DNA of 64,000 bases from Bdellovibrionota bacterium FG-1. Lineage in GTDB: Bacteria; Bdellovibrionota; UBA1018. Where the stretch lies: positions 1 through 64,000 of the forward strand of contig JBBCAW010000004.1 in the NCBI GenBank assembly GCA_051382295.1, written 5' to 3'. The notes beneath the pieces were generated by a model. That model was not told the DNA's origin. It worked only from the letters and a program-made list of their open reading frames with translations, and made no database searches. Each line of letters starts with the position of its first letter. Position 1 is the stretch's first letter. Both the position numbers and the translations under genes were made by a program. Positions 1-64,000 of this stretch are shown here, one piece after another.

Positions 1-2
1 CC

Positions 3-1133
3 GATACCTTTGGAAGATACTTGAATGGCAGCGTTGATGAGGTAGCGATATTTAATTACGCACTCACGGCTCAACAAATCTCTCAAATATACTCCAGCAG
101 CGCCCTCTGGAAATGCCAATCCAAAACGATCTTCACTGATAACGCTTGGAGCATGCTCTCCGGCCTCTGGGACGGCGCCAATCTCTCCATGTACGTGAAC
201 GGTCAGCAGGAGTGCTCCATTACCCCGGGAACAACCTACGGTACGCCAGCGACCTCACTCACCGTCGGCGCCACCTCCGGGGGTGCGAGCTGGTGGAGCG
301 GCGCGCTTGGCGCCTTGAAGGTGTTTGGCGCAAGCGGCGGTACCACTGTCGGAGCCGCGGCAAATATCCAAAGTGACTTCAATGCTGAAGCCAATCGCTA
401 CCGCGCGACCACCGTGCCGGATATTGTGACGAGCGGCCTCGTCCTCAATCTCGACGCGGCCAACGCAAAGGGCGGAACGACGACTTATGCAGCAGGCTGT
501 GCCGCAACCGATATGAGTTGGTTTGACCTTTCTGCGTCGATGTTTAACGGCACGTTAAAATGCGCCAACGCCGGCGGCGATGGCTGGCAAGGTACGGGCA
601 GCACAGCCAACCCCTACGTCCTGGTACTCAATGGCAGCTCGGACTCTGTGAATACTGTCGCTGCGAGTACTTTGCTAAGTGGAACCAGTCTTTCTATAGA
701 GGCGTGGATCAACCCCTCTGCCGTAAATACCGCGTGGGGCATTGCGGGAGCGCGAAGCGCTGCGGTCAATTCATGGGCCTTTTATGTGCGAGCAACAGGC
801 CAGTTAGGCTTCACTCTGAATGCAACAAACGATTTCAACAGCACTACCGCAGGGTTGACTGCGGGCAGTTTTCAACATGTTGTAGCGGTAGTGAACGGCA
901 GCAGTCTCAACATCTATCGCAATGGATCGAATGTATATTCCACATCAATGGGTGTATCGATTGCCAGTACCGCAACCGCACTGGTTATTGGACGCGAAGG
1001 ACCGAGCTATGCCAGCTATTTCAACGGATCGATGGCTGCCGTGAGGATCTACAACCGCAATCTTGGCCAAGCCGAAGTCTCCCAAAACTGCTTCGCCCTG
1101 GCCGGTCGTTTTGATGGAGTAACCTGTCACTAA
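3..1133 (+). CDS. C-terminal part of a large LamG/concanavalin-A-like domain surface protein (5' end outside window)
   Basis: Frame is open from the window edge. LamG signatures: NGSVDEVAIFNYALT, GLVLNLDAAN, SIEAWINP, FQHVVAV, FNGSMAAVRIYNRNL. Ser/Thr/Gly/Ala-rich. Confidence 0.85.
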   Translation, partial: DTFGRYLNGSVDEVAIFNYALTAQQISQIYSSSALWKCQSKTIFTDNAWSMLSGLWDGANLSMYVNGQQECSITPGTTYGTPATSLTVGATSGGASWWSGALGALKVFGASGGTTVGAAANIQSDFNAEANRYRATTVPDIVTSGLVLNLDAANAKGGTTTYAAGCAATDMSWFDLSASMFNGTLKCANAGGDGWQGTGSTANPYVLVLNGSSDSVNTVAASTLLSGTSLSIEAWINPSAVNTAWGIAGARSAAVNSWAFYVRATGQLGFTLNATNDFNSTTAGLTAGSFQHVVAVVNGSSLNIYRNGSNVYSTSMGVSIASTATALVIGREGPSYASYFNGSMAAVRIYNRNLGQAEVSQNCFALAGRFDGVTCH

Positions 1134-1236
1134 TGACTCGACGACACCTGGGAACCTCATATTATCGATTTTTCGCGCGTTCGTTTGCGAAAATCTCTAA
1201 GAGACAAAGTAGATAAAAGTATGATATTCTTCAAGC

Positions 1237-1479
1237 ATGTGCGGTTTTCCAAATCCAAGTTTAGAAAAACGTATTACGACCAGGCCCGAGCAATGCGGTG
1301 GACGCCCCTGCGTTCGCGGCATGCGGATTCGCGTAGCTGATGTTTTGGATCTGTATGCTACCGGGCTGTCGGCGGAAGATATCCTTAAAGAGATGCCCGA
1401 TCTCACCCAAGAAGATTTACGAGCTTGCCTACAATACGCCGCTCGTAGGTTGGATCATCCGGTTGTTCAAGTCGCATGA
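1237..1479 (+). CDS. DUF433-family antitoxin
   Basis: RITTRPEQCGGRPCVRGMRIRVADVL...PDLTQEDLRACLQYA is the DUF433 pattern. Its stop overlaps the ATG of a PIN-like gene (ATGA 1476-1479). Confidence 0.9.
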   Translation: MCGFPNPSLEKRITTRPEQCGGRPCVRGMRIRVADVLDLYATGLSAEDILKEMPDLTQEDLRACLQYAARRLDHPVVQVA

Positions 1480-1806
1480 CCTTCTGGCTTGACGCTCACC
1501 TTGCGCCCGGACTCGCCCCTTGGATTACGGGTTCGTGATCTCAACCTCCGGGACGCCGCTGACGAAGTCATTTTCGCGGCTGCCAAAGTTGCAAATGCCG
1601 TCGTCATCACGAAGGACAAAGACTTCGTGAATCTACTGATGCAGCAGGGAGCGCCGCCGCAAGTGGCTAATCTTAGTATAGCCCTGTGTGATACCGACAT
1701 GAAAGCCACTTGTTTTAGGCTGATTCTTCTGGCACGTGCCCATCGTGCGACAGAAACCCGGCTAGACGCCGAAGAGTGTGTCAGTTCAGACAAAAGGACT
1801 GCTTAA
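1476..1806 (+). pseudogene. DUF5615-type PIN-like toxin, frameshifted
   Basis: ATG 1476 reads MTFWLDAHLAPGLAPWITGS-stop (1538). The family continuation VRDLNLRDAADEVIF...VVITKDKDF...GAPPQV is in another frame from 1531. Similarity is lost after about 1665. Confidence 0.8.
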
Positions 1807-1844
1807 ATTCCGACAAAACTTCTCACCCCCTACAAAATTCCCCA

Positions 1845-1871
1845 AAAGCCAAAACCTCCTCTGACCGATAA
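1845..1871 (+). promoter_or_regulatory. sigma28 (FliA)-like promoter
   Basis: AAAG-N15-ACCGATAA versus consensus TAAA-N15-GCCGATAA, immediately before the 1878/1881 start. Confidence 0.45.
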
Positions 1872-1877
1872 GCGTGT

Positions 1878-3080
1878 GTGATGCTTTGGCTTCGACCCCT
1901 TAAATTTGCGGTCACTTTATTGGCGCTTGTCAGCCTGGCTGGCGGCAACCTCTCTCACGCGGCACATCAGCCTTGCCTTGAGCCTATTCTCAGTGCGCTG
2001 TCCGAAGAAAGCGTCATTTCTGAGGGACCAGGTTGGGTAGAACAACAACAACTGCACGTCCACGGGCTGGTTCTCACTTCCAAAGGGTATCGGCTTACCT
2101 ATTCGCCGCATCCCGTTCGCACCGGTGCAAAGGCAGCCCTTCCAAACTATCAGCCAGACCCCAACCATCCTGCCTTGGATTTTCTTTTTAATAGCGGCCC
2201 CGCTTCTCATAAGCTCCAGTCCCGTTTTGAAATGCAAACCCCTTTGAAAAGATTCGAATACACGCCCCCCCGTTACATGATCGCGCTCCTTTCCATCGAA
2301 GAGCTAGCCCAAGCAAATCCCCAACACTTTACCCTCAAACCGCTCACGGGCTCTCCCGAACAAAGACTCTGGGAGTACCTCTCCTCCCTCGGCCAAAACA
2401 TGGATGCCCAAATCACACCTATAGGGAAGGGGGGCTATTCCACTGCCTACGCCGTTCACCCTGAAGTACCGACGGGTACTCCTGATCGGCCATCCTGGGC
2501 GCTTAAACACGCTGTGGCCATCGCCAAAGTCAGGCATGCGCTGAGAGAAGGAATGGATCCGCGAAGTATCGCCTTGGTATTTTTGCGGGATCTCGCGGTG
2601 GGCCGACTGGCTAAACAGCTTTTAGAGCGCGTCAAGTTTAGAGGAAAACAACTCATCCGAGTCGCTGACATCAAGGGTGGAGCGGGCGCTGCCGAACGTG
2701 GAATTATGCTTCAAGCCCCGGCTCAGGGGATCTCAACTCAGGATCTCGCCTTGGCCGTAGATAAATTCTTGACTGCGGAAGGGGCCCCCCCGGCAGATGC
2801 GATCGACACCCTCAAAAAAGCGGGTTTTACCGGACCATTTGGTGCAGTCTCTCGCGCCAAGGCAAAAGAAGCACTCCAATATATCCAGGCCCTCGAGCAC
2901 TCATACCGCTTAGTGAATAACGATGCCCTCAACTATGAGTACGAAAATGGGCTCGTCCTGCTGGGCAATACCATGCACACCGAAGACCGAAAACTTTCAT
3001 TAGTCGGCTTAGATTACAACCATGGCCGCAACGTGATTTGGGATCCAAAAACGAGGATGTTCGTCGTCATCGACTGGTAA
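1878..3080 (+). CDS. Secreted hypothetical protein with atypical protein-kinase-like motifs
   Basis: 400-aa ORF with signal peptide, Gly-rich loop [17 protein letters not shown], and C-terminal [10 protein letters not shown]...VIDW. Confidence 0.6.
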
Positions 3081-3083
3081 AAA

Positions 3084-4337
3084 TCAGGTCGACCCGCTCA
3101 TCCCCTTGATGAATTCACCATTTGTTTTGGAGTGCGCGACCTTATCCAAGAGGAACTCCATCGCATCAACCGTATTCATGGGATGCAGCACTTTACGAAG
3201 AATCCAAAGTCGATTGAGAATGTCCTTCGGAAGAAGCATTTCTTCTTTTCGTGTTGCCGATTTATTAATGTCCAAACAAGGAAAGATGCGCTTTTCCATT
3301 AATTTGCGATCCAGATGGATTTCAGAGTTGCCCGTACCCTTGAACTCTTCAAAGATCACTTCGTCCATGCGGGAGCCGGTTTCCACCAAGGAGGTCGCGA
3401 TAATCGTCAGCGAGCCACCTTCTTCGATATTTCGCGCGGCTCCAAAAAAGCGCTTCGGCTTATGAAGCGCATTGGAGTCGACCCCGCCGGAGAGAATCTT
3501 ACCCGAGGGCGGCACCACCGAGTTATAGGCGCGCGCCAAACGAGTGATTGAGTCGAGCAAAATCACGACGTCATATTTATTTTCGACTAGGCGCTTAGCC
3601 TTTTCGATGACCATTTCGGCCACTTGCACATGGCGCGAGGCCTGCTCATCAAAAGTCGAGCTCACAACCTCGCCCTTCACTGAACGTTGCATGTCCGTCA
3701 CTTCTTCGGGACGCTCGTCGATCAGCAAGACAATGAGCTTGATCTCAGGGTGATTGGTCGTAATGGCGTTGGCAATATCTTGCATCAACACCGTTTTGCC
3801 CGCACGAGGAGGCGCCACAATCAAACACCGCTGGCCCTTACCGAGCGGCACCATCATATCGATGATTCGAGTGCTATAATTGGTCGGCTGATATTCAAGG
3901 TTGATCCGTTCGTTCGGGTAAAGGGGGGTCAGATTATCAAAAAGGACCTTTTCCGAATTCAGTTCGGGCGTCTGAAAATTGACTTGTTCCACCTTCAGGA
4001 GTGCAAAGTAACGCTCGCCTTCTTTAGGGGCCCGAACCGAGCCACTGACCGTATCTCCGGTCCGCAACCCAAAACGGCGAATCTGAGAAGGCGATACATA
4101 GACATCATCAGGACCTGGCAGGTAATTATAATCGGGCGCCCTTAAGAATCCGAAGCCATCCGGTAGGCATTCCAACACGCCATCCGCATAAATATGTTCA
4201 TCTTTTTCGGCTTTTTTCTGAAGAACCGCAAAAATCAAATCTTGTTTACGCATGCCCCCGGCGTTTTCGATGCCGAGTTCTTTGCCCATTTCGACAAGAT
4301 CACCGATCTTTTTTTCTTTTAAGTCCCTAAGATGCAT
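3084..4337 (-). CDS. rho: Transcription termination factor Rho
   Basis: [20 protein letters not shown], Walker [39 protein letters not shown]. Confidence 0.99.
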
Positions 4338-4491
4338 CTAGCTGATTCCTATGTGATGTCATTGAATTGTCAGGAGGATTTTTACGGAAGGGGAGAGGCG
4401 AGCCGCCGCTCCTTATTTTGGGTAACAAAGTCTTCTAAGCGAGTAAAGAAAAAAGCTGCTTCGCGCCAAGCTCGCGATACAATCATTAAGC

Positions 4492-5580
4492 ATGCGAAAG
4501 CTTATTGCCGCGTTATTCTTGTTGGTCACCCTAACCCTGGGCGTAGTCGGGGCGTCCATTGGAATTTTTGCGCTCACCCCCACTGACCCAGGCGCGAGTG
4601 TAAAAGTCATCATCGAAGTCCGGAAAGGCCAAACCCCGGGCGAAATTATCAAAATCCTTTCGAACCAAGGAACCGTTTCCGATTCTTATCGCATGATGTG
4701 GGTGGGACGCCTCACCCGTCAATGGAAACGCATCAAGGCCGGCGAATATGAAGTTTCAGCCGCCATGAGCCCGCTAGAAATTTTTGGAGTCCTCACTTCA
4801 GGGGTGAGCGTCGCGCATCCGGTGACCGTTCGCGAAGGCGAAAATATGTATGAAATCGCCGCAGATCTTGAAATAAAAAAGCTCACTTCCAAAAGCCGGG
4901 TTCTCGCTCTTTGCTCCGATCGCAAATTCTTGCTCTCATTGGGATTCAAAGCTCCGCTACCCCGCTCACTCGAGGGCTTTCTCTTTCCCGACACCTACTT
5001 TTTTAACCGTGCGATGAATGCTGAGGACATGCTCAAGGCAATGGTTCGCAAATTTCAATCAGTATGGAGCCCACAAGACGATTCGAAGGCCACCGAATTG
5101 GGAATGACTCAGCTTCAAGTAGTCACACTCGCTTCGATCATCGAAAAAGAAACAGGCGCTCCAGAAGAAAGGCCACTGATTAGCTCAGTCTTTCATAACC
5201 GCATTAGGAAAAAAATACGTCTTCAGAGTGATCCAACTACGATTTATGGGATGTGGGAAACCTACCGAGGAAAGATCCACCGCAGCGATCTTCTGGCCGT
5301 TAACTTATTTAATACTTATACCCTTCCTGGTCTCCCTGTCGGACCCATTTCCAACCCCGGGAAGGAAGCACTGAAAGCAGCACTTAACCCATCAGAATCA
5401 CAGTATATTTTCTTTGTATCTCACAATGATGGTACGCATGAATTTACGACCAATTTGCATGACCACAATCATGCAGTTGCCAAATTCCAATTGGACCCAA
5501 AAGCCCGTGCCGGAAAAAGCTGGCGGGACTTAAAAAGAAACTCTGCGTCAAAATCGAATCCGACGACCGTTAATTATTGA
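4492..5580 (+). CDS. mltG: Endolytic transglycosylase MltG
   Basis: N-terminal TM segment, LEGFLFPDTY, LASIIEKET, LQSDPT, GLPVGPISNPG. Confidence 0.97.
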   Translation: MRKLIAALFLLVTLTLGVVGASIGIFALTPTDPGASVKVIIEVRKGQTPGEIIKILSNQGTVSDSYRMMWVGRLTRQWKRIKAGEYEVSAAMSPLEIFGVLTSGVSVAHPVTVREGENMYEIAADLEIKKLTSKSRVLALCSDRKFLLSLGFKAPLPRSLEGFLFPDTYFFNRAMNAEDMLKAMVRKFQSVWSPQDDSKATELGMTQLQVVTLASIIEKETGAPEERPLISSVFHNRIRKKIRLQSDPTTIYGMWETYRGKIHRSDLLAVNLFNTYTLPGLPVGPISNPGKEALKAALNPSESQYIFFVSHNDGTHEFTTNLHDHNHAVAKFQLDPKARAGKSWRDLKRNSASKSNPTTVNY

Positions 5581-5627
5581 CTTTATCACTCTAATTTTAT
5601 ACCTGCTTCACATCGGAGGTTGGCCTT

Positions 5628-6203
5628 GTGAAGCAGCAAATTGTTCTCGCCGCCTTAGCACTTTCAATCACCGCATTCGCACCGATGAGTTCTCATCAGT
5701 GTGCGGAATTCAGCGAGTCTGTTCTCGAACCGCTTGATGCAGTGTCGACCTTTTTGAACCGTTCCCCTTCTCTCGATACCCTAGTTCAGTCGGGGTGCTT
5801 GATGATTGCCCAACAATTTCAATCACTTCCGCAAGGGGCCGAACTTGTTCGGCAGCTCGCGTCTCAAAGAATTGAAAACACCTCAAGCCGCTGCCTCTAC
5901 CCCATTAACTCGATCCAGTATAAATGCGAGGGTCCTCAAGGCGAAACCCCGCGCTGTACCCCCCAAACCTACTCTTACTGCGGCCAGTGGGAGTATTCGA
6001 TGACCAACGATTCTGGATATGAGCTTTCGATGGAGCTTGCGCTTAGACTCGACACAATTTATGAAAAAGCCCAAACGCTTTGTGGACTAGCCCTACGGCT
6101 CAATCCGGGTGCTCTCGAAGTGGCGCGAGATTTACAAAACAGCCTCAGGGATGAGATTCTGGAGTCCTCCGAGAAAAGCTACGACCGGGCTTGTGGACCG
6201 TAA
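5628..6203 (+). CDS. Secreted Cys-rich hypothetical protein
   Basis: GGAGG RBS, GTG start, signal peptide, 8 Cys. No family recognised. Confidence 0.75.
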   Translation: MKQQIVLAALALSITAFAPMSSHQCAEFSESVLEPLDAVSTFLNRSPSLDTLVQSGCLMIAQQFQSLPQGAELVRQLASQRIENTSSRCLYPINSIQYKCEGPQGETPRCTPQTYSYCGQWEYSMTNDSGYELSMELALRLDTIYEKAQTLCGLALRLNPGALEVARDLQNSLRDEILESSEKSYDRACGP

Positions 6204-7423
6204 CAAACAAAGGCAATCAAGCCCAACTCAGCCCAAAGCATCAAGGCGCCGGCTTCGAATCGCGCACCCCAAGCATCTCCCACAAAATCAAAGCCCGATA
6301 AATTCATCACCGCAAACAAGAAAAACAGCAAATAGGCTCGACGACGCGTCTTGATCCGGTCCAAAGCAAGAATTGCGAGTGGCAAGGCCATGACAAAATA
6401 GGGCTTCCAGACTAGGTGCGATGGCAAAATCAATAGCGCCATTAAGACGGCACACCACTCCAAGGGCGCTTTTTGCGAACCCTTCGTGATCCACATCAAT
6501 AAAAACCCAGCCGCGCTCACCATCCAAGCCAATGAAAGCAGCATGATCGCGGTGCCCGACAGCCAGGGCACGCCAAACACTACCGGCACCATTCCATGGG
6601 AGACGACATGGGTGGCCTCGCCGGTCAGATAGTGATGTAAAAATGCGGCAAAGCTCTGGTTATGTGATTCCAGTGGTAAACCCCGGGACACCAAAGCCTC
6701 GCGCCACTCGCTCAGCAAATGCCAGGTTCCCGCCCATCCTTGAGTCAATACGGGAACTAACAAAATCAGCGCCACGCCCGCAAACAAACCCAAACGCTCG
6801 AGGCGTAAGCGTTTTTCAGGGATTCCTTTTTTGACCAGATAAGGAACCACCAATAACGGCAACGGAAATACTTTGGCCACAGCGACCACACCGAGCACGA
6901 GCCAACGCAATAGGTCCAAAAATCCGGCCGAATCACGCCGAAAATGCCCTAATAACGCCCAGGCACAAGCGCCTAAGATCAAAATATTGACCTGACCGTA
7001 CTGAAAATCGATAAGCAAAGGTCGAACGACCAACAAAATACCCAGCGCCGCAAAGCCCGTGGCCACACCTTGCTCGTAAGCTCGGGGCCGAAACTCGCGC
7101 ACCAGATAACCGATCACCGCTGCCTTGGCAAAACACCAAAGCGCTAAAACCATTTGCCCGGGCAACAATGCCAAAGGACTCAAGAGCCACGCAAAACCCG
7201 GCGCGTAAAGAAACCGATCCGGCGTAAGGGCTCGGTTATAAATTTCGGCGCCTCTCCCCTCGAGCACCATTTTCCAGGCCGAATAAAACACTTTAAAGTC
7301 ATGAGCGCCCCGCTCAAACGCCCAAAACGTGCCCACCGAAATCACCAAACTAGCGACTAGAAATCCAATGCCCGGGGGAATGCCCAAAAACCCATCCTCT
7401 TCAGCGCGTACTGGGGCACTCAC
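6179..7423 (-). CDS. GT-C membrane glycosyltransferase (family 87/DUF2029-like)
   Basis: Multi-TM protein with HDFKVFY, FLYAP, GQVN, AKVFP and HNQS motifs. Confidence 0.85.
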   Translation of the reverse strand: MSAPVRAEEDGFLGIPPGIGFLVASLVISVGTFWAFERGAHDFKVFYSAWKMVLEGRGAEIYNRALTPDRFLYAPGFAWLLSPLALLPGQMVLALWCFAKAAVIGYLVREFRPRAYEQGVATGFAALGILLVVRPLLIDFQYGQVNILILGACAWALLGHFRRDSAGFLDLLRWLVLGVVAVAKVFPLPLLVVPYLVKKGIPEKRLRLERLGLFAGVALILLVPVLTQGWAGTWHLLSEWREALVSRGLPLESHNQSFAAFLHHYLTGEATHVVSHGMVPVVFGVPWLSGTAIMLLSLAWMVSAAGFLLMWITKGSQKAPLEWCAVLMALLILPSHLVWKPYFVMALPLAILALDRIKTRRRAYLLFFLFAVMNLSGFDFVGDAWGARFEAGALMLWAELGLIAFVCYGPQARS

Positions 7424-7998
7424 GCAATAGCCTCATAGAGTTCGCGAGAGGGCGTGAGAAAATCGAAGAGAGGATTAATGTATTCCTCTTCAAGTGAGAT
7501 CAGTCTTTGTTTCAGTCTCATTTCCGAACAATTGGGATCAATCGAACCCATGAATCCGCCCAAGGAGGCGACTGAAACAATTCGATGACAAGGCACCAAG
7601 ACCGGAAGCGGATTCGCTCGCAGGGCTTGCCCCACGGCACGACTGGCTGAAGGCTGACCCAGACGTTGCGCCACCCATCCATAAGTTCGTGTCTCACCGT
7701 GAGGAAGACGCGAAATAACCAGATAGACCTGCCTTTGAAACGAAGTCCAGAAGCTATCGTCAATCCAGTTCCAGGGGATTTCACCCAGGGGAACACCCGA
7801 ATCAAAATAAGCTTGAAGGGCTCGAAAAAGCCACAAAACAGAAGGAGGCGCTAACGTGAGTTGAGAACCAACACACGGTGTCCAGTGCCATTCGATTTTT
7901 TGCAGAAGTCCTAGCATATTGACCGTTACAGTAATGCTACCGAACCTCACTGGAAACTGATGTTGCTTCAAGTGGTTACCCTCGATCCACATTCGCAT
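7420..7998 (-). CDS. ogt: Methylated-DNA--protein-cysteine methyltransferase
   Basis: GETRTYG, SRAVGQA, NPLPVLVPCHRIV active-site motif. Confidence 0.93.
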   Translation of the reverse strand: MRMWIEGNHLKQHQFPVRFGSITVTVNMLGLLQKIEWHWTPCVGSQLTLAPPSVLWLFRALQAYFDSGVPLGEIPWNWIDDSFWTSFQRQVYLVISRLPHGETRTYGWVAQRLGQPSASRAVGQALRANPLPVLVPCHRIVSVASLGGFMGSIDPNCSEMRLKQRLISLEEEYINPLFDFLTPSRELYEAIA

Positions 7999-8032
7999 TC
8001 CAATTGCCGAAATTCAATGCGAAACTGCCACC

Positions 8033-9025
8033 ATGGATTGGATCGCTGTACGTGAATGGATGGTTGCAGTTGCGGTACTCCTCATTACCTTAGCCACTAA
8101 CGCCAGTCTACGAAGAGTGCTACGAAGGATGAGTTCCCATCGCAACTGGCCTTGGCTGATGAGTCTGGTGCCTTCGGTTTCGAACCTTCTTTATATCTTC
8201 GGGCTGCGCATTTTTGCTGAAATCGCACCCATGAGCAGCAAACTTTCGGCCTGGCTGGATAGCGGAATTTACGTCATCGCGGTGCTGATCGTTCTCGGGA
8301 TGCTTCGTCGCGCCGCAATGGTGGCGATCGAATGGAGCGTGACAAAGTCATCTAATGCCAGCACCCTTCAACAAGGTTTTATCCCTTTATTGAGAAATCT
8401 CGTCACCCTGTTCGTCTTGTTCTCGGGTGCGATCATGATTCTCAAACGTTTTAATTACGATGTTTTGTCTCTGCTGACGGCATTGGGAGTGGGCTCTTTG
8501 GCTGTCGGTCTTGCGGCCAAAGATACCTTGTCGAACATGATTTCGGGTTTTACCTTGATCATCGATCGAAATTTGCGCCCGGGAGATCGCATTAACCTTT
8601 CCGGAAGTATCGGCGATGTGGATGAAATCGGCCTCAGGAGCACACGACTCAGAATGGGCGATGGCAATACGTTGATTGTGCCGAATTCGGATTTGGTCAA
8701 TACCAAAATCCTTAACCTTTCACTTCCTTCGCGGGAAGCCACGACGTCCACTACTTTTAGAGTTCCTTTTGAAGTATCCTTTGATCAAGTCAAAACCATC
8801 TGCCTTGAAACGGTCGACCAAATCAAACGCGCAAACTCGGCACGCGGAAAATGGGTCAACCTCAATCATCTCAACGAAGGCTGTCAGTCCATTACAGTCG
8901 GCTTTTGGCTTTTCGACATGGATGACGCGGGTGCTGCAATGACAGAGTTCAACGAGCGCCTCCTTATTCGATTTCGCGAACAGAATATTCCTCTATTTAA
9001 AATCGCGCAGTGCGCCGACAAATAG
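8033..9025 (+). CDS. mscS: Small-conductance mechanosensitive channel (MscS family)
   Basis: LGVGSLAVGLAAKDTLSN, GDRI, IGLRST, VPNS. Confidence 0.92.
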   Translation: MDWIAVREWMVAVAVLLITLATNASLRRVLRRMSSHRNWPWLMSLVPSVSNLLYIFGLRIFAEIAPMSSKLSAWLDSGIYVIAVLIVLGMLRRAAMVAIEWSVTKSSNASTLQQGFIPLLRNLVTLFVLFSGAIMILKRFNYDVLSLLTALGVGSLAVGLAAKDTLSNMISGFTLIIDRNLRPGDRINLSGSIGDVDEIGLRSTRLRMGDGNTLIVPNSDLVNTKILNLSLPSREATTSTTFRVPFEVSFDQVKTICLETVDQIKRANSARGKWVNLNHLNEGCQSITVGFWLFDMDDAGAAMTEFNERLLIRFREQNIPLFKIAQCADK

Positions 9026-9114
9026 CGGTAAATCTCTGGGGTTTTCCCTTGTTTATGCACATAGCGCGAAGTAGTGTCGCATGCCTGTTCACAATATAGT
9101 TGTGGGGATTTTGA

Positions 9115-10827
9115 ATGGATTCTTATGTGGTGCTGGCGCGAAAGTGGCGTCCTGCTCAGTTTTCTGACATTGTCGGACAGCATCATATCATCCGCACGTT
9201 GATGAATGCCATTCGTGCAAGTCGGATTCATCATGCCTACCTGTTCACAGGATCTCGTGGCATCGGTAAAACTTCGATCGCCCGTATTTTTGCAAAAGTC
9301 ATTCGTTGCGAGCACTCCACTACCACCGCTCCAGACGCACAGCGTGAAAACATTGAGTGGCTCCAGAGCTGTGATCACTGCGCCAGTTGCAAGGAAATCG
9401 CGGCTGGATCCAGTGTGGATGTGATTGAAATTGACGGCGCGTCCAATAATGGCGTCGAGGCTGTGCGCGAAATTCGCGAAAACGCCAAATACCTGCCCTC
9501 AAACGGTAGTCGAAAAATTTACATTATCGACGAAGTCCATATGCTGACGACGGCGGCATTTAATGCGCTTCTTAAAACTTTGGAAGAACCCCCTGCTCAC
9601 ATCATCTTCGTTTTTGCGACCACCGAGCCCCATAAAATCCCCCCCACAATCCTTTCGCGCTGCCAACGGTTTGATTTTCGCCGCGTGACGATCAGTCAAA
9701 TTCAAACGCGCCTAGCCGAAGTCACTCGCGCTGAAAACATTCAGGCCGATGCAGGAGCGTTAACGCTCATTGCACGCGCCGCCGAAGGCGGAATGCGTGA
9801 CGCCATGTCATTACTGGATCAAGTAATTTCGTTTTCGGGCTCTCACCTCAGCGCGCAGGCTGTTCGGGACAGTATTGGTCTGATTGAAGGCCAGACTCTT
9901 TTAGGAATTGTGAGTGGTATTTTTGCGCGCAAACCATTGGAGGCCCTCGCGCTTATTGAACAAGCCTATCAACGGGGCCACGACCTTCGGGTACTGACCC
10001 GAAGCCTGATTGAATTTCTCCATGGGGCCGTTCTCGCTAAAATAGGCGCCCCGCGCTCGACGGGACTGGAGCTTTCGGAAGAGGAATGGAAAGAACTTCA
10101 GGATGCAAGTGGGCTGCGCTCCCTCGAAGAGATCGAACTGATTTTTCAAGTTTTGCATCATGGGTTGGAATGGATCGCTCGGTCCCCACAGCCCAAGGTG
10201 GTTTTGGATATCTTGATCGTCAAGTGTGCTACCGCTGAAGCCTTGGCCTATGTCAACGCCACGCACTCTCAGCCGCCTAGTACTCCTTTAACTCCCACGA
10301 CCTCCACTACTCCAAAAGTCACCTCGAGTGTATCATCGGTACTCCCTACTGCTACATCGTCCAGATTGCCTGCAGACGAGACCGAGAACGAGGTATGCGG
10401 GCAATCTCGACGATGTACCAAAACATGGGAAGGCTTTATCGAGCACGTAAGGCAAACCAAGCCACTCCTCGCATCCATGCTTGAGCACTCGCATAGCGAG
10501 GGCGTGAACGAAACAGACAATACGCTTCCCATCTCCATTTCTCCGAAAGAAGCCTACTATAAAGAACAGCTCAATTCGCGAACCTACACGGAGCAACTGG
10601 TTTCTCTTTCGAAGGACTATTTTGGGCGACCCCTCAAAATCCAGCTAGCCGTGAGAGAAGGCGGCGAAAGCCTCGCCAACAAAAAAGAGCGGGAGCTTAA
10701 AGAGCGCGAACAGACCGCCCGAACGGCCGCCCAAAATCATCCTATCATTATAGAAGCTAAAGCTCTTTTTGGCGGCGATCTCGGTCCAATCGAGATCACG
10801 GAAGAGGATGACCATGCTTCCTCTTAA
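9115..10827 (+). CDS. dnaX: DNA polymerase III subunit gamma/tau
   Basis: LARKWRP, GSRGIGKT, Zn-binding Cys, EIDGASN, IDEVHML, LKTLEEPP, SRCQ, followed by a Pro/Ser/Thr linker. Confidence 0.98.
   Translation: MDSYVVLARKWRPAQFSDIVGQHHIIRTLMNAIRASRIHHAYLFTGSRGIGKTSIARIFAKVIRCEHSTTTAPDAQRENIEWLQSCDHCASCKEIAAGSSVDVIEIDGASNNGVEAVREIRENAKYLPSNGSRKIYIIDEVHMLTTAAFNALLKTLEEPPAHIIFVFATTEPHKIPPTILSRCQRFDFRRVTISQIQTRLAEVTRAENIQADAGALTLIARAAEGGMRDAMSLLDQVISFSGSHLSAQAVRDSIGLIEGQTLLGIVSGIFARKPLEALALIEQAYQRGHDLRVLTRSLIEFLHGAVLAKIGAPRSTGLELSEEEWKELQDASGLRSLEEIELIFQVLHHGLEWIARSPQPKVVLDILIVKCATAEALAYVNATHSQPPSTPLTPTTSTTPKVTSSVSSVLPTATSSRLPADETENEVCGQSRRCTKTWEGFIEHVRQTKPLLASMLEHSHSEGVNETDNTLPISISPKEAYYKEQLNSRTYTEQLVSLSKDYFGRPLKIQLAVREGGESLANKKERELKEREQTARTAAQNHPIIIEAKALFGGDLGPIEITEEDDHASS
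10353..10417. repeat. 65-nt palindrome inside dnaX (22-bp arms, 21-nt loop)
   Basis: tacatcgtccagattgcctgca (10353-10374) pairs with tgcgggcaatctcgacgatgta (10396-10417), with one C:C mismatch and one G-U pair. Confidence 0.9.
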
Positions 10828-11446
10828 TGCCGTCCCAAAATCAGGACAGGATCCGGTATCCAAACTCATCTATGAGCTCTCTAAGCTTCCTGGCATTGGT
10901 GAAAAAACAGCCACGCGACTTACCTATCATATTTTGAAGCAGGACGAAGCTTATGCGACGGCTTTGTCAGAGGCGCTTCTCAGTGCAAAACAAAAGATTC
11001 GCCTTTGTGAACAATGTTTCACTTTCACGGATCGGAAAATCTGTCAGATCTGTTCCAACACCGAACGCGATTTTTCACTGCTTTGTGTCGTCGAGCGGCC
11101 GTCAGATGTCTTTTCAATTGAAGCGACTCACGTCTTTAAGGGGTATTATCATGTCTTGCATGGGGCGCTTTCGCCACTCGATGGAGTCGGTCCCGAGGAG
11201 CTTAAGATTCGCGAACTGTTAGCGCGACTTCATCCGGGAACTGATCGCTCGGTGCTCGAACTCATTGTTGCTACCAATCCGAGCGTCGAGGGTGAAGCCA
11301 CCGCCCTTTATCTTTCGCGACTCATCAAGCCAACCGGAATTCGTCTCACCAAGCTTGCATCGGGGTTGCCCGTAGGAGGTCTTCTAGAGTACACAGATCG
11401 GCAGACGATTGGAAAAGCCCTCGAAAACCGAATGGAGATAGGCTGA
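10814..11446 (+). CDS. recR: Recombination mediator RecR
   Basis: LPGIGEKTATRL, C4 zinc finger, YHVLHGALSPLDG, ATNPSVEGEATA. Probable start is ATG 10814, overlapping the end of dnaX. Confidence 0.98.
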   Translation: MLPLNAVPKSGQDPVSKLIYELSKLPGIGEKTATRLTYHILKQDEAYATALSEALLSAKQKIRLCEQCFTFTDRKICQICSNTERDFSLLCVVERPSDVFSIEATHVFKGYYHVLHGALSPLDGVGPEELKIRELLARLHPGTDRSVLELIVATNPSVEGEATALYLSRLIKPTGIRLTKLASGLPVGGLLEYTDRQTIGKALENRMEIG

Positions 11447-11448
11447 GC

Positions 11449-12042
11449 GTGAGCTTCATTAACTACGCCACCAAAGAGATCAACTGCAAGATTGTCTACT
11501 TCGGTCCAGGTCTCTGTGGAAAAACCACGAACGTTCAATACATTTACGAACACACTCAAAATGAGGCTCGCGGCAAACTTGTAACGCTCAGTACCGAAAA
11601 TGAGCGCACGCTTTTCTTTGATTTTCTCCCTCTTTCGGTGGGGGACGTCCGCGGGTACCGGACGCGTTTTCATTTGTACACCATACCTGGTCAAACTTTT
11701 TACGAGGTTTCGCGTCAATTCATTCTGAAGGGTGTCGACGGCGTCGTTTTTGTCGCCGACAGCCAAGCAGAGAGAATGGAAGCTAACATCGAGAGTTTTG
11801 AGGGCCTAGAAAGAAGCCTGGATAAACAAGGATACGATCTCAACAAGCTTCCGCTCGTGTTTCAATACAACAAGCGGGATCTTCCTGGCGCCGTACCCAT
11901 TCGAGAACTTGAAGCGACTTTTAACCCCATGAAACGACCCTATTTTGAAGCGGTCGCGAGTCGGGGCCAAGGAGTCATGGAAACACTTCAAGCCGTCAGC
12001 CAAGCCATCATCAAAGAACTCAAGGGGGGAGATGCAACATGA
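11449..12042 (+). CDS. mglA: Ras-like polarity GTPase MglA
   Basis: MSFINY..KEINCKIVYFGPGLCGKTTN, ERTLFFDFLP, YTIPGQ, LKGVDGVVFVADSQ, NKRD. Confidence 0.97.
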   Translation: MSFINYATKEINCKIVYFGPGLCGKTTNVQYIYEHTQNEARGKLVTLSTENERTLFFDFLPLSVGDVRGYRTRFHLYTIPGQTFYEVSRQFILKGVDGVVFVADSQAERMEANIESFEGLERSLDKQGYDLNKLPLVFQYNKRDLPGAVPIRELEATFNPMKRPYFEAVASRGQGVMETLQAVSQAIIKELKGGDAT

Positions 12043-12449
12043 CTAAAGAAAAGATGAAGAAGTTTAAAAAGATTTTCGAAGCGCAACGTAAGGCGATTCT
12101 CTTTAATGACCGAATCGTTCGCGAAGATTTTGGAGTTTGCTCGGATGATCGTTACGACGAAATTGATCAAGCTCAAACCGATATCGAGCAGTCTATGAGG
12201 ATGCGCTTGCGCAATCGCGAGATGCTTTATATTAAGAAAGTCGACGAGGCGCTTTGTCGGATTGAGGAAGGCGTTTTTGGCGAGTGCGATGCATGTGGCG
12301 AAGACATAGAAATGCGGCGCCTCGAAGCACGGCCCACGGCAACACTTTGCGTGTCCTGCAAGGAAGAACAGGAACGCAAAGAAGTTCTTACAGCAGCGGG
12401 TCGTCAACATAAGAGCATGGGTGAGAGCTTTTCGCGCCGATACGCGTAG
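12039..12449 (+). CDS. dksA: DksA/TraR C4 zinc-finger protein (canonical DxxDxA tip)
   Basis: DEIDQA tip, FGECDACGEDI, RLEARPTATLCVSC. Overlaps mglA by 4 nt. Confidence 0.9.
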   Translation: MTKEKMKKFKKIFEAQRKAILFNDRIVREDFGVCSDDRYDEIDQAQTDIEQSMRMRLRNREMLYIKKVDEALCRIEEGVFGECDACGEDIEMRRLEARPTATLCVSCKEEQERKEVLTAAGRQHKSMGESFSRRYA

Positions 12450-12687
12450 GAAAGGCCTGTCACGCATCACCCCATCATTTAGGACACAGGCGGGTCATAC
12501 TCACCCCAGGGTTGGGTTCGTTTTGGCTCCGGCTTGCGCCAGCCCTTTCGTTATAGAACGGGGTCATCTCCAATGTAGGGCACTTTGAAAAAAAGATAGA
12601 CCGAGTGTGGTGAACTTTTCATGGGGCGTTTTGATACCATGTTGTTTTGCCAATGCTCGTGTTTTGTTTTTATTGAACTTTTTTCAA

Positions 12688-12703
12688 TGGCACACCGCTC
12701 GCA
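12688..12703 (+). promoter_or_regulatory. sigma54 -24/-12 promoter
   Basis: TGGCAC-ACCGC-TCGCA has exact GG-N10-GC spacing, with an AT-rich tract upstream. Confidence 0.65.
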
Positions 12704-12732
12704 ATAACATTCAATCGGAGGCAGTGAGAACT

Positions 12733-12828
12733 ATGAAAATTCAAATCCAGTCTTTCTGCGCATCCCGATACAACGCTCCTGAGTGGGCTTGGTCTAGGCA
12801 CAGAAATGGAGAGGGCCTGTGGCGGTGA
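12733..12828 (+). CDS. Candidate 31-aa small ORF / leader peptide
   Basis: GGAGG at 12717-12721, ATG 12733, MKIQIQSFCASRYNAPEWAWSRHRNGEGLWR. Lies between the sigma54 site and the second dksA. Confidence 0.4.
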   Translation: MKIQIQSFCASRYNAPEWAWSRHRNGEGLWR

Positions 12829-12905
12829 CGCCTACAACCTCTTAAATACGCGAAAAGTCGCACGTGAACCCAAACCAATTCCAAGCAAACACGAAGGAGT
12901 CCGTT

Positions 12906-13319
12906 ATGAATCAACAAATCGTTCAGCAATTTAAGGTTCTTTTTGAACAACAACGTCGCAATTTGACGTTCACCCAAAAGGTCGTTGATGAAAGCCTGGT
13001 GTTGGCCCAGGACGACCTCGCTGACGAAGCTGATCTGACCTCGAGCGAAGTGAGTACCTCGATGCGAATTCGGCTGCGAAATCGCGAAACTCTTTTTGCA
13101 AAAAAAATCGACGAGGCCCTGCTGCGAATCGCACAGGGTTGCTTCGGGGAGTGCGAAGACTGCGGTCAAGACATTGAACTCAAACGTCTCGAAGCCCGCC
13201 CAACCGCGACCCTCTGTGTAGGATGCAAAGAGGAGTCGGAACGCCAGGAGCTCGTCCACATCGACGGTCACCGGCACAAAAGCATTGGGATGAAATTGAA
13301 GCTCGCTTCATCAGGGTGA
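12906..13319 (+). CDS. Second DksA/TraR-family paralog (DxxDxT tip)
   Basis: AAGGAG RBS then ATG 12906. DEADLT tip, FGECEDCGQDI, RLEARPTATLCVGC. Shares RLRNRE and RHKS-like tail with the upstream copy. Confidence 0.92.
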   Translation: MNQQIVQQFKVLFEQQRRNLTFTQKVVDESLVLAQDDLADEADLTSSEVSTSMRIRLRNRETLFAKKIDEALLRIAQGCFGECEDCGQDIELKRLEARPTATLCVGCKEESERQELVHIDGHRHKSIGMKLKLASSG

Positions 13320-13334
13320 TTGAGTAAAAAAAAG

Positions 13335-13511
13335 CAGTCCGCCAGCATGGATGCTGAACGGACTCACACGGAAGTGAAAAATCAACCTCACGGATGGGGA
13401 AAGCCAGCACGCAGGCCTAGACTACGAAGGAACGATCAGGGGTTCTAACGTTCAGGCTATGAGCAGTTGCGGCTGATCAAAGGGGTCGACCAAGGGCGGT
13501 TGGCCCCTTTT
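13335..13511 (+). ncRNA. Candidate CsrA/RsmA-binding small RNA (CsrB/RsmZ-like architecture); ends uncertain
   Basis: Five ANGGA motifs, three in hexaloops of 4-bp stems (13343-13356, 13364-13377, 13386-13399), followed by an intrinsic terminator. Confidence 0.5.
13479..13511 (+). terminator. Intrinsic terminator (possibly bidirectional)
   Basis: aaaggggtcgacc-aagggc-ggttggcccctttt stem-loop with T tract. Confidence 0.8.
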
Positions 13512-13516
13512 AAATT

Positions 13517-13553
13517 AAAAAAAATGGGGACTCAGCTTTCGCTGAGCCCCCAT
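13517..13553 (-). terminator. Intrinsic terminator of the subtilase gene
   Basis: atggggactcagc-tttc-gctgagcccccat, preceded on + by A8 (U tract on -). Confidence 0.85.
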
Positions 13554-13597
13554 GCGTAGCCAATCCGTGGCCTCAGGTCGAGCTTAGCTCGATCTGA

Positions 13598-15100
13598 TCA
13601 TTCCCTCGAGCGCAAAGCATTCAGGATATTGAGCCGGCCACCGGTGACGGTCTTGCCCGCCAGAGCTGCAACCTTATCGGTAGAACCGAGCAATACTTCC
13701 TTAACCTTCTTGTAATTCCATTCAGGATGTTTGGACCAAAGAAGAGCAGCCGCACCCGCGACGTGCGGGCATGCCATCGAAGTACCCGACAGCTTGGCGT
13801 ACTTGTTTCCAGGTATTGTGCTGTAAACATTGACACCAGGAGCTGCTAAATGAGTGGTTTTCTTCCCGTAATTAGAAAAGAACGCCAGTCCGTCTTTATC
13901 GTCAGTGGCTGCGACAGAAATCATGTTGTCGTTATCAAAAGCGGCAGGATAAGAAGGATTGCTTCCATCGTTATCTGTACCGTCATTGCCGGCGGCTGCG
14001 ATAAAGAGAACATCCTTGAGTCGAGCCCGCTCAACAGCGTCTTTCAAGGCTTGGTTGCCGTCATCACCCTTGCCACCCCAGCTATTACTGAGGACCTTGG
14101 CTCCATGACCAATAGCGTAGTCGACGGCGCGGATGGCGTCCGCAGTGGTACCACTGCCTTCACCTGACAGAAACTTAAGCGCCATAATGGAAACACGCTG
14201 GGCAACGCCTGAGACGCCCTTGCCATTTCCACCGACCGCACCGATCGTGCCTGCAGTATGAGTGCCGTGCTCATTGTCATCAAACGGAAGTGTGTCATTG
14301 TGGACAAAGTCGTAACCTGAGAATTCTTTTCCGGACTCGTCCTTAGAACGCCAGAGGTTGAAGGAAATGTCTTCGTGGTTGTAGTCAATACCGGTGTCGA
14401 TATCGGCGACAATAAAGGAGCTAGAGCCGCGATAGGTAGTCCATGCGTCAACGGCACCGATCTTCTTCATGCCATAGGCTTTGTCTAGATCTGGATCTGC
14501 CACTGGAGGCGTCACGTCAGCAGGAGCTGGCATGAGGTCTGGGCGAGATGCCGCTGGAGGAGGAGTATCAGTAGGAGTTGGGTTTGGATTGCCCGGTTCG
14601 CCGGGTTGACCACCATCTTGGCATCCTGGGGGAAACGGAACTCCAGGGAATATACAAGGTGTGCCACCATCCCCGCCACCCGGAGCGCCGGGGGCGCCAC
14701 CAGGCTCACAGCCCGGAATGTCAAAACCAGGAATACAAGGAATGCCGCCACTGTTGGTGTGACGAGCGGTAGGAAACGTATGCAAAATATAGTTGGGTTG
14801 AGCGTATTCGACGGATGGGTTGCTCATGAAAGCAGCCATCGCGTCTTCCAGATTGACGTTTTCATTGAGAATAACGTGATCAAGGCCCTTCATGATGCCG
14901 CTGAAATGGCGAACATTTTTTACGCCAGCGGTATCGTAGAGCGAATTCATTTCTAAGCGGGAGCGACTTACGCCGTCCCGATATTTAACGATCAGTTCTC
15001 CCGCACGATATTCACTCGCAGACGCAGCGCCCATCATGAGTACAGATGCGGCAAAAATACCGGCCAATCCTGTGGCCCTTTGCGTAAAATTCATTTTCAC
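13598..15100 (-). CDS. Secreted S8 subtilisin-like serine protease
   Basis: Signal peptide, prodomain (VEYAQPNY), catalytic DIDTG / HGTH / GTSMA, oxyanion AAAGN, Pro/Gly-rich insert. Confidence 0.96.
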   Translation of the reverse strand: MKMNFTQRATGLAGIFAASVLMMGAASASEYRAGELIVKYRDGVSRSRLEMNSLYDTAGVKNVRHFSGIMKGLDHVILNENVNLEDAMAAFMSNPSVEYAQPNYILHTFPTARHTNSGGIPCIPGFDIPGCEPGGAPGAPGGGDGGTPCIFPGVPFPPGCQDGGQPGEPGNPNPTPTDTPPPAASRPDLMPAPADVTPPVADPDLDKAYGMKKIGAVDAWTTYRGSSSFIVADIDTGIDYNHEDISFNLWRSKDESGKEFSGYDFVHNDTLPFDDNEHGTHTAGTIGAVGGNGKGVSGVAQRVSIMALKFLSGEGSGTTADAIRAVDYAIGHGAKVLSNSWGGKGDDGNQALKDAVERARLKDVLFIAAAGNDGTDNDGSNPSYPAAFDNDNMISVAATDDKDGLAFFSNYGKKTTHLAAPGVNVYSTIPGNKYAKLSGTSMACPHVAGAAALLWSKHPEWNYKKVKEVLLGSTDKVAALAGKTVTGGRLNILNALRSRE

Positions 15101-15372
15101 TTCCCCCTGTTCCTAACTTCCGCGAAAAGTGGCATCGCGAAATCTTTTAAAGGTTCATGCCAGTGAAACGCCCACACTTCCGCTCATCTGACTTTGCCCA
15201 TTGCGTCGCTCGAAATAACGGCGCTCCCACTCTGTTTAGTTTGATGAGTGTATCTAGCCTTTGCTTTTTTGCAAATTTAGCGAGTATCTTTATTTTTTCC
15301 GAGGGGTCTTGAATTCCCCAGTAATCACGCTATGCTCAAAAAAGTCTATCAACCTTTCTCCTTCTTTTATTC

Positions 15373-15723
15373 ATGAATTCAACACTCCTTCAAACACTGA
15401 AAACCGCAGGATTACTCTTCCTTTCCAATCTATTTATGACTACAGCGTGGTATGGTCACCTTCGCTTTCGACACGCCAGTATCCTTTCGGCGATCTTGGT
15501 GAGTTGGCTCCTAGCACTTCCCGAATATGCACTTCAAGTGCCGGCTAACCGTTTGGGCTATGGTGCATTAAACGCTTATCAGCTGAAAATTCTTCAGGAG
15601 TGCATCACACTTTTCATTTTTATTGGTTTTGCTTGGCTCGTCTTGGGTGAACCCCTTAAGCCTCAATATGCGCTCTCGTTTGGGCTGGTTCTGGCGGCGG
15701 TGGGCGTGGCGTTTTATCGGTAA
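15373..15723 (+). CDS. DMT-superfamily small membrane protein (DUF486-like)
   Basis: SNLFMTTAWYGHL, EYALQVPANRLG, QLKILQE. Confidence 0.9.
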   Translation: MNSTLLQTLKTAGLLFLSNLFMTTAWYGHLRFRHASILSAILVSWLLALPEYALQVPANRLGYGALNAYQLKILQECITLFIFIGFAWLVLGEPLKPQYALSFGLVLAAVGVAFYR

Positions 15724-15726
15724 AAT

Positions 15727-15792
15727 AAGACAAAGCGCCAACCTCATGGCCCCTGAGCAAGCATCAGGAGGAGTGAGGTGGCGCTTTGTTTT
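15727..15792. terminator. Long stem-loop between convergent DMT gene and ftsZ, likely bidirectional terminator
   Basis: acaaagcgcca(a)cctca...tgaggtggcgctttgt followed by ttt. Confidence 0.7.
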
Positions 15793-15833
15793 GAACCGGC
15801 AGCCCCTTTTCAGAGACTCTTGCCCCGGCTAAA

Positions 15834-17144
15834 TCAGACTTCGCGTTCCTGCTGCCGACGCATATAGGTCGGCACATCATAAGTATCATCCGTCAGGTTA
15901 GTGATTCCCAAACGCTGCGCGATGGCTCGGGCACGAGCCAACTCTCCGCCTTCAGCACCCGTTCCTTGCTGAGGATTGGCGGCCATCGAAGAAAGCCCCG
16001 CACTCATGTTGATATCTGCCTCCAGATTAAGATCAGGGGCATAGGAGTGAGCCATCGAAGGAGCCGTCATCGGAGCCGGTGCTGCGGTCATCGGAGCGGG
16101 AGCCTGGGCCTGGGGCGCCATCATCGCCGCATTGGGTTGAGGCGGGCGAATAGCCGTATCCACCTTCTGAACCCCGGCCATCGCGGTAGAAAGCCCAAGG
16201 CCAGTGGCAATCACGGTGACTTTGATACGGTCCTTCATCGACTCATCAATGACCGTACCGAAGATGATTTCAGCATCTTCGTGCGCAGCTTCCATAATCA
16301 GCGTCGTGGCTTCGTTCACTTCATGAATACTCATCGTCGATGCGCCGGTAATATTGATAATAATTCCGGTAGCACCATCGATCGAAATATCCTCGAGGAG
16401 CGGGCTAGAAATCGCATTGGTCGCTGCTTCCACCGCGCGGTGTTCGCCTTCGCCATAGCCAATCCCCATCAAGGCCAAACCTTTGCTTTGCATGATCGTC
16501 TTTACGTCCGCAAAGTCCGTATTAATCAGACCCGTATGGGTGATTAAGTCGGAAATCCCCTGGACCGCATTGAGTAGAACCTCATCCGCCTTTTTGAACG
16601 CATCCAGCATCGAAAGACTTGAACCCGAGATCGCCAGCAACCGCTGATTGGGAATTGTAATGAGCGAATCCACGTTTTCACGCAGCCACTCCATTCCCAT
16701 CGCCGCGTGTTTCATGCGCTTTTTGCCTTCGAAAATGAAGGGCTTCGTCACTACCCCGACAGTGAGGGCGCCCACTTCTTTGGCGATCTTGGCAAAAATA
16801 GGTGCCGCACCCGTACCTGTTCCGCCCCCCATCCCGGCGGTGATAAACACCATGTCCGCGCCTTGCAAAATTTCAGAAATTCTCGCGTAATCTTCGAGTG
16901 CGGCTTTGCGGCCGACCTCTGGATTGGCGCCAGCCCCCAGGCCCTTGGTGAGGTCTTGGCCGATCGCCAGCTTGGTTGAAGCCAACGATGCATCCAACGC
17001 CTGACGATCGGTATTGGCGGTGATAAACTCCACCCCCTCCAGTCCGATTCGGATCATCGTGTTAACGGCGTTGCAGCCGCTCCCGCCGACGCCTACGACC
17101 TTGATTTTAGCCCCTTCACTTGCCAGCTTTTCGATTTCAAACAT
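15834..17144 (-). CDS. ftsZ: Cell division protein FtsZ
   Basis: [11 protein letters not shown], tubulin motif [18 protein letters not shown]-terminal DVPTYMR. Confidence 0.99.
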
Positions 17145-17262
17145 TTTAAGAAGATCCTTCTTCCTCAGATTGTCCGCCGCTTCCCTTTCAGTACCACGCC
17201 GGCTCGTTTTTACTCACTGTGGGCCGGTTTCCCAAAGCCCACACCCAATTAAAACCAAATTT

Positions 17263-18492
17263 CTAAAACAGATCTTTGATCCACGAACGCATCGAACCCC
17301 GAACTTTGTCGTAGATGTTCTTTTCACGGATCGTGAATTTACTTCGCTGCACATTTCGCGAGCCATACTTGATTAAACCCACTGCAGTCGCGAATTTTGG
17401 TGAATTGACCACATCCCTCAAGCCACCGATATTTTGCGGCAGGCCGCGCTTGACGGGTGCTTCGAAAATAAATTCAGCCTGTTCTGGCATGCCTTCCATA
17501 ATACTCGTGCCACCCGTAATCACCACCCCCCCAGAAAGCAGGTCCTGGTAACCCGATTTCATGACCTCACGCTGAATCAAAGAAAAAATCTCCTCCACGC
17601 GGGGCTCAATGATATCGGCCAGTAGTTTTCGCTGCAGAATTCTCGATTTCCGGCCACCCACACCCGGCACCTCAATCGTTTCATCCGATTTCACTAAACC
17701 GCTTAAAGCACAGCCGTGGCGAATTTTAATTTTTTCAGCCTCACTTTGAGGAGTTCGCAGGCCAACTGCGATATCGTTGGTAATGTGATTTCCGCCGATC
17801 GCTAAGACGCCGGTATGAACAATGGCACCGTCTTTAAAGATGGCGATATCACTTGTCCCTCCGCCGATATCGATCAACAAAACCCCGAGGTCTTTTTCAT
17901 CCTGCGATAAGACCGCCTCTGCGGAAGCGATCGGCTCCAAACAGATCTCGGCCACATTGAGCCCGGCTTTATTCGCACATTTGATGATATTTTGGGCACT
18001 TGAAACTGCGCCCGTCACAATATGAACTTTGGCCTCAAGCCGTACCCCGCTCATGCCAATCGGATCGCGAATACCCTCTTGACCGTCGATCGTGTATTCT
18101 TGCGGAATAATGTGAATCACCTCGCGATCGAGCGGGATCGCAACCGCCTTGGCCGCATCGATCACGCGATTCACATCCTGCTGAGTGATTTCCTTATCCT
18201 TAACAGCAACAATGCCAGTGGAGTTGAAGGACTTGATATGTCCGCCAGCTATCCCCGTGTAAACGGTTGAGATTTCAACTCCGGCCATGAGCTCGGCTTC
18301 TTCGATAGCTTTTGTAATACTCTCCACGGTCGAATCAATGTTAATGACCACACCTTTACGAAGGCCCGTTGACGGTGCAGTGCCAATGCCGATGATATCG
18401 ATCATGCCCTCATCGCCCGCCACCTCGCCCACGATGCAACAAATCTTAGTCGTTCCGATATCCAGGCCAACGATAAAGTCCTTTTTGGACAT
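17263..18492 (-). CDS. ftsA: Cell division protein FtsA
   Basis: GLDIGTTKI, DIGGGTSD, amphipathic tail SWIKDLF. ATG 18492 follows GGGAGG. Confidence 0.98.
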   Translation of the reverse strand: MSKKDFIVGLDIGTTKICCIVGEVAGDEGMIDIIGIGTAPSTGLRKGVVINIDSTVESITKAIEEAELMAGVEISTVYTGIAGGHIKSFNSTGIVAVKDKEITQQDVNRVIDAAKAVAIPLDREVIHIIPQEYTIDGQEGIRDPIGMSGVRLEAKVHIVTGAVSSAQNIIKCANKAGLNVAEICLEPIASAEAVLSQDEKDLGVLLIDIGGGTSDIAIFKDGAIVHTGVLAIGGNHITNDIAVGLRTPQSEAEKIKIRHGCALSGLVKSDETIEVPGVGGRKSRILQRKLLADIIEPRVEEIFSLIQREVMKSGYQDLLSGGVVITGGTSIMEGMPEQAEFIFEAPVKRGLPQNIGGLRDVVNSPKFATAVGLIKYGSRNVQRSKFTIREKNIYDKVRGSMRSWIKDLF

Positions 18493-18563
18493 ACACAGAA
18501 TCCCTCCCGTGGGTCGGGGGAGCTTGCCCATCTTGTAGGCAAAAACTTCCCGTCTAAGGAATT

Positions 18564-19313
18564 CTAAGAACCGCGGGCCGTCCTGACAACTATTTTCTTT
18601 TCAGCATCGGCCCAAATCTGTCGAACTTGCACATGATTGGCAGTTAAATAGTGAAAAACCTGGGCCAAACGCCTAAATTGAACCTCACCGTCAATATCTT
18701 GACCCAAATCCACAAGCGTTCGGCCGGTTGAAGCGGCCAAAGCATAAGTGACCCAAACTCTAAAACCGCGTTCCGGCTCCCATTGTAAAGATGAGATCTG
18801 AGCCACATGCCCAAGCTCCGATGCCGCCCAGCTTTTCAACAATCGAAGCGACTGAACCACATGCCCCGCACCTGAGGCCGTGATCATCGGCAAATCCGGC
18901 TGATACATCAGACTCACTTGCCCAAAAGCTTTTCCATCCACATCCACATACGACAACACTCCGCCTTCGGACTGCAAAATCGCCTGCGGCTCTCTGAAAA
19001 CAACCGAGATCGACAAGGTTTGAGGGAAGTGCTTTTGAAGGCGGACCTCGCGAATCCAGGCATTACTCAAAATTCGCTCTTCGATCGGCCCTAACTCTAG
19101 ATCAAAAAGATTGACCTTACCCACCGGAAGGTCTGCAAGATTAGAAAGGGTTTGAGCATCCACAGGGGCACCTTCGGGCTGATCGGCAACTTCAACGACC
19201 TGAAGGACAAACAGCGGCGAACGCATGGCATGCCGAACGCCCCAGGCGGCCCCGAAAATCGCCGTGAAAGTGACCACCAATATTGCCGCTTTACGAAGCG
19301 AAGTTTGCCCCAT
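18564..19313 (-). CDS. ftsQ: Cell division protein FtsQ/DivIB
   Basis: TM anchor plus POTRA-like NLFDL...WIREVRLQKHFPQTLSI. Directly upstream of ftsA. Start 19313 preferred over 19397. Confidence 0.88.
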   Translation of the reverse strand: MGQTSLRKAAILVVTFTAIFGAAWGVRHAMRSPLFVLQVVEVADQPEGAPVDAQTLSNLADLPVGKVNLFDLELGPIEERILSNAWIREVRLQKHFPQTLSISVVFREPQAILQSEGGVLSYVDVDGKAFGQVSLMYQPDLPMITASGAGHVVQSLRLLKSWAASELGHVAQISSLQWEPERGFRVWVTYALAASTGRTLVDLGQDIDGEVQFRRLAQVFHYLTANHVQVRQIWADAEKKIVVRTARGS

Positions 19314-19427
19314 AGAAATAGGGTAACATGCTCTGCGTCGAGTGCAATCCCGGGCTAGCGTTTCACGTCCTTGCCTGTTACCTTCGCTTAACGACACTCT
19401 AAAATCGGGTGAGAGGACTCTAAAAAC

Positions 19428-20843
19428 ATGAAAAATTTTAGGATCACGGCTTTATCGTGGGTGACAGCCCTTGTGGCGCTCTGCAGTATGAGTGCTTGTG
19501 CTACTCAGCCCACTAAAAAGGATGAAAAGACCCCTCCCGCGACAGTCGTCACTGAGCCGGTCGCCCCGAGCGCAAATGAACCAACCGTACCCCTGGTGGG
19601 AGATTCAAAGGTTCATCGATTCATCTTGGACAATGGCCTCCGTCTGTTGGTGGTCGAAGATCACCGCTCTCCCACTTTTGCCTATCAAACCTGGTTTAAG
19701 GTGGGTTCCCGTGACGAGATCGCCGGACGCACCGGATTGGCCCATCTCTTTGAACATATGATGTTCAAAGAAACGAAAAACTTCAAAGACGGTGAATTTG
19801 ATAAGATCCTCGAAGGGGCTGGCGCCGAAGGCGAGAATGCCTTCACCAGCCGGGATTATACGGCCTACGTTCAAGAGATGCCCAGCGACAAACTGGATCT
19901 TATCATGCGCATGGAATCAGATCGCATGGTGAATCTATTGGTCAATGAAAAGGCTTTCAAAACCGAAACCGACGTAGTCCAAAATGAACGCCGATTTCGC
20001 AACGAAAACAGCCCCGACGGTCTGATGTATCAAGAAATTTATGAGACCGCCTTTACTCAACATCCCTATCATTGGCCGGTCGTTGGATATCAAAAAGATC
20101 TAGACGCCATGCACGCCCAGGATGCGCTCGATTTTTACCACGGCTACTATAGTCCCAATCACGCCACTTTGGTGGTCACGGGCGACGTCGTCCCCGCACA
20201 AGTGTTTGAGTTAGCTAAAAAATATTATGGCTCTCTGGTCGCCCAAACGACGCCCGGGCATCTGATCGCGGCGGAGCCCCCGCAAGAGGCTCCTCGTCGC
20301 AAACGCTTGAAGCTCAATATTCAGGTCGAAAAGTTGCTGCTCGCTTATCACATTCCTGGAATTCTTGACTCAGATATGGCGACCTTGGATGTTCTTCAAG
20401 CCGTTTTAACAGGCGGAAAAAGCAGCCGACTTTATCGGGCTTTGGTTGAAACCGGAATCGCTGCCAACGTTGACGCGTATGACATTGAAGACAAAGATCC
20501 TTCGATTTTTATTTTTACGGTCAATCTCCAAAAAGGCAAAAAAGCCGCCGATGCCGAGACCATTATTATTAAGGAGCTCGCTCGTCTCACTCGAGAACCG
20601 GTGACCGAGCAAGAAATGGAGCGAGCCAAAAATCGGATTCAGTTTGGATTCTATGAGGGGTTGGAATCCAATGCGCAGAAGGCCAATTTTCTAGGACACT
20701 ATGAAGCCGTTGCAAATGACTTCACTCTTGGGTTGGATCATTTCAAAAAAGTACCGACTGTGACTGCCCCAGACATTCGTAATGCCGCTAAAAAATATTT
20801 TAACCCTACAAACCGGACTGTCATCACGGGGGTGAATAAATGA
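19428..20843 (+). CDS. M16B zinc peptidase, active subunit, lipoprotein
   Basis: Lipobox MSAC, LDNGL, inverted zinc motif HLFEH, NAFTSRDYT. Confidence 0.95.
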   Translation: MKNFRITALSWVTALVALCSMSACATQPTKKDEKTPPATVVTEPVAPSANEPTVPLVGDSKVHRFILDNGLRLLVVEDHRSPTFAYQTWFKVGSRDEIAGRTGLAHLFEHMMFKETKNFKDGEFDKILEGAGAEGENAFTSRDYTAYVQEMPSDKLDLIMRMESDRMVNLLVNEKAFKTETDVVQNERRFRNENSPDGLMYQEIYETAFTQHPYHWPVVGYQKDLDAMHAQDALDFYHGYYSPNHATLVVTGDVVPAQVFELAKKYYGSLVAQTTPGHLIAAEPPQEAPRRKRLKLNIQVEKLLLAYHIPGILDSDMATLDVLQAVLTGGKSSRLYRALVETGIAANVDAYDIEDKDPSIFIFTVNLQKGKKAADAETIIIKELARLTREPVTEQEMERAKNRIQFGFYEGLESNAQKANFLGHYEAVANDFTLGLDHFKKVPTVTAPDIRNAAKKYFNPTNRTVITGVNK

Positions 20844-22201
20844 AACCCATCCATACATTGCTTATCACAGGGATATTCGCAGCCCTTTGGATACTTCCTC
20901 AAGCTCGCGCCATCGAAGTTTCATTTGAAGACGATAACAGTCTCCCTGTTGTTTATCTGAATGTAGCCGTCAAAGCGGGATCAGTCACTGACCCCATGGG
21001 TAAATCTGGCCTTTCGAATTTTATGGGTGAAATGCTTTTACGCGGCACTCGTTCTCGCACCAAAGAACAAATTGATTTGGCCCTTGATCAAATGGGCGCC
21101 AGGCTTGAGGTCGAAGTTCGGGCGGAAGCCTTAATCTTAAGGGGCGCGGTTCTCAGTCGGCAATTCGTTCCATTCACCCAACTTTTGGCTGAAATCGTGA
21201 CGGAGCCCAGCTTTCCAGAAAACGAAATTCGCAAACTCAAAGCCGAGATCACCTCCGGAATCCTCGAAGAACTGGGCCATGACCCCACACTTTCTAGCCG
21301 ACGTTTCACCGAATTTCTTTTCAGGGAGCATCCTTACGGAAAACCTGTCCTAGGAAAAGTCAAAGATGTGGAGCATTTTTCGCGGGAGGATATTAGCCGC
21401 CACTACGACAAGCTATTCAGGGACGTTAACCTCCTAGTCGTCGGAACGGGCGCCGCTCAAAGCGCGGAGATTCAGACATTCGCTAACGTACTGAGTAAGG
21501 CTCGGAGCGGAAAGTCCCCCTATGGCGCCATCATTAAGGTGCTACCCCCTCAAGATAGCCCCTCCCGTCGGTTACTCATGATCGACAAGCCTGATCGAAC
21601 CCAAACGCAAATCAATGCGGGACAAATCGGTGTTCGAATGACCGATCCTGATTTTTTCGCCCTTCATTTAGGCAATTATGCTTTCGGGGGTGGATCATTT
21701 TCGGCGCGGATGATGGTTGAAATTCGGGTGAAGCGAGGATGGAGTTATGGCGCGAACAGCTACTTTAGACAGGGCCTCCAACCGAGGTCATGGCAGATGC
21801 ACGTCTTTCCAGCCGAAAAAGATACGGCACCTGCGTTGGCCCTCATGCTCAAGATGGCTAAGGAACTTGGGGATCAGGGGATCACGCTAGAGGAATTTAA
21901 CTTTGCCCAAAGGAGTCTCGTCAACAGCGCCGGCTTTATGTATAACACTCCCCGCAAACGCGTAGAAAATCGCCTTCTTGAACGCACGCTGGATCTGCCA
22001 GAGGGCTTTATGAAATCCTATGGCCCGGCGCTTCAAAAGGTGAAATTCGAGCAGGTGAATGCAGCTTTAAAGCATTTTTTAAAACCCGAAAAGCTGGCCA
22101 TTGCCGTTTTGGGGACTGCCAAAAACCTCAAAGAACCGCTTGCTCAGGCAGCCGGGATTGCCGTCGATCAAGTTGTGGTCGTACCCTACACCCAGGAGTA
22201 A
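20840..22201 (+). CDS. M16B peptidase, non-catalytic partner subunit
   Basis: M16-type sequence without HxxEH. R/Y pair in EIRVKRGWSYG. Signal peptide and 4-nt overlap with the partner. Confidence 0.92.
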   Translation: MKPIHTLLITGIFAALWILPQARAIEVSFEDDNSLPVVYLNVAVKAGSVTDPMGKSGLSNFMGEMLLRGTRSRTKEQIDLALDQMGARLEVEVRAEALILRGAVLSRQFVPFTQLLAEIVTEPSFPENEIRKLKAEITSGILEELGHDPTLSSRRFTEFLFREHPYGKPVLGKVKDVEHFSREDISRHYDKLFRDVNLLVVGTGAAQSAEIQTFANVLSKARSGKSPYGAIIKVLPPQDSPSRRLLMIDKPDRTQTQINAGQIGVRMTDPDFFALHLGNYAFGGGSFSARMMVEIRVKRGWSYGANSYFRQGLQPRSWQMHVFPAEKDTAPALALMLKMAKELGDQGITLEEFNFAQRSLVNSAGFMYNTPRKRVENRLLERTLDLPEGFMKSYGPALQKVKFEQVNAALKHFLKPEKLAIAVLGTAKNLKEPLAQAAGIAVDQVVVVPYTQE

Positions 22202-22206
22202 GCCCC

Positions 22207-23577
22207 ATGAAAAGCGAGTTACGCGAAAAAGTCTTGAAAGAAATCAAAGATTCCTCTCACCAAAAAGTCAAAGTCGCCATCACGGACATCGACGGAGTTC
22301 TTCGTGGTAAATACCTCGCTAAAGAAAAGTTTCTTTCAGCGGCGGAGACCGGTTTTGGCTTCTGCAATGTGATCTTTGGCTGGGATTCTTCAGATGTTTG
22401 TTATGATAATGGCCGGTACACTGGCTGGCACTCGGGCTACCCCGATGCCGTGGCCCATATCGATCTTTCCACTTTTCGAAAAATTCCCTGGGAAAATGGC
22501 CTTCCGTTCTTTTTGGCGGATTTTCAAGAAGAGGGAACCCGCCGCCCCCTGGAGGTCTGTCCCCGACAGCTCCTCAAAAAGGTCATCACGCACGCTGAGA
22601 AAGCCGGTTATCGTGCCAGTATCGGAATGGAATTTGAGTGGTTTAACTTCAAAGAAACCCCCCAATCCATCGCGGAAAAAAAATTCGTTTCGCCGGAACC
22701 CATCACGCCCGGGATGTTTGGTTATTCGATCCTTCGCGCGAGCCTGAACCAGCCCTTTTTCTCGGCGCTCATGGATGAAATGCGGGAGTTTCGTGTGCCG
22801 ATCGAGGGCCTTCACACCGAAACTGGGCCCGGCGTCTATGAAGCCGCGATCCTCTATACGGATGCGCTGGAAGCGGCCGACCGTGCTGTTCTTTTCAAGA
22901 CGGGAACCAAAGAAATCGCCTATCGGTTCGGCATGATGCCGACCTTTATGGCTAAGTGGAACTCTCAACTTCCAGGCTCAAGCGGTCATACCCATCAAAG
23001 CCTTTGGAATCTAACGAACGACAAAAACCTTTTCTTTGATGAACAAGATCCTCTCAAAATGAGCCAAATGTTTCGCCATTATATTGCCGGACAGCTTCAT
23101 TGCCTGCCCGAAATTCTTCCCTTTTTTGCTCCGACCATCAATAGCTATAAGCGATTGGTTGATGGCTATTGGGCTCCCACCAAGACCACGTGGGGCGTCG
23201 ATAATCGTACTACCGCCCTGCGCGCGATTTCAGGGAGCTCCAAATCTACTCGCCTTGAAACGCGAGTCCCAGGTGCCGACGTCAATCCTTACCTTGCTGT
23301 TGCGGCCTCGATTGCCAGCGGTCTTTATGGCGTGGAGAAAAAACTTGAACTCAAGGATGCCCCCATTAAAGGAAGCGCTTATCACGTCCCGCAAGGGAGT
23401 CGGCTCCCCCGAAGTCTTCAGGAGGCAACGAACCGCCTCAAAGATTCAGTCGTCGCACATGAAATTTTTGGAGAGGCCTTTGTCGATCATTTCGTCCGGA
23501 CCCGCGAATGGGAATGGCGCCAGTTTCAGGACAGTGTCACGCAGTGGGAACTTCAACGGTATTTTGAAATCATCTAA
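22207..23577 (+). CDS. Glutamine synthetase-like gamma-glutamylamide ligase (PuuA/GlnA4-like)
   Basis: DIDGVLRGK, EFEW, HTETGPGVYE, GSSGHTHQS, NSYKR, DNRT, ETRVPGAD, WELQRYFE. Clustered with a C26 hydrolase. Confidence 0.9.
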   Translation: MKSELREKVLKEIKDSSHQKVKVAITDIDGVLRGKYLAKEKFLSAAETGFGFCNVIFGWDSSDVCYDNGRYTGWHSGYPDAVAHIDLSTFRKIPWENGLPFFLADFQEEGTRRPLEVCPRQLLKKVITHAEKAGYRASIGMEFEWFNFKETPQSIAEKKFVSPEPITPGMFGYSILRASLNQPFFSALMDEMREFRVPIEGLHTETGPGVYEAAILYTDALEAADRAVLFKTGTKEIAYRFGMMPTFMAKWNSQLPGSSGHTHQSLWNLTNDKNLFFDEQDPLKMSQMFRHYIAGQLHCLPEILPFFAPTINSYKRLVDGYWAPTKTTWGVDNRTTALRAISGSSKSTRLETRVPGADVNPYLAVAASIASGLYGVEKKLELKDAPIKGSAYHVPQGSRLPRSLQEATNRLKDSVVAHEIFGEAFVDHFVRTREWEWRQFQDSVTQWELQRYFEII

Positions 23578-23615
23578 CTCAAGCAGTTATTCATTCACCT
23601 CAGGAGAATCGTCCA

Positions 23616-24791
23616 ATGAAATCAGTCACCACGTTCGACCCCAAAGCCCAGTATCGCTTTAGCTTTCCAACCCCTATCCATTTTGGCCCGGGAACAAGGA
23701 AACTCGTCGGTGCTCATCTCCGGGCCCAAGGCCTCAAAAAGCCGTTGATCGTGACGGATCGCGGGATTGCGGGCTTGCCCTTTCTGGAAGAAATCAAAAA
23801 TTCACTGAAAGAGCATGACTTGGCTCCCTCTGTTTTTTCAGAAATCTGGGGCAACCCAGTAAAAACTCAGGTCATCCAAGGCGTGGAGACCTACTGGAAG
23901 ACTGGGGCCGATTGTATCGTCGGTCTCGGCGGTGGTGCGGCCTTGGACGTAGCCAAGGCAATCGCTTTAATGATCCATCATCCGGGCGACCTCTTTGACT
24001 ACGAAGACGACAAGCCCGGTGCGCTCCCAGTCGACCGCGACATTCCTTATTGGGTCGCGCTTCCGACCACTGCTGGTACTGGAAGCGAAGTCGGTCGAAG
24101 TGCGGTGGTCTCGGATGATAAGACTCATGTCAAAAAGATCATTTTTTCGCCACGGCTCCTGGCCAAGGCGGTGTTTGCAGATGCTGAACTCACGATTGGA
24201 CTCCCTGCTACGATCACGGCCACCACCGGAATGGATGCCCTCACTCATTGCGTGGAAGCTTACCTGGCCAAGGGTTTTCACCCTATTTGCGATGGTATCG
24301 CGCTCGAAGGGGTTCGCCTTTGCGCCGAAAGCCTCGTTCAAGCCGTAAAAGAACCCAAAGACATTGCGGCTCGGAGTAAAATGCTCTTGGCTTCGATGAT
24401 GGGAGCGATTGCGTTTCAAAAAGGGTTGGGCATCACCCATTCCTGCGCGCACGCCCTTTCGACCGTGGCTGACATGCACCACGGCCTTGCCAATGGCATC
24501 ATGATCGATTTTGCGGTGGCCTTTAACGCCGAGACGGTTCCGGCTCGTTTTGAAATGATGGCCAAAGTCATAGGCCTTTCAGATACCAGCCCCAAGGGCT
24601 TCCTTCGGTGGCTTACCCAGCTCAAAAAAGACACCGGGATTCCGGCTTTGTTAACCGTTGCTGGCGTCAAAAAAGAACAGCTCCAAGCCCTCGCGGATAT
24701 TGCAATCGCAGACGCTTGCCACCCGAGCAATCCACGCCCTTGCACTCGCGAAGACTTTGTTCGCGTCTTCAGCCAAGCGATGGGAATTTAA
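23616..24791 (+). CDS. Iron-containing alcohol dehydrogenase
   Basis: GGGAALD, PTTAGTGSE, GMDALTHCVE, HSCAH, HHG. Confidence 0.95.
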   Translation: MKSVTTFDPKAQYRFSFPTPIHFGPGTRKLVGAHLRAQGLKKPLIVTDRGIAGLPFLEEIKNSLKEHDLAPSVFSEIWGNPVKTQVIQGVETYWKTGADCIVGLGGGAALDVAKAIALMIHHPGDLFDYEDDKPGALPVDRDIPYWVALPTTAGTGSEVGRSAVVSDDKTHVKKIIFSPRLLAKAVFADAELTIGLPATITATTGMDALTHCVEAYLAKGFHPICDGIALEGVRLCAESLVQAVKEPKDIAARSKMLLASMMGAIAFQKGLGITHSCAHALSTVADMHHGLANGIMIDFAVAFNAETVPARFEMMAKVIGLSDTSPKGFLRWLTQLKKDTGIPALLTVAGVKKEQLQALADIAIADACHPSNPRPCTREDFVRVFSQAMGI

Positions 24792-24804
24792 CGGGAGCCT
24801 CTGA

Positions 24805-25599
24805 ATGACGAAGCGTTTAAAAATTGGCCTTTCTGCCTGTTTTTTTCACGCTGATCCCCAGCGCGCGGTCTTCAAGGGCAAAACCTTGCTCTATGCTGAA
24901 GAATCGCTCGCTCATTGGATTATGAGCCAGGGAGCGCTCACCTACTTGATACCGTCGGTGGGCCCCCTGGTTCCCTTTGAACTCGGCGAACTGACTCAGG
25001 AACTCGATGGACTTGTGTTGGCCGGAGGGGCGGATCTTTCGCCCAAAAGCTATGGCCAAGAACCCTTGAAGCCCGAGTGGAAGGGCGACTGGGTTCGCGA
25101 TCAATACGAGATCAAGCTTGTCGAAGCCTTTGTGGCGCAAAAAAAACCCGTACTGGGGGTTTGCCGTGGAATGCAGCTCCTCAATGTCGCTTTTGGCGGC
25201 ACGCTCTTCCAAGACATCACGACTCAAGTGCCAGGGAGTTTAATGCATCGAAATTGGGACATCTACGATCATAACCGCCATCAGGCCGAAGTGATCCCAG
25301 GGTCCGAGTTAGAACGAGTTTTAGGCCCTCACCGTGGACGCACGATCAACAGCGTCCATCATCAAGGAGTCCAAACACTCGGACCCGAACTTGAAGTGAT
25401 GGCCAAATGTCCCGCAGACGGAATTGTTGAGGCCATAAGACACAAAGCCCCGACCCACTGGGTTTGGGGAATTCAATGGCATCCGGAATTTGAACACGAA
25501 ACCAAAAAAGTACTCAGTGCCGACGAAACCTTACTGGATTCTACGTCGGTACTTCGCGAATTTTTATCAGAAGCCCAAAAAAGGAGAACCCAACGATGA
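24805..25599 (+). CDS. Gamma-glutamyl-amide hydrolase (peptidase C26, PuuD-like)
   Basis: GGAD, LGVCRGMQLLNVA, NSVHHQ, QWHPE. Confidence 0.93.
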   Translation: MTKRLKIGLSACFFHADPQRAVFKGKTLLYAEESLAHWIMSQGALTYLIPSVGPLVPFELGELTQELDGLVLAGGADLSPKSYGQEPLKPEWKGDWVRDQYEIKLVEAFVAQKKPVLGVCRGMQLLNVAFGGTLFQDITTQVPGSLMHRNWDIYDHNRHQAEVIPGSELERVLGPHRGRTINSVHHQGVQTLGPELEVMAKCPADGIVEAIRHKAPTHWVWGIQWHPEFEHETKKVLSADETLLDSTSVLREFLSEAQKRRTQR

Positions 25600-26984
25600 G
25601 CTCGCTTGCAATCTACAACCCAGCCAACGGCCAGAAAATCAAAGACGTCCCCGCTGATACGACGGACAGTGTCCACCAAAAATATTTGACCGCAAAGGCA
25701 GGCCAAAAAAAGTGGGCCCAAGTGCCATTGGTCTCACGAATTGAAATGATGAAGAAATTTCGAGACAGCTTGGTCAAAGACAAGGAAGCGCTGGCCAAAA
25801 TCCTGACCTCGGAAATGGGCAAGCCCCTTGCTCAAGCGCGTAACGAAATCGGCGGGGTTTTAGGTCGTATTGATTTTATTATGGAGAACGTGGCGCGGAC
25901 CCTCGAAAACGAGACCGTTTACGATGACGTCTCTCAACGGATTCGTGAGCAGATTCGGTACGAACCCCTGGGCGTGGTGGCTAATATTTCGGCCTGGAAT
26001 TATCCCTACCTCGTGGGAGCCAATGTTTTTGTGCCGGCCCTTCTCACTGGCAATGCGGTCCTTTATAAGCCTTCTGAATTCGCGACGCTCACGGGCCTAG
26101 CGATCGCTGAACGCCTTCATGCCGCCGGAATCCCTCAAGACGTGTTTATTCCGGTCATTGGCGGAGGCTCGATCGGCGCCGCGCTCTTAGAGCAACCGAT
26201 TAATGGGGTGTTCTTTACGGGGTCGTACGCCACAGGCGCGAAGATTGCCGAGGCTGCAGCTCGCAAGATGATTAAGGTGCAGCTGGAATTGGGGGGCAAA
26301 GACCCGACCTACGTTTGCGAAGACGTGAACCTCAGTACGGTGGTGCCAGGGGTCGCGGATGGGGCCTTCTACAACACGGGGCAAAGCTGTTGCTCTGTTG
26401 AACGCATCTATGTCCACGAGAAGGTCTACGACGCTTTTGTGGACTCCTTTGTACGCGAAGTCCAAGCCTATAAAATGGGAGACCCAACTCAAGACTCAAC
26501 CTACATTGGCGCGATTACGCGTTCGGCGCAACTTGAAGTGCTCGAAAAACAGGTTCAAGACGCGGTCAAAAAGGGCGCCAAGCTTCTTTGTGGCGGCAAG
26601 CGTGCACAGGCCGCGGGCCTCGCCGGTGGCAACTTCTTTGAGCCGACGGTGCTTTCGAACGTGAATCACACGATGGAAGTGATGCGCGAAGAGAGCTTCG
26701 GTCCGATTATTGGAATTCAGAAAGTGAAGTCGGATGAAGAAGCGGTCGAACTCATGAACGACAGTGTGTATGGCTTAACAGCGGGTATTTACACGACCGA
26801 TGCCGCGCGTGCGGAGAAGGTCCTCAGCCAAGTCAACGCTGGGTCGGCCTATTGGAACTGCTGCGATCGCGTGAGCCCGCGCCTCCCTTGGTCGGGACGC
26901 GGTCATTCGGGGATGGGCGCGACGTTGTCATGGCTCGGGATTTTGGCCTTTGTGCAGCCGAAGGGTTGGCACTTGAAGGGGTGA
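25596..26984 (+). CDS. Aldehyde dehydrogenase
   Basis: WNYP, KPSE, FTGS, ELGGK, GQSCC, EESFGP. Confidence 0.96.
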   Translation: MSSLAIYNPANGQKIKDVPADTTDSVHQKYLTAKAGQKKWAQVPLVSRIEMMKKFRDSLVKDKEALAKILTSEMGKPLAQARNEIGGVLGRIDFIMENVARTLENETVYDDVSQRIREQIRYEPLGVVANISAWNYPYLVGANVFVPALLTGNAVLYKPSEFATLTGLAIAERLHAAGIPQDVFIPVIGGGSIGAALLEQPINGVFFTGSYATGAKIAEAAARKMIKVQLELGGKDPTYVCEDVNLSTVVPGVADGAFYNTGQSCCSVERIYVHEKVYDAFVDSFVREVQAYKMGDPTQDSTYIGAITRSAQLEVLEKQVQDAVKKGAKLLCGGKRAQAAGLAGGNFFEPTVLSNVNHTMEVMREESFGPIIGIQKVKSDEEAVELMNDSVYGLTAGIYTTDAARAEKVLSQVNAGSAYWNCCDRVSPRLPWSGRGHSGMGATLSWLGILAFVQPKGWHLKG

Positions 26985-27000
26985 TAGCATTGTTGATAAG

Positions 27001-27040
27001 AAAAAGGGGGCTGCCTCATCGTGAGTCAGCCCCCTTTTTT
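27001..27040. terminator. Bidirectional intrinsic terminator
   Basis: aaaaaggggggctg...cagccccctttttt between convergent genes. Confidence 0.88.
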
Positions 27041-27063
27041 AATGGGATGAAGGAAAGACTAGA

Positions 27064-27780
27064 TTATTGGAATTTCACCGCCTGAGCGCCACCAGTCACA
27101 GGGCTAACAGGACAACCTTTGCTTTTTTTCGTAGCGTTGTAGCCTTCAATATTCTTGATAGCCTTATCATGGGAGTCCGTAACAGCCTTCGCAAAAGCTG
27201 CTCCGATGAGCTCAACCACTGTCGGAACCTTATCAAGGGCAGCTTGAATCGCTTTACGTGCAATGGGAAGCTCACTAGCAATCTTGTTATCGAGTGCTTG
27301 GCATTCTTGAGTGAGTTGTCCCTGTAGTGCCTGACAACTCGCATACTTTTCGTTGGCGGCCATTAGAGCAGCCATGGCGGCCTTTTGAAGTACGTTCTGT
27401 GCTTGGTCACAAAAACTGTAAACGTCATCATCAAAGCCGGCCTTACATTTATCAAATGCTTCCTTGCCCCCGTTATTTTTGGCGTCGTTACACTTCGCCA
27501 AAGAAGGAGCCTGTTGACCCCCAACGGCGTATTTACCAGGAGTCACAGTGCATCCTGTGAAATCAAAGTCACTCAAGGCTTTATTTGCCGTATCGGATGC
27601 CGCCTTTTCTTTGCCTGTATACTGATCATTACAAGTTTTCACCGCCTGATTACTTACGCCCACAGGGGCAGAACGTGCAAACACGATGTGCTTAGCCTTT
27701 GGACCTCTTGCCCAAACGCTACCGCTCATGACCATACCCATCAAGCCACAGACCAAAAGACCCCGTAATGAAACGTTCAT
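27064..27780 (-). CDS. Secreted Cys-rich, Ala/Lys-rich hypothetical protein
   Basis: Signal peptide ending VWA, 8 Cys in the mature part, own terminator. Confidence 0.75.
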   Translation of the reverse strand: MNVSLRGLLVCGLMGMVMSGSVWARGPKAKHIVFARSAPVGVSNQAVKTCNDQYTGKEKAASDTANKALSDFDFTGCTVTPGKYAVGGQQAPSLAKCNDAKNNGGKEAFDKCKAGFDDDVYSFCDQAQNVLQKAAMAALMAANEKYASCQALQGQLTQECQALDNKIASELPIARKAIQAALDKVPTVVELIGAAFAKAVTDSHDKAIKNIEGYNATKKSKGCPVSPVTGGAQAVKFQ

Positions 27781-28025
27781 AATCCCGACCCCCGTTTTAA
27801 TTAATCGACCTATTCAATTAGCCTATCAGACTTTCGCATTAACGCAACTGCGTCACGCAGTACCTAGGAGGGGGTGCCTCAATTTCAGTGACATCATCAA
27901 CACTTAGAGCGAGGTCTCGGGTGCCTGAAGCGTCAAAGGCACCTCAAGTTCCCCCGATCACCCTTCAAAGACCCCCGACCAAAAATCCCACCAGGTCAAA
28001 ATAGTCTAAAGGCAAATACCCCCTA

Positions 28026-29180
28026 ATGAACCGCTATCGGACCCTTCCCATTCAAAAAGATCTCGATAAAAAGATGGTTTGGGTGAGTGGTCCCCGACAA
28101 TGCGGAAAAACGACGCTCGCCCAGTTTTTTCTAAAAAATGAGACCTCGGGAATTTACCTCAACTGGGACGACCCCGACCATCGCAAAATCATCCTTGCCC
28201 GCAAATGGTCCGAAGATGCCGGTCTCATCGTGCTGGACGAAATCCACAAATACCCGAAATGGAAAAGTTGGCTCAAAGGAACCTACGACACCACCCATGA
28301 CCGCCACCGATTTTTGGTCACTGGCAGCGCCAGACTTGATGTCTATCGCCGAGGCGGTGACTCCATGCTCGGCAGATATCATGCCTGGCGACTCCATCCT
28401 TTCTGCATGAGTGAGCATCCCAAGGAACTTTCACGCGAAGAAGCCTTTCGACGCCTCATGACTGTGGGCGGGTTTCCCGAGATATTCCTCAGTGGTGACC
28501 TAGTCGAGGCCAAACGATGGAGACGAGAACGGCGAGAACTGGTTTTACGAGAGGACGTCCGAGACCTTGAACAGGTTCGGGATATTGCGCTTCTTTCGGT
28601 TCTCGTTGATCTCTTGGCCACGCGAGTCGGAGGACCCGTCGCCTTTTCGAACCTGGCCGAGGATCTTCAGGTCGCTCCAAAAACCGTCAAACATTGGGTG
28701 GAAATTCTGGAACGGATGTTTCTTTTTTTCCGGGTTTTGCCCTATTCAAAATCCCTTCCGCGGGCCATCAGCAAAGCGCCTAAAATATTTTTTTACGACA
28801 ACGGTGATGTAGAACTCTCCGACAAAAACAACGACCTAGGACCCCGGTTCGAGAATCTCGTCGCCACTCACCTTTTGAAAAGACTGCACTATTTAGAGGA
28901 TTCCACCGGAGATCGGTTCGAACTCAATTATCTATTGGATAAAGAGGGTCATGAAGTCGATTTTTTGATTGTTCAAAATCGTAAACCGGTCTGCCTGATC
29001 GAAGCAAAGTGGGGAGATTCATCCCCTTCAAAAAACCTCACGTACTTTGGCCAAAAACTGAACATCAAGAACCGCATTCAGCTCGTGGGCGACCTAAAAA
29101 AGGGCGGCGTTTATTCCAACATCTCCGTTCAACCGGCAGCCGAATGGTTGAGTCAACCGCTGGATCGTGTGGTGTTTTAG
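28026..29180 (+). CDS. AAA_14 ATPase with DUF4143 domain
   Basis: GPRQCGKTT, LDEIHK, VTGSA, FENLV, C-terminal EVDF...IEAK. Confidence 0.93.
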   Translation: MNRYRTLPIQKDLDKKMVWVSGPRQCGKTTLAQFFLKNETSGIYLNWDDPDHRKIILARKWSEDAGLIVLDEIHKYPKWKSWLKGTYDTTHDRHRFLVTGSARLDVYRRGGDSMLGRYHAWRLHPFCMSEHPKELSREEAFRRLMTVGGFPEIFLSGDLVEAKRWRRERRELVLREDVRDLEQVRDIALLSVLVDLLATRVGGPVAFSNLAEDLQVAPKTVKHWVEILERMFLFFRVLPYSKSLPRAISKAPKIFFYDNGDVELSDKNNDLGPRFENLVATHLLKRLHYLEDSTGDRFELNYLLDKEGHEVDFLIVQNRKPVCLIEAKWGDSSPSKNLTYFGQKLNIKNRIQLVGDLKKGGVYSNISVQPAAEWLSQPLDRVVF

Positions 29181-29336
29181 GCTAGCATCAAGCAACATCT
29201 TTTCTTTTCTTATGAAACCTCGAAAAATCAATTTTTATTGGCTTCAACCGCGTTATCCAGCACCTCGACACGAAGTTAAAAACTATGTTAATTTACATAA
29301 TTCAATAGATATAATTATTATTTTAAACATAAAAAT

Positions 29337-29365
29337 TTGACATAAATTCTATTATTTTACATACT
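29337..29365 (+). promoter_or_regulatory. sigma70-type promoter of the mobile-mystery pair
   Basis: TTGACA-N17-CATACT in a very AT-rich tract. Inverted repeat tatgt-N6-acata at 29284-29299. Confidence 0.65.
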
Positions 29366-29376
29366 TCATTTGAGGT

Positions 29377-29829
29377 ATGTACATGAAAGAATTAGACTCA
29401 CTTGCCATCGAACAGGCTAATCGCCGCCTAAAGTCCATTCGTAAGGCGCTACCTGACACAAAAGTTCGCCCGGGTTGGATTCGCTACATGCGTCAGTCGC
29501 TGAGCATGACCTTAAAGCAACTTGCCACCCGTACTGGCCTGTCGATTCCGACCGTCGCCCAGGCAGAACGAGGAGAGGCTGTGGGCAAGGTCACCATTAA
29601 CACGCTTAAGACAATGGCCCAGGCGATGGATTGCGAACTCATCTATGCGTTTGTGCCGAAAACCGATCTCGACCAACTGATGAAAAAGGCCGCTCTCAAA
29701 AAGGCAGCAATCCTTCTGAGCACGGCAGACGTTCACATGACCCTCGAAGATCAACGCGTGAATGAGTCGGTGGAAAAGCGGATCGAACGCCTGGCCGAGA
29801 AACTTTTGAAGAAAGGAGACGTGTGGTGA
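29377..29829 (+). CDS. Mobile mystery protein A (XRE HTH)
   Basis: GWIRYMRQSLSMT, AERGE, MDCELIYAFVP, HMTLEDQ. Overlaps a Fic gene. Confidence 0.9.
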   Translation: MYMKELDSLAIEQANRRLKSIRKALPDTKVRPGWIRYMRQSLSMTLKQLATRTGLSIPTVAQAERGEAVGKVTINTLKTMAQAMDCELIYAFVPKTDLDQLMKKAALKKAAILLSTADVHMTLEDQRVNESVEKRIERLAEKLLKKGDVW

Positions 29830-30422
29830 ATAACTTTTTATTTAAAGATCGAGACGGCCAAACACCCTTACCGCCTGAGCTTCAAAAAGGCTTAAAGCCA
29901 AAGCACATCCAAACTATGGCTGAGCTCGATGAATACGAAGAGCAAAACATTGCATTAGGAATCGCGTGGCTCAAGGGCCAGAAAGATGGAGGCGTCACCT
30001 ATGATTTCTGGCTGAAGCTGCACAAACGCCTCTTTAGCGATGTTTGGAGGTGGGCGGGCGAAGTAAGAAAGCACGAGCTCAACAATCCTGACTTTCACTC
30101 GCCTCATCAGATTTGGACGGCACTGAGACAGCTAGAGGGGGACCTGGCCTACTGGATCAAAGAGAAGTCATTTTCCAAGGCCGAAACTGCGGCTCGTTTT
30201 CACGAAAGAATTGAAACGATTCACCCGTTCGCGAATGGGAATGGTCGCTTTGGACGAATTTTAGTCGAGTATTTCTGTGGAAAAAACGACTGGAAGGTTC
30301 CAACATGGGGACACGCTTTTAAGGACTCACCAAAGGACCGAAGAATGACTTATATCGCGTCTTTGGATCAAGCGCGTCGCAAAGGTGGTTACAAACGACT
30401 CGTTGAATTCATGTTTTCTTAA
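29823..30422 (+). CDS. Mobile mystery protein B (Fic domain)
   Basis: GQTPL, ELDEYEEQNI, LHKRLFSDVWRWAG, Fic motif HPFANGNGRFGR. Confidence 0.92.
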   Translation: MVNNFLFKDRDGQTPLPPELQKGLKPKHIQTMAELDEYEEQNIALGIAWLKGQKDGGVTYDFWLKLHKRLFSDVWRWAGEVRKHELNNPDFHSPHQIWTALRQLEGDLAYWIKEKSFSKAETAARFHERIETIHPFANGNGRFGRILVEYFCGKNDWKVPTWGHAFKDSPKDRRMTYIASLDQARRKGGYKRLVEFMFS

Positions 30423-30469
30423 GAGGCGCGTGATTATTAAAACCGCGACATTTCCTGGAATTTACCTCA

Positions 30470-30757
30470 ACTCGGTAAATGACAGAAATAGCCAAATGAA
30501 AGGCGTCTATGCTGGCACGAGGAGGAATCTTCAGCTTGCGGCGCAACTCTTCAGCGAGCATTCCTACTTCATCTGTCGTCGCTAAGAGTCGAAATAACTG
30601 GTTCAATTTTTGGCAGTGTCTTTTCCCACCAATCTTGAGTGACTTGTTGTTTGTAAATTTTATCGATGTCTTTGGCGCGCCTGGACGTCAAATAGCTGGG
30701 GATCGTAGTCTCAATGTATACGGTGGGTCTTTTCTTCTTTAATACGATATTGCCCAT
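30470..30757 (-). pseudogene. PIN-domain (VapC-like) toxin remnant
   Basis: VYIETTIPSYL...QQVTQDWW...IS in one frame and TDEVGMLAEEL...IPPRASIDAFHLAIS in another. The middle and the LLTWN-type C-terminus are missing. Confidence 0.8.
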
Positions 30758-30851
30758 TTGTGCCTCTATTTAACTCTCGACTCATACATGCTAGCAGATT
30801 CTAAACAAAACCGGACTTCAAATCCAACAGTACATTCAGGCTAAAGCATGG

Positions 30852-30936
30852 ATCTCCATCCAATCCGCTGTCGTATGGTTGAGTCAACTGATACGATTTG
30901 TGGGGCGGCCCAATTTTTGAGCATCATAAACATCTC
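30852..30936 (+). repeat. Degenerate copy of the 3' end and flank of the AAA_14/DUF4143 gene
   Basis: 30852-30888 matches 29121-29157 at 30/37 nt by eye. The downstream agcatca..aacatct is also shared. Confidence 0.7.
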
Positions 30937-30940
30937 AAAT

Positions 30941-31278
30941 TCCCCCAGTCGCCCCTCAAAGACCCCCGACCAAAAATCCCAGAAAGTCCAAATCGTCTAG
31001 ACTAAAATGACCAGTAGGTCAAATTAGTCATACGGCGGAAAGACCACCCTTGCTCATGCCTTGCTAGCGGCCGCCCCCTCGGACATTTACCTCAATTGAG
31101 ACGACCCAGACCATCGCAAAACCATCCATGGCGACTCCATCCTTTCGGCGCCTCATGACCGTGGGGGGATTTCCCGAGATTTTTCTCAGCGGTCTGCCTG
31201 ATCGAAGCAAAGTGGGGCGGTGTTTATTCAGGCATCTCCGTCCAACCGGCAGCCGAATGGTTGAGTCAACCGCTGGAT
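30941..31278 (+). pseudogene. Collapsed copy of the AAA_14/DUF4143 gene plus its upstream region
   Basis: Shares caaagacccccgaccaaaaatccca with 27966-27990. Colinear pieces GKTTLA..IYLN*DDPDHRK / WRLHP / RRLMTVGGFPEIFLSG / CLIEAKWG / ISVQPAAEWLSQPLD are separated by four deletions. Confidence 0.9.
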
Positions 31279-31546
31279 ATTGAGTCAAGTTTCCAGCGCT
31301 AAAACTGCGTGTGCTGAAACTTTTTTCTTGCCATGGGTTTGAAAATTAAGTTCCAAAATTCGACCAGAGACTCTTTGTTTCGTCTAAACGCGGCCCTATT
31401 TGGCTGAATTTCGCTCAAATGCCGTCGGCAGGCTTTTTTGTTCATTTTTAAAACAGTTTTCCACGGTGCGCCTCCGAGCGGCCTAAATTTAAGTGTAAAA
31501 AGCCATGTTACGAAAACAGGGCGAACCTAAAAGGAGTGTCTGTTTT

Positions 31547-32230
31547 ATGCGACCCCGCGATTTTGTTTTAGCCGAACTTAAACAAGCTGTTACCGAAGAA
31601 AGAAAGTCTCAAATTCGTGTTCTGCACCTACTTCTGGAAATAGAGACTGACCGCCACTACTTGACCATGGGTTATCCCAGCCTGTTTGAATTTACGACCC
31701 AGGAACTTCAATATAGCGCGGGAGCGGCCATGAGGCGAATTCAGTCCATGCGCTTGCTAAAAGTATTTCCAGCGGTGGAAACAAAAATTGAACGAGGCGC
31801 GCTTTCACTTTGCACCGTCGCTCATACTCAGTCTTTTTTTAGAAACGAAGATTTAAAACGAAAAGAACAAGGCCTACCCAAAATGGATCTGGACGAAAAA
31901 GCAGAAATCCTTGAATCGATCGAGCACCTTTCACTCCGAGAAACGGAAAAGAAATTAGCCCAAATTTCGCCGGAGGCCGCGCTCCCGAAGGAGAAGATTC
32001 GTGCGGTATCGGCCGACAAAACAATGATTCAGTTCTTAGCTAGCGAAGAGCTGATGAAGAAGCTTGATAAGCTCAAAGGCCTGCTTGCCCCTCAGAACGA
32101 GCGCGGAAGTTATGAAGGACTGTTTGAGTTATTGGCCGAGCTTGCTTTAAAGAAGTTGGACCCGGAGGAGAAAGAAATAAAAACTAGGACGGGGAAGGCT
32201 CCGGTAAGGTCACCCAGTCTTCAGGGCAGT
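31547..32230 (+). pseudogene. N-terminal region of a Bdellovibrio-type HNH endonuclease family protein; HNH domain absent
   Basis: AAGGAG RBS; EERK..VLHLLLEIE..YLTMGYPSLFEF...YSAGAAMRRI pattern. No CxxC/HNH motif. The ORF runs on to 32404 antisense to murB. Confidence 0.65.
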
Positions 32231-32232
32231 CC

Positions 32233-33186
32233 TCAGAGCAACCCACCCACCCGCAGGACTTCTTCCTCGATCTCGACGCCCAACTCCGCGCGCGCCCGGC
32301 TCTTTGCGAGCTCAATCAGCGCGCCCACATCCGCGGCAGTCGCGCCCCCGAGGTTGACGATAAAGTTGGGATGCTTCTCCGAAAACTGTGCGCCCCCAAT
32401 TTGATGCCCCCGCAGTCCGAGCCGCTCGATGACTTCCCAAGCCCGCAAGCCGCTCGCTCGAGGATTTTTGAACACGCTCCCACAAGACGGCAGCTCAATC
32501 GGTTGCGAGGTCTTTCGCCGGGCCAAAGTCTCATCAATTCGGGCCTTCACTGCAGCGGGATCATCTTTGCTCACTTCCCAATCCACAGACCAAACCAGGC
32601 TTCCCTCGGGCAAAAATAAATTACGGCGATACTCAAACCGGAGTTGTTCGCCCTCGCAAACCACTCGCTCTAAACTCCCGCCACCCAAAACAAAAGCCTC
32701 AACTCGCCTCACACGATCTTTGGCTTCACCCAGATGCGTGCCCGCATTCATGGCGATCACGCCGCCCATCGTTCCCGGAATCCCCGTCAAAAGCTCGAGT
32801 CCGCCCCACCCTTCAGCGGCGGCACGCCTGAGCAACGCTGATACCGCCACGCTTCCACCGATTCGAATTCGCCCCGACGAGGGAAGCTCTTCAATCTGCA
32901 GATTCAGCCGTCCGGCCCGAATGATCAGTCCACTAAAACCCTCGTCGGCAACCAATAAATTAGAGCCTGCACCCAGCACAAAATGAGAAACACCCGTTTC
33001 GCGAATGCCTCGAAAAAGCCACTGCAGATCGGCCTCAGATTTTGGAGCCGCATAAATCAGCGCTGGCCCGCCAATCCGATAATACGTGTGTCGCGAAAGA
33101 GGCTCATCAAAAAGTAAAGAGCCGCTAAAACCATGAGCGCCCGCGCGGAACCAATTTTGCATCTTTTGCATGATCGCGGAATCCAC
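32233..33186 (-). CDS. murB: UDP-N-acetylmuramate dehydrogenase
   Basis: HTYYRIGGPA, GAGSNLL, GIPGTMGG, MNAG, SCGSVFKNP, EEEV. Start GTG 33186 or ATG 33171. Confidence 0.97.
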   Translation of the reverse strand: MDSAIMQKMQNWFRAGAHGFSGSLLFDEPLSRHTYYRIGGPALIYAAPKSEADLQWLFRGIRETGVSHFVLGAGSNLLVADEGFSGLIIRAGRLNLQIEELPSSGRIRIGGSVAVSALLRRAAAEGWGGLELLTGIPGTMGGVIAMNAGTHLGEAKDRVRRVEAFVLGGGSLERVVCEGEQLRFEYRRNLFLPEGSLVWSVDWEVSKDDPAAVKARIDETLARRKTSQPIELPSCGSVFKNPRASGLRAWEVIERLGLRGHQIGGAQFSEKHPNFIVNLGGATAADVGALIELAKSRARAELGVEIEEEVLRVGGLL

Positions 33187-33188
33187 AA

Positions 33189-34583
33189 TTACCTCTGCCC
33201 CAGGGCCTCGATGAGTCGCTCCGGCAACCGCGTAATCGAACCAGCGCCGCAGCAAAGCACTAGATCACCCGAGGTCATGCGCTTCAAAACTTCATCGCCG
33301 GCGGAAAGCAGATCTCCCACATGCACGATCTCCTGCCCCGGATTGGCCACTTTTCGAATCGCCGCCACGAGACGCGCCGAATCCACACCCTCGATCGGGT
33401 CTTCGCCAGCCGCGTAGATATCGGTAATTAAAACGACATCACTCTTATGAAAGGCCGACAAAAACCCATCCCGACAATGCAAGGTTCGCGAATACCGATG
33501 CGGTTGAAAGACCGTGATAATCCGCCCTGGCCAATAACCTCGAGCGGCCGCAAGAGTCGCCGCAAGCTCAGTGGGGTGATGCGCATAATCGTCCACAATC
33601 ACACGCTTGCCGGCCTGATCTTGCCAGCGAATTTCAAAACGGCGTTTCACACCTTTAAACTGCTCCAATCCTCGCGCAATCATGGAAAAGTCAATTCCCA
33701 TATGCATCCCAATTGCCACCGCTGCCAAAGCATTCAAGACATTATGTTCGCCTGGCACATGCAATCGAACTTGCCCCAATACCTGCCCTCGACTTCGAGA
33801 AAACACTTCAAAGGTCGAACCCAAACCCTGGATCTTCACTGTCCGCGCTGAATAGTCCCATTCGTCAGACAAGCCATACGTGACAATCGGCTTACTCACG
33901 CGATTCAAGATTCGACGCACTCCGGGGTCCTCGCCACAAACCGCTGCGACCCCATAAAATGGCAACTCTCCAATGAACGCCACAAAAGCATGATCAATGG
34001 CTTCGAGACTTCCGTAATGATCCAAATGATCGTTATCAATATTAGTGATGATCGCCAAAGTCGCCGGGAGATGCAAAAAAGAGCCATCACTCTCATCCGC
34101 TTCGGCCACTAAAAAGCGCCCTTGCCCCAGCTTGGCATTGCCCCCTAATGAATCAACTTTACCCCCAATCACAATGGTGGGATCCAGGCCCGCGACCATC
34201 AGTACTGTCGCTAACATCGAGGTCGTCGTGGTTTTGCCATGAGTGCCCGCCACGGCGATCCCTGTCCGCCCCCGCATCAGCTCACCCAACATCTCCGCCC
34301 GCGGAATAATGGGGATTCGCAAGCGCTTGGCTTCGACCACTTCGGGATTCGTCGGTCGAACGGCCGATGAAATGACCACGACCTTCGCGCCCACGACATT
34401 TTCGGCGCGATGTCCGATGGAGATGCGTGCTCCAATCTGCGCCAGATGCCGAGTGGTTTCGGATTCGGCCTGATCAGAGCCTGTCACCGGATAACCTTGA
34501 TTGAGAAAAACCTCCGCGATCCCACTCATACCGATGCCACCAATTCCGACAAAGTGAAGCGGTGTTTCGTAACGCTTATGCAT
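33189..34583 (-). CDS. murC: UDP-N-acetylmuramate--L-alanine ligase
   Basis: GIGGIGMSG, GTHGKTTT, EADESD, DDYAHHPTE, FQPHRYSRT. Confidence 0.99.
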   Translation of the reverse strand: MHKRYETPLHFVGIGGIGMSGIAEVFLNQGYPVTGSDQAESETTRHLAQIGARISIGHRAENVVGAKVVVISSAVRPTNPEVVEAKRLRIPIIPRAEMLGELMRGRTGIAVAGTHGKTTTTSMLATVLMVAGLDPTIVIGGKVDSLGGNAKLGQGRFLVAEADESDGSFLHLPATLAIITNIDNDHLDHYGSLEAIDHAFVAFIGELPFYGVAAVCGEDPGVRRILNRVSKPIVTYGLSDEWDYSARTVKIQGLGSTFEVFSRSRGQVLGQVRLHVPGEHNVLNALAAVAIGMHMGIDFSMIARGLEQFKGVKRRFEIRWQDQAGKRVIVDDYAHHPTELAATLAAARGYWPGRIITVFQPHRYSRTLHCRDGFLSAFHKSDVVLITDIYAAGEDPIEGVDSARLVAAIRKVANPGQEIVHVGDLLSAGDEVLKRMTSGDLVLCCGAGSITRLPERLIEALGQR

Positions 34584-35682
34584 GATTCAAAGTCTCCACT
34601 ATCATTCGGGCCGCATCCGGCCGATAAAACCCGATCACGGCTTGCTCCATTCGATCGATTTGAGAGGGATCCATCACCGCCTGGCGAATAAACGAGGCCA
34701 ACTGTGCACCCGCCCCGGGGCCTTGCTTGAGCAAAAACGCCCCGCGGGCATCCGTAAAAACCCGCGCATTCGTTTCCTGATGATTGTCCGCAGCCGTAGG
34801 CAAGGGCACTAAAACTGCTGCGCGCCCCACCGCCGCAATCTCCGCCAGAGTAGAGGATCCTGATCGGCAGATCAAAAGCGAGGACTGGGCGTAAGCCTCC
34901 GGCATTTCGTAAATAAATTTTTCCACCCGGGCTTGGCTTTCCGCTTGGCGATGTCCTTCAACCACCCTGTTATAATCTAACTCACCCGTTTGATGAATAA
35001 AGCGTAAACGGTGCTTAAGATCCTGCAAAAGAGGCAAGGCCTCCAGAACTAGCGAATTGATGCCAAGTGCCCCCTGAGAACCCCCAAAAATAAAGATGAC
35101 AAAGGGGTCTCGTGGGGCCGACACCAGGCGAGTCATGACACTTCGAACGGGATTGCCGGTGATCAAAATGCGGGAATTCCGAAACTGTTTTTCAGTCCCC
35201 GGAAAACTGCAAAAAACAAAATCCACAAACCGACCCAGAATCCGGTTGGTAAAACCTGGAACTGAATTTTGTTCCAAAATCGCCGTCCGCGCGTGGGCGA
35301 GTCCTAAACCTCGCAAAATTCTCGCCATCAAAACTAAGGGGCCCGAGGCAAACCCCCCCACCCCAATCACGGCCTTTGGCTGATACCGGATAATCCAGCC
35401 CGCCGATTTTAAAAGCGACAACGGAAGTTGAACCATCGTCTTGAGACGCCGTGTCCAGCCCACTCTCTTCAGCGATCCGAGTTGCAGCAGCCGCAACGGG
35501 TAGCCGGCCCGGGGCACCAGCTTTTCTTCAATTCGTCCCTCGGCCCCTACAAAAACGATCGAGGTCTCGGACCCAAAATTTTGTTTCCAGGCATCCGCAA
35601 TCGCAATCCCTGCGAACACGTGCCCCCCCGTTCCTCCACCTGCGACCATCAGTCCCGAAGAAATAGGGCTTGAGTCACCCAC
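34576..35682 (-). CDS. murG: Lipid II GlcNAc transferase MurG
   Basis: GGGTGGH, EQNSVPG, GNPVR, GGSQGA, HQTG. Likely GTG start at 35682. Confidence 0.98.
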   Translation of the reverse strand: MGDSSPISSGLMVAGGGTGGHVFAGIAIADAWKQNFGSETSIVFVGAEGRIEEKLVPRAGYPLRLLQLGSLKRVGWTRRLKTMVQLPLSLLKSAGWIIRYQPKAVIGVGGFASGPLVLMARILRGLGLAHARTAILEQNSVPGFTNRILGRFVDFVFCSFPGTEKQFRNSRILITGNPVRSVMTRLVSAPRDPFVIFIFGGSQGALGINSLVLEALPLLQDLKHRLRFIHQTGELDYNRVVEGHRQAESQARVEKFIYEMPEAYAQSSLLICRSGSSTLAEIAAVGRAAVLVPLPTAADNHQETNARVFTDARGAFLLKQGPGAGAQLASFIRQAVMDPSQIDRMEQAVIGFYRPDAARMIVETLNHA

Positions 35683-36904
35683 TGCTCGCCTCACTGGGAG
35701 CGGGAAGGTTTCGAGAGGGATACTGAGGCCCACGCGCAACACTGAGAAGCACCCCAACGGCAAAAAGATCCACTAACAAAGCCGAGCCCCCGTAGCTGAT
35801 GAAAGGAAGGGTCAGCCCTTTAGTCGGAAGAAGTCCCAAAACCACCGCCATATTCACAAAACCCTGAAGTCCCAAAGCGAGGGTGATCCCGGCAGCGAGC
35901 AGCATCCCGAAGCGATCTTCGTATTGCTGATGGGCTTTTAGCGCAATTTTTAGCCCCCGATAAATGAAGACTAAGTAGGCGACGATCACCGCCAATATGC
36001 CGAGAAACCCAAGTTCCTCGCCGATGACTGAAAAAATAAAATCGTTATGCGCCTCGGGTAGAAAAAATAGCTTTTCCTTGCCATTGCCCAACCCGACGCC
36101 CCAAAAACCGCCTTGATGAAGGCCCACGAGGGACTGCAAAATTTGGAACCCTTTGCCGCCCGGATCTTTCCAGGGATCCATAAACGTCATCAATCGCTGC
36201 CGGCGATAGGAGGATCCTAGAACTAGCACCGTCCCGACCAGCGCGGCTAATACGAGTGCACTCGCCAAATACCGTTTGGGAACACCCGCCAAAAACATCA
36301 GCAAAAAAATCACCAACGTAATCATGACGGTGGTGCCGAAATCAGGTTGAAAAAGCAGCAAGAGCATGGCAGGCAAAGGCACTACAAACTGGGCCAAAAC
36401 GCCCGCCGCCAAAGTGTGCACACGATCCTGCTTACGGTCGAGTTGGCGGGCTACAAAAAAGATCACGGCAAATTTTGCCAGTTCCCCGGGCTGAAAAGTC
36501 AAAGGCCCCAGTTTGAGCCAACGCTGGGCCCCCAAAACTCGAGTGCCTAGCCCCGGGACAAAAACCAGGGCCAGCAAAACCACCGAAAGCGCCAACCCCG
36601 GGTAAGCCCACTTTGCCCATCGACGGTAATCCACTCGGCAAACGGCAATCAGCGCGGTAAAACCCAGCGTCGCAAAAACGAGCTGCTTCTTAATAAAAGC
36701 GAAGCCGTCGCCCGTCTTTTCTTGGGCATAAATAAACGACGAACTATAAACCATCAACAACCCGAACACGACCATCGCGATGACCGTGAGGAGGAGCACC
36801 AAATCCACGCCTTGGCCCGGTAAAGGCCAGGGGCAGGTGTCGCCCTCTTTCGAGTTCTTAAAGTTGGCTGACCAGCTTTTTGAAATAATCGCCTCGTTCT
36901 TCAT
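35675..36904 (-). CDS. ftsW: SEDS peptidoglycan polymerase FtsW
   Basis: GAQRWL, FQPGELAK, QPDFGT, LPEAHNDFIF, PFISYGGS. Start uncertain (36904 or 36808). Confidence 0.97.
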   Translation of the reverse strand: MKNEAIISKSWSANFKNSKEGDTCPWPLPGQGVDLVLLLTVIAMVVFGLLMVYSSSFIYAQEKTGDGFAFIKKQLVFATLGFTALIAVCRVDYRRWAKWAYPGLALSVVLLALVFVPGLGTRVLGAQRWLKLGPLTFQPGELAKFAVIFFVARQLDRKQDRVHTLAAGVLAQFVVPLPAMLLLLFQPDFGTTVMITLVIFLLMFLAGVPKRYLASALVLAALVGTVLVLGSSYRRQRLMTFMDPWKDPGGKGFQILQSLVGLHQGGFWGVGLGNGKEKLFFLPEAHNDFIFSVIGEELGFLGILAVIVAYLVFIYRGLKIALKAHQQYEDRFGMLLAAGITLALGLQGFVNMAVVLGLLPTKGLTLPFISYGGSALLVDLFAVGVLLSVARGPQYPSRNLPAPSEASSG

Positions 36905-38240
36905 AATTGCGGAACATATCGTAGCTCGCACAGCCGGGCGAAAGCAGAATAATGTCGCCCGAACGAGACTTTTGATAGGCAAGAAGAACAGCTTCTTCAA
37001 AGGTTCCTACCAAAAATGTTTCCGCGTGGTCTCCGATGGCACGATTGATTTTTTCTTTCGCTTCACCCAGTAAAATAACGATCTTGCACTTCTTCTGAAC
37101 CAGATCTTGAAGCGGCGTATAATCCATGTTCTTGTCTTTGCCGCCCGCAATCAAAATAATCGGATTACTCGTAAAAGCACCCAACGAGCGCTTCACGCTC
37201 ATGACATTGGTGCCTTTTGAATCGTTAAAAAAGAAAACGCCATCTTTCTTACGAATGAATTCCAGCCGATGCGCAACCGCTTTAAACGTATTGATCACGG
37301 TTTGAACGGCTTTTTCGCTCACCCCCATAATCCGCGCCGTCAGCACCGCCGCCAGAAGATTTTCTTTGTTGTGTTCACCAAAAAGTTTGAACTGCGCGAG
37401 ATCATAAATCTCTTCTTTGCCCGTGATTTTTACCATCAACTTCTTAATAGCTGCGTTGTAATAAGCGCCGCAAAATTGTTCGGCAAAAGCCCCCCCCACC
37501 TTGAGCGGGTCACGACGGGTGAACCAGAGCACCTTGCCTGGATTTTCCTGGCCAAAGCTGGCAATAATAGGATCGTCATAATTCAGGATCACGTAACTAT
37601 TCCGATCGCAGGCCTTTAAAAGGCGTTTTTTCGCCTGAATATAGCTCTGCATATCCGAATAACGATCCAAGTGGTCTTCTTCGAGATTGGTGAAAACCGC
37701 GACCGCCGGGACCAATTTATCGATCATCTCCAACTGAAAGCTCGATAGCTCAGCCACGACAACATCGGCCTTCTGTCCCTCGGTGACATAGTTCAGCAGG
37801 GGTCTGCCGATATTGCCACCCACATAAACCCCTTTGTTATCGGCTTTGAACATATCACCGATCAAAGTGGTCACGGTCGTCTTGCCATTGGTGCCCGTAA
37901 TCGCCACCAGCGGTTCTTTCAGTGCCTGCGCGGCTAACTCGACTTCTGAAATAATGGGGACATTGAGCTCGCGAGCTTCTTCCAGGGGTTTGATATTCAA
38001 CTGAACGCCGGGGCTCACCACAATCAACTCTGCCGTGTGAAAGGTCTTGTTATTATGCTTACCCAGTTCGTATTCGATTTTCAGCTCTTCACACGCCGTG
38101 ATCGAATCCATCAAGTCATGCCGTTGCTTGGTGTCGGTGACCGTGACTTTGGCGCCTTGTTTGACCATGTATTTGATTGCGGCCACGCCGGAGAGTCCGA
38201 AACCCACCACTAAAACTCTTTTGCCCTTGTACTTACTCAT
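36858..38240 (-). CDS. murD: UDP-MurNAc-L-Ala--D-glutamate ligase
   Basis: GTNGKTT, ELSSFQL, DHLDRY, NDSKGTN, LSPGCASYDMF. Confidence 0.99.
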   Translation of the reverse strand: MSKYKGKRVLVVGFGLSGVAAIKYMVKQGAKVTVTDTKQRHDLMDSITACEELKIEYELGKHNNKTFHTAELIVVSPGVQLNIKPLEEARELNVPIISEVELAAQALKEPLVAITGTNGKTTVTTLIGDMFKADNKGVYVGGNIGRPLLNYVTEGQKADVVVAELSSFQLEMIDKLVPAVAVFTNLEEDHLDRYSDMQSYIQAKKRLLKACDRNSYVILNYDDPIIASFGQENPGKVLWFTRRDPLKVGGAFAEQFCGAYYNAAIKKLMVKITGKEEIYDLAQFKLFGEHNKENLLAAVLTARIMGVSEKAVQTVINTFKAVAHRLEFIRKKDGVFFFNDSKGTNVMSVKRSLGAFTSNPIILIAGGKDKNMDYTPLQDLVQKKCKIVILLGEAKEKINRAIGDHAETFLVGTFEEAVLLAYQKSRSGDIILLSPGCASYDMFRNYEERGDYFKKLVSQL

Positions 38241-38261
38241 GAAGACAATCCCCTAAGGTTA

Positions 38262-39338
38262 TTACCTCAGCTTGAGGGTCGAAAGCGTAAACAACGCAAG
38301 CAGAATGGAGATGATCCAAAACCGAACGATCACCTTGGGCTCTGCCCAACCCTTGAGTTCAAAGTGATGGTGAATCGGCGCCATCTTGAAGACTCGCTTT
38401 CCAGTCATCTTGAAGGACGCCACCTGTGCCATCACTGAGAGTGCCTCAATTACGAAAATTCCGCCGCAAAGTGCAAGTAAGAATTCGTTTTTCGTAATAA
38501 CAGCCACAATAGCTAACGCAGCCCCGAGCGCGAGAGACCCCACATCACCCATAAACACCTGCGCTGGATAGGTGTTAAACCATAAAAATCCCAGACAAGA
38601 CGCCGCGATTGTGCCACAAAAAATGGACAACTCTCCAGCCCCAGGAACATGAGGAATCTGTAAGTATTCCGAAATCTTAGCGTTTCCGGCGCAATAGGCC
38701 AAAATCAAAAATGTGCCGGACGTCGTGATGGTCGGGCCCACCGCAAGGCCATCCAACCCGTCGGTCAAATTCACTGCATTTGAGGTGCCCACAATCACGA
38801 AGGCGGCAAAAGCGATAAAGAAGGGACCTAAATGCAAAGACCAAGACTTGAAGAAGGGGAATTTAAGATCCGGGGGCGTATCCCTCAACACATAGATGAG
38901 GTAGGCTGCACCCACTGCGATTATGGTTTGCCAAAAAATCTTTTGACGTCCGGAAAGCCCTTTTGAGTTTTTTTGAATCACTTTACGGTAATCATCGACC
39001 CAACCAATCACGCCCGTCAAAAGCGTGGTCGCCAAGGCAATCCACACATTTTTGTTGGTCAGATCAGACCAAAGCAAAGTGGGAACCGCAATTCCCAATA
39101 AAATCAAGCCCCCACCCATCGTAGGGGTTCCCTTTTTAGAAAGGTGGCTTTTCGGCCCATCATCCCGAATGGATTGACCCAGCTGCTTTCGCTGCAAAAA
39201 ACGGATATAGGCCGGACCGATCAACATGCACAAAAGGACACTGGTGATGCTCGCGCCGAACGTTCTGAACGTGATGTACTTAAAGACGTTCAGGAACGAG
39301 TGCTGCGCATGCAGCGGGTACAGTAAATGGAAGAGCAT
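38262..39338 (-). CDS. mraY: Phospho-MurNAc-pentapeptide transferase
   Basis: [40 protein letters not shown]. Confidence 0.99.
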
Positions 39339-39370
39339 CCTCGGATGCTAATGGGTTTTGAAAAACCGTG

Positions 39371-40846
39371 TCAATGTCTTTTGTCATCCTTTGCATCTAA
39401 GGCCCCGGCCGCAACCTCCCTGTCATCAAACCGGACCTTTCGAGTCCCCTCGGGGGCCGTGGGGTCGGCCACGATTTGATAGTCCTCGTGTCCTTTTCCT
39501 GCAATCAGCACGAGATCACCCCCCTGAGCCTCCAAAACCGCGCTAAAAATCGCTTTTCGGCGATCGGGTTCGATCCTAACATTTGTCCGATCGGTAATTC
39601 CACCCAGGATCTCTTGAATGATCACGTCTGGACTCTCTGTTCGTGGATTATCAGAAGTGACCCAGAGAAGATCCGAGAGCTCAGCCGCGAGCTTACCCAT
39701 CACTGGGCGCTTGGAGCGATCACGGTCACCGCCACATCCCACAACCGTAATAAGGCGATGTCCCTGCCGAACCTCACGCAGAGTCTTGAGCACCTTTTCC
39801 AAGGCGTCAGGTTTGTGGGCATAATCTACCCAAACAGAAACTCCTTGCCGATTGGGAACCCGCTCCAGACGCCCTGGAACCGACTTCAGGCGCGCGATCC
39901 CCTTCGCGATAGTATCCGCATCCAGACGCAGACCTTGCGCTGCTGCAATAGCTCCGAGCAGGTTCTGAGCATTAAATCGTCCCGTTAAACCGGATTTGAT
40001 CCGTACCCCCGCCGCACTTCCTTGAATTCCACTCAAATCGATCTGAAGACCAGCACCCGAAATATCGGCGTTAGGGTCCAGCCCAAAACTGGCAAACCAC
40101 AATTCGGGCTGCGGATGGGCGCGCAGGTCCTCGATCAAGCGCTGGCCCCACTCGTCGTCCTGGCTGATACCCGCAAACGGACGCTTACCTGACTCAATCG
40201 AATATTGGATCGAGTCGGTAAATAAACTCGCCTTGGCGCGAAAGTAATCTTCCATGTTGGGATGAAAATCCAGATGCTCCCGGGTGAGATTAGTGAAAAT
40301 GACCGAATCAAAAGCAACATAGGCCGCTCGGTGTTGCTTCAGCGCATGCGAAGAAACTTCCATCACCACGGCAGTGCAACCGTCTTTTTTCATCTCGGCT
40401 AGGAGTTTTTGCAGCTCAACTGGCCCAGGTGTGGTGTGAGTCGAAGGATAGATTTTTTTTTCAAATCGAAAATTGATGGTTCCGATCACACCGACTCGAT
40501 GACCGGCCGACGCTAAGATGGACTCCAAGATATAAGTTGTCGTCGTTTTTCCGCTCGTGCCGGTCACACCTACGATGGTCATCCCCTTGGAAGGATGACC
40601 TGCGAAATGAGCGGCCAAGCAGGCTAGGGCAAGCCGAGAATCAGGAGCGCGGATATAAGGAATGCCCTTGAGTTCCTCGGCTGGATCCTCCCCCACGATG
40701 CAGACCGCGCCCTGTTTGACCGCCTGGCCTATATAAAGATGCCCATCGTGTGATCCCCCTCGAACAGCGACAAAAACCGTTTGAGAAGTGACTTGTCGTG
40801 AATCAGCCGTGACATTGCGAGCAGAAGCCGGAATTTGTTCAATCAT
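39371..40846 (-). CDS. murE: UDP-MurNAc-dipeptide--meso-DAP ligase
   Basis: GTSGKTT, MEVSSH, DYAH, GCGGDRD, DNPR (meso-DAP type), AGKGHE. Confidence 0.98.
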   Translation of the reverse strand: MIEQIPASARNVTADSRQVTSQTVFVAVRGGSHDGHLYIGQAVKQGAVCIVGEDPAEELKGIPYIRAPDSRLALACLAAHFAGHPSKGMTIVGVTGTSGKTTTTYILESILASAGHRVGVIGTINFRFEKKIYPSTHTTPGPVELQKLLAEMKKDGCTAVVMEVSSHALKQHRAAYVAFDSVIFTNLTREHLDFHPNMEDYFRAKASLFTDSIQYSIESGKRPFAGISQDDEWGQRLIEDLRAHPQPELWFASFGLDPNADISGAGLQIDLSGIQGSAAGVRIKSGLTGRFNAQNLLGAIAAAQGLRLDADTIAKGIARLKSVPGRLERVPNRQGVSVWVDYAHKPDALEKVLKTLREVRQGHRLITVVGCGGDRDRSKRPVMGKLAAELSDLLWVTSDNPRTESPDVIIQEILGGITDRTNVRIEPDRRKAIFSAVLEAQGGDLVLIAGKGHEDYQIVADPTAPEGTRKVRFDDREVAAGALDAKDDKRH

Positions 40847-42852
40847 GGGTCCCCCAGCGACACCTTAACCGTATCTCCCTCGACTAAGGAAGTCCCCTCT
40901 GCCGGATTTTGGGTTCGAATCACCCCAGTGCCATGAACCTCCATTTGGAAGCGATGGCCTTGTAATGCGCGCATAGCCTCCCGCGGAGTTAAGCCCTGTA
41001 GAGAGGGCATTTTCCACATCGTATGCCCTGTGGCCGTCGTCCCCTGCCAATGCAAAGCAAGATCGGCCTCAGGCTCAGGAGAAGCTACCGGATGGGCCGA
41101 GGACACCTTGAGTCGATCCTGATCGGCCAAAACTCGATTAACGGTATCCGGCCGGGTCGGAAGACTGAAGCGATTGGCCACCGCATTGAGAACTTCGCGA
41201 AACAACGGCGCCGCGGTTTCTGAAGCGTAAATCACCCCATGAGGTTCATCAATGGAGGCAAAAACCACGATTTTGGGATCGACCCCCAAAGGCATGCCAA
41301 TAAAGGATGCGACATAACGCGAACGTGAATAGGTGTGTGTGGTGGGATCAACTTTTTGCGCAGTTCCGGTTTTTCCAGCAATCGCATAACCCGGAAGATT
41401 GGCCTTAATCGCGGTTCCACCCTCGTGAAGCGGACCTTGAAGGGTTTCAACCATCTGGGCCGCGACTTTTTCTGTAATTACGCGCGAACTGAGGGGTTTC
41501 GCGGAATCCATCAAAATTCTGGGCTGAACCAACCATCCACCATTCAAAAAGGTCGCATAGGCTCGAAGCATTTGAATCGGCGTCACTAAGATGCCTTGGC
41601 CAAACCCGATATTCGCCAACGTAATGGGTGACCAATTTTTTCGCACCGGCAACATTCCCGAAATCTCACCGGGAAAGAACGACCCCGTTTTCGCCCCAAA
41701 ACCGAAGGACTTCAAGGTGCTATAATAATGGTCGGCCCCGAGCTTGAGTGCCACTTTGGCCGCGCCCACATTGCTCGAAACTTGAATCAGTCTATTCAAA
41801 TTGAGCCAGCCATATTTTTCGTGAGCCTCCGCTTCCGAAATTTTATGCCCCTGCACCTTGAGGCCCTGGCCCATTTCACCCCAGACTTGATCTGAAATCT
41901 TCCAGCCATGCGAAAGCGCGCTCGCCAATAATACTGCCTTGAGTGTCGAGCCTGGCTCGTAGCCATCAGTCAGCACCCGGTTGCGACGCCGGTCGGCAGG
42001 CGCATTGGGATCATTGGGGTTATAAGAAGGTTGATTGGCCATAGCGAGGATTTCGCCATTGACTGCATTCATCACAATAACCGCACCGCCATGCGCATTA
42101 TGCTTGAGTACCGAATTACGAAGTTCCTGCTCCACTGCGAACTGAAGAGAGGCATCAAGCGTCAGGCTCACGGGCTCGCCATCTCGATGATCTTGAACAT
42201 TTTTAGCCGAAACGGCGTCAATAAAAGTGGGGCGTCCCATGGCATCCTTGATCGCGCTGACGGAGAGTATTTTTCCGCGCATTTTCTCGTCTTGCCAAAG
42301 CTCCACGCCTTCAACGCCTTCAGAATCTACATTTGTCCCGCCAATCACGTGCGAAGCCAGTTCACCATGAGGATAAACCCGCTTGCTTTCCTTCACCTGC
42401 ATAAGCCCTGGAATTAGATCTCCATCCGCACTGAATAATCGCCATTTTTTGAGTCGATGCAGCTCGTTTTCAGTCAGATGGCGCTTGATCCAGACAAATT
42501 CGTGCCCCCCTTTGAGTCGTTGCAGTATTTTTTTGTATGGCACATCCGTGGCCTTATTCAGCAACCGAGCCAAAGCGCGGGGATTGTCTATTTTGGAAGG
42601 ATTAGCCGCAAGCGAACTCGTTTCGATATTGATCGCAAGAGGTTCACCGTTTCGGTCCAAAATCGCGCCCCGACGAGGACGAATCAACACCTTAGACTGA
42701 AATTGTCGCCGCGCCATCTGCTCTAAACGCTCATGCGTGAAGACCTGAACCATCGCGGCCCGAGCCATCACGGCTGCCGCAAAAAGCATGCACAAAAGCA
42801 TCAAGCTCGTCATTCTCAGCTTGATACCGAGCTTGGTTGCTTCAGTTTGCAT
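40843..42852 (-). CDS. ftsI: Class B penicillin-binding protein FtsI with C-terminal PASTA-like domain
   Basis: RGAILDRNG, EPGSTLK, SSN, KTGT. ATG 42852 follows GGAGG. Confidence 0.95.
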   Translation of the reverse strand: MQTEATKLGIKLRMTSLMLLCMLFAAAVMARAAMVQVFTHERLEQMARRQFQSKVLIRPRRGAILDRNGEPLAINIETSSLAANPSKIDNPRALARLLNKATDVPYKKILQRLKGGHEFVWIKRHLTENELHRLKKWRLFSADGDLIPGLMQVKESKRVYPHGELASHVIGGTNVDSEGVEGVELWQDEKMRGKILSVSAIKDAMGRPTFIDAVSAKNVQDHRDGEPVSLTLDASLQFAVEQELRNSVLKHNAHGGAVIVMNAVNGEILAMANQPSYNPNDPNAPADRRRNRVLTDGYEPGSTLKAVLLASALSHGWKISDQVWGEMGQGLKVQGHKISEAEAHEKYGWLNLNRLIQVSSNVGAAKVALKLGADHYYSTLKSFGFGAKTGSFFPGEISGMLPVRKNWSPITLANIGFGQGILVTPIQMLRAYATFLNGGWLVQPRILMDSAKPLSSRVITEKVAAQMVETLQGPLHEGGTAIKANLPGYAIAGKTGTAQKVDPTTHTYSRSRYVASFIGMPLGVDPKIVVFASIDEPHGVIYASETAAPLFREVLNAVANRFSLPTRPDTVNRVLADQDRLKVSSAHPVASPEPEADLALHWQGTTATGHTMWKMPSLQGLTPREAMRALQGHRFQMEVHGTGVIRTQNPAEGTSLVEGDTVKVSLGDP

Positions 42853-43120
42853 TGCCCCTCCCGAAGTGAATGACTTGATCCGCGCGAGGGGTCCCAAGAC
42901 CAAATTGAGTGCGTGCGATGCTTTCGAGATGGCGAGGTGAGCGAAGCGCGGTCAGCTTGAGTTCCATGGTCTCGCGACCTTGCTTGAACTCGCGCACTTG
43001 ACGTTCAGCCTGATTGATCGCGTAAGTGGTTCGAACAATCGACAGTCTAAGCCAGACGGTTACTACCGCCAGCGCGACCATGGCTGGAAACACCCATATT
43101 GGCATCCACTTCCGTGACAT
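42842..43120 (-). CDS. ftsL: Cell division protein FtsL
   Basis: TM plus coiled coil, LRSPRHLESIARTQFGL. Located between rsmH and ftsI. Confidence 0.85.
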   Translation of the reverse strand: MSRKWMPIWVFPAMVALAVVTVWLRLSIVRTTYAINQAERQVREFKQGRETMELKLTALRSPRHLESIARTQFGLGTPRADQVIHFGRGNAN

Positions 43121-44078
43121 TTTCCGACATCCTTTCGGCTATCCGAAGCTTAGCGCTCCGCGAACGCGGATTACGCCTCATTTCTGCTTCGTCCGCTTCC
43201 TGCGGTTTTTTAGTCAGCGGTCTAAACAGGCCTTCCTTATCCCGAAACGCTTGTTTGACTTTTCTATCCTCGAGCGAATGAAAACTCAAGATCGCCACTC
43301 TTCCCCCTGATTTCACTTCCAGTATAACACGCTTCAAAAGAGTATCGAGCTCTTCGAGCTCTTCATTCACCAAGATTCGCAAAGCTTGAAAAGTTCGAGT
43401 CGCGGCGTGAATCCTGCCATGACGTGCGGCGGGTGGCACCGCTTTGACGATCAAATCACCCAAACCGATCGTCGTGGTCGGCAACGCATGCCTTCGTCGA
43501 GCTTCTACGATAGCCGCGGCGATCTGTCGTGAAAAGCGTTCTTCACCCAGTTCATGAATGAGGTCGGCCAATTGTCTTTCGGTCATCTGAAAAAGATATT
43601 GCCTGGCACTTTGTCCACGTGAAGGGTCCAATCGCATATCCAAAGGACCTTCACGTGAAAAACTCAGCCCTCGTTCGGCGTCTTCCAGCTGATCACTCGA
43701 AAAGCCTAAATCCGCCATGAGACCCAAGACGGGCCGACCCGCCAGGAAATGATTCGCCTGACTAAAAGGTGAATGCACGAGCTCCAACTTTCCAGCTGCG
43801 ATCTGTTCAGAAAACCTGACCCGCCCTCGTTCTATTGCCGAGGCATCTTGATCAAATGCCATGACCGAGTGCCGAGAAAGCCGCGGATCGCAGGCTAGCG
43901 CCTCCAAAAAAGCCGCCGTATGCCCGCCTCCTCCAAAAGTACAGTCGACTAAAATATGGGAAGGTATCTCGTCCCCCAACGCACGAAAAGGCGCTAAAAG
44001 CCCCGCGAGGATAGGCTCAACCAAAATCGGGATATGAACGCTTTGGGCTTCAGCGGTTGTCGGCAACACTGTTGGCAT
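43047..44078 (-). CDS. rsmH: 16S rRNA m4C1402 methyltransferase
   Basis: DCTFGGGGH, DLGFSS, PLDMR, ATRTFQALRI, SFHSLEDR, NPRSRSAKLR. Confidence 0.98.
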   Translation of the reverse strand: MPTVLPTTAEAQSVHIPILVEPILAGLLAPFRALGDEIPSHILVDCTFGGGGHTAAFLEALACDPRLSRHSVMAFDQDASAIERGRVRFSEQIAAGKLELVHSPFSQANHFLAGRPVLGLMADLGFSSDQLEDAERGLSFSREGPLDMRLDPSRGQSARQYLFQMTERQLADLIHELGEERFSRQIAAAIVEARRRHALPTTTIGLGDLIVKAVPPAARHGRIHAATRTFQALRILVNEELEELDTLLKRVILEVKSGGRVAILSFHSLEDRKVKQAFRDKEGLFRPLTKKPQEADEAEMRRNPRSRSAKLRIAERMSENVTEVDANMGVSSHGRAGGSNRLA

Positions 44079-45369
44079 GAACCGGATGCGTAAAAAAGTA
44101 TTGTTCCATCGCTTTTCGGGCCAAATAAGACGATTTCACCCGCCACTGTTTTTTATGAATCGTCAAAGCCGCGACCGCAATCCGATGGGGACCCCCATCC
44201 GCATAACCTACAAACCAATCATATTTGCCGGGCGGATCCATTCCGGTTAATGAGCCCGTTTTGCCACCCACGCTCAGTTCTTTAAATGGCCCCTTGAAAA
44301 ACCCCCGAAAGGATTTGCGCGAAGTTCCATGGGTCACGGTCTCCGTCATAAGCGCACGAATTTCAGAAGCGGTCTCAGGTTTGACCACCACGCTCGCGAC
44401 TTTAGGTTCAGAGGTGTACAGACTGCCGCCCTCAGGGCTATAAACGGATTGCACCACAAAGGGTTCCATCATGACGCCGTCATTGGCTACGGCAGCCGCG
44501 ATTAAAGCCCCTTGCATCGGACTCATGGTGTTTTCCCGGGTGTAGCCCGAGGCTGTCTGAGCTAAATCCCAGGCGTCCGCGTCGTTTGCGATGTGAGCAT
44601 GTCCTTGTTGCATCGGAAAATCAGACGCAATGGCACGGTTAAAGCCAAAGCGGCTCGCATAGTTTTGTAATTTTTCGGTTCCTACTTGGTAAGCACCAAT
44701 GCGACCAAAAACAGTATTGATCGATTTGGCAAAAGCCTCTTTCAACGTTGAATACCGGGACCACCGATTCACCCGGTTTTTCATAATATTACTTCGATAA
44801 AGGGTATGATTCGCACCCGTGAACTGAATAATTGAATTTGGATTCAGCTTTTGTTCCTGAATCGCGGCCGCTGCGGTCACGACCTTGAATACGGAGGCCG
44901 AAGGGAAGGTCGCCCTCAAGGCAAGGTTCTCTTTGATCTTAGGGTCCCGTGAATAACTCACCATCGCCAAAACTCGCCCGGTCACGGCATCCATGGCGAC
45001 AAAAGCACCATAATCAGGGGAGTAAGACTTAAAAAGCTGCTCCATGGACTCCTGCAATTTGGCGTCAAATGAATATTGAATGATCGCGTGAAACTTTTCT
45101 TTTTCATTGATGGAAATTTCAAGATCAGACGGAAATTCAAAGAGCGCTTTGGTCTCTCCGAGAGCCTGGGAAAGGTTTTCTTTGGTCACGACGCTCTGTT
45201 TCGGGCCAAAAACGTTGCCAAAAGCAGGCCCCAGAAAAGGAGACGGAAGGTGGGTTTTTGCGTGAATGGCAAATAGGCCTGAGCCGAGAAAAACCCCTGC
45301 AACAATAAAAGAAGCCCCCCACTTCAGGGCCCGCGGCGCCTGGGCGACCGCTCCTATAAAACGACTCAT
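44050..45369 (-). CDS. Penicillin-binding protein, essentially transpeptidase domain only
   Basis: N-terminal TM segment, SxxK (SVFK), SxN (SIN), KTG. Very short non-catalytic region. Confidence 0.9.
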   Translation of the reverse strand: MSRFIGAVAQAPRALKWGASFIVAGVFLGSGLFAIHAKTHLPSPFLGPAFGNVFGPKQSVVTKENLSQALGETKALFEFPSDLEISINEKEKFHAIIQYSFDAKLQESMEQLFKSYSPDYGAFVAMDAVTGRVLAMVSYSRDPKIKENLALRATFPSASVFKVVTAAAAIQEQKLNPNSIIQFTGANHTLYRSNIMKNRVNRWSRYSTLKEAFAKSINTVFGRIGAYQVGTEKLQNYASRFGFNRAIASDFPMQQGHAHIANDADAWDLAQTASGYTRENTMSPMQGALIAAAVANDGVMMEPFVVQSVYSPEGGSLYTSEPKVASVVVKPETASEIRALMTETVTHGTSRKSFRGFFKGPFKELSVGGKTGSLTGMDPPGKYDWFVGYADGGPHRIAVAALTIHKKQWRVKSSYLARKAMEQYFFTHPVHANSVADNR

Positions 45370-45544
45370 GTTTCCTCATTTCGAAAAAAGATGTCTGGAT
45401 CTAAATTGTTCACCGGAAACATTGTTTTGGTCAAGTCTTTGCTCCCAAATCATTTCTCTCACTGAACCGTGTCGGAAAATTGTCGTTGCAGCTTTAAGTC
45501 TTCACACAATCGAGACAATTTTGTCGAGTTTTTAGACAGTTTTT

Positions 45545-46339
45545 TCAAAGTTCAAACGAAAGCTTTGCCGCAACTTCCACCGCTCGCTCTTCCTCGGTGA
45601 GGTAATGGGCCTGTGTCATTTTGGACAAGATGGAAGCCATGGTCGAGCGAGCGTAATCGGTCAATTTTTTGGCTCGAAACGACTGACTATACCTCAGTGG
45701 GCTTGGCAAAAGCATGGCCAGAAAAGCTCCCTCACGGGCAGTCAGTAGAATGGGCTCTTTTTCAAAATAAAACCGAGCGGCGGCCTGGATTCCATAAATC
45801 CCCTCACCCCATTCAGCGATATTTAAATAAGTTTCAAGAATTTTTCGTTTGCCGACGGATTCCTCCAAGCGCATGGCCAGGAATAACTCCTTCACCTTGC
45901 GCCAAAGGTTCTTGTCCTTGTCCAAAAATACATTCCGAGCGACTTGCTGGGTAATAGTACTCGCGCCGCGGGCAAAACGGCCTTCTTCCCAGTCTTCTTT
46001 GATCGCCTCGCGAATCTGGTTCGGGTCGTAGCCCTTGTGCTGATAAAAAGCCCAATCCTCACTCACCAAAATCGCGCCTACGGCTAAGCGAGAAACCTCG
46101 CCCAAGGCCACCCAACTGGCAGGCCGCGTACGCGCTAGGGTAATCGAGGGAGACCGACTAGGCCCCTGGTAATGAACAATCGGGTAACGGGACCGGAGTA
46201 CGCCCACATCCGGAATTTCGGTTCGGATAAACCGGTATGATCCCCAAGCCAACCCCAAGGCTCCCGCCACGGAAAGCAGTCCCAAACTCACAAGCAACCC
46301 GCTGCCCAGCCTTTTTCTAAAAGACTTCCTAGAACCCAT
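45545..46339 (-). CDS. mtgA: Monofunctional peptidoglycan transglycosylase (GT51)
   Basis: EDWAFYQHKG, GASTITQQVARN, RKVKE, ILETYLN. Confidence 0.92.
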   Translation of the reverse strand: MGSRKSFRKRLGSGLLVSLGLLSVAGALGLAWGSYRFIRTEIPDVGVLRSRYPIVHYQGPSRSPSITLARTRPASWVALGEVSRLAVGAILVSEDWAFYQHKGYDPNQIREAIKEDWEEGRFARGASTITQQVARNVFLDKDKNLWRKVKELFLAMRLEESVGKRKILETYLNIAEWGEGIYGIQAAARFYFEKEPILLTAREGAFLAMLLPSPLRYSQSFRAKKLTDYARSTMASILSKMTQAHYLTEEERAVEVAAKLSFEL

Positions 46340-46416
46340 GGATCACACCCATAGCATAAACAGGAATTCCCCGGGAATTGCTTGTTTTGCCTCCATGCAA
46401 AATGTAGACTCGTGAG

Positions 46417-48298
<1,882 letters not shown>

Positions 48299-48307
48299 TT
48301 GATTTTT

Positions 48308-49468
48308 TCACAGTTCATTAAATATATCCGTCCAAGGTAAGCACCGCACTTGACCCAACTTTTGTCGGCTTGGATCCCGAGATAGGTAATAAATTTTAGT
48401 GCTATCCGGCAGGTCAGCGGCAAGTTGCTCGAGCTTTCGAACTTCGATAGGATCGATCCGTAATGTAGATTTAATCTCAATTGCGAGATGTTGGCGACCT
48501 CGACTCAAGATCACATCAATCTCGCTGTCATCTTTTGTTTCCAAATAAGAAAATTGGTAATCAAGCTCATGATACGAGTTAAATCGAACCAACTCATTGA
48601 TCACCCAAGCTTCAAATGCCTCACCAAAAGCAGAGGTTCCGGAGATCAATGGACTGTGAATCATCCCCGCCAAAAAGCGCTGGACGCCACCGTCAAACCA
48701 GTAAAACTTTGGCGCTTTTCGCTGTTTTTTTCGAATAGAAGGACCAAACGGCAGAAGCCTTACTCCTAAGTATGTTTCTTCAAGAATATCAAAATATGAC
48801 TGAACGGTCTTGTTATCGGCACCTATGTCACGTGCAATCGCTTCATAATTAATCCGCTTACTATTCATTTGCGCCGCAATCTCAAGAAAGCCCTTAAAGG
48901 GGGCAAGATTTCGAACTAATTGTTCGACCAGTATTTCTTCTTTTAAATAAATTTGACAATAACTTCGAAGTCTTCGAATTCGCTCGGAAGAAGAGTGTGC
49001 GAAGTGAACACGAGGAAGCGTGCCCCAATTCAGGGCTGTCTCGAGTTCAAAATTCTTGCCCAATTCTTCACCCGAAAAGGGAAAAAGAGAAAACACAGCC
49101 GCTCGTCCGCCGAGTAAATTGGCATGCCCTCGTTTAAGTTTTCGCGCGGATGACCCCGACAGGACAAAACGAAGTCCTCGACGCTCAATGAGTCGATGAA
49201 CCAAATCCAAAAGGCGCGGGACTTTTTGAACCTCATCGATAATGATCCAATCGGGCTTATTTTTCTCTTCGATTAAGAGCTCAATCTCTGATTCCAGGGC
49301 TTTTGGATTTCTGAGGTAACGGTCTTCGATGTCAGGGTCCAAAAGGTCCAGCCATAGACAATTCTGCTCAGAAAATCGATCCTGAAGCCAAGTCGACTTT
49401 CCAGTTCCGCGCGCACCGAAGAGAAAAAAGCTTTCGTTGATTTTCGGACTCAGCTTTCTCTGGATCAT
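48308..49468 (-). CDS. AAA_14 ATPase with DUF4143 domain (second, divergent)
   Basis: GARGTGKS, IDEVQK, SGSSARKL, PKFYWFD, EIDV...IEIK. Confidence 0.92.
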   Translation of the reverse strand: MIQRKLSPKINESFFLFGARGTGKSTWLQDRFSEQNCLWLDLLDPDIEDRYLRNPKALESEIELLIEEKNKPDWIIIDEVQKVPRLLDLVHRLIERRGLRFVLSGSSARKLKRGHANLLGGRAAVFSLFPFSGEELGKNFELETALNWGTLPRVHFAHSSSERIRRLRSYCQIYLKEEILVEQLVRNLAPFKGFLEIAAQMNSKRINYEAIARDIGADNKTVQSYFDILEETYLGVRLLPFGPSIRKKQRKAPKFYWFDGGVQRFLAGMIHSPLISGTSAFGEAFEAWVINELVRFNSYHELDYQFSYLETKDDSEIDVILSRGRQHLAIEIKSTLRIDPIEVRKLEQLAADLPDSTKIYYLSRDPSRQKLGQVRCLPWTDIFNEL

Positions 49469-49560
49469 ACTCCATATTGTTACGCCAAAAATGGACCAAG
49501 GTCAAGCACTTGAAGGCAGCCGGTAACGGACACTGAGCCGCCGGGTGCATCGGATCTCAC

Positions 49561-49597
49561 CCAACTATACCCGATTATGTCCGATTACACCCGATTA
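49561..49597. repeat. 10-bp-period direct repeats (ccgatta x3)
   Basis: ccgatta at 49571, 49581 and 49591, with degenerate ccaacta at 49561. Confidence 0.8.
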
Positions 49598-49696
49598 GGC
49601 CCCCTATCAATTCACCGGGCACTCAGAAGTGTCTCCGATCAAACTCATTGAGGTAAGTACTTAAGGAACGAATTCCCGTGCTCATTTTGACACTAC

Positions 49697-51385
49697 GTGT
49701 TAACACTCTCCACCGTGACCGTCTACCCGAAGTCCTCGCAGTACATCGTTGAGTATTTAAAGAGCCTAAAAATTCGGGCCGTTTTTGGCGTGGGCGGCGC
49801 CAACATTGAAGACCTCTACGATGCTCTATTTCACCAGGGCGAGGGCATTCAAGCCGTGGTCGCCAAACACGAATTTTCGGCCGGGACGATGGCGGATGCC
49901 TACAGCCGATTTACCGGCGGACTCGGCGTGGTCATGGCGACATCAGGAGGCGGCGCCTTTAATCTCGTCCCCGCGCTTTGCGAATCTTTGGCCTCAGCCG
50001 TCCCGATTTTAGCGATCGTGGGACAAGTCCCAACCGAACAGGAAGGGCAGGGGGGGTTTCAAGACTCGAGCGGGCGAGGCGGTTCAGTCGATGCTGAAAA
50101 GATCTTTCAAGGCGCTTCCAAATTTTGCCGCTCCGTCAGAACCGCCGAGGAGCTGCCAGCGGCCCTCCAAGATGCCGTCGCCTCTGCACTGAGCCATCCA
50201 CAAGGTCCCGCAGTTTTGCTGATTCCAAAGGACATCATGTGCGCCCCCCAAAAGGTGCTCCGGACCTTTTGGTTGAGTCCTGCGTCATTTGTTTCCTCTC
50301 AAGCAGTCCCGGAGGCTGCAGCGCTTTTGAGTTCCAAGAGAACCCTCATCATCTGCGGCGAAGGCGTCACGCGAACAAACTCCCAAAGCCTCGTCGCCCA
50401 AATCGCTGAGCAGCTTGACGCCTCCGTTGCGGTCACGGCTTCCGGAAAATCCGCGTTTGATCACCAGAGCCCTCGATTTGTCGGAGTCACTGGCGTCATG
50501 GGCCATACATCTGTCATCGAAAGCCTCAAATCCGCCGAGGCCTGCCTCCTGATCGGCACGCGAATGGCCGTCATGAATCGATTTGGGCTAGACGACTTAT
50601 TGGCTCGGACCCCGGTCATTTCCGTAGGCCCGCAAAACCACTTTTTGCGGCCCCAGCCCTCAAATTTCTCGATCGAGGGCGATATTTCACCCAACCTCAA
50701 GGCGCTCATTGAAGCTCTCAAAACCGCCACCGCACCAGATCTCCCAAAAGCACCCCAGCCTCATTTTACGCCTCAAACCCTGAAACCCACGTATCTCGGC
50801 CCAAAAAATCCGGCTTTCTCATCGATGGATGAATTCATGCATCTCCTCCAAGAGGAACTCGAACCTCAAAGCAATATCCTCTGCGATGCCGGTAATGTTG
50901 GTGCTTCGGCCGTACATTATCTTCGTCTTCCCAGTAAAACCCAATTTTGCATCGCTTTGGGAATGGGCGGCATGGGCTATAGCTTTGGCGCGGCCATCGG
51001 AGCGGCACTTGCCAACTCCAAGAGGACTTACGTGATTGCAGGCGACGGCGCTTTTTTCATGCACGGGTCTGAAATTCACACCTCCGTGGAATTGAACCTT
51101 CCCATCACCTATTTGATCTTTAACAACAACGCCCACGCAATGTGCATTACTCGTGAAGTTCTCCTCTACAATACCGCGTGCTCCTACAACCGTTTTAAGC
51201 CCGTCAATCTATCCGCCGGCATGGGCGCGATGTTTGCAAATCTTCCCACTTTTGGAGTCCGACGCCCCGAGAAATTCCGCACGGCCCTCCAACAAATCAA
51301 AAGTCTGCAGGGCCCGGCTTTTATTTCGATTGAAACCGACCCCGACGAAATCCCGCCTTTTATTTCTTTTTTGGAGAAAGCATGA
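49697..51385 (+). CDS. ThDP-dependent carboligase (acetolactate-synthase-like; NzsH/CqsB3-like by context)
   Basis: Catalytic KHE, GDGAFFMHG...NNN ThDP motif. First gene of a three-gene overlapping operon. Confidence 0.9.
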   Translation: MLTLSTVTVYPKSSQYIVEYLKSLKIRAVFGVGGANIEDLYDALFHQGEGIQAVVAKHEFSAGTMADAYSRFTGGLGVVMATSGGGAFNLVPALCESLASAVPILAIVGQVPTEQEGQGGFQDSSGRGGSVDAEKIFQGASKFCRSVRTAEELPAALQDAVASALSHPQGPAVLLIPKDIMCAPQKVLRTFWLSPASFVSSQAVPEAAALLSSKRTLIICGEGVTRTNSQSLVAQIAEQLDASVAVTASGKSAFDHQSPRFVGVTGVMGHTSVIESLKSAEACLLIGTRMAVMNRFGLDDLLARTPVISVGPQNHFLRPQPSNFSIEGDISPNLKALIEALKTATAPDLPKAPQPHFTPQTLKPTYLGPKNPAFSSMDEFMHLLQEELEPQSNILCDAGNVGASAVHYLRLPSKTQFCIALGMGGMGYSFGAAIGAALANSKRTYVIAGDGAFFMHGSEIHTSVELNLPITYLIFNNNAHAMCITREVLLYNTACSYNRFKPVNLSAGMGAMFANLPTFGVRRPEKFRTALQQIKSLQGPAFISIETDPDEIPPFISFLEKA

Positions 51386-52041
51386 CCGAAAATCCATCCG
51401 TCCAAGACATCGCCCAAGATATTGCAAAAATCCCCGGTCTTCTTCGGGTCGAGACCAGCGGAAAGCCCGAAATGATGAGCGCGCTTTCGGAGCTCACTCA
51501 TAGCGTCTACAAGCATCATGAAGTTTACGGAACCTATTGCTCCATCGAAGAATACATCGACTGTCCACCCGAAAAAGTTTTTCGCTACCTCGCGGAACTC
51601 GACAGCCTCAACGAATGGAGCTTCAGCGTTCGAGGCTTCGAAAAGACCGGAAAATCAGATGTTTTTGTGGGGAAGGATAAAATTGGCGACAACACCACCA
51701 TTCACTGCCGGGTCACCTCGAACCCCGATGCGATGACCGTGGATTATCACTGCGCCTGGGATCAGGGCGAACACCTCTGGATGATCTACCTCATGCGCGT
51801 GATTCCGGCCGAACTTGTTTTTAACAAACCCGGCTCAGTGGTTCTTTGGACCAATTGCCGCCATCCCTTTTACGATAAAAACCCATTTCCGGAACTCGCC
51901 CCGAAAGGACGACCTTGGGTCGGTGAATTTTGGGATATGTTCTATGCCGGCCATACTGTTGAAATGCAGAATCTGAAAAAGATTCTCGAGTATCGTCACC
52001 AAAATGGACTCCCCATGGGTCCGCACCGAGGTGTTTTGTGA
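51382..52041 (+). CDS. SRPBCC-fold cyclase, carbazole synthase NzsI/CqsB2-like
   Basis: 219 aa with YIDCPPE, TVDYHCAWDQGEHLWMIY, WTNCRHPFY and FYAGH motifs, recalled as typical of this family. Flanked by ThDP and KAS-III genes. Confidence 0.75.
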   Translation: MTENPSVQDIAQDIAKIPGLLRVETSGKPEMMSALSELTHSVYKHHEVYGTYCSIEEYIDCPPEKVFRYLAELDSLNEWSFSVRGFEKTGKSDVFVGKDKIGDNTTIHCRVTSNPDAMTVDYHCAWDQGEHLWMIYLMRVIPAELVFNKPGSVVLWTNCRHPFYDKNPFPELAPKGRPWVGEFWDMFYAGHTVEMQNLKKILEYRHQNGLPMGPHRGVL

Positions 52042-53045
52042 CTCCCATGAGTTTAGCTGGGGTTGCCAGCTTTCTTCCTGAAACCATCATTGAGAACGAA
52101 TTTTTCGGGGAGGCCATTAAGACCACTAAACAAAAAATGTTCCTCGGAGTGCAACGGCGCAGACACGTGCAGCGCAATGAAACCGCGGCCAGCATGATTC
52201 ACCAGGCTTCGAGTAAGCTCATTGAAAAACTCAACCTTGATCCCGAAAAAGACATCGACATTTTGCTCACCAATGTCTCCTTGCCGGATGAACCTTTTTT
52301 GGGCTGTGGTCCCTCTGTGAGCCATCTTCTCAACACCCGAGCCCGTTGGGTCATTGATGTCCACAGCGCGGGTTGTGTATCCTTTATCTATATGATGGAC
52401 CTTGCTCGCGCACTTATGACCGCCTATGGCGCAAAAAGCGCGTTGATCTGTAATGTCCAAAATGCCGCTGGACAGATTTTTTCACAGCCCCAGATTCGCA
52501 AAAAACCCCAAGCCGCCGTGCCCGGGGATGGCTGTGGCGTTGGCTATTTTACGGCCTCGAACGAAAACCCCGTCCTCTCGCTCGTTCATCATTGCTTTGG
52601 GGCCAATGCGAAAGACATGTTTTCGACCAACGATGAACATCGCAAATATTTCGAACCGGGGGTTAGCGAGGGCTACATCGACTTTAATGAAGCCAAGATC
52701 GCTTCGATCACTTCGCGCGGCAATCGCCTGGTTCCTGATGTCATTCAAGAGGCCTGTCAGCTCGCCCAAATGAAAACCTCTCAAATCGATGCGCTGGTTA
52801 CGAATCAGCCGAATCCCTATTTTTTAAGAAATTGGCGAGAGGCGCTGGAACTTCCGCCTGAAAAACACTTCGATACGTTTTCGGAATACGGTAATCTCTT
52901 TGGGGCCGGGATTCCAATCACCTTGGAGCAGGCGATCCAAAACGGCAAACTGAAGACGGGTTCAAACCTGGTTTTAGGCGGTTTTTCACACGCGGGAGAT
53001 TTCGCGGCCGCTACGGTGATCAGATGGAATCAAAGCCGAGGCTAA
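52038..53045 (+). CDS. FabH-like ketosynthase III family protein (NzsJ/CqsB1-like by context)
   Basis: AGCVSF catalytic Cys, GDG, TNQPN in place of FabH HQAN, YGNL. Confidence 0.88.
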   Translation: MTPMSLAGVASFLPETIIENEFFGEAIKTTKQKMFLGVQRRRHVQRNETAASMIHQASSKLIEKLNLDPEKDIDILLTNVSLPDEPFLGCGPSVSHLLNTRARWVIDVHSAGCVSFIYMMDLARALMTAYGAKSALICNVQNAAGQIFSQPQIRKKPQAAVPGDGCGVGYFTASNENPVLSLVHHCFGANAKDMFSTNDEHRKYFEPGVSEGYIDFNEAKIASITSRGNRLVPDVIQEACQLAQMKTSQIDALVTNQPNPYFLRNWREALELPPEKHFDTFSEYGNLFGAGIPITLEQAIQNGKLKTGSNLVLGGFSHAGDFAAATVIRWNQSRG

Positions 53046-53049
53046 GGCT

Positions 53050-54285
53050 CTAAATCATCGCTTTGGGATTAAAAAACCGCGCCACGGGTGAAACCTCGCC
53101 ACCGCTGATGATATCGGCCAGGAGTTCGGCTGAACCATGACCCCACGAAAATCCATGCCCCGTATAACCGGCACAAGAATAAATCCGTTGCGAAGTCGTA
53201 TTTCCAATAAAAGGAAGGCCCGTCCGACTGGCTGCCATGATGCCCGACCAACTGTACTCCCACTGGATCTCTTCATGGATGTCGTAAAATTCTTGGGCGA
53301 AATTTTTGAGGCCTTGCTCGATGTGAGGATTGGTCTCAAGCGAGTAGGTTCCTACTTCACCCGTCTCGGAATGATTGCGCCAGCCTCCCAGGACTAACCG
53401 ATTATCGGCTGAAATAATGGCGTATTCATACCCATGGTCGAACGAGTGGGGATATTTGACCTTAAAATCATGGCGAAGCGGCTTGGAGGCGATCATTTGC
53501 CCTCGAAACGGATCAATCAAACCTCGAGATTTAAAAAAATCAGAAAACAAAGGGGAGTAGGCATTGGCAGCGATGACTACGGCATCAGCCTGAGTCAAGC
53601 CTCGTGCGGTCTTAATTTCCACGCCATCCGAATTTTCGTCAAGCGACAGGACCTGAACATTTGAGTAGTACTGGCCACCCGTCTTGAGAAAAGCCTCGAG
53701 CACGCCATTCCTAAATTTAACAGGATGCGCCTGCGCGGAACCCGCCTCAAAGCGCGCTCCAAAACATTTTCGGAACCCAAGAGCTTGAATGGTGGCCGCA
53801 TCCACATAGTCGGACTGAAAGCCCATTCGATTGAGCAACTCCACGGACTCGCGGCATTCGCGGTCTTCGACTTCCGAGACCGAAATGACTAAATACCCAT
53901 CGCGCCGATATTCAGCGTCAATTCCGAGCGTTTGAATCGTGGCCTCGACTTTATTGCAAATATCGATGGAGTGCTGCCAAAGCTCTTTTGCCTTTGTTTC
54001 ACCGTGAATTTCCACCATGGCTTTCATGGATTCGACGGTCCCAAAAAGGATATGCCCACAATTGCGGTAAGAAGCGGACTCTTCAGCCTTATCGTCGATA
54101 ATGACCACGTCTTCGAACCCGCGTTGGTTGAGAAAGTACCCGACGCTCGCACCGGTCAGGCCGGACCCGATCACCGCCACCGAGGCATGAGAGGGGAGTT
54201 CACGCGTGTTTCCGGTGAGGATCGGCACTTCCATCCAATAGGAGTTTGAATAACGATTGGCGCCTTGGCTTTGAACTGAAGTCAT
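53050..54285 (-). CDS. FAD-dependent oxidoreductase (DAO family, PuuB/OrdL-like)
   Basis: SYW, GSGLTG, ASYRNCG, WSGIM, GYTGHG. Confidence 0.9.
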   Translation of the reverse strand: MTSVQSQGANRYSNSYWMEVPILTGNTRELPSHASVAVIGSGLTGASVGYFLNQRGFEDVVIIDDKAEESASYRNCGHILFGTVESMKAMVEIHGETKAKELWQHSIDICNKVEATIQTLGIDAEYRRDGYLVISVSEVEDRECRESVELLNRMGFQSDYVDAATIQALGFRKCFGARFEAGSAQAHPVKFRNGVLEAFLKTGGQYYSNVQVLSLDENSDGVEIKTARGLTQADAVVIAANAYSPLFSDFFKSRGLIDPFRGQMIASKPLRHDFKVKYPHSFDHGYEYAIISADNRLVLGGWRNHSETGEVGTYSLETNPHIEQGLKNFAQEFYDIHEEIQWEYSWSGIMAASRTGLPFIGNTTSQRIYSCAGYTGHGFSWGHGSAELLADIISGGEVSPVARFFNPKAMI

Positions 54286-54326
54286 AAATCACTAAAAACA
54301 GTTTTGGTCCGAAAATTCCATCTATT

Positions 54327-55922
54327 TTATTTGACGATGCCGCCATGGCTCATCAGCTCGGCTTCGATCGCTGACCAAATAGCATAACCCGAATCCGTTG
54401 GATGGTGCATCCAAATTTGAAAAACCGGGCTGATTTCTAATACCGCCCGCCCAATCCCTTCGGGAAGCGCGACACGATAGGTGCGAAAATCTTCGACGGA
54501 GCGACCGGAAATTTTGAAATTTTTGATTCGCCAAAGGCCCGCCTCTTTAGCTGTGTCATAGCTTGCTCCGGAAACATTGAAATTGATTCCCTGATCCATT
54601 GCGATTTCCATAATCGTGCGTAAAACCCACCCGCGCGCTTGAATAGTCCAGATGGTCCAGCCCTGTTTTTCTTGAAAGCCAAAAACCCGAGGATAAAAGG
54701 AAAATAATTTTTGCCGGGTGAGCAGTCCTCCGGACATGTTGTCGCCAAAAAGCTGTCCACCTGCGTCGATTGAGAGATCCGCGCCCACGGCATTTTTCAT
54801 TGCGTCGGCGACCAACGTCCCCCAAACGGTGGGACCGTCACTCGGAATGACCATGGGGACCTCTGAAATTCCAATGACTTCGTGCAGCCACTGATCCCCG
54901 AATTGACGATTCAGACCCTCCTGAGCCTGTTGTACCAATGCTTCAATGACGGGATCCTTGGGCCCCGCGTGATCGACACTGATCAACTCATAGCTCATAA
55001 TTTTAAGAGGATGTCCTGGGACAAGATCAACGACCAACCGTCCCATCACTTGGCCGTGTTGTCCGGCTTGAACAATCGGCACGCGACGCCCTAGAAAATC
55101 TTTCTGCTTGGCCACTTTTTCCAAAAAGGTGTGCGAGTGTCCCCCTACCACCAAATCCAAATCCGAACTGTGAGCCACAATGCTTCGATCACGCGGAAGG
55201 CCAAGGTGAGAGAGGAGAATCACATAATCATTGTGCGCTCGCGCTTCATCGATGTACTGAGTGAGTCCCTCCTGCGGGGAGTAAATCACGTCACGGCCCG
55301 CGCGCCACTGATAGACAAATTCATCGGTCGTTAGACCAATGACAGCGATCCGAGCACCAGCCTTTTTGAACTGCGCATAAGGAAACAAATAGCGTCTGAG
55401 ATTTTTGAGCTTATTCGAAAAATCAAAATTGGCGGCAAGGAGTGCGAATTTTGGGCGGACATGCCCGACGATCCGATTGAGATCTTTTTGGCCCATCAAA
55501 TAATCATGATTGCCAAGCGTCACGGCGTCGTAGCCCATTTCATTCATAATGCGCCAAGATTGCTCACCTTGGTCGGCTAGAAAATAGGGTGTTCCTTCCG
55601 TAAAATCGCCCGCATCTAATACCAAGGTCTCAACGCCCTCTGCGGCAGCGCTGGCCTTGTAGCGATCGATCACGGCCTTCAGCTGCGCATACCCGCCTTT
55701 GGGACCCTGCGGTGCTTCATAGCCACCGATACTTCGATCCTCGGCATGTTCTAAGTGGGAGTGAAGGTCGTTGGTATGCAGAATCTGCAAGAGCTTCGCA
55801 AAAACGGGGTGAGACGCGCCAAACAAAGCAAATCCAAGCAGAAGCCCGAGCCGAATCATTGGACAATTTTTTTTCCAGAACAATGTCATGAAAGACTCAT
55901 CGACGTTTTTGAGTGCATTCAT
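54327..55922 (-). CDS. Secreted 5'-nucleotidase / UDP-sugar hydrolase-type metallophosphoesterase
   Basis: HTNDLHS, DAGD, GNHD, SHLG, GGHSH. True start may be 55889 or 55859 (signal peptide). Confidence 0.93.
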   Translation of the reverse strand: MNALKNVDESFMTLFWKKNCPMIRLGLLLGFALFGASHPVFAKLLQILHTNDLHSHLEHAEDRSIGGYEAPQGPKGGYAQLKAVIDRYKASAAAEGVETLVLDAGDFTEGTPYFLADQGEQSWRIMNEMGYDAVTLGNHDYLMGQKDLNRIVGHVRPKFALLAANFDFSNKLKNLRRYLFPYAQFKKAGARIAVIGLTTDEFVYQWRAGRDVIYSPQEGLTQYIDEARAHNDYVILLSHLGLPRDRSIVAHSSDLDLVVGGHSHTFLEKVAKQKDFLGRRVPIVQAGQHGQVMGRLVVDLVPGHPLKIMSYELISVDHAGPKDPVIEALVQQAQEGLNRQFGDQWLHEVIGISEVPMVIPSDGPTVWGTLVADAMKNAVGADLSIDAGGQLFGDNMSGGLLTRQKLFSFYPRVFGFQEKQGWTIWTIQARGWVLRTIMEIAMDQGINFNVSGASYDTAKEAGLWRIKNFKISGRSVEDFRTYRVALPEGIGRAVLEISPVFQIWMHHPTDSGYAIWSAIEAELMSHGGIVK

Positions 55923-55952
55923 TAGGCCCGAAAGCCGGCAAAATTTTCTCCG

Positions 55953-55979
55953 TTAAGAACCTCCTTCCCACGCCGATAG
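55953..55979 (+). promoter_or_regulatory. sigma28 (FliA)-like promoter
   Basis: TTAA-N15-GCCGATAG. Confidence 0.65.
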
Positions 55980-56031
55980 GTGTTTTGTAGGTCGAATTCA
56001 CACCAAACAAATGATTCCAGGAGGGATGAAC

Positions 56032-56226
56032 ATGACAGAACGCACAATCACCAAGAAAAATGGCGAACAAAACGTAAAAGTTCTCTATCAAAAGATGGGG
56101 GATCGTTGGTTTGCCTTTTCGATTGTCGGCGGCGAAGTGTTCATGGGCTCTATTACCCAAGAAGAGATTGATCGTCTCGAGTTAGGACACCCGAAGGAGA
56201 CTTTTGCTCTCAATGGAAATTCATGA
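56032..56226 (+). CDS. Small hypothetical protein (64 aa)
   Basis: AGGAGG RBS at 56019-56024, ATG 56032. Beta-rich core VLYQKMGDRWFAFSIVGGEVFMG. Confidence 0.8.
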   Translation: MTERTITKKNGEQNVKVLYQKMGDRWFAFSIVGGEVFMGSITQEEIDRLELGHPKETFALNGNS

Positions 56227-56387
56227 GTCATTGTAATTCTTCACCTAAAAAACCCTTAACCCCGCCTTTACCAAATCCCGAGATGAAGACCCATCTCGGG
56301 ATTTTGCGTCAAAAGATTGTCGATCTAGTCGAAAAAAGCCCAGAAAAAGCCGCCAAAATACTATCTTATTGGATTAAAACTCGATAA
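56223..56387 (+). CDS. 54-aa microprotein resembling the FliF C-terminal FliG-binding segment (not in ORF track)
   Basis: ATGA overlap with the upstream gene. Reads MSHCNSSPKKPLTPPLPNPEMKTHLGILRQKIVDLVEKSPEKAAKILSYWIKTR. Confidence 0.55.
   Translation: MSHCNSSPKKPLTPPLPNPEMKTHLGILRQKIVDLVEKSPEKAAKILSYWIKTR
56273..56305 (+). terminator. Perfect 13-bp hairpin with short T tract (terminator/attenuator) inside the microprotein ORF
   Basis: aaatcccgagatg-aagacc-catctcgggattt-t. Confidence 0.65.
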
Positions 56388-56420
56388 AATTAGAGATGTA
56401 ACGCCGGAAAAGGAGTTCTC

Positions 56421-56684
56421 ATGGCGGTCCATCTTTATGCCCCACTCAATACTCGCTATATCCCGATTCTCTTTACCGGGATGTTTGCGCTTTTTTTAGC
56501 CGCACAATTTGTTCATGCCGACGAGGAGGAGGAGGCGACTGCGCCTTTTGCCAGTGCACCTTCTGCATGGGTCGATCGGCGCCCTGGTTTCTCGCCTATC
56601 ACTTACGCTGATACCGGTTATGACTCGGCTGAGGACCGCGCCCCCTTGGGGCCGCCCACTGATCCTCAGCTCGATTCACAGTAA
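56421..56684 (+). CDS. Small exported acidic hypothetical protein
   Basis: AAGGAG RBS, signal-like segment ending VHA, acidic/Pro-rich tail. Confidence 0.65.
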   Translation: MAVHLYAPLNTRYIPILFTGMFALFLAAQFVHADEEEEATAPFASAPSAWVDRRPGFSPITYADTGYDSAEDRAPLGPPTDPQLDSQ

Positions 56685-56702
56685 TCAGAAAGCATGTCTT
56701 GT

Positions 56703-57176
56703 TTAAAGGTAAAAGACACTCAGATCGCCACGATCTTTGTGCGCGTGCTCTGAATACGATTTCAGAAATCGGACAAACTGCTGATAAGCCGCGTAAGATT
56801 GGGTTGCCGTATCCACAAGACAGCCAAATCGCACGTATCTACCGTTGTGCTCAATGCACGGCCGCGAATTTTGGATTTTGACACGAATCTCTAAATAAGT
56901 GTCCTGACTAAAGTAGACCCGCAGAGGCATGTCTTTTGAGTCTTTCGGCCAAGGTCGTTCAGCATCGTAGGGGACCTGAAACGAGCAGCCTTCTTCGCTC
57001 AAATCAATCAGCTCAATCGCGCACATCGATGTATTTCCAACCACTGAGTAGACACTCAGCAATTGCTTGAAGAAAATGCGCTCCGTGCTACGCCGCTTTT
57101 CTTCGAGCTTTTGAGCCCGTACTTCACTAAAATCAATCACATCCGTAGTATTTCCAGTCCGTTGGGGCATGCTCAT
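56703..57176 (-). CDS. PilZ-domain protein
   Basis: RxxxR (RSTER) and DxSxxG (DLSEEG). GGAGG RBS before ATG 57176. Confidence 0.85.
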   Translation of the reverse strand: MSMPQRTGNTTDVIDFSEVRAQKLEEKRRSTERIFFKQLLSVYSVVGNTSMCAIELIDLSEEGCSFQVPYDAERPWPKDSKDMPLRVYFSQDTYLEIRVKIQNSRPCIEHNGRYVRFGCLVDTATQSYAAYQQFVRFLKSYSEHAHKDRGDLSVFYL

Positions 57177-57190
57177 ATCCTCCAAGGGAC

Positions 57191-57217
57191 GTATCGGAAG
57201 CAAAACGAAGACCTAAA
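57191..57217 (-). promoter_or_regulatory. sigma28 (FliA)-like promoter
   Basis: TTTA-N15-TCCGATAC on the minus strand just upstream of the RBS. Confidence 0.5.
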
Positions 57218-57252
57218 TAAGAATGATTTGCCGAGCTAAATTTGCCGCCTGG

Positions 57253-57660
57253 TCATCCCTGGACGATTTGACCAACGTCGGCAACCTGATCGAGCATTTG
57301 AATAAAGGCTTTAAAGCCCTCAGAGGCTTTGTCTTGCCGCACGATTTCAACACCTACGCGTCGGACCGGACCGGTGGTTTCGGCCCGTACAATCCGCACG
57401 GACAAAGGCAAAAAGAGCGATTGATTCAAATAAAACTGGATTTCAAGGTTTTCACTCTCCTTGAGAGGAAAATTTGCCGCATCCTCCCCCTCTGTATCCA
57501 GGTCAAAACTCAGGCCCTGTTCACTGACATTATGGACCTCAAGACGATGAATGCCTTTTTGTGGAACAACGACAAACAGCGAAAAAGTGCGCAAAATAGG
57601 ACGCCGATTGGAGCGGCGGCGCTCGGCTCCTCCGCCTGGACGATTTTTCTGAGAATTCAT
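57253..57660 (-). CDS. Stand-alone PilZ-domain protein
   Basis: ERRRSNRR and NVSEQG motifs. 4-nt overlap with the upstream gene. Confidence 0.85.
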   Translation of the reverse strand: MNSQKNRPGGGAERRRSNRRPILRTFSLFVVVPQKGIHRLEVHNVSEQGLSFDLDTEGEDAANFPLKESENLEIQFYLNQSLFLPLSVRIVRAETTGPVRRVGVEIVRQDKASEGFKAFIQMLDQVADVGQIVQG

Positions 57661-59219
57661 TGAATGGTCTCCTCTTTGCGTGGCATCCCGTTGGGGGTGG
57701 GAGCAAGCTTTTCATTGGTTTCGAGCTTATTCTTCAACACGCTCAAGGCGGTTTGCGCCCCTGAGACCGTCGTCCCCAGTTGAATATCGAGGGCCCGCAG
57801 GTCGGCTTTGCCTGAAAAAAACGTGTCGTGAAGAGCATGAACCGCCTCGACGGCCAGGGCCGCCTGCCGAGTCAAATCATAAAGCTCGCCATAAAAATAT
57901 TCAGTTTGAAGGATCTGCGGCGTCCATTTCTCATAACTGGCTTTGAGCTGTGTTTGGAGTTCAATCCATTGATGCGTAAACCCGCCCCAGCCCTTACGAG
58001 CGGCGGGCGATATTCGGCCATTTTTACTGCCGGCCCGCCATTGAGCGAATTTTTCAACATCGTTGGCCAGCTGGCCTTCCAGCGTAGTCGCAAATTGCTT
58101 GATCTCAGTCAATTCGGTCGTCGCTTTTGCATGAAGTTTGTCGTGATACTCTTTGAGTCGAGAAAGATAGATGCCGTCTTTGCTGCCACCCAAAAATACA
58201 GCTTTTGAGACCAGGATCTTTAGCCCCTTGGGAAGATTTGCGGGAACTTTGGCAATGACGGGGGGGAGCTTGCTCAACACGGCCTGGGTACTTGGGGGTT
58301 GTTGCGCAGCCTCAGTGATGTAGATGATATATTCGCCGCGAGGCAGTGGCTTGCCATCGGCGGCGCGCACTGCGGCAGTTTTTCCTAGTTTTTTTGTGAT
58401 CGTTGCTTGAACTTTGGTACTCAATGAAGGCTGGTTGAGGAGCGTGTCAGGAATCCCTTCGACCCACACATCGATCAAAGTTCCATCGGGAAGGTTTGTG
58501 GCAAGATAAAACGAAGGCGCCAAAATATCGGCGGTTGATAAGGCGACGGCCAGTTTTGGTCCGGCCGTCTCAAGCTGAGCCGAAGCGACGTTTCTCAGGT
58601 TTTGATAATCCTCAGTCGTCACATCTTCCAACATGGGTAGGGGTGATATCCATTGACTCAAAGAAGGATATCGTTCGACCAAGCTCAGAAGTTGAGGCTG
58701 GGTAAACTGAGAAAAAGTTTGGCCGACCGCACGAATGGACGGGGAGCGCAAGAAGGAGTCAAAGGTTCCGGCAAAAAATAGGGCCGTGATCCCCGCCAAA
58801 AGAGAAACAAAGACCCCGAATTTGACCCAATTGAAGGGTTGACTGGCTTGAGAATCTTTGGCCTGTGGAAGCTCTGAAACCTCAAGGGTTCTAGTCTTTT
58901 CAATAGCCGGCTCCTCCTGAAAGGGGATCAATGAAGGCTCGAGCGTGGGGGTCACCGTGAATATCGGCTCTGCTGGCACCGCTGGCGCAACCTCCGCAGC
59001 CGGGGTCAGAGGGGAAGAAGGAGGAGGAGGAGCAAGGATGGCCCCGAACTCCGTAACCTCGGTCATTGGCTTCCAGTCAGCCATCCCCTCAGCCCAAACA
59101 TAGTTTGAAGGCGCAATTTGACTCTGGGCGATCTTGGTTTGGATCTCCGCGAGCGAAAAAGGTCCCTCGTGGTGGTCCGTCAGATAGATAAACCACTTTT
59201 TTTCGTTGAAGCCGTCCAT
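57657..59219 (-). CDS. GYF_2 (DUF4339) domain membrane protein
   Basis: WFIY...HEGPFS...YVWAEGMADWKP, Pro-rich linker, one TM segment, large C-terminal region. ATG 59219. Confidence 0.85.
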   Translation of the reverse strand: MDGFNEKKWFIYLTDHHEGPFSLAEIQTKIAQSQIAPSNYVWAEGMADWKPMTEVTEFGAILAPPPPSSPLTPAAEVAPAVPAEPIFTVTPTLEPSLIPFQEEPAIEKTRTLEVSELPQAKDSQASQPFNWVKFGVFVSLLAGITALFFAGTFDSFLRSPSIRAVGQTFSQFTQPQLLSLVERYPSLSQWISPLPMLEDVTTEDYQNLRNVASAQLETAGPKLAVALSTADILAPSFYLATNLPDGTLIDVWVEGIPDTLLNQPSLSTKVQATITKKLGKTAAVRAADGKPLPRGEYIIYITEAAQQPPSTQAVLSKLPPVIAKVPANLPKGLKILVSKAVFLGGSKDGIYLSRLKEYHDKLHAKATTELTEIKQFATTLEGQLANDVEKFAQWRAGSKNGRISPAARKGWGGFTHQWIELQTQLKASYEKWTPQILQTEYFYGELYDLTRQAALAVEAVHALHDTFFSGKADLRALDIQLGTTVSGAQTALSVLKNKLETNEKLAPTPNGMPRKEETIQ

Positions 59220-59252
59220 TTTGATGATTTTCCAGTTAAAATAATAAGTGAA

Positions 59253-60119
59253 ATGTCTCAACGAAGCAAATATTGCCTGATTGGAATTCCGGACCACCAA
59301 GGAGTACTTCACGTGGGGGGACGTATTGGCTCAGCCCAAGGCCCCCAGGCCGTCCGAAAGATCTTGGCCCGCATGATCGGAAAAGCCGGCTTAGCTGACC
59401 GGATTTGGGACGCCGGTGACGTCCAAGGTCTGTCGTCGGACGTTGCGGCCAACCATCGTTTGGCGGCTGACCAGATTCGGGATCTTCACCGTTCGGTCCC
59501 CGGCACGGTCAGCGTCGTCATAGGCGGCGGTCACGATCACAGCTTTTCGCAGCTACTCGGAATCTCGGAAGGCATGCGTCGGACCAAGGGCGCCCAGCGC
59601 AAACTGCGCTTAGGATGTATCAACATCGACCCGCACTTAGATGTGCGCAAACCGGCACCCATTCCGACCAGCGGCTCCCCCTTTTATTTAGCGATTGAGT
59701 CGGGGGTCCTGGATCCTTCGCGATTGATTGAGTTTGGAATTCAAGCTCACTGCAACGGGCCCGCTCTTTGGGCTTACGCTCAGAAAAAGAAGATCAAGAT
59801 CATCCCTTTTGAAAAACTCAGGACAAATGCAGTCGCGATATTCAAAAAGCAACTCACTCAACTCTGTGCTTGTTGCGACGTTGTCGTGGTGAGCTTGGAT
59901 TTAGACTCTGCGGCCGAAGCCTTTGCCCCGGGTGTCTCGGCGCCTCAAACTGAGGGCTTCAGCTCGAGCGAACTATTAGATATGGTCGAAATATCGGCCC
60001 GTACGGCCAAAGTCGCGTCACTCGGAATCTTTGAGCTCAACCCCGTTCACGATATCGCAGACCGGACCGCGCGGTTAGCGGCGACGTTAGCTTGGCATTT
60101 TTTGGAGAAAATACGTTAA
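59253..60119 (+). CDS. hutG: Arginase-family ureohydrolase, formimidoylglutamase-like
   Basis: GRIGSAQGP, GGGHD, NIDPHLD, SGSPF, SLDLD, PGVSAP, ELNP. ATG 59253. Confidence 0.8.
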   Translation: MSQRSKYCLIGIPDHQGVLHVGGRIGSAQGPQAVRKILARMIGKAGLADRIWDAGDVQGLSSDVAANHRLAADQIRDLHRSVPGTVSVVIGGGHDHSFSQLLGISEGMRRTKGAQRKLRLGCINIDPHLDVRKPAPIPTSGSPFYLAIESGVLDPSRLIEFGIQAHCNGPALWAYAQKKKIKIIPFEKLRTNAVAIFKKQLTQLCACCDVVVVSLDLDSAAEAFAPGVSAPQTEGFSSSELLDMVEISARTAKVASLGIFELNPVHDIADRTARLAATLAWHFLEKIR

Positions 60120-60379
60120 GCGGCTTTTTTTAGAAGAACCTCATTGATGACTGTCTGGTACCCCACTCCCCGCCGTTTAGCCTCTTTCTTAGCCCATTTA
60201 AGCGCCTTCGGATGAAGCCGAATCGATACCGGTTCGTACTTATCGTCACCCTTAGGCGGCCGGCCACGACTTGGACGCTTGAGACCCGACTTTTCCTCAA
60301 TAGCCTCACGAGCAGATTGAAGCTCTTTTTCGGTGATTCGGCGGGCTATTTTAAATGGGAACGTGTTTAGCTTTTTCAT
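60116..60379 (-). CDS. BrnA-family antitoxin
   Basis: RGRPPK, VSIRL, GVGYQTVINEVL (ribbon-helix-helix). Downstream of a BrnT remnant. Confidence 0.88.
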   Translation of the reverse strand: MKKLNTFPFKIARRITEKELQSAREAIEEKSGLKRPSRGRPPKGDDKYEPVSIRLHPKALKWAKKEAKRRGVGYQTVINEVLLKKAA

Positions 60380-60585
60380 ATTCCTTCTTTTCACCACGGT
60401 TTGCTCGGCGGGCACTGATCAGTCGATAAATTTTTCCAGATTGGCGAAGGGTAAAAACGATCACAAGTTATGTCTGGTGCAATAAGCGCGTTAGGATCAT
60501 CAAATGCGGTGATCGCTTGGTTAAAGCTGATTCGGTGCTTTTCTAGGTTTAAGGCTGCCTTCTTTGGATCCCAATCAAACCTCAT
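60351..60585 (-). pseudogene. BrnT-family toxin, internally deleted and frameshifted
   Basis: MRFDWDPKKAALNLEKHRISF...FDDPNALIAPD, then a frame change near 60468 to LVIVFTLR...YRLISARRANRGEKKEY. Confidence 0.85.
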
Positions 60586-60588
60586 TTT

Positions 60589-60619
60589 TAGTATATACTA
60601 TAAAAAATGTTTTTGTCTA
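60589..60619 (-). promoter_or_regulatory. brnTA promoter with overlapping palindromic operator
   Basis: TAGACA-N18-TATACT four nt before the ATG (leaderless). Perfect palindrome tagtatatacta at 60589-60600. Confidence 0.6.
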
Positions 60620-60630
60620 CTTCGTTCGTC

Positions 60631-60671
60631 AAAAAGCTAAAACCCCCTGAGAGCTTTCGACTCCCAGGGGG
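60631..60671 (-). terminator. Intrinsic terminator of the lipoprotein gene
   Basis: ccccctgagag-ctttcga-ctcccaggggg hairpin, preceded on + by A tracts. Confidence 0.75.
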
Positions 60672-60717
60672 AAACAAGAAGGAGAGATAAGGATCAGGAC
60701 AGGACAGGGGACAACTT

Positions 60718-61341
60718 TTAGTCGGCTGCGCCGGCCGCCGGTGCGGCCGTATTTTCGGCAGGGCCGACGATAATCACCGGTGGAGCGACCTTTTCAGGGC
60801 GCATGGTAACCATAGACTGCTGCTCAGGGGCTGGCAGAGTTGGCGCCAATTTATGCCGCATTTGATCGCCCAATTCACAAACCTGCGCCAAGAGTCGATT
60901 TCCCGGGGCCGCAAGCGGGCCTTCAAGAATGGATAATAATTCACGAGCATCTCTTTGCTTGAGTGAGTAAGGCTCATTTTCATCGAGACGTGACGAGCAT
61001 TTTTGATCGATTCTCGAGATCAGATCTTTGCCATTGTTCCGGAGCTGTTTAGCATTGGCACACTTGGGGTCACGATGGGACGGGTCTGCACATTTGTGCT
61101 CATCCCATTTTTTCATTTTTGCGATTTGGTCCGAAAGAATCGCTGAACTTTCTTCGATTCTTACACAAGCCTCGCTCCATCTTGCTTTGGGGTCCTTGAC
61201 TATTTGCTGAAGCGCGGACTGAATTTCCAATGCGGCATCTTGGCCGACCAACACTTGTTGACAGCTGATGTCCCGGCAGCCCGTAAAAAACGGGGCTAGG
61301 GCAGTTACCGCTAAAACAGCCATTATTTTATACTTTTTCAT
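60718..61341 (-). CDS. Cys-rich hypothetical lipoprotein
   Basis: AAGGAG RBS, lipobox-like FTGC, six further Cys, Pro/Ala tail. Confidence 0.8.
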   Translation of the reverse strand: MKKYKIMAVLAVTALAPFFTGCRDISCQQVLVGQDAALEIQSALQQIVKDPKARWSEACVRIEESSAILSDQIAKMKKWDEHKCADPSHRDPKCANAKQLRNNGKDLISRIDQKCSSRLDENEPYSLKQRDARELLSILEGPLAAPGNRLLAQVCELGDQMRHKLAPTLPAPEQQSMVTMRPEKVAPPVIIVGPAENTAAPAAGAAD

Positions 61342-61382
61342 ATTCTCTCTCTCCTTCGTTCAATTCAATTACTGTTGAATAA

Positions 61383-61398
61383 AGCAAATGGGGTGCCA
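61383..61398 (-). promoter_or_regulatory. sigma54 -24/-12 promoter
   Basis: TGGCACCCCATTTGCT on the minus strand is a consensus TGGCAC-N5-TTGC match about 40 nt before the ATG. Confidence 0.85.
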
Positions 61399-61569
61399 AT
61401 AAGGCCCCTTGAAAAGATGGGGGAATTTCCACTGTGGAGCGCCCCCTGAGGTGAAAGCGTTAGCCAGGTGTCTAAGGGTTCGACGGTTTTGAGGCTCCTC
61501 CGAGTAGGCATTTCAGTTGGAGGCGAGTTGCCTATGAATTTCTTGATTCACGGCGATGAGTTGCATTAA

Positions 61570-61642
61570 CTGCCTTCCGGCGGCAGTAAATTGGTTTGAA
61601 GGAGCGGTGAACGGGTTCTTCTGCCGTCTAGCGGCAGTAAAT
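61570..61642. repeat. Two 22-nt direct repeats, each a CTGCC-N7-GGCAG hairpin
   Basis: ctgccttccggcggcagtaaat (61570-61591) and ctgccgtctagcggcagtaaat (61621-61642). Confidence 0.75.
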
Positions 61643-61719
61643 CCCACTGGCGCGAAGAATAAGCGCCCACATCAGTGTTGCTCCACATCATTTACCTTCT
61701 TGCGTTACAAAATCATCAA

Positions 61720-62643
61720 CTACTTTGCTGGAGTCCCCGCTTTTGGGTCGGGAAGCAACAAAGCCTGCCGTAATCTCGGCGCCATAAAATCAATAAATAC
61801 CTGCTGCCGAGGCGAGGTAAACTTTTGCTGTGGGTAAACCATATGAACCGGCTCGTCTCCCGTCGCCCAGCGTGGCAGCACAGGGACTAACTTTCCTTGC
61901 TGAACCTCCACCTGACAGGTAAAAACCGGCAAAAGCGTAATACCATGGCCTTCAGCAGCCATGGCCTTGAGCACTGCAATGTTATTGGCGGAAAATCTGC
62001 CGGCTATCTTGACACGCGCGCGCCGCTGTCCCGACTGTAAGTCCCAATAATTGCCCTCAAAAAGCGTATTAAAGCGCAAACACCGATGCCCTTCGAGGTC
62101 AGAGGGCGATTGAGGCATCCCCCGCGCTTTAATGTAGCGGGGACTCGCAAAAAGTCGAAAACAGCTTGTGCCCAACCGCCGTGCAATCAAACTCGAGTCT
62201 TCGAGCTTTCCCACTCGAATCGCGACATCAACGCTGGAAGAGACCAAATCAAGCACATCGTCGGTAATGACAAGCTGGACGTCAACTTCAGGATAGCTGT
62301 TCATAAATTCTGAGATGGACCCCGCCATAAAAGCCGAGGCCATTTCTGCAGGGGCTGTTACGCGCAATATACCTCGAGGTGATTTTTGGGTAGCGTGCGT
62401 TTCCAATTCCGCTGCGCCAAGTTCAGCAAAAGCACGCACGCTACTTTCGTAATAAGCCCGACCCGCGTCCGTGAGTTTTAATTTGCGAGTCGTGCGAGTG
62501 AGGAGAGTTATTCGGAGTGCCTCCTCCAGCGCCGCAACCCGCTTACTCACCGTGGACTTGGGAACACCGATCTGACGGGCTGCGCCCGAAAAGCTCCCCG
62601 CTTGCACAACCTGAACAAACATCCAAACCGCATTGTAATCCAT
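61720..62643 (-). CDS. LysR-family regulator (CrgA/DmlR-like)
   Basis: GSFSGAARQIG..KSTVSKR, LLTRTTRKL, DVAIRVG. ATG 62643. Confidence 0.95.
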   Translation of the reverse strand: MDYNAVWMFVQVVQAGSFSGAARQIGVPKSTVSKRVAALEEALRITLLTRTTRKLKLTDAGRAYYESSVRAFAELGAAELETHATQKSPRGILRVTAPAEMASAFMAGSISEFMNSYPEVDVQLVITDDVLDLVSSSVDVAIRVGKLEDSSLIARRLGTSCFRLFASPRYIKARGMPQSPSDLEGHRCLRFNTLFEGNYWDLQSGQRRARVKIAGRFSANNIAVLKAMAAEGHGITLLPVFTCQVEVQQGKLVPVLPRWATGDEPVHMVYPQQKFTSPRQQVFIDFMAPRLRQALLLPDPKAGTPAK

Positions 62644-62645
62644 TT

Positions 62646-62669
62646 GATTGTCCCTAATGAGAAACAATC
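62646..62669. promoter_or_regulatory. Probable LysR operator
   Basis: Inverted repeat gattgt-N12-acaatc between divergent lysR and pirin. Confidence 0.6.
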
Positions 62670-62741
62670 TATTTCAAATATCCACCCTTATCAACGCTCG
62701 AATTTCAGCCTAAGGTTGAAGACATAGAAAGGAGACTCTTT

Positions 62742-63443
62742 ATGATTCGCATTCGCAAGGCAGCAGATCGAGGACACTTTGACCATGGCTGGTTAAAAAC
62801 TTTTCACACCTTCTCGTTCGCAGGGTATCAAGACCCCGCCTACATGGGCTTTCGCGCGCTCCGGGTGATCAATGAAGACTGGGTCTCCCCCGGAGAAGGC
62901 TTCGGCACACATGGCCATCGCGATATGGAGATTATCACTTATGTTCTTGAAGGCGCGCTTGAACACCGCGACTCCATGGGGACGGGCTCCGTCATCACGC
63001 TGGGCGAAGTACAGTACATGAGTGCGGGCAGCGGCGTAACTCATAGTGAGTTCAACCACTCCCATGAAAAACAAGTCCACCTCTTGCAAATCTGGATTCT
63101 TCCAGACCAACGAAACTACAAGCCCACCTATGACCAGCACATCATTCAGCCGACAGAAAATAGAAATCGACTTTTTTTGATTGCTTCTGGCGCGGGCGAA
63201 TCCAACGCCATTCAAATCCGCCAAGACGCCAAACTTTATTGCAGTGTCTTTGACGCTGGTAATACAGTCGAGTTTCATCCTGAGAAGGATCGCCACGTGT
63301 GGCTTCAGGTGGCGCGGGGTTCTATCGCAGTTAACGCAATCACACTTGAGACTGGGGATGGAGCTGCCGTCTCCGATGAAATACTGCTTCGAATCAACGG
63401 CGGACCCCAAGGTGCCGAATTTCTACTTTTTGATCTCAATTAA
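62742..63443 (+). CDS. Pirin-family protein (YhhW-like)
   Basis: HGWL..FHTFSF, LRVINED, HGHRDMEIITYV, MSAGSGVTHSEFN, LQIWI. Confidence 0.96.
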   Translation: MIRIRKAADRGHFDHGWLKTFHTFSFAGYQDPAYMGFRALRVINEDWVSPGEGFGTHGHRDMEIITYVLEGALEHRDSMGTGSVITLGEVQYMSAGSGVTHSEFNHSHEKQVHLLQIWILPDQRNYKPTYDQHIIQPTENRNRLFLIASGAGESNAIQIRQDAKLYCSVFDAGNTVEFHPEKDRHVWLQVARGSIAVNAITLETGDGAAVSDEILLRINGGPQGAEFLLFDLN

Positions 63444-63469
63444 TGCTTCAACCCTAAAGGAAACCGAAA

Positions 63470-64000
63470 ATGAAAACACTTGTCATTAAATATCTCCCCT
63501 CCGGCGAAAAATCGAATACCGCAAAGCTTCTCAATATTTTTTTACATGAACTGGGCAACCACTCAGTCGAAACACTCGATCTGATCGAGCACCCTGCTCC
63601 TGCCTTCAATCTAGAAAGCATGGCTTCATATGCCAAACGCAACTATGGCGGCCAGACACTCAACCCCACGGAGGCTGCCGCGATTGCAGCTCAGGATCAA
63701 CTCGTCAAACAACTCAAATCAGCCAACGTCGTGGTCATGGCGTATCCCATGCATAATTTCGGCATGCCTGGCTCCGTTAAAACCTATCTCGACGCTATCA
63801 TGCAGGCCGGAGAAACTTTTGAGATGGGTAAAAAATTGATGGCAGGCCGAAAGGCACTGACGATATTCACCTCGGGTGGCCTTTATCCTACAAACCAAGC
63901 CACTCCTGAGTACCCAAACTGGGACACCCTGAGCGTTCTCTCCAAAATCAACTTCGGTTTCATGGGATTCGATGAGTCAGAGATTGTCACGACTTCGCTT
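63470..64000 (+). CDS. FMN-dependent NADH-azoreductase / flavodoxin-2 family protein (3' end outside window; not in ORF track)
   Basis: ATG 63470 reads MKTLVIKYLPSGEKSNT...PMHNFGMPGSVKTYLDAI...TSGG...FMGF and stays open to the window end. Confidence 0.9.
   Translation, partial: MKTLVIKYLPSGEKSNTAKLLNIFLHELGNHSVETLDLIEHPAPAFNLESMASYAKRNYGGQTLNPTEAAAIAAQDQLVKQLKSANVVVMAYPMHNFGMPGSVKTYLDAIMQAGETFEMGKKLMAGRKALTIFTSGGLYPTNQATPEYPNWDTLSVLSKINFGFMGFDESEIVTTSL

Follow-up and report, generated by a model that had tools for sequence, protein, structure and literature searches.

Three overlapping genes on the forward (+) strand of the window (the whole stretch of 64,000 nucleotides analysed from contig JBBCAW010000004.1 of Bdellovibrionota bacterium FG-1) are, judged by their sequences, relatives of the core carbazole-alkaloid enzymes of Streptomyces. 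The first (49697..51385; 562 aa) is assigned by its open reading frame, Pfam domains and tree position to the NzsH/CqsB3 family of ThDP-dependent carboligases. The second (51382..52041; 219 aa) is an SRPBCC-fold cyclase related by PDB match and structural model to the carbazole synthase CqsB2/NzsI, and the third (52038..53045; 335 aa) is a KAS-III-like condensing enzyme placed by Pfam, tree and fold as sister to CqsB1/NzsJ.

Layout of the operon and its surroundings

As the preliminary description had it, the genes for the ThDP enzyme, the SRPBCC protein and the KAS III are joined by 4-nt overlaps, both on the + strand. The first junction is an ATGA stop/start overlap (51382..51385) with a GGAG ribosome-binding-like site directly 5' of it. 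The second, a GTGA stop/start overlap (52038..52041), is conditional on the KAS starting at GTG 52038; a 332-aa database copy agrees with the alternative start ATG 52047. The grouping is not due to chance, since 76 of the best 80 genome loci, fetched with the cyclase, hold all three genes. The earlier claim that the gene order is common with known clusters needs correction as regards cqs-type loci, five of which run KAS-cyclase-ThDP, the reverse.

On the 5' side the trio is separated by 228 nt from a divergent AAA_14/DUF4143 ATPase, and on the 3' side by 4 nt from a convergent FAD oxidoreductase of the DAO family. The latter was considered as a pathway member and is without support; a search of 74 genomes of the family gave no orthologue (E<=1e-60). 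The locus is as bare as first described, with no ACP, aminotransferase, prenyltransferase or regulator adjoining the trio among its open reading frames and Pfam matches. The features of the carquinostatin/neocarazostatin subtype, namely a dedicated ACP with a second KAS III and an SQS/PSY-like prenyltransferase, are absent beside it. The sequence before GTG 49697 contains no clear ribosome-binding site, promoter-like matches are no more frequent than chance would give (3 against an expected 2.6), a terminator scan likewise gave chance-level matches only, and no prominent flanking repeats were found upstream (48200-49800 scanned).

Relationships of the three enzymes

All three TPP_enzyme domains of Pfam (N, M and C) are matched by the ThDP enzyme, and Glu59 and the GDG...NN motif are intact. 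Its top PDB matches are BbmA/CsmA, and it falls under every NCBIfam AHAS cut-off displayed (TIGR00118, 223.5 vs 538 bits). A quick tree with 25 other ThDP enzymes as comparison set (CybE absent) places 17 family rows, including the CqsB3-type, on one side of a branch with support of 100 and the 25 others opposite, in agreement with the proposed kinship to CqsB3/NzsH rather than IlvB. Three CqsB3-type rows nest in this tree with the ThDP enzymes of three trios of the sister type discussed below; the two clades therefore share ThDP stock. Among the plasmid matches listed, a cqs-type ThDP copy scores 282 bits vs <=190 for non-family matches. No ThDP paralogue was found in the genome by tblastn, and the gene is the sole IlvB-like one found there.

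For the cyclase, CqsB2 (6ipv) is the sole significant match among 177,635 PDB sequences (E 5.9e-50), and the Pfam match, Polyketide_cyc2 (E 1.5e-5), is just below the family cut-off. Its AlphaFold model (pLDDT 91) aligns with CqsB2 at Z 21.4 and rmsd 2.3 over 166 residues; the next-best fold reaches Z 13.1, and similarity to CqsB2 is far above that to other Bet v1-like folds. The family first suggested for this middle gene is thus upheld, with clear similarity to CqsB2. Four of the five catalytic residues of CqsB2 (numbering from PMC7466098) are kept, Y144, Y172, H206 and E209 corresponding to Y136, Y164, H191 and E194, and this Tyr/Tyr/His/Glu set is retained in the query and in 90/90 sister cyclases. 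The fifth, Glu105, is Asp99 in the query and Asp in 90/90 sister rows vs Glu in 5/5 cqs-type rows, which is a conservative change. Further fixed differences of the sister cyclases from cqs near the catalytic Tyr are Arg to Ile/Val and Tyr to Leu. The cyclase tree was built by a quick method and drew long-branch warnings; it is relied on only for the cqs-clade split and the Gram-negative neighbourhood.

The third protein matches ACP_syn_III in Pfam and reaches 105 vs 292 bits with the FabH model TIGR00747. It has TNQPN at residues 255-259, where FabH chains have HQAN, and Cys113-Asn256-Asn286 in place of the Cys-His-Asn triad. The His-to-Asn change seen at the outset is real and marks the whole sister clade, occurring in 88/88 sister KAS rows, with His in 5/5 CqsB1-type proteins. 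The fold is of FabH type (TM about 0.85); Foldseek returned no other type of fold, CqsB1 and CybF structures being absent among the matches listed. Judged against 25 other KAS-III-like proteins (CybF absent), sister and CqsB1-type proteins join at 100/96, which bears out the kinship to CqsB1/NzsJ rather than FabH; the position is sister to the CqsB1 group and outside that group proper. A narrower KAS tree holds three groups only.

The sister clade and the characterised clusters

Sequence comparison places the trio in a distinct sister clade, apart from the cqs/nzs orthologues. Its initial characterisation as NzsH-I-J/CqsB3-2-1-like stands for the three shared enzyme families and falls for an orthologue set, identity being about 33/42/25% (31-33% for the ThDP enzyme, 41-42% for the cyclase and 23-26% for the KAS, against cqs-type proteins). 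The marks of the clade are the KAS His-to-Asn and cyclase Glu-to-Asp changes and the gene order reversed vs cqs-type, and long branches part it from the cqs clade in the cyclase tree and the three-group KAS tree.

The sister clade was found in 137/401 Mycobacteriaceae, 34/401 Streptomyces and 9/401 genomes of the host phylum, and the cqs clade in 4 of the same 401 Streptomyces genomes. Full-length matches in the 401 Mycobacteriaceae genomes are 46-61% identical to the query, with the exception of one lone degenerate 36% copy, and the clusters of carbazole-core kind seen there are sister-type only. In GTDB this family includes the lipocarbazole genus Tsukamurella. The trio is absent in 60/60 relatives searched. 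A class I/II aminotransferase lies <=7 kb from the trio in 52/80 loci by seeded search (61/80 by looser clustering), and a prenyltransferase in 0/80 sister-ranked loci; the reference cqs-type locus L082 is confirmed as such by its 460-bit match to CqsB2 and an SQS_PSY prenyltransferase alongside. No demonstrated product of any sister-clade member was found in the literature searched.

The carquinostatin/neocarazostatin core (CqsB3-B2-B1 = NzsH-I-J, Streptomyces; 6ipv; PMC7466098) consists of the same three enzyme families. Unlike the trio, it has the KAS His, the cyclase Glu105 and, in the five cqs-type loci, the opposite transcription order, and the cluster carries an aminotransferase (CqsB7/NzsD), ACP, second KAS, prenyltransferase and IPP isomerase, which the trio lacks. 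The carbazomycin cluster cbz resembles the trio in having core genes without a dedicated ACP or NzsF, and its acyl donor has been proposed to come from primary metabolism (PMC11610953). It differs in also encoding an aminotransferase, an SDR, an FAD protein and an O-methyltransferase. The cbz cyclase, 141/207 identical to CqsB2, belongs to the cqs clade. The locus of Tsukamurella tyrosinosolvens is a bare sister-type trio, 36/52/40% identical to that of FG-1, with a TrpB-like gene nearby and no aminotransferase listed. Given cbz without ACP and this Tsukamurella trio, a minimal gene set is not exceptional. Lipocarbazoles are described from Tsukamurella pseudospumae (PMC11387468, PMC7466098); the link to the sister clade would hold at genus level only, trio and compound being in different species. 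No gene tied to lipocarbazoles or other 3-oxygenated bacterial carbazoles was found in the literature searched, and their ring-A reduction step is unidentified according to a 2020 review (PMC7466098). Scytonemin ScyA/ScyC, like the trio, comprise a ThDP carboligase acting on indolepyruvate and a cyclase, but have no KAS step, and HMM matches are weak (NF035927, 171 vs 1000 bits; NF035924, 29.9 vs 400 bits).

Proposed product, alternatives and significance

No TrpA or TrpC genes were found in the host genome, and Trp supply would thus rest on uptake. A HisC-like aminotransferase above its cut-off adjoins IorA/IorB in an indolepyruvate oxidoreductase (IOR) operon on contig C22, and HisD was not found in the host genome. 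This aromatic-type aminotransferase, encoded elsewhere than the trio, is a candidate for Trp, and the IOR operon would be a competitor for indolepyruvate. FabH and a fatty-acid cluster lie on contig C2, and two FabH genes above cut-off are located away from the trio. Ranked among 1,479 long ORFs, the trio genes fall in the 76th-100th percentile for codon fit, and a recent transfer is unsupported by this or by GC (52.6 vs 51.3% in the host). Contamination is unlikely, as the 139-kb contig carries a dcw cluster and an mreB that shares 95-98% identity with nine genomes of the same family; assembly contamination overall is 5.0%.

The probable product of the trio is a 1-alkyl-2-methyl-carbazole that lacks a prenyl group and carries oxygen at C3, possibly also at C4. 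In the proposed route, the compact three-enzyme operon would build the carbazole from pyruvate, an acyl thioester and tryptophan that the cell scavenges. Tailoring genes are absent from the operon, and by default a 3,4-catechol/ortho-quinone of carbazoquinocin-like type would result; for a 3-hydroxy product, a source of hydride other than the operon would be needed. The carbazole reading is backed by the family assignments, the fold, the retained catalytic residues, the coupling of the genes and the supply-gene candidates found elsewhere in the genome. By analogy to bacterial carbazoles already described, the role of the product is most likely that of a lipophilic antioxidant. The Asn-KAS/Asp-cyclase sister clade is possibly, rather than probably, the missing machinery of mono-oxygenated (3-hydroxy) carbazoles such as lipocarbazoles; if so, FG-1, a presumed predator, would make an alkaloid of its own out of tryptophan from prey.

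The loss of the KAS His or the changes in the cyclase pocket could specify another substrate or ring. The same three-step logic would then use another aryl- or alkyl-pyruvate, or close a different ring, and yield either an aromatic compound other than a carbazole or an acyl-acyloin left in open-chain form, which we regard as unlikely though deserving some weight. Clostridium NzsH homologues take other keto acids (PMC9822442). The substitutions fixed throughout the sister KAS and cyclases, the long branches and the aryl-pyruvate catabolic operon of the host, not Trp-specific as far as tested, point the same way, but four of the five CqsB2 catalytic residues are invariant and the CqsB3-type enzymes are nested among those of sister trios. 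The Mycobacteriaceae, which in GTDB include Tsukamurella, also show sister-type clusters only, among those seen. That the trio is an intact acquisition, silent or vestigial and making no product in the host, is improbable: its patchiness in the phylum (9/401), the lack of a clear ribosome-binding site before the first gene and the chance-level promoter matches would suit it, and three whole frames, retained catalytic residues and codon use suited to the host argue against it.

A furanolide/butenolide route, by which the KAS-like enzyme would O-acylate and cyclise the ThDP acid with the SRPBCC protein as accessory, is quite improbable. In cyanobacterin biosynthesis (PMC8777810, PMC12395478), CybE and CybF are likewise a ThDP enzyme for the acyloin step and a KAS-III-like enzyme acting after it, and the missing decarboxylation-assisting His could favour non-decarboxylative chemistry. 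As described there, the cyb core has no SRPBCC gene, unlike the trio, and the indole substrate is a poor one for CybE/F (about 1.2%). Two cyclase-free ThDP+KAS pairs, L226 and L227, taken as possible proxies of the Cyb pair, reach just 20-30% to the query and lie outside its clade; a cyclase accompanies the ThDP+KAS pair in 76/80 loci (loci chosen by cyclase). Primary metabolism, with an acetolactate synthase and a FabH flanking a lipid-binding START protein by chance, is extremely improbable, even if AHAS and FabH are the best generic HMM labels, the ThDP gene is the only IlvB-like one found and a KARI-like gene is also in the genome. This AHAS/FabH reading was rejected on the scores far under cut-off, the true FabH genes elsewhere and IlvD not being found in the host genome; the KARI-like gene moreover lies inside a panB-coaX-panC operon, and the 60 relatives searched all lack the trio.

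The enzyme logic of carbazole formation is already known, and homologous clusters in Sorangium and Scytonema have been noted by review (PMC7466098). No mention of carbazoles in Bdellovibrionota was found in the literature searched. What is new is that most natural copies form a separate clade with an altered KAS triad and cyclase pocket, far commoner than the characterised clade and carried by about one-third of sampled Mycobacteriaceae. If the 3-hydroxy reading is true, the tailoring-free trio of a tryptophan-auxotrophic Bdellovibrionota bacterium would be the smallest test case of the clade. With its three genes in 3.3 kb and a Gram-negative host of 51% GC, the trio offers an easy route to the sister-clade product, whose identity would inform how 3-hydroxy-carbazoles arise, which compounds these genes give many mycobacteria and nocardiae, and the small-molecule chemistry of Bdellovibrionota.

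Operon layout and identity of the cyclase

The ThDP enzyme gene (49697–51385, + strand; Pfam TPP enzyme), the SRPBCC cyclase gene (51382–52041, +; weak Pfam Polyketide_cyc2 match) and the KAS-III-like gene (52038–53045, +; Pfam ACP_syn_III) are linked by the overlaps ATGA and GTGA, which agrees with the preliminary description of three genes joined by 4-nt overlaps. A divergent AAA_14/DUF4143 ATPase gene on one side (spacer 228 nt) and a convergent DAO-family oxidoreductase gene on the other (4 nt) leave no room for an adjoining ACP, aminotransferase or regulator, all three of which had rightly been described as missing. Each trio protein has one copy in the host assembly (4.44 Mb, 97.7% complete, 5.0% contaminated), and tblastn returned two distant KAS matches besides.

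The ThDP start, GTG 49697, has no clear Shine-Dalgarno-like site. An AAGGA site of this kind lies 5′ of an out-of-frame GTG at 49678 (window 49664–49752), which starts a 24-codon frame overlapping the ThDP gene start, possibly reflecting a leader, a wrongly called start or a single-base error in the assembly. The DAO-family FAD oxidoreductase (53050–54285) has no close orthologue among 74 family genomes; the set that it makes up with the genes at 22207–26984 (in our reading GlnA-like, amidotransferase and aldehyde dehydrogenase-like) looks like a Puu-type pathway for gamma-glutamyl amines. The AAA_14/DUF4143 ATPase (48308–49468) looks similar to another at 28026–29180, near an HTH/Fic-like pair (29377–30422), and codon fit is poor in both (19th and 5th percentile, respectively).

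The preliminary description had made the carbazole interpretation depend on similarity of the SRPBCC protein to CqsB2, and this similarity was found in both sequence and fold. Among 177,635 PDB sequences, carbazole synthase CqsB2 was the only significant match (E 5.9e-50). With an AlphaFold model built from 80 sequences (pLDDT 91), CqsB2 ranked top in Foldseek (E 6.6e-21; runner-up 1e-7) and VIA-align (Z 21.4, rmsd 2.3; runner-up 13.1).

Relationship to the cqs type

The catalytic residues reported for CqsB2, Glu105, Tyr144, Tyr172, His206 and Glu209 (PMC7466098), correspond in the PDB alignment to Asp99, Tyr136, Tyr164, His191 and Glu194. In a census of rows with at least 70% query coverage, biased toward close relatives because rows were gathered by similarity to the query, the Tyr, Tyr, His and Glu were kept in 90/90 cyclase rows, and Asp99 was present in 90/90 sister rows versus Glu in 5/5 cqs-type rows; more distant representatives vary at the cyclase and KAS marker positions. 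Sister cyclases also have Ile/Val135 and Leu137, versus Arg and Tyr in cqs-type rows. In FabH, the triad His and Asn assist decarboxylation. The same census gave Cys113, Asn256 and Asn286 in 88/88 sister KAS rows; all five CqsB1-type rows have His where the sister rows have Asn256. His318, in the loop reading GFGGG in FabH, is invariant in the 88 sister rows and common to three of the five CqsB1-type rows.

The cqs-type reference set comprised an Embleya plasmid locus (L082) and four Streptomyces loci (L123–L126). The CqsB2 orthologue of L082 (460 bits) neighbours a KAS-III-like gene, a ThDP gene, an SQS_PSY prenyltransferase and a second KAS. Query identities were 31–33% (ThDP), 41–42% (cyclase) and 23–26% (KAS) to L123–L126, and 34, 41 and 23%, respectively, to L082. 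Four of the five loci are transcribed KAS-cyclase-ThDP, opposite to the query. L126 carries a natural fusion of CqsB1-type KAS and CqsB2-type cyclase in one 601-codon frame (L126:4380–6185) upstream of the ThDP gene, an arrangement consistent with the proposal that an unstable intermediate passes from one enzyme to the other; a 587-aa protein, P0136, has a similar layout, with the cyclase at its C-terminus.

The KAS tree joined the CqsB1 type (4 rows, 100/99) to the clade of the query (17 rows, 100/99) with support of 100/96; the comparison set was 25 other KAS-III-like proteins, taken from the host, the cqs-type loci and five genomes, and short rows as well as three duplicates were omitted. 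A quick ThDP tree placed 14 sister and three CqsB3-type rows on one side of a 100-support branch, versus 25 other ThDP enzymes; CqsB3 types nested with ThDP enzymes of Aquabacterium, Myxococcota and Haliangiales trios. A quick cyclase tree (118 rows, long-branch warnings) placed the query apart from the cqs type, in a Gram-negative group rich in Bdellovibrionota. These trees, sampled without CybE/F and authentic Nzs sequences, indicate that all three genes share descent with the carbazole core, the KAS and cyclase falling in a clade of their own. Two Gram-negative genomes have a ThDP enzyme and divergent KAS-III-like gene without cyclase (L226, L227), possibly furanolide-type (CybE/F-like) pairs.

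The carbazole-type core interpretation is thus supported by the CqsB2 match and fold and by the grouping of the ThDP enzyme and KAS with CqsB3 and CqsB1 types, and the trio probably works like a carbazole core. It is not a strict cqs/nzs member, since the KAS lacks the triad His, cyclase Glu105 is replaced, and gene order and accessory genes differ.

Distribution and neighbourhoods

Cyclase relatives numbered 1,031 at 90% clustering and 151, many of them fragments, at 50%; a GTDB scan confirmed at least 589 of 600 stretches. All three genes occurred together in 76 of the best 80 loci, 70 in the query's order and six as cyclase-KAS-ThDP. Seeded searches within 7 kb at these 80 loci turned up aminotransferases (52 loci), methyltransferases (16), P450s (15) and acyl-AMP ligases (eight), but no prenyltransferase. 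A SigL-like ECF sigma factor was found in 27, including L013, L016 and L020, with a zinc-finger anti-sigma just upstream of the operon, many in mycobacteria and nocardiae; in L063 such a pair precedes a cyclase alone.

Matches were found in 137/401 Mycobacteriaceae genomes sampled, 38/401 Streptomyces (four cqs-type), 4/301 Myxococcota and 9/401 of the host's phylum, host included, and in 0/60 genomes of the host's nearest relatives. In none of nine same-family genomes does a trio follow the conserved amn-mreB pair within the stretch covered. The trio is thus patchily acquired but, by GC and codon fit, old. One same-family genome (G700) carries a trio followed by a P450. A cytochrome P450 gene adjoins the trio at several loci from Bdellovibrionota and at one from Planctomycetota (L006, L009, L015, L127, L130, L001), L006 also having a JmjC-type oxygenase, which suggests oxidised variants of the product. 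L130, from a same-phylum genome of a different family than the host, shares 73–81% identity over ~12 kb with a Bacteriovorax sp. locus.

Putative chemistry and precursor supply

By analogy with reconstituted cqs/nzs chemistry, Trp would be converted to indolepyruvate, coupled with pyruvate by the ThDP enzyme, decarboxylatively acylated and cyclised with water added at C4, a net redox-neutral route to a 3,4-catechol that would oxidise in air. A review (PMC7466098, in part) states that CqsB1 takes both acyl-CoA and acyl-ACP and describes the route to mono-oxygenated carbazoles as unidentified. The carbazomycin (cbz) cluster, like the query, has no ACP (PMC11610953, in part), so a bare trio can work. 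Other papers drawn on for the analysis were PMC10100901, PMC9822442, PMC8777810 and PMC12395478, each in part.

TrpA, TrpC, HisD and IlvD were not found in the host genome, each search being positive in 14/14 control genomes. FabH lies in a fatty-acid cluster. A divergent KARI-like gene heads the pantothenate operon panB-coaX-coaBC-panC (L138, C33:44528–49139) and, IlvD not being found, is likely a ketopantoate reductase. A row of iorA-like (487 bits, below cut-off), iorB, ADP-forming acyl-CoA ligase-like and HisC-like aminotransferase genes (L137, C22:42257–47811) is likely an aromatic amino-acid catabolic operon, in a genome where neither HisD nor TrpA was found. Its HisC-like enzyme, 42% identical to an aminotransferase adjoining a myxobacterial trio, more likely serves aromatic amino acids, as HisD was not found, and appears the best candidate source of indolepyruvate.

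Tsukamurella tyrosinosolvens, of a genus that we take to belong to GTDB family Mycobacteriaceae, has a bare sister-type trio; the sole non-sister copy seen in this family stands by itself and retains neither Tyr136 nor His191. T. pseudospumae produces lipocarbazoles (PMC11387468, in part). Together these observations form the sister clade's sole link to a product, an indirect one. A literature search, mostly of papers outside subscription (thus without, e.g., the primary CqsB2 and NzsI/J studies) and of main texts rather than supplements, found no paper testing the sister clade or reporting carbazole genes in Bdellovibrionota. The chemistry is already known; the trio is a compact and uncluttered system in which to examine a large sister clade, and bears on the question of how 3-hydroxy-carbazoles arise.

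Follow-up and report, generated by a model that had tools for sequence, protein, structure and literature searches.

A free-standing gene for a FliF-tail homolog within a sigma-28-type unit of Bdellovibrionota bacterium FG-1

The analysis presented here identifies, in a 64,000-nucleotide stretch of the genome of Bdellovibrionota bacterium FG-1 (hereafter the window), a 54-aa open reading frame, ORF2, that is, as judged by profile comparison, homologous to the C-terminal FliG-binding tail of FliF. The pattern of substitution among its relatives marks ORF2 as a conserved protein-coding gene under purifying selection in its core; it matches no curated family, and is a real, conserved and unnamed gene for which a specific, testable mechanism may be inferred. 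Binding of ORF2 to FliG's N-terminal domain (FliG-N), whatever the outcome (decoy, chaperone, clutch or disassembly taken together), is probable. We favor, at a little short of even confidence, a model in which ORF2 would act as a decoy, binding free FliG-N in place of FliF and blocking further motors once sigma-28 is active. The features of the locus are the following, with positions counted in the window.

55937..55949, plus strand: near-palindromic element, GG[C/A]AAA...TTT[T/C]CC-like, directly 5' of the -35 box; conserved
55953..55979, plus strand: sigma-28 (FliA)-type promoter, boxes TTAAG at 55953-55957 and GCCGATAG at 55972-55979
56020..56026, plus strand: ORF1 ribosome-binding site, GGAGG conserved in relatives; strong, -10.8 kcal/mol
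56032..56226, plus strand: ORF1, 64 aa; member of an unnamed family, modeled as a beta-meander with a helix; its translation drives that of ORF2 through coupling
56223..56387, plus strand: ORF2, 54 aa, free-standing FliF-tail homolog; ATGA overlap with ORF1
56273..56304, plus strand: perfect 13-bp RNA hairpin with a 6-nt loop, inside ORF2; ends 35 nt before the Pro codon
56298..56375, plus strand: conserved core of ORF2, 26 codons; helix, Pro 56340, K-A-A, helix, Trp 56370
56703..57170, minus strand: PilZ gene 1, 155 aa (ATG 57170), Pfam PilZ; convergent, outside the ORF1-ORF2 transcript
57191..57232, minus strand: promoter of PilZ gene 1 with upstream element; core 16.5, upstream element 15.9
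57253..57660, minus strand: PilZ gene 2, 135 aa, Pfam PilZ; within 57/81 near loci

The original prediction, made from the letters of the DNA, proposed a 64-aa frame followed by an ATGA-coupled 54-aa frame whose ending mimics the FliF tail, and both frames and that ending were found at these coordinates. Alignment of an ORF2 profile to 28 FliF tails gave an hhalign probability of 97.7% (E 2.5e-12), and a tblastn search of ORF2 against its own genome returned one other significant place, the end of FliF on contig C1 (E 1.6e-4), so that the proposed likeness held both against FliF C-termini and in FliF being the sole other significant match of the genome. When a core profile from which this copy had been left out was run over 86,373 genome segments, the top rank went to ORF2 and the next to the FliF tail (E 3.8e-5); the third-best segment had E 0.22, and the look-alike EHPQ segment of FliG-M scored -9.8 bits. 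Further tail-like matches in the genome, considered as mimics, turned out to be transposase segments. ORF2 and the FliF tail share a hydrophobic face, the Pro, the Lys and the Trp position by position, and the structural model of ORF2 consists of a helix (19-38), a hinge and a second helix (40-53) at a pLDDT of 83. Against solved structures the ORF2 profile weakly matched the 24 C-terminal residues of FliF 8z5s (E = 1) and wider ORF2 profiles gave none, and a Foldseek search with the two-helix model found no match at E 0.001 or better, from which neither novelty of the fold nor a difference can be concluded. ORF2 is not FliF itself, having 54 aa as against about 560 aa with two transmembrane segments and ring-building domains; unlike FliF, it lacks a membrane anchor and ring-building domains and has a gene and promoter of its own. 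The genuine fliF of this genome lies on contig C1, and there is no linkage between ORF2 and the fliF-fliG operon.

The tail of FliF has been described as co-folding with FliG-N into one domain (PMC6079021 and PMC8956890, citing PDB 5TDY and 5WUJ), and ORF2 shares with this complex a helix-hinge-helix arrangement, in its case predicted, the Pro, the K-A-A and the Trp. Identity is 38% among the mimics themselves, 38% between mimic and FliF tail, and 78% among FliF tails, so the mimics evolve much faster than FliF; the N-terminal linker of ORF2 is likewise variable compared with the FliF tail, and many distant mimics carry a 3-residue hinge insertion that FliF does not have. The shortness of the core (26 residues), its 38% identity to FliF tails, the rapid divergence and the hinge insertion count against the decoy model. 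The rapid divergence would also suit a weaker, displaceable partner, and ORF2 might then serve as a chaperone or place-holder under which FliG-N stays folded and FliG is stored, to be freed for the next round of progeny motors when FliF takes its place or ClpXP removes it. Isolated FliG-N was unstable in simulations without the FliF tail (PMC8956890), and a degron-like C-terminus of many relatives could provide the route of release. However, the sigma-28-type timing falls after basal-body assembly and not with fliG, the gene lies apart from the fliF-fliG operon, and many flagellated families are without ORF2; we regard a chaperone, the main rival of the decoy, as unlikely.

The degron-like end consists of basic residues followed by a C-terminal Ala, Gly, Ser or Val, and occurs in 59 of the 77 near ORF2 copies, compared with 58 of 2065 control ORFs; it is found neither in the ORF2 of this genome nor in most copies of family f22, which counts against the decoy model. 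It resembles the MuA- and ssrA-type ClpX signals, as tabulated in PMC8138137, in that basic residues are likewise followed by Ala or Gly in those 59 copies. In contrast to these degrons, the end is absent from the present ORF2, and degradation of the relatives is a prediction from sequence. As the local FliF proteins end similarly (the same kind of C-terminus in 20 of 28), the degron-like end may have been inherited from FliF.

That ORF2 is a gene is argued by its relatives. An ORF2 homolog lies directly 3' of ORF1 in 77 of the 81 near loci, of which two others stop at a contig edge and two are without it; these loci are the non-redundant remainder of 35 ORF1 loci pooled with 71 from a genome scan, the kinship of the latter not being given. 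The ORF2 profile was built from 33 near loci, and 44 of the remaining 46 were positive. The start of ORF2 overlaps or abuts the stop of ORF1, at -1 in 25 loci and at -11 in 15, and in this genome no separate ribosome site serves ORF2 (-3.3). Core statistics were taken from 72 ungapped 26-codon cores, five gapped copies being set aside, and here the Pro was kept in 69, the Lys in 68 and the Trp in 69. Over these cores pN was 0.42 and pS 0.76, and of 2556 pairs, which are not independent, 2519 had the lower value for pN; ORF2 of this genome, compared with its relatives, gave pN 0.36 and pS 0.81, with pN below pS in 71/71; alternative frames of the core contained stops in 46/72 and 40/72. Conservation of the peptide, on which the original prediction depended, was therefore borne out, as was its description as unannotated, in that a Logan assembly is the sole source of the exact 54-aa sequence, and NCBI has that of the 64-aa ORF1. 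ORF2 has no Pfam or NCBIfam match, and family libraries searched with 35 members gave scattered single weak matches, with none recurring between members. A database search with ORF2 returned 232 small proteins; among the 120 matches listed, the named homologs are hypothetical proteins, one automatic label excepted. Homologs are present in the cultured predators Bacteriovorax stolpii (DOM21_17485) and Bacteriovorax sp. HI3 (BHI3_03630). PMC6445934 and PMC12827227 give background, the HI3 locus tag being absent from the passages of PMC12827227.

Among 40 far loci, a chosen sample of more distant ORF1 loci, ORF2 lies behind ORF1 in 28, namely in 24/25 of family f22, 3/3 of f13 and 1/1 of f2, with none in f16 (0/9), f14 (0/1) or f17 (0/1). 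In 60 further genomes, mostly picked for lacking the pair, the sole clear free-standing match was in G206, together with three weak short-frame matches (E 0.003 to 0.05). No copy of ORF2 was detectable in the flagellated families f16 (0/9 loci), f18, f21, f23 and f24. One genome, G266, has ORF2, flagellins, FliM, FlhA and a displaced fliG, and FliF was not found in it, possibly owing to an assembly gap. Both observations count against the decoy model. Free-standing FliF-tail genes appear in many predatory-type bacteria and are widespread within part of the Bdellovibrionota.

ORF1, the first gene of the unit, belongs to a family of 368 clusters and is carried by 35 of the 41 genomes of relatives; its profile matches 128 of 251 phylum genomes, including nearly all of its own order, 6/6 in f13, 56/57 in f22 and 13/14 in f16, with zero matches among these 251 genomes in f18, f21, f23 and f24, in which FliF is mostly present. 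Its model has a pLDDT of 71.6. ORF1 has no Pfam or NCBIfam match, low scores only (0.76) in the protein atlas, and, in a fold search, a best Z of 4.2 with no Foldseek match, which again establishes neither novelty of the fold nor a difference. In one locus (L160 of G174) two ORF1 copies stand 10 kb apart, with a FliF-tail gene behind one only. In three genomes, G086, G042 and G043 (L176, L177, L186), ORF1 is kept and FliF, FliG, flagellin and FliM were not found, two of the three carrying a shortened FlhA-family match. The persistence of ORF1 in genomes without flagella implies that the unit is not purely flagellar, a point against the decoy model. These three genomes have no ORF2, an absence that agrees with the model but proves little, since flagellated f16 genomes are without ORF2 too.

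Survival of ORF1 without flagella bears on a rival explanation, in which ORF2 would be a descendant or lookalike of the FliF tail that binds another partner, such as ORF1, a PilZ protein, a FliG-like fragment or a membrane protein. Tight coupling to ORF1 is in line with this, as is a natural-looking ORF1-ORF2 fusion (P0150, 1 of 153 ORF1-like proteins), and so are extra FliG-like genes in this genome and a FliG-N-only gene in G266. However, only one cluster, from contigs shorter than 1 kb, shows the fusion, this genome has one FliG-N domain and a second was not found in it, and conservation falls on the residues shared with FliF, partly tracking a Trp swap between FliF and FliG. A search for longer fused ORF1 forms gave one match, which is not fused to ORF2. 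A partner other than FliG-N is, on this evidence, rather improbable.

The swap in question concerns family f22, in which the Trp of the FliF tail is replaced in 19/19 (Met in 17, Ile in 2), and FliG carries a Trp after its P-I/V motif in 16/16 distinct pairs, as against 0/24 other pairs, 23 of which have the FliF Trp. These pairs represent 40 rows of 75 loci, 8 being duplicates and 27 missed by the pattern; 20 of the 27, all of this bacterium's own order, have the same Trp/non-Trp state as the other non-f22 pairs. The change in f22 is an apparent compensatory swap between FliF and FliG. The mimic Trp is present in 73/77 near copies, 3/3 of f13 and 8/24 of f22, and the 16 f22 mimics without it have Met (13) or Phe, Ile or Tyr (3), so that constraint on the mimic Trp is relaxed in precisely the family in which the exchange between FliF and FliG took place. 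The f22 mimic residue states are scattered on the FliG tree, and the eight f22 mimics that keep the Trp count against the decoy model. The partly followed swap is no more than suggestive of a FliG pocket shared by the mimic and the FliF tail, being one lineage event in which the residue contact is presumed.

With regard to expression, ORF1 and ORF2 form a sigma-28-type unit, in that the promoter boxes are present and dependence on FliA is predicted. The FliA-like promoter that had been proposed was found at its boxes, is conserved in relatives, and is the top site genome-wide, scoring 21.2 with a runner-up at 20.7 in a weight matrix made from relatives only. Both boxes score at least 9/12 in 64/81 near loci, compared with 5/78 control segments, and are found in 22/27 far loci with a slightly looser pattern. 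This genome encodes FliA, as well as FlhF and ClpX. Across its six flagellin genes the promoter-type site is strong in one, moderate in two and weak in three; the strong one, flagellin C3, has boxes and spacing identical to those of the ORF2 unit, and a strong site at only 1/6 flagellin genes counts against the decoy model. In Bdellovibrio bacteriovorus, of 140 attack-phase promoters 92 are reported to carry TTAAG-N16-CCGATA, a set that includes many non-flagellar ones, and FliA is reported to drive swimming-phase genes (PMC3627812); the spacing of the ORF2-unit promoter equals this published consensus minus one base. Since many Bdellovibrio promoters of this kind are non-flagellar, the promoter type would indicate swimming-phase timing and not by itself a flagellar job.

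The element directly upstream of the -35 box was present in 65 of the 77 relatives' promoters that fed the weight matrix, and recurs in the promoter of the adjacent PilZ gene. Its occurrence at a subset of sigma-28-type promoters (G000 C18:82844, C38:18165 and C3:116743, and window positions 57220-57232) suggests that it may mark a co-activator and a small sub-regulon. The member on C18 precedes a 78-aa Cys-containing ORF. The element was also considered as a sigma-54 site and rejected, its spacing being unfit when set against the sigma-54 consensus.

PilZ proteins such as YcgR brake motors, and YcgR and EpsE are FliG-binding brakes or clutches whose targets are assembled motors and which do not copy any motor subunit. 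ORF2 is comparable to these small or accessory rotor-acting proteins, and PilZ genes adjoin its unit; it differs from them in having neither a PilZ nor a glycosyltransferase domain. The original prediction placed two PilZ genes immediately downstream on the other strand; both are there, but an 87-codon ORF (56421-56684) lies between. It is preceded by a ribosome site, its N-terminus is hydrophobic over a stretch, and it has no homolog in the 80 other near loci. Beyond the PilZ genes, a GYF_2-domain membrane protein gene (57657-59312) and an arginase-family gene (59118-60119) are neighbors in 40/81 and 24/81 near loci, respectively. PilZ gene 1, which has the same promoter type, is linked in 68/81 near loci, in four arrangements, as might be expected if ORF2, together with co-regulated PilZ proteins, were a clutch or disassembly factor that pries FliG off assembled MS-rings, for example at prey entry. 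However, this linkage is found in 0/40 far loci, and an assembled ring of 34 co-folded FliF-FliG units (PMC11528121) would be hard for a monomeric peptide to displace. Expression in swimming cells, if FliA acts here as it does in Bdellovibrio (PMC3627812, as above), makes a clutch less likely than a block on new assembly, and a clutch or disassembly role is very unlikely overall.

Several other rotor-like genes were noted in the same genomes, and these lineages seem to keep several loose rotor pieces. Genes of ~148 aa with the FliG C-terminal part only occur in G000 (C141:13758-14201, L061 1387-1830, and C86, L062 1390-1839), and G266 has two further genes resembling them. G266 also carries a 114-codon FliG-N-only frame (L244 1750-2091, minus strand, on C1), the mirror image of the free FliF tail, and its fliG sits outside any flagellar cluster. 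FliF-FliG-fusion-like proteins of ~600 aa are encoded in G000 (C107, L059 1147-2979, minus strand, and the ends of C55 and C62, L251 and L252) and in G266 (L247 200-2005); each starts with a hydrophobic N-terminal stretch, has a transmembrane-like one further on and a helix pair resembling the FliF tail, and carries a FliG-like C-terminal region, and the G266 gene is followed by MotA-like and MotB-like genes, the labels being read from sequence. These proteins could possibly be parts of a non-flagellar rotary motor. Near-identical contig ends occur twice in G000 (C55/C62 and C126/C104), which fits the 5% contamination figure of the assembly.

The hairpin inside ORF2 had been put forward as a perfect 13-bp stem with a T tract that might act as an attenuator and that buries an alternative ATG at 56283. 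The stem is as described and is unusual, hairpins this long and perfect numbering 15 in the 4.44-Mb genome, with a fold z of -2.97. The T tract did not survive inspection; it is four T, three of them within the stem, which is below a five-base U tract, and the run is also explained by the Ile-Leu codons of the ORF2 helix. The ATG does lie in the stem, but it has no ribosome site (-1.8), so that an alternative start is unsupported, and it was rejected as a candidate, an ATG 35-60 nt into ORF2 being found in 2 of the 29 loci listed. The hairpin was not called by a terminator scan and has no Rfam match, and its reading as a dispersed repeat was rejected, as no second copy exists in the genome. 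Among relatives its sequence is not conserved. Structured linkers (z below -2 against synonymous-codon controls) are nevertheless present in 30/72 loci, compared with 8/72 and 10/72 in control segments, and in 23 of these 30 the hairpin stops 35-50 nt 5' of the Pro codon, a range partly set by the search window; in far loci such a hairpin was found in 6/27. In six relatives picked for strong, alignable hairpins, pairing was 93.5% and three pairs had changed on both sides, with 0/500 shuffles for covariation and 78/500 for pair count. It is plausible from these comparisons that the hairpin is a selected RNA element in part of the family. The recurrence of the hairpin is what stands of the attenuator proposal, which is otherwise doubtful, as the position-equivalent hairpins mostly lack a U tract (five or more T in 1/30), and a pause, or a barrier to decay or RNA processing, is more likely than an intrinsic terminator. 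A plain ORF1 terminator, with ORF2 not made at least in this genome, would fit the unusual perfection of the hairpin, the four T at its end, and the lack here of the C-terminal tail of most relatives. However, the codons of the motif lie 3' of the hairpin, and purifying selection acts on them in this genome as well; the negative scan together with the scarcity of U tracts in relatives further speaks against it, leaving this explanation highly improbable.

Taken together, these data allow the construction of a model for the decoy. Upon activation of sigma-28, the coupled ORF1-ORF2 unit would be expressed, and the free tail would occupy the FliG-N pocket, outcompeting nascent FliF for unassembled FliG. 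A finished motor would be left alone by the free tail, and no second motor would start. The dose of ORF2 may be kept low by the internal hairpin and by translation that depends on coupling, there being no separate ribosome site, and in most relatives the basic-plus-Ala/Gly C-terminus could allow ClpXP to degrade the decoy ahead of the following assembly round. Extended to a feedback loop, the model proposes that part of the Bdellovibrionota duplicated the half of the FliF-FliG split domain that binds FliG, and that once the flagellum is finished this protease-cleared decoy caps all remaining FliG and holds the cell to one motor until the decoy is destroyed; in this extension, which we advance only tentatively as a possibility, ORF1 would be a partner or handler of ORF2, and the in-gene hairpin would set their ratio.

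Single-domain dominant-negative microProteins, known mostly from plants and animals, titrate a partner by means of a lone interaction module. In ORF2, by contrast, the module is one of the two halves into which a structural domain of a bacterial nanomachine is split, and dominance of ORF2 is predicted. FliG is reported to promote MS-ring formation in a polar flagellate (PMC10941966). The FlhF-FliG checkpoint of polar flagellates is the closer comparison, likewise controlling motor initiation via unassembled FliG; FlhF binds FliG, which in this bound state keeps its engagement with FliF but is barred from FliM/FliN (PMC11236974 and PMC12826062). In contrast, FlhF is a large GTPase, and the predicted place of ORF2 is the very site that FliF uses. 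No free FliF tail or FliG decoy was found in the open-access literature searched.

ORF1 and ORF2 both represent unnamed families with hundreds of members, and the copies in cultured Bacteriovorax make the function of ORF2 directly testable. If the decoy model is true, a natural peptide that blocks the joint between MS-ring and C-ring would be a tool for studies of motor assembly. The counting and timing of motors in polar flagellates have so far been explained mainly by FlhF and FlhG, and subunit mimicry at the first assembly step would, if true, be a different lever from FlhF/FlhG.
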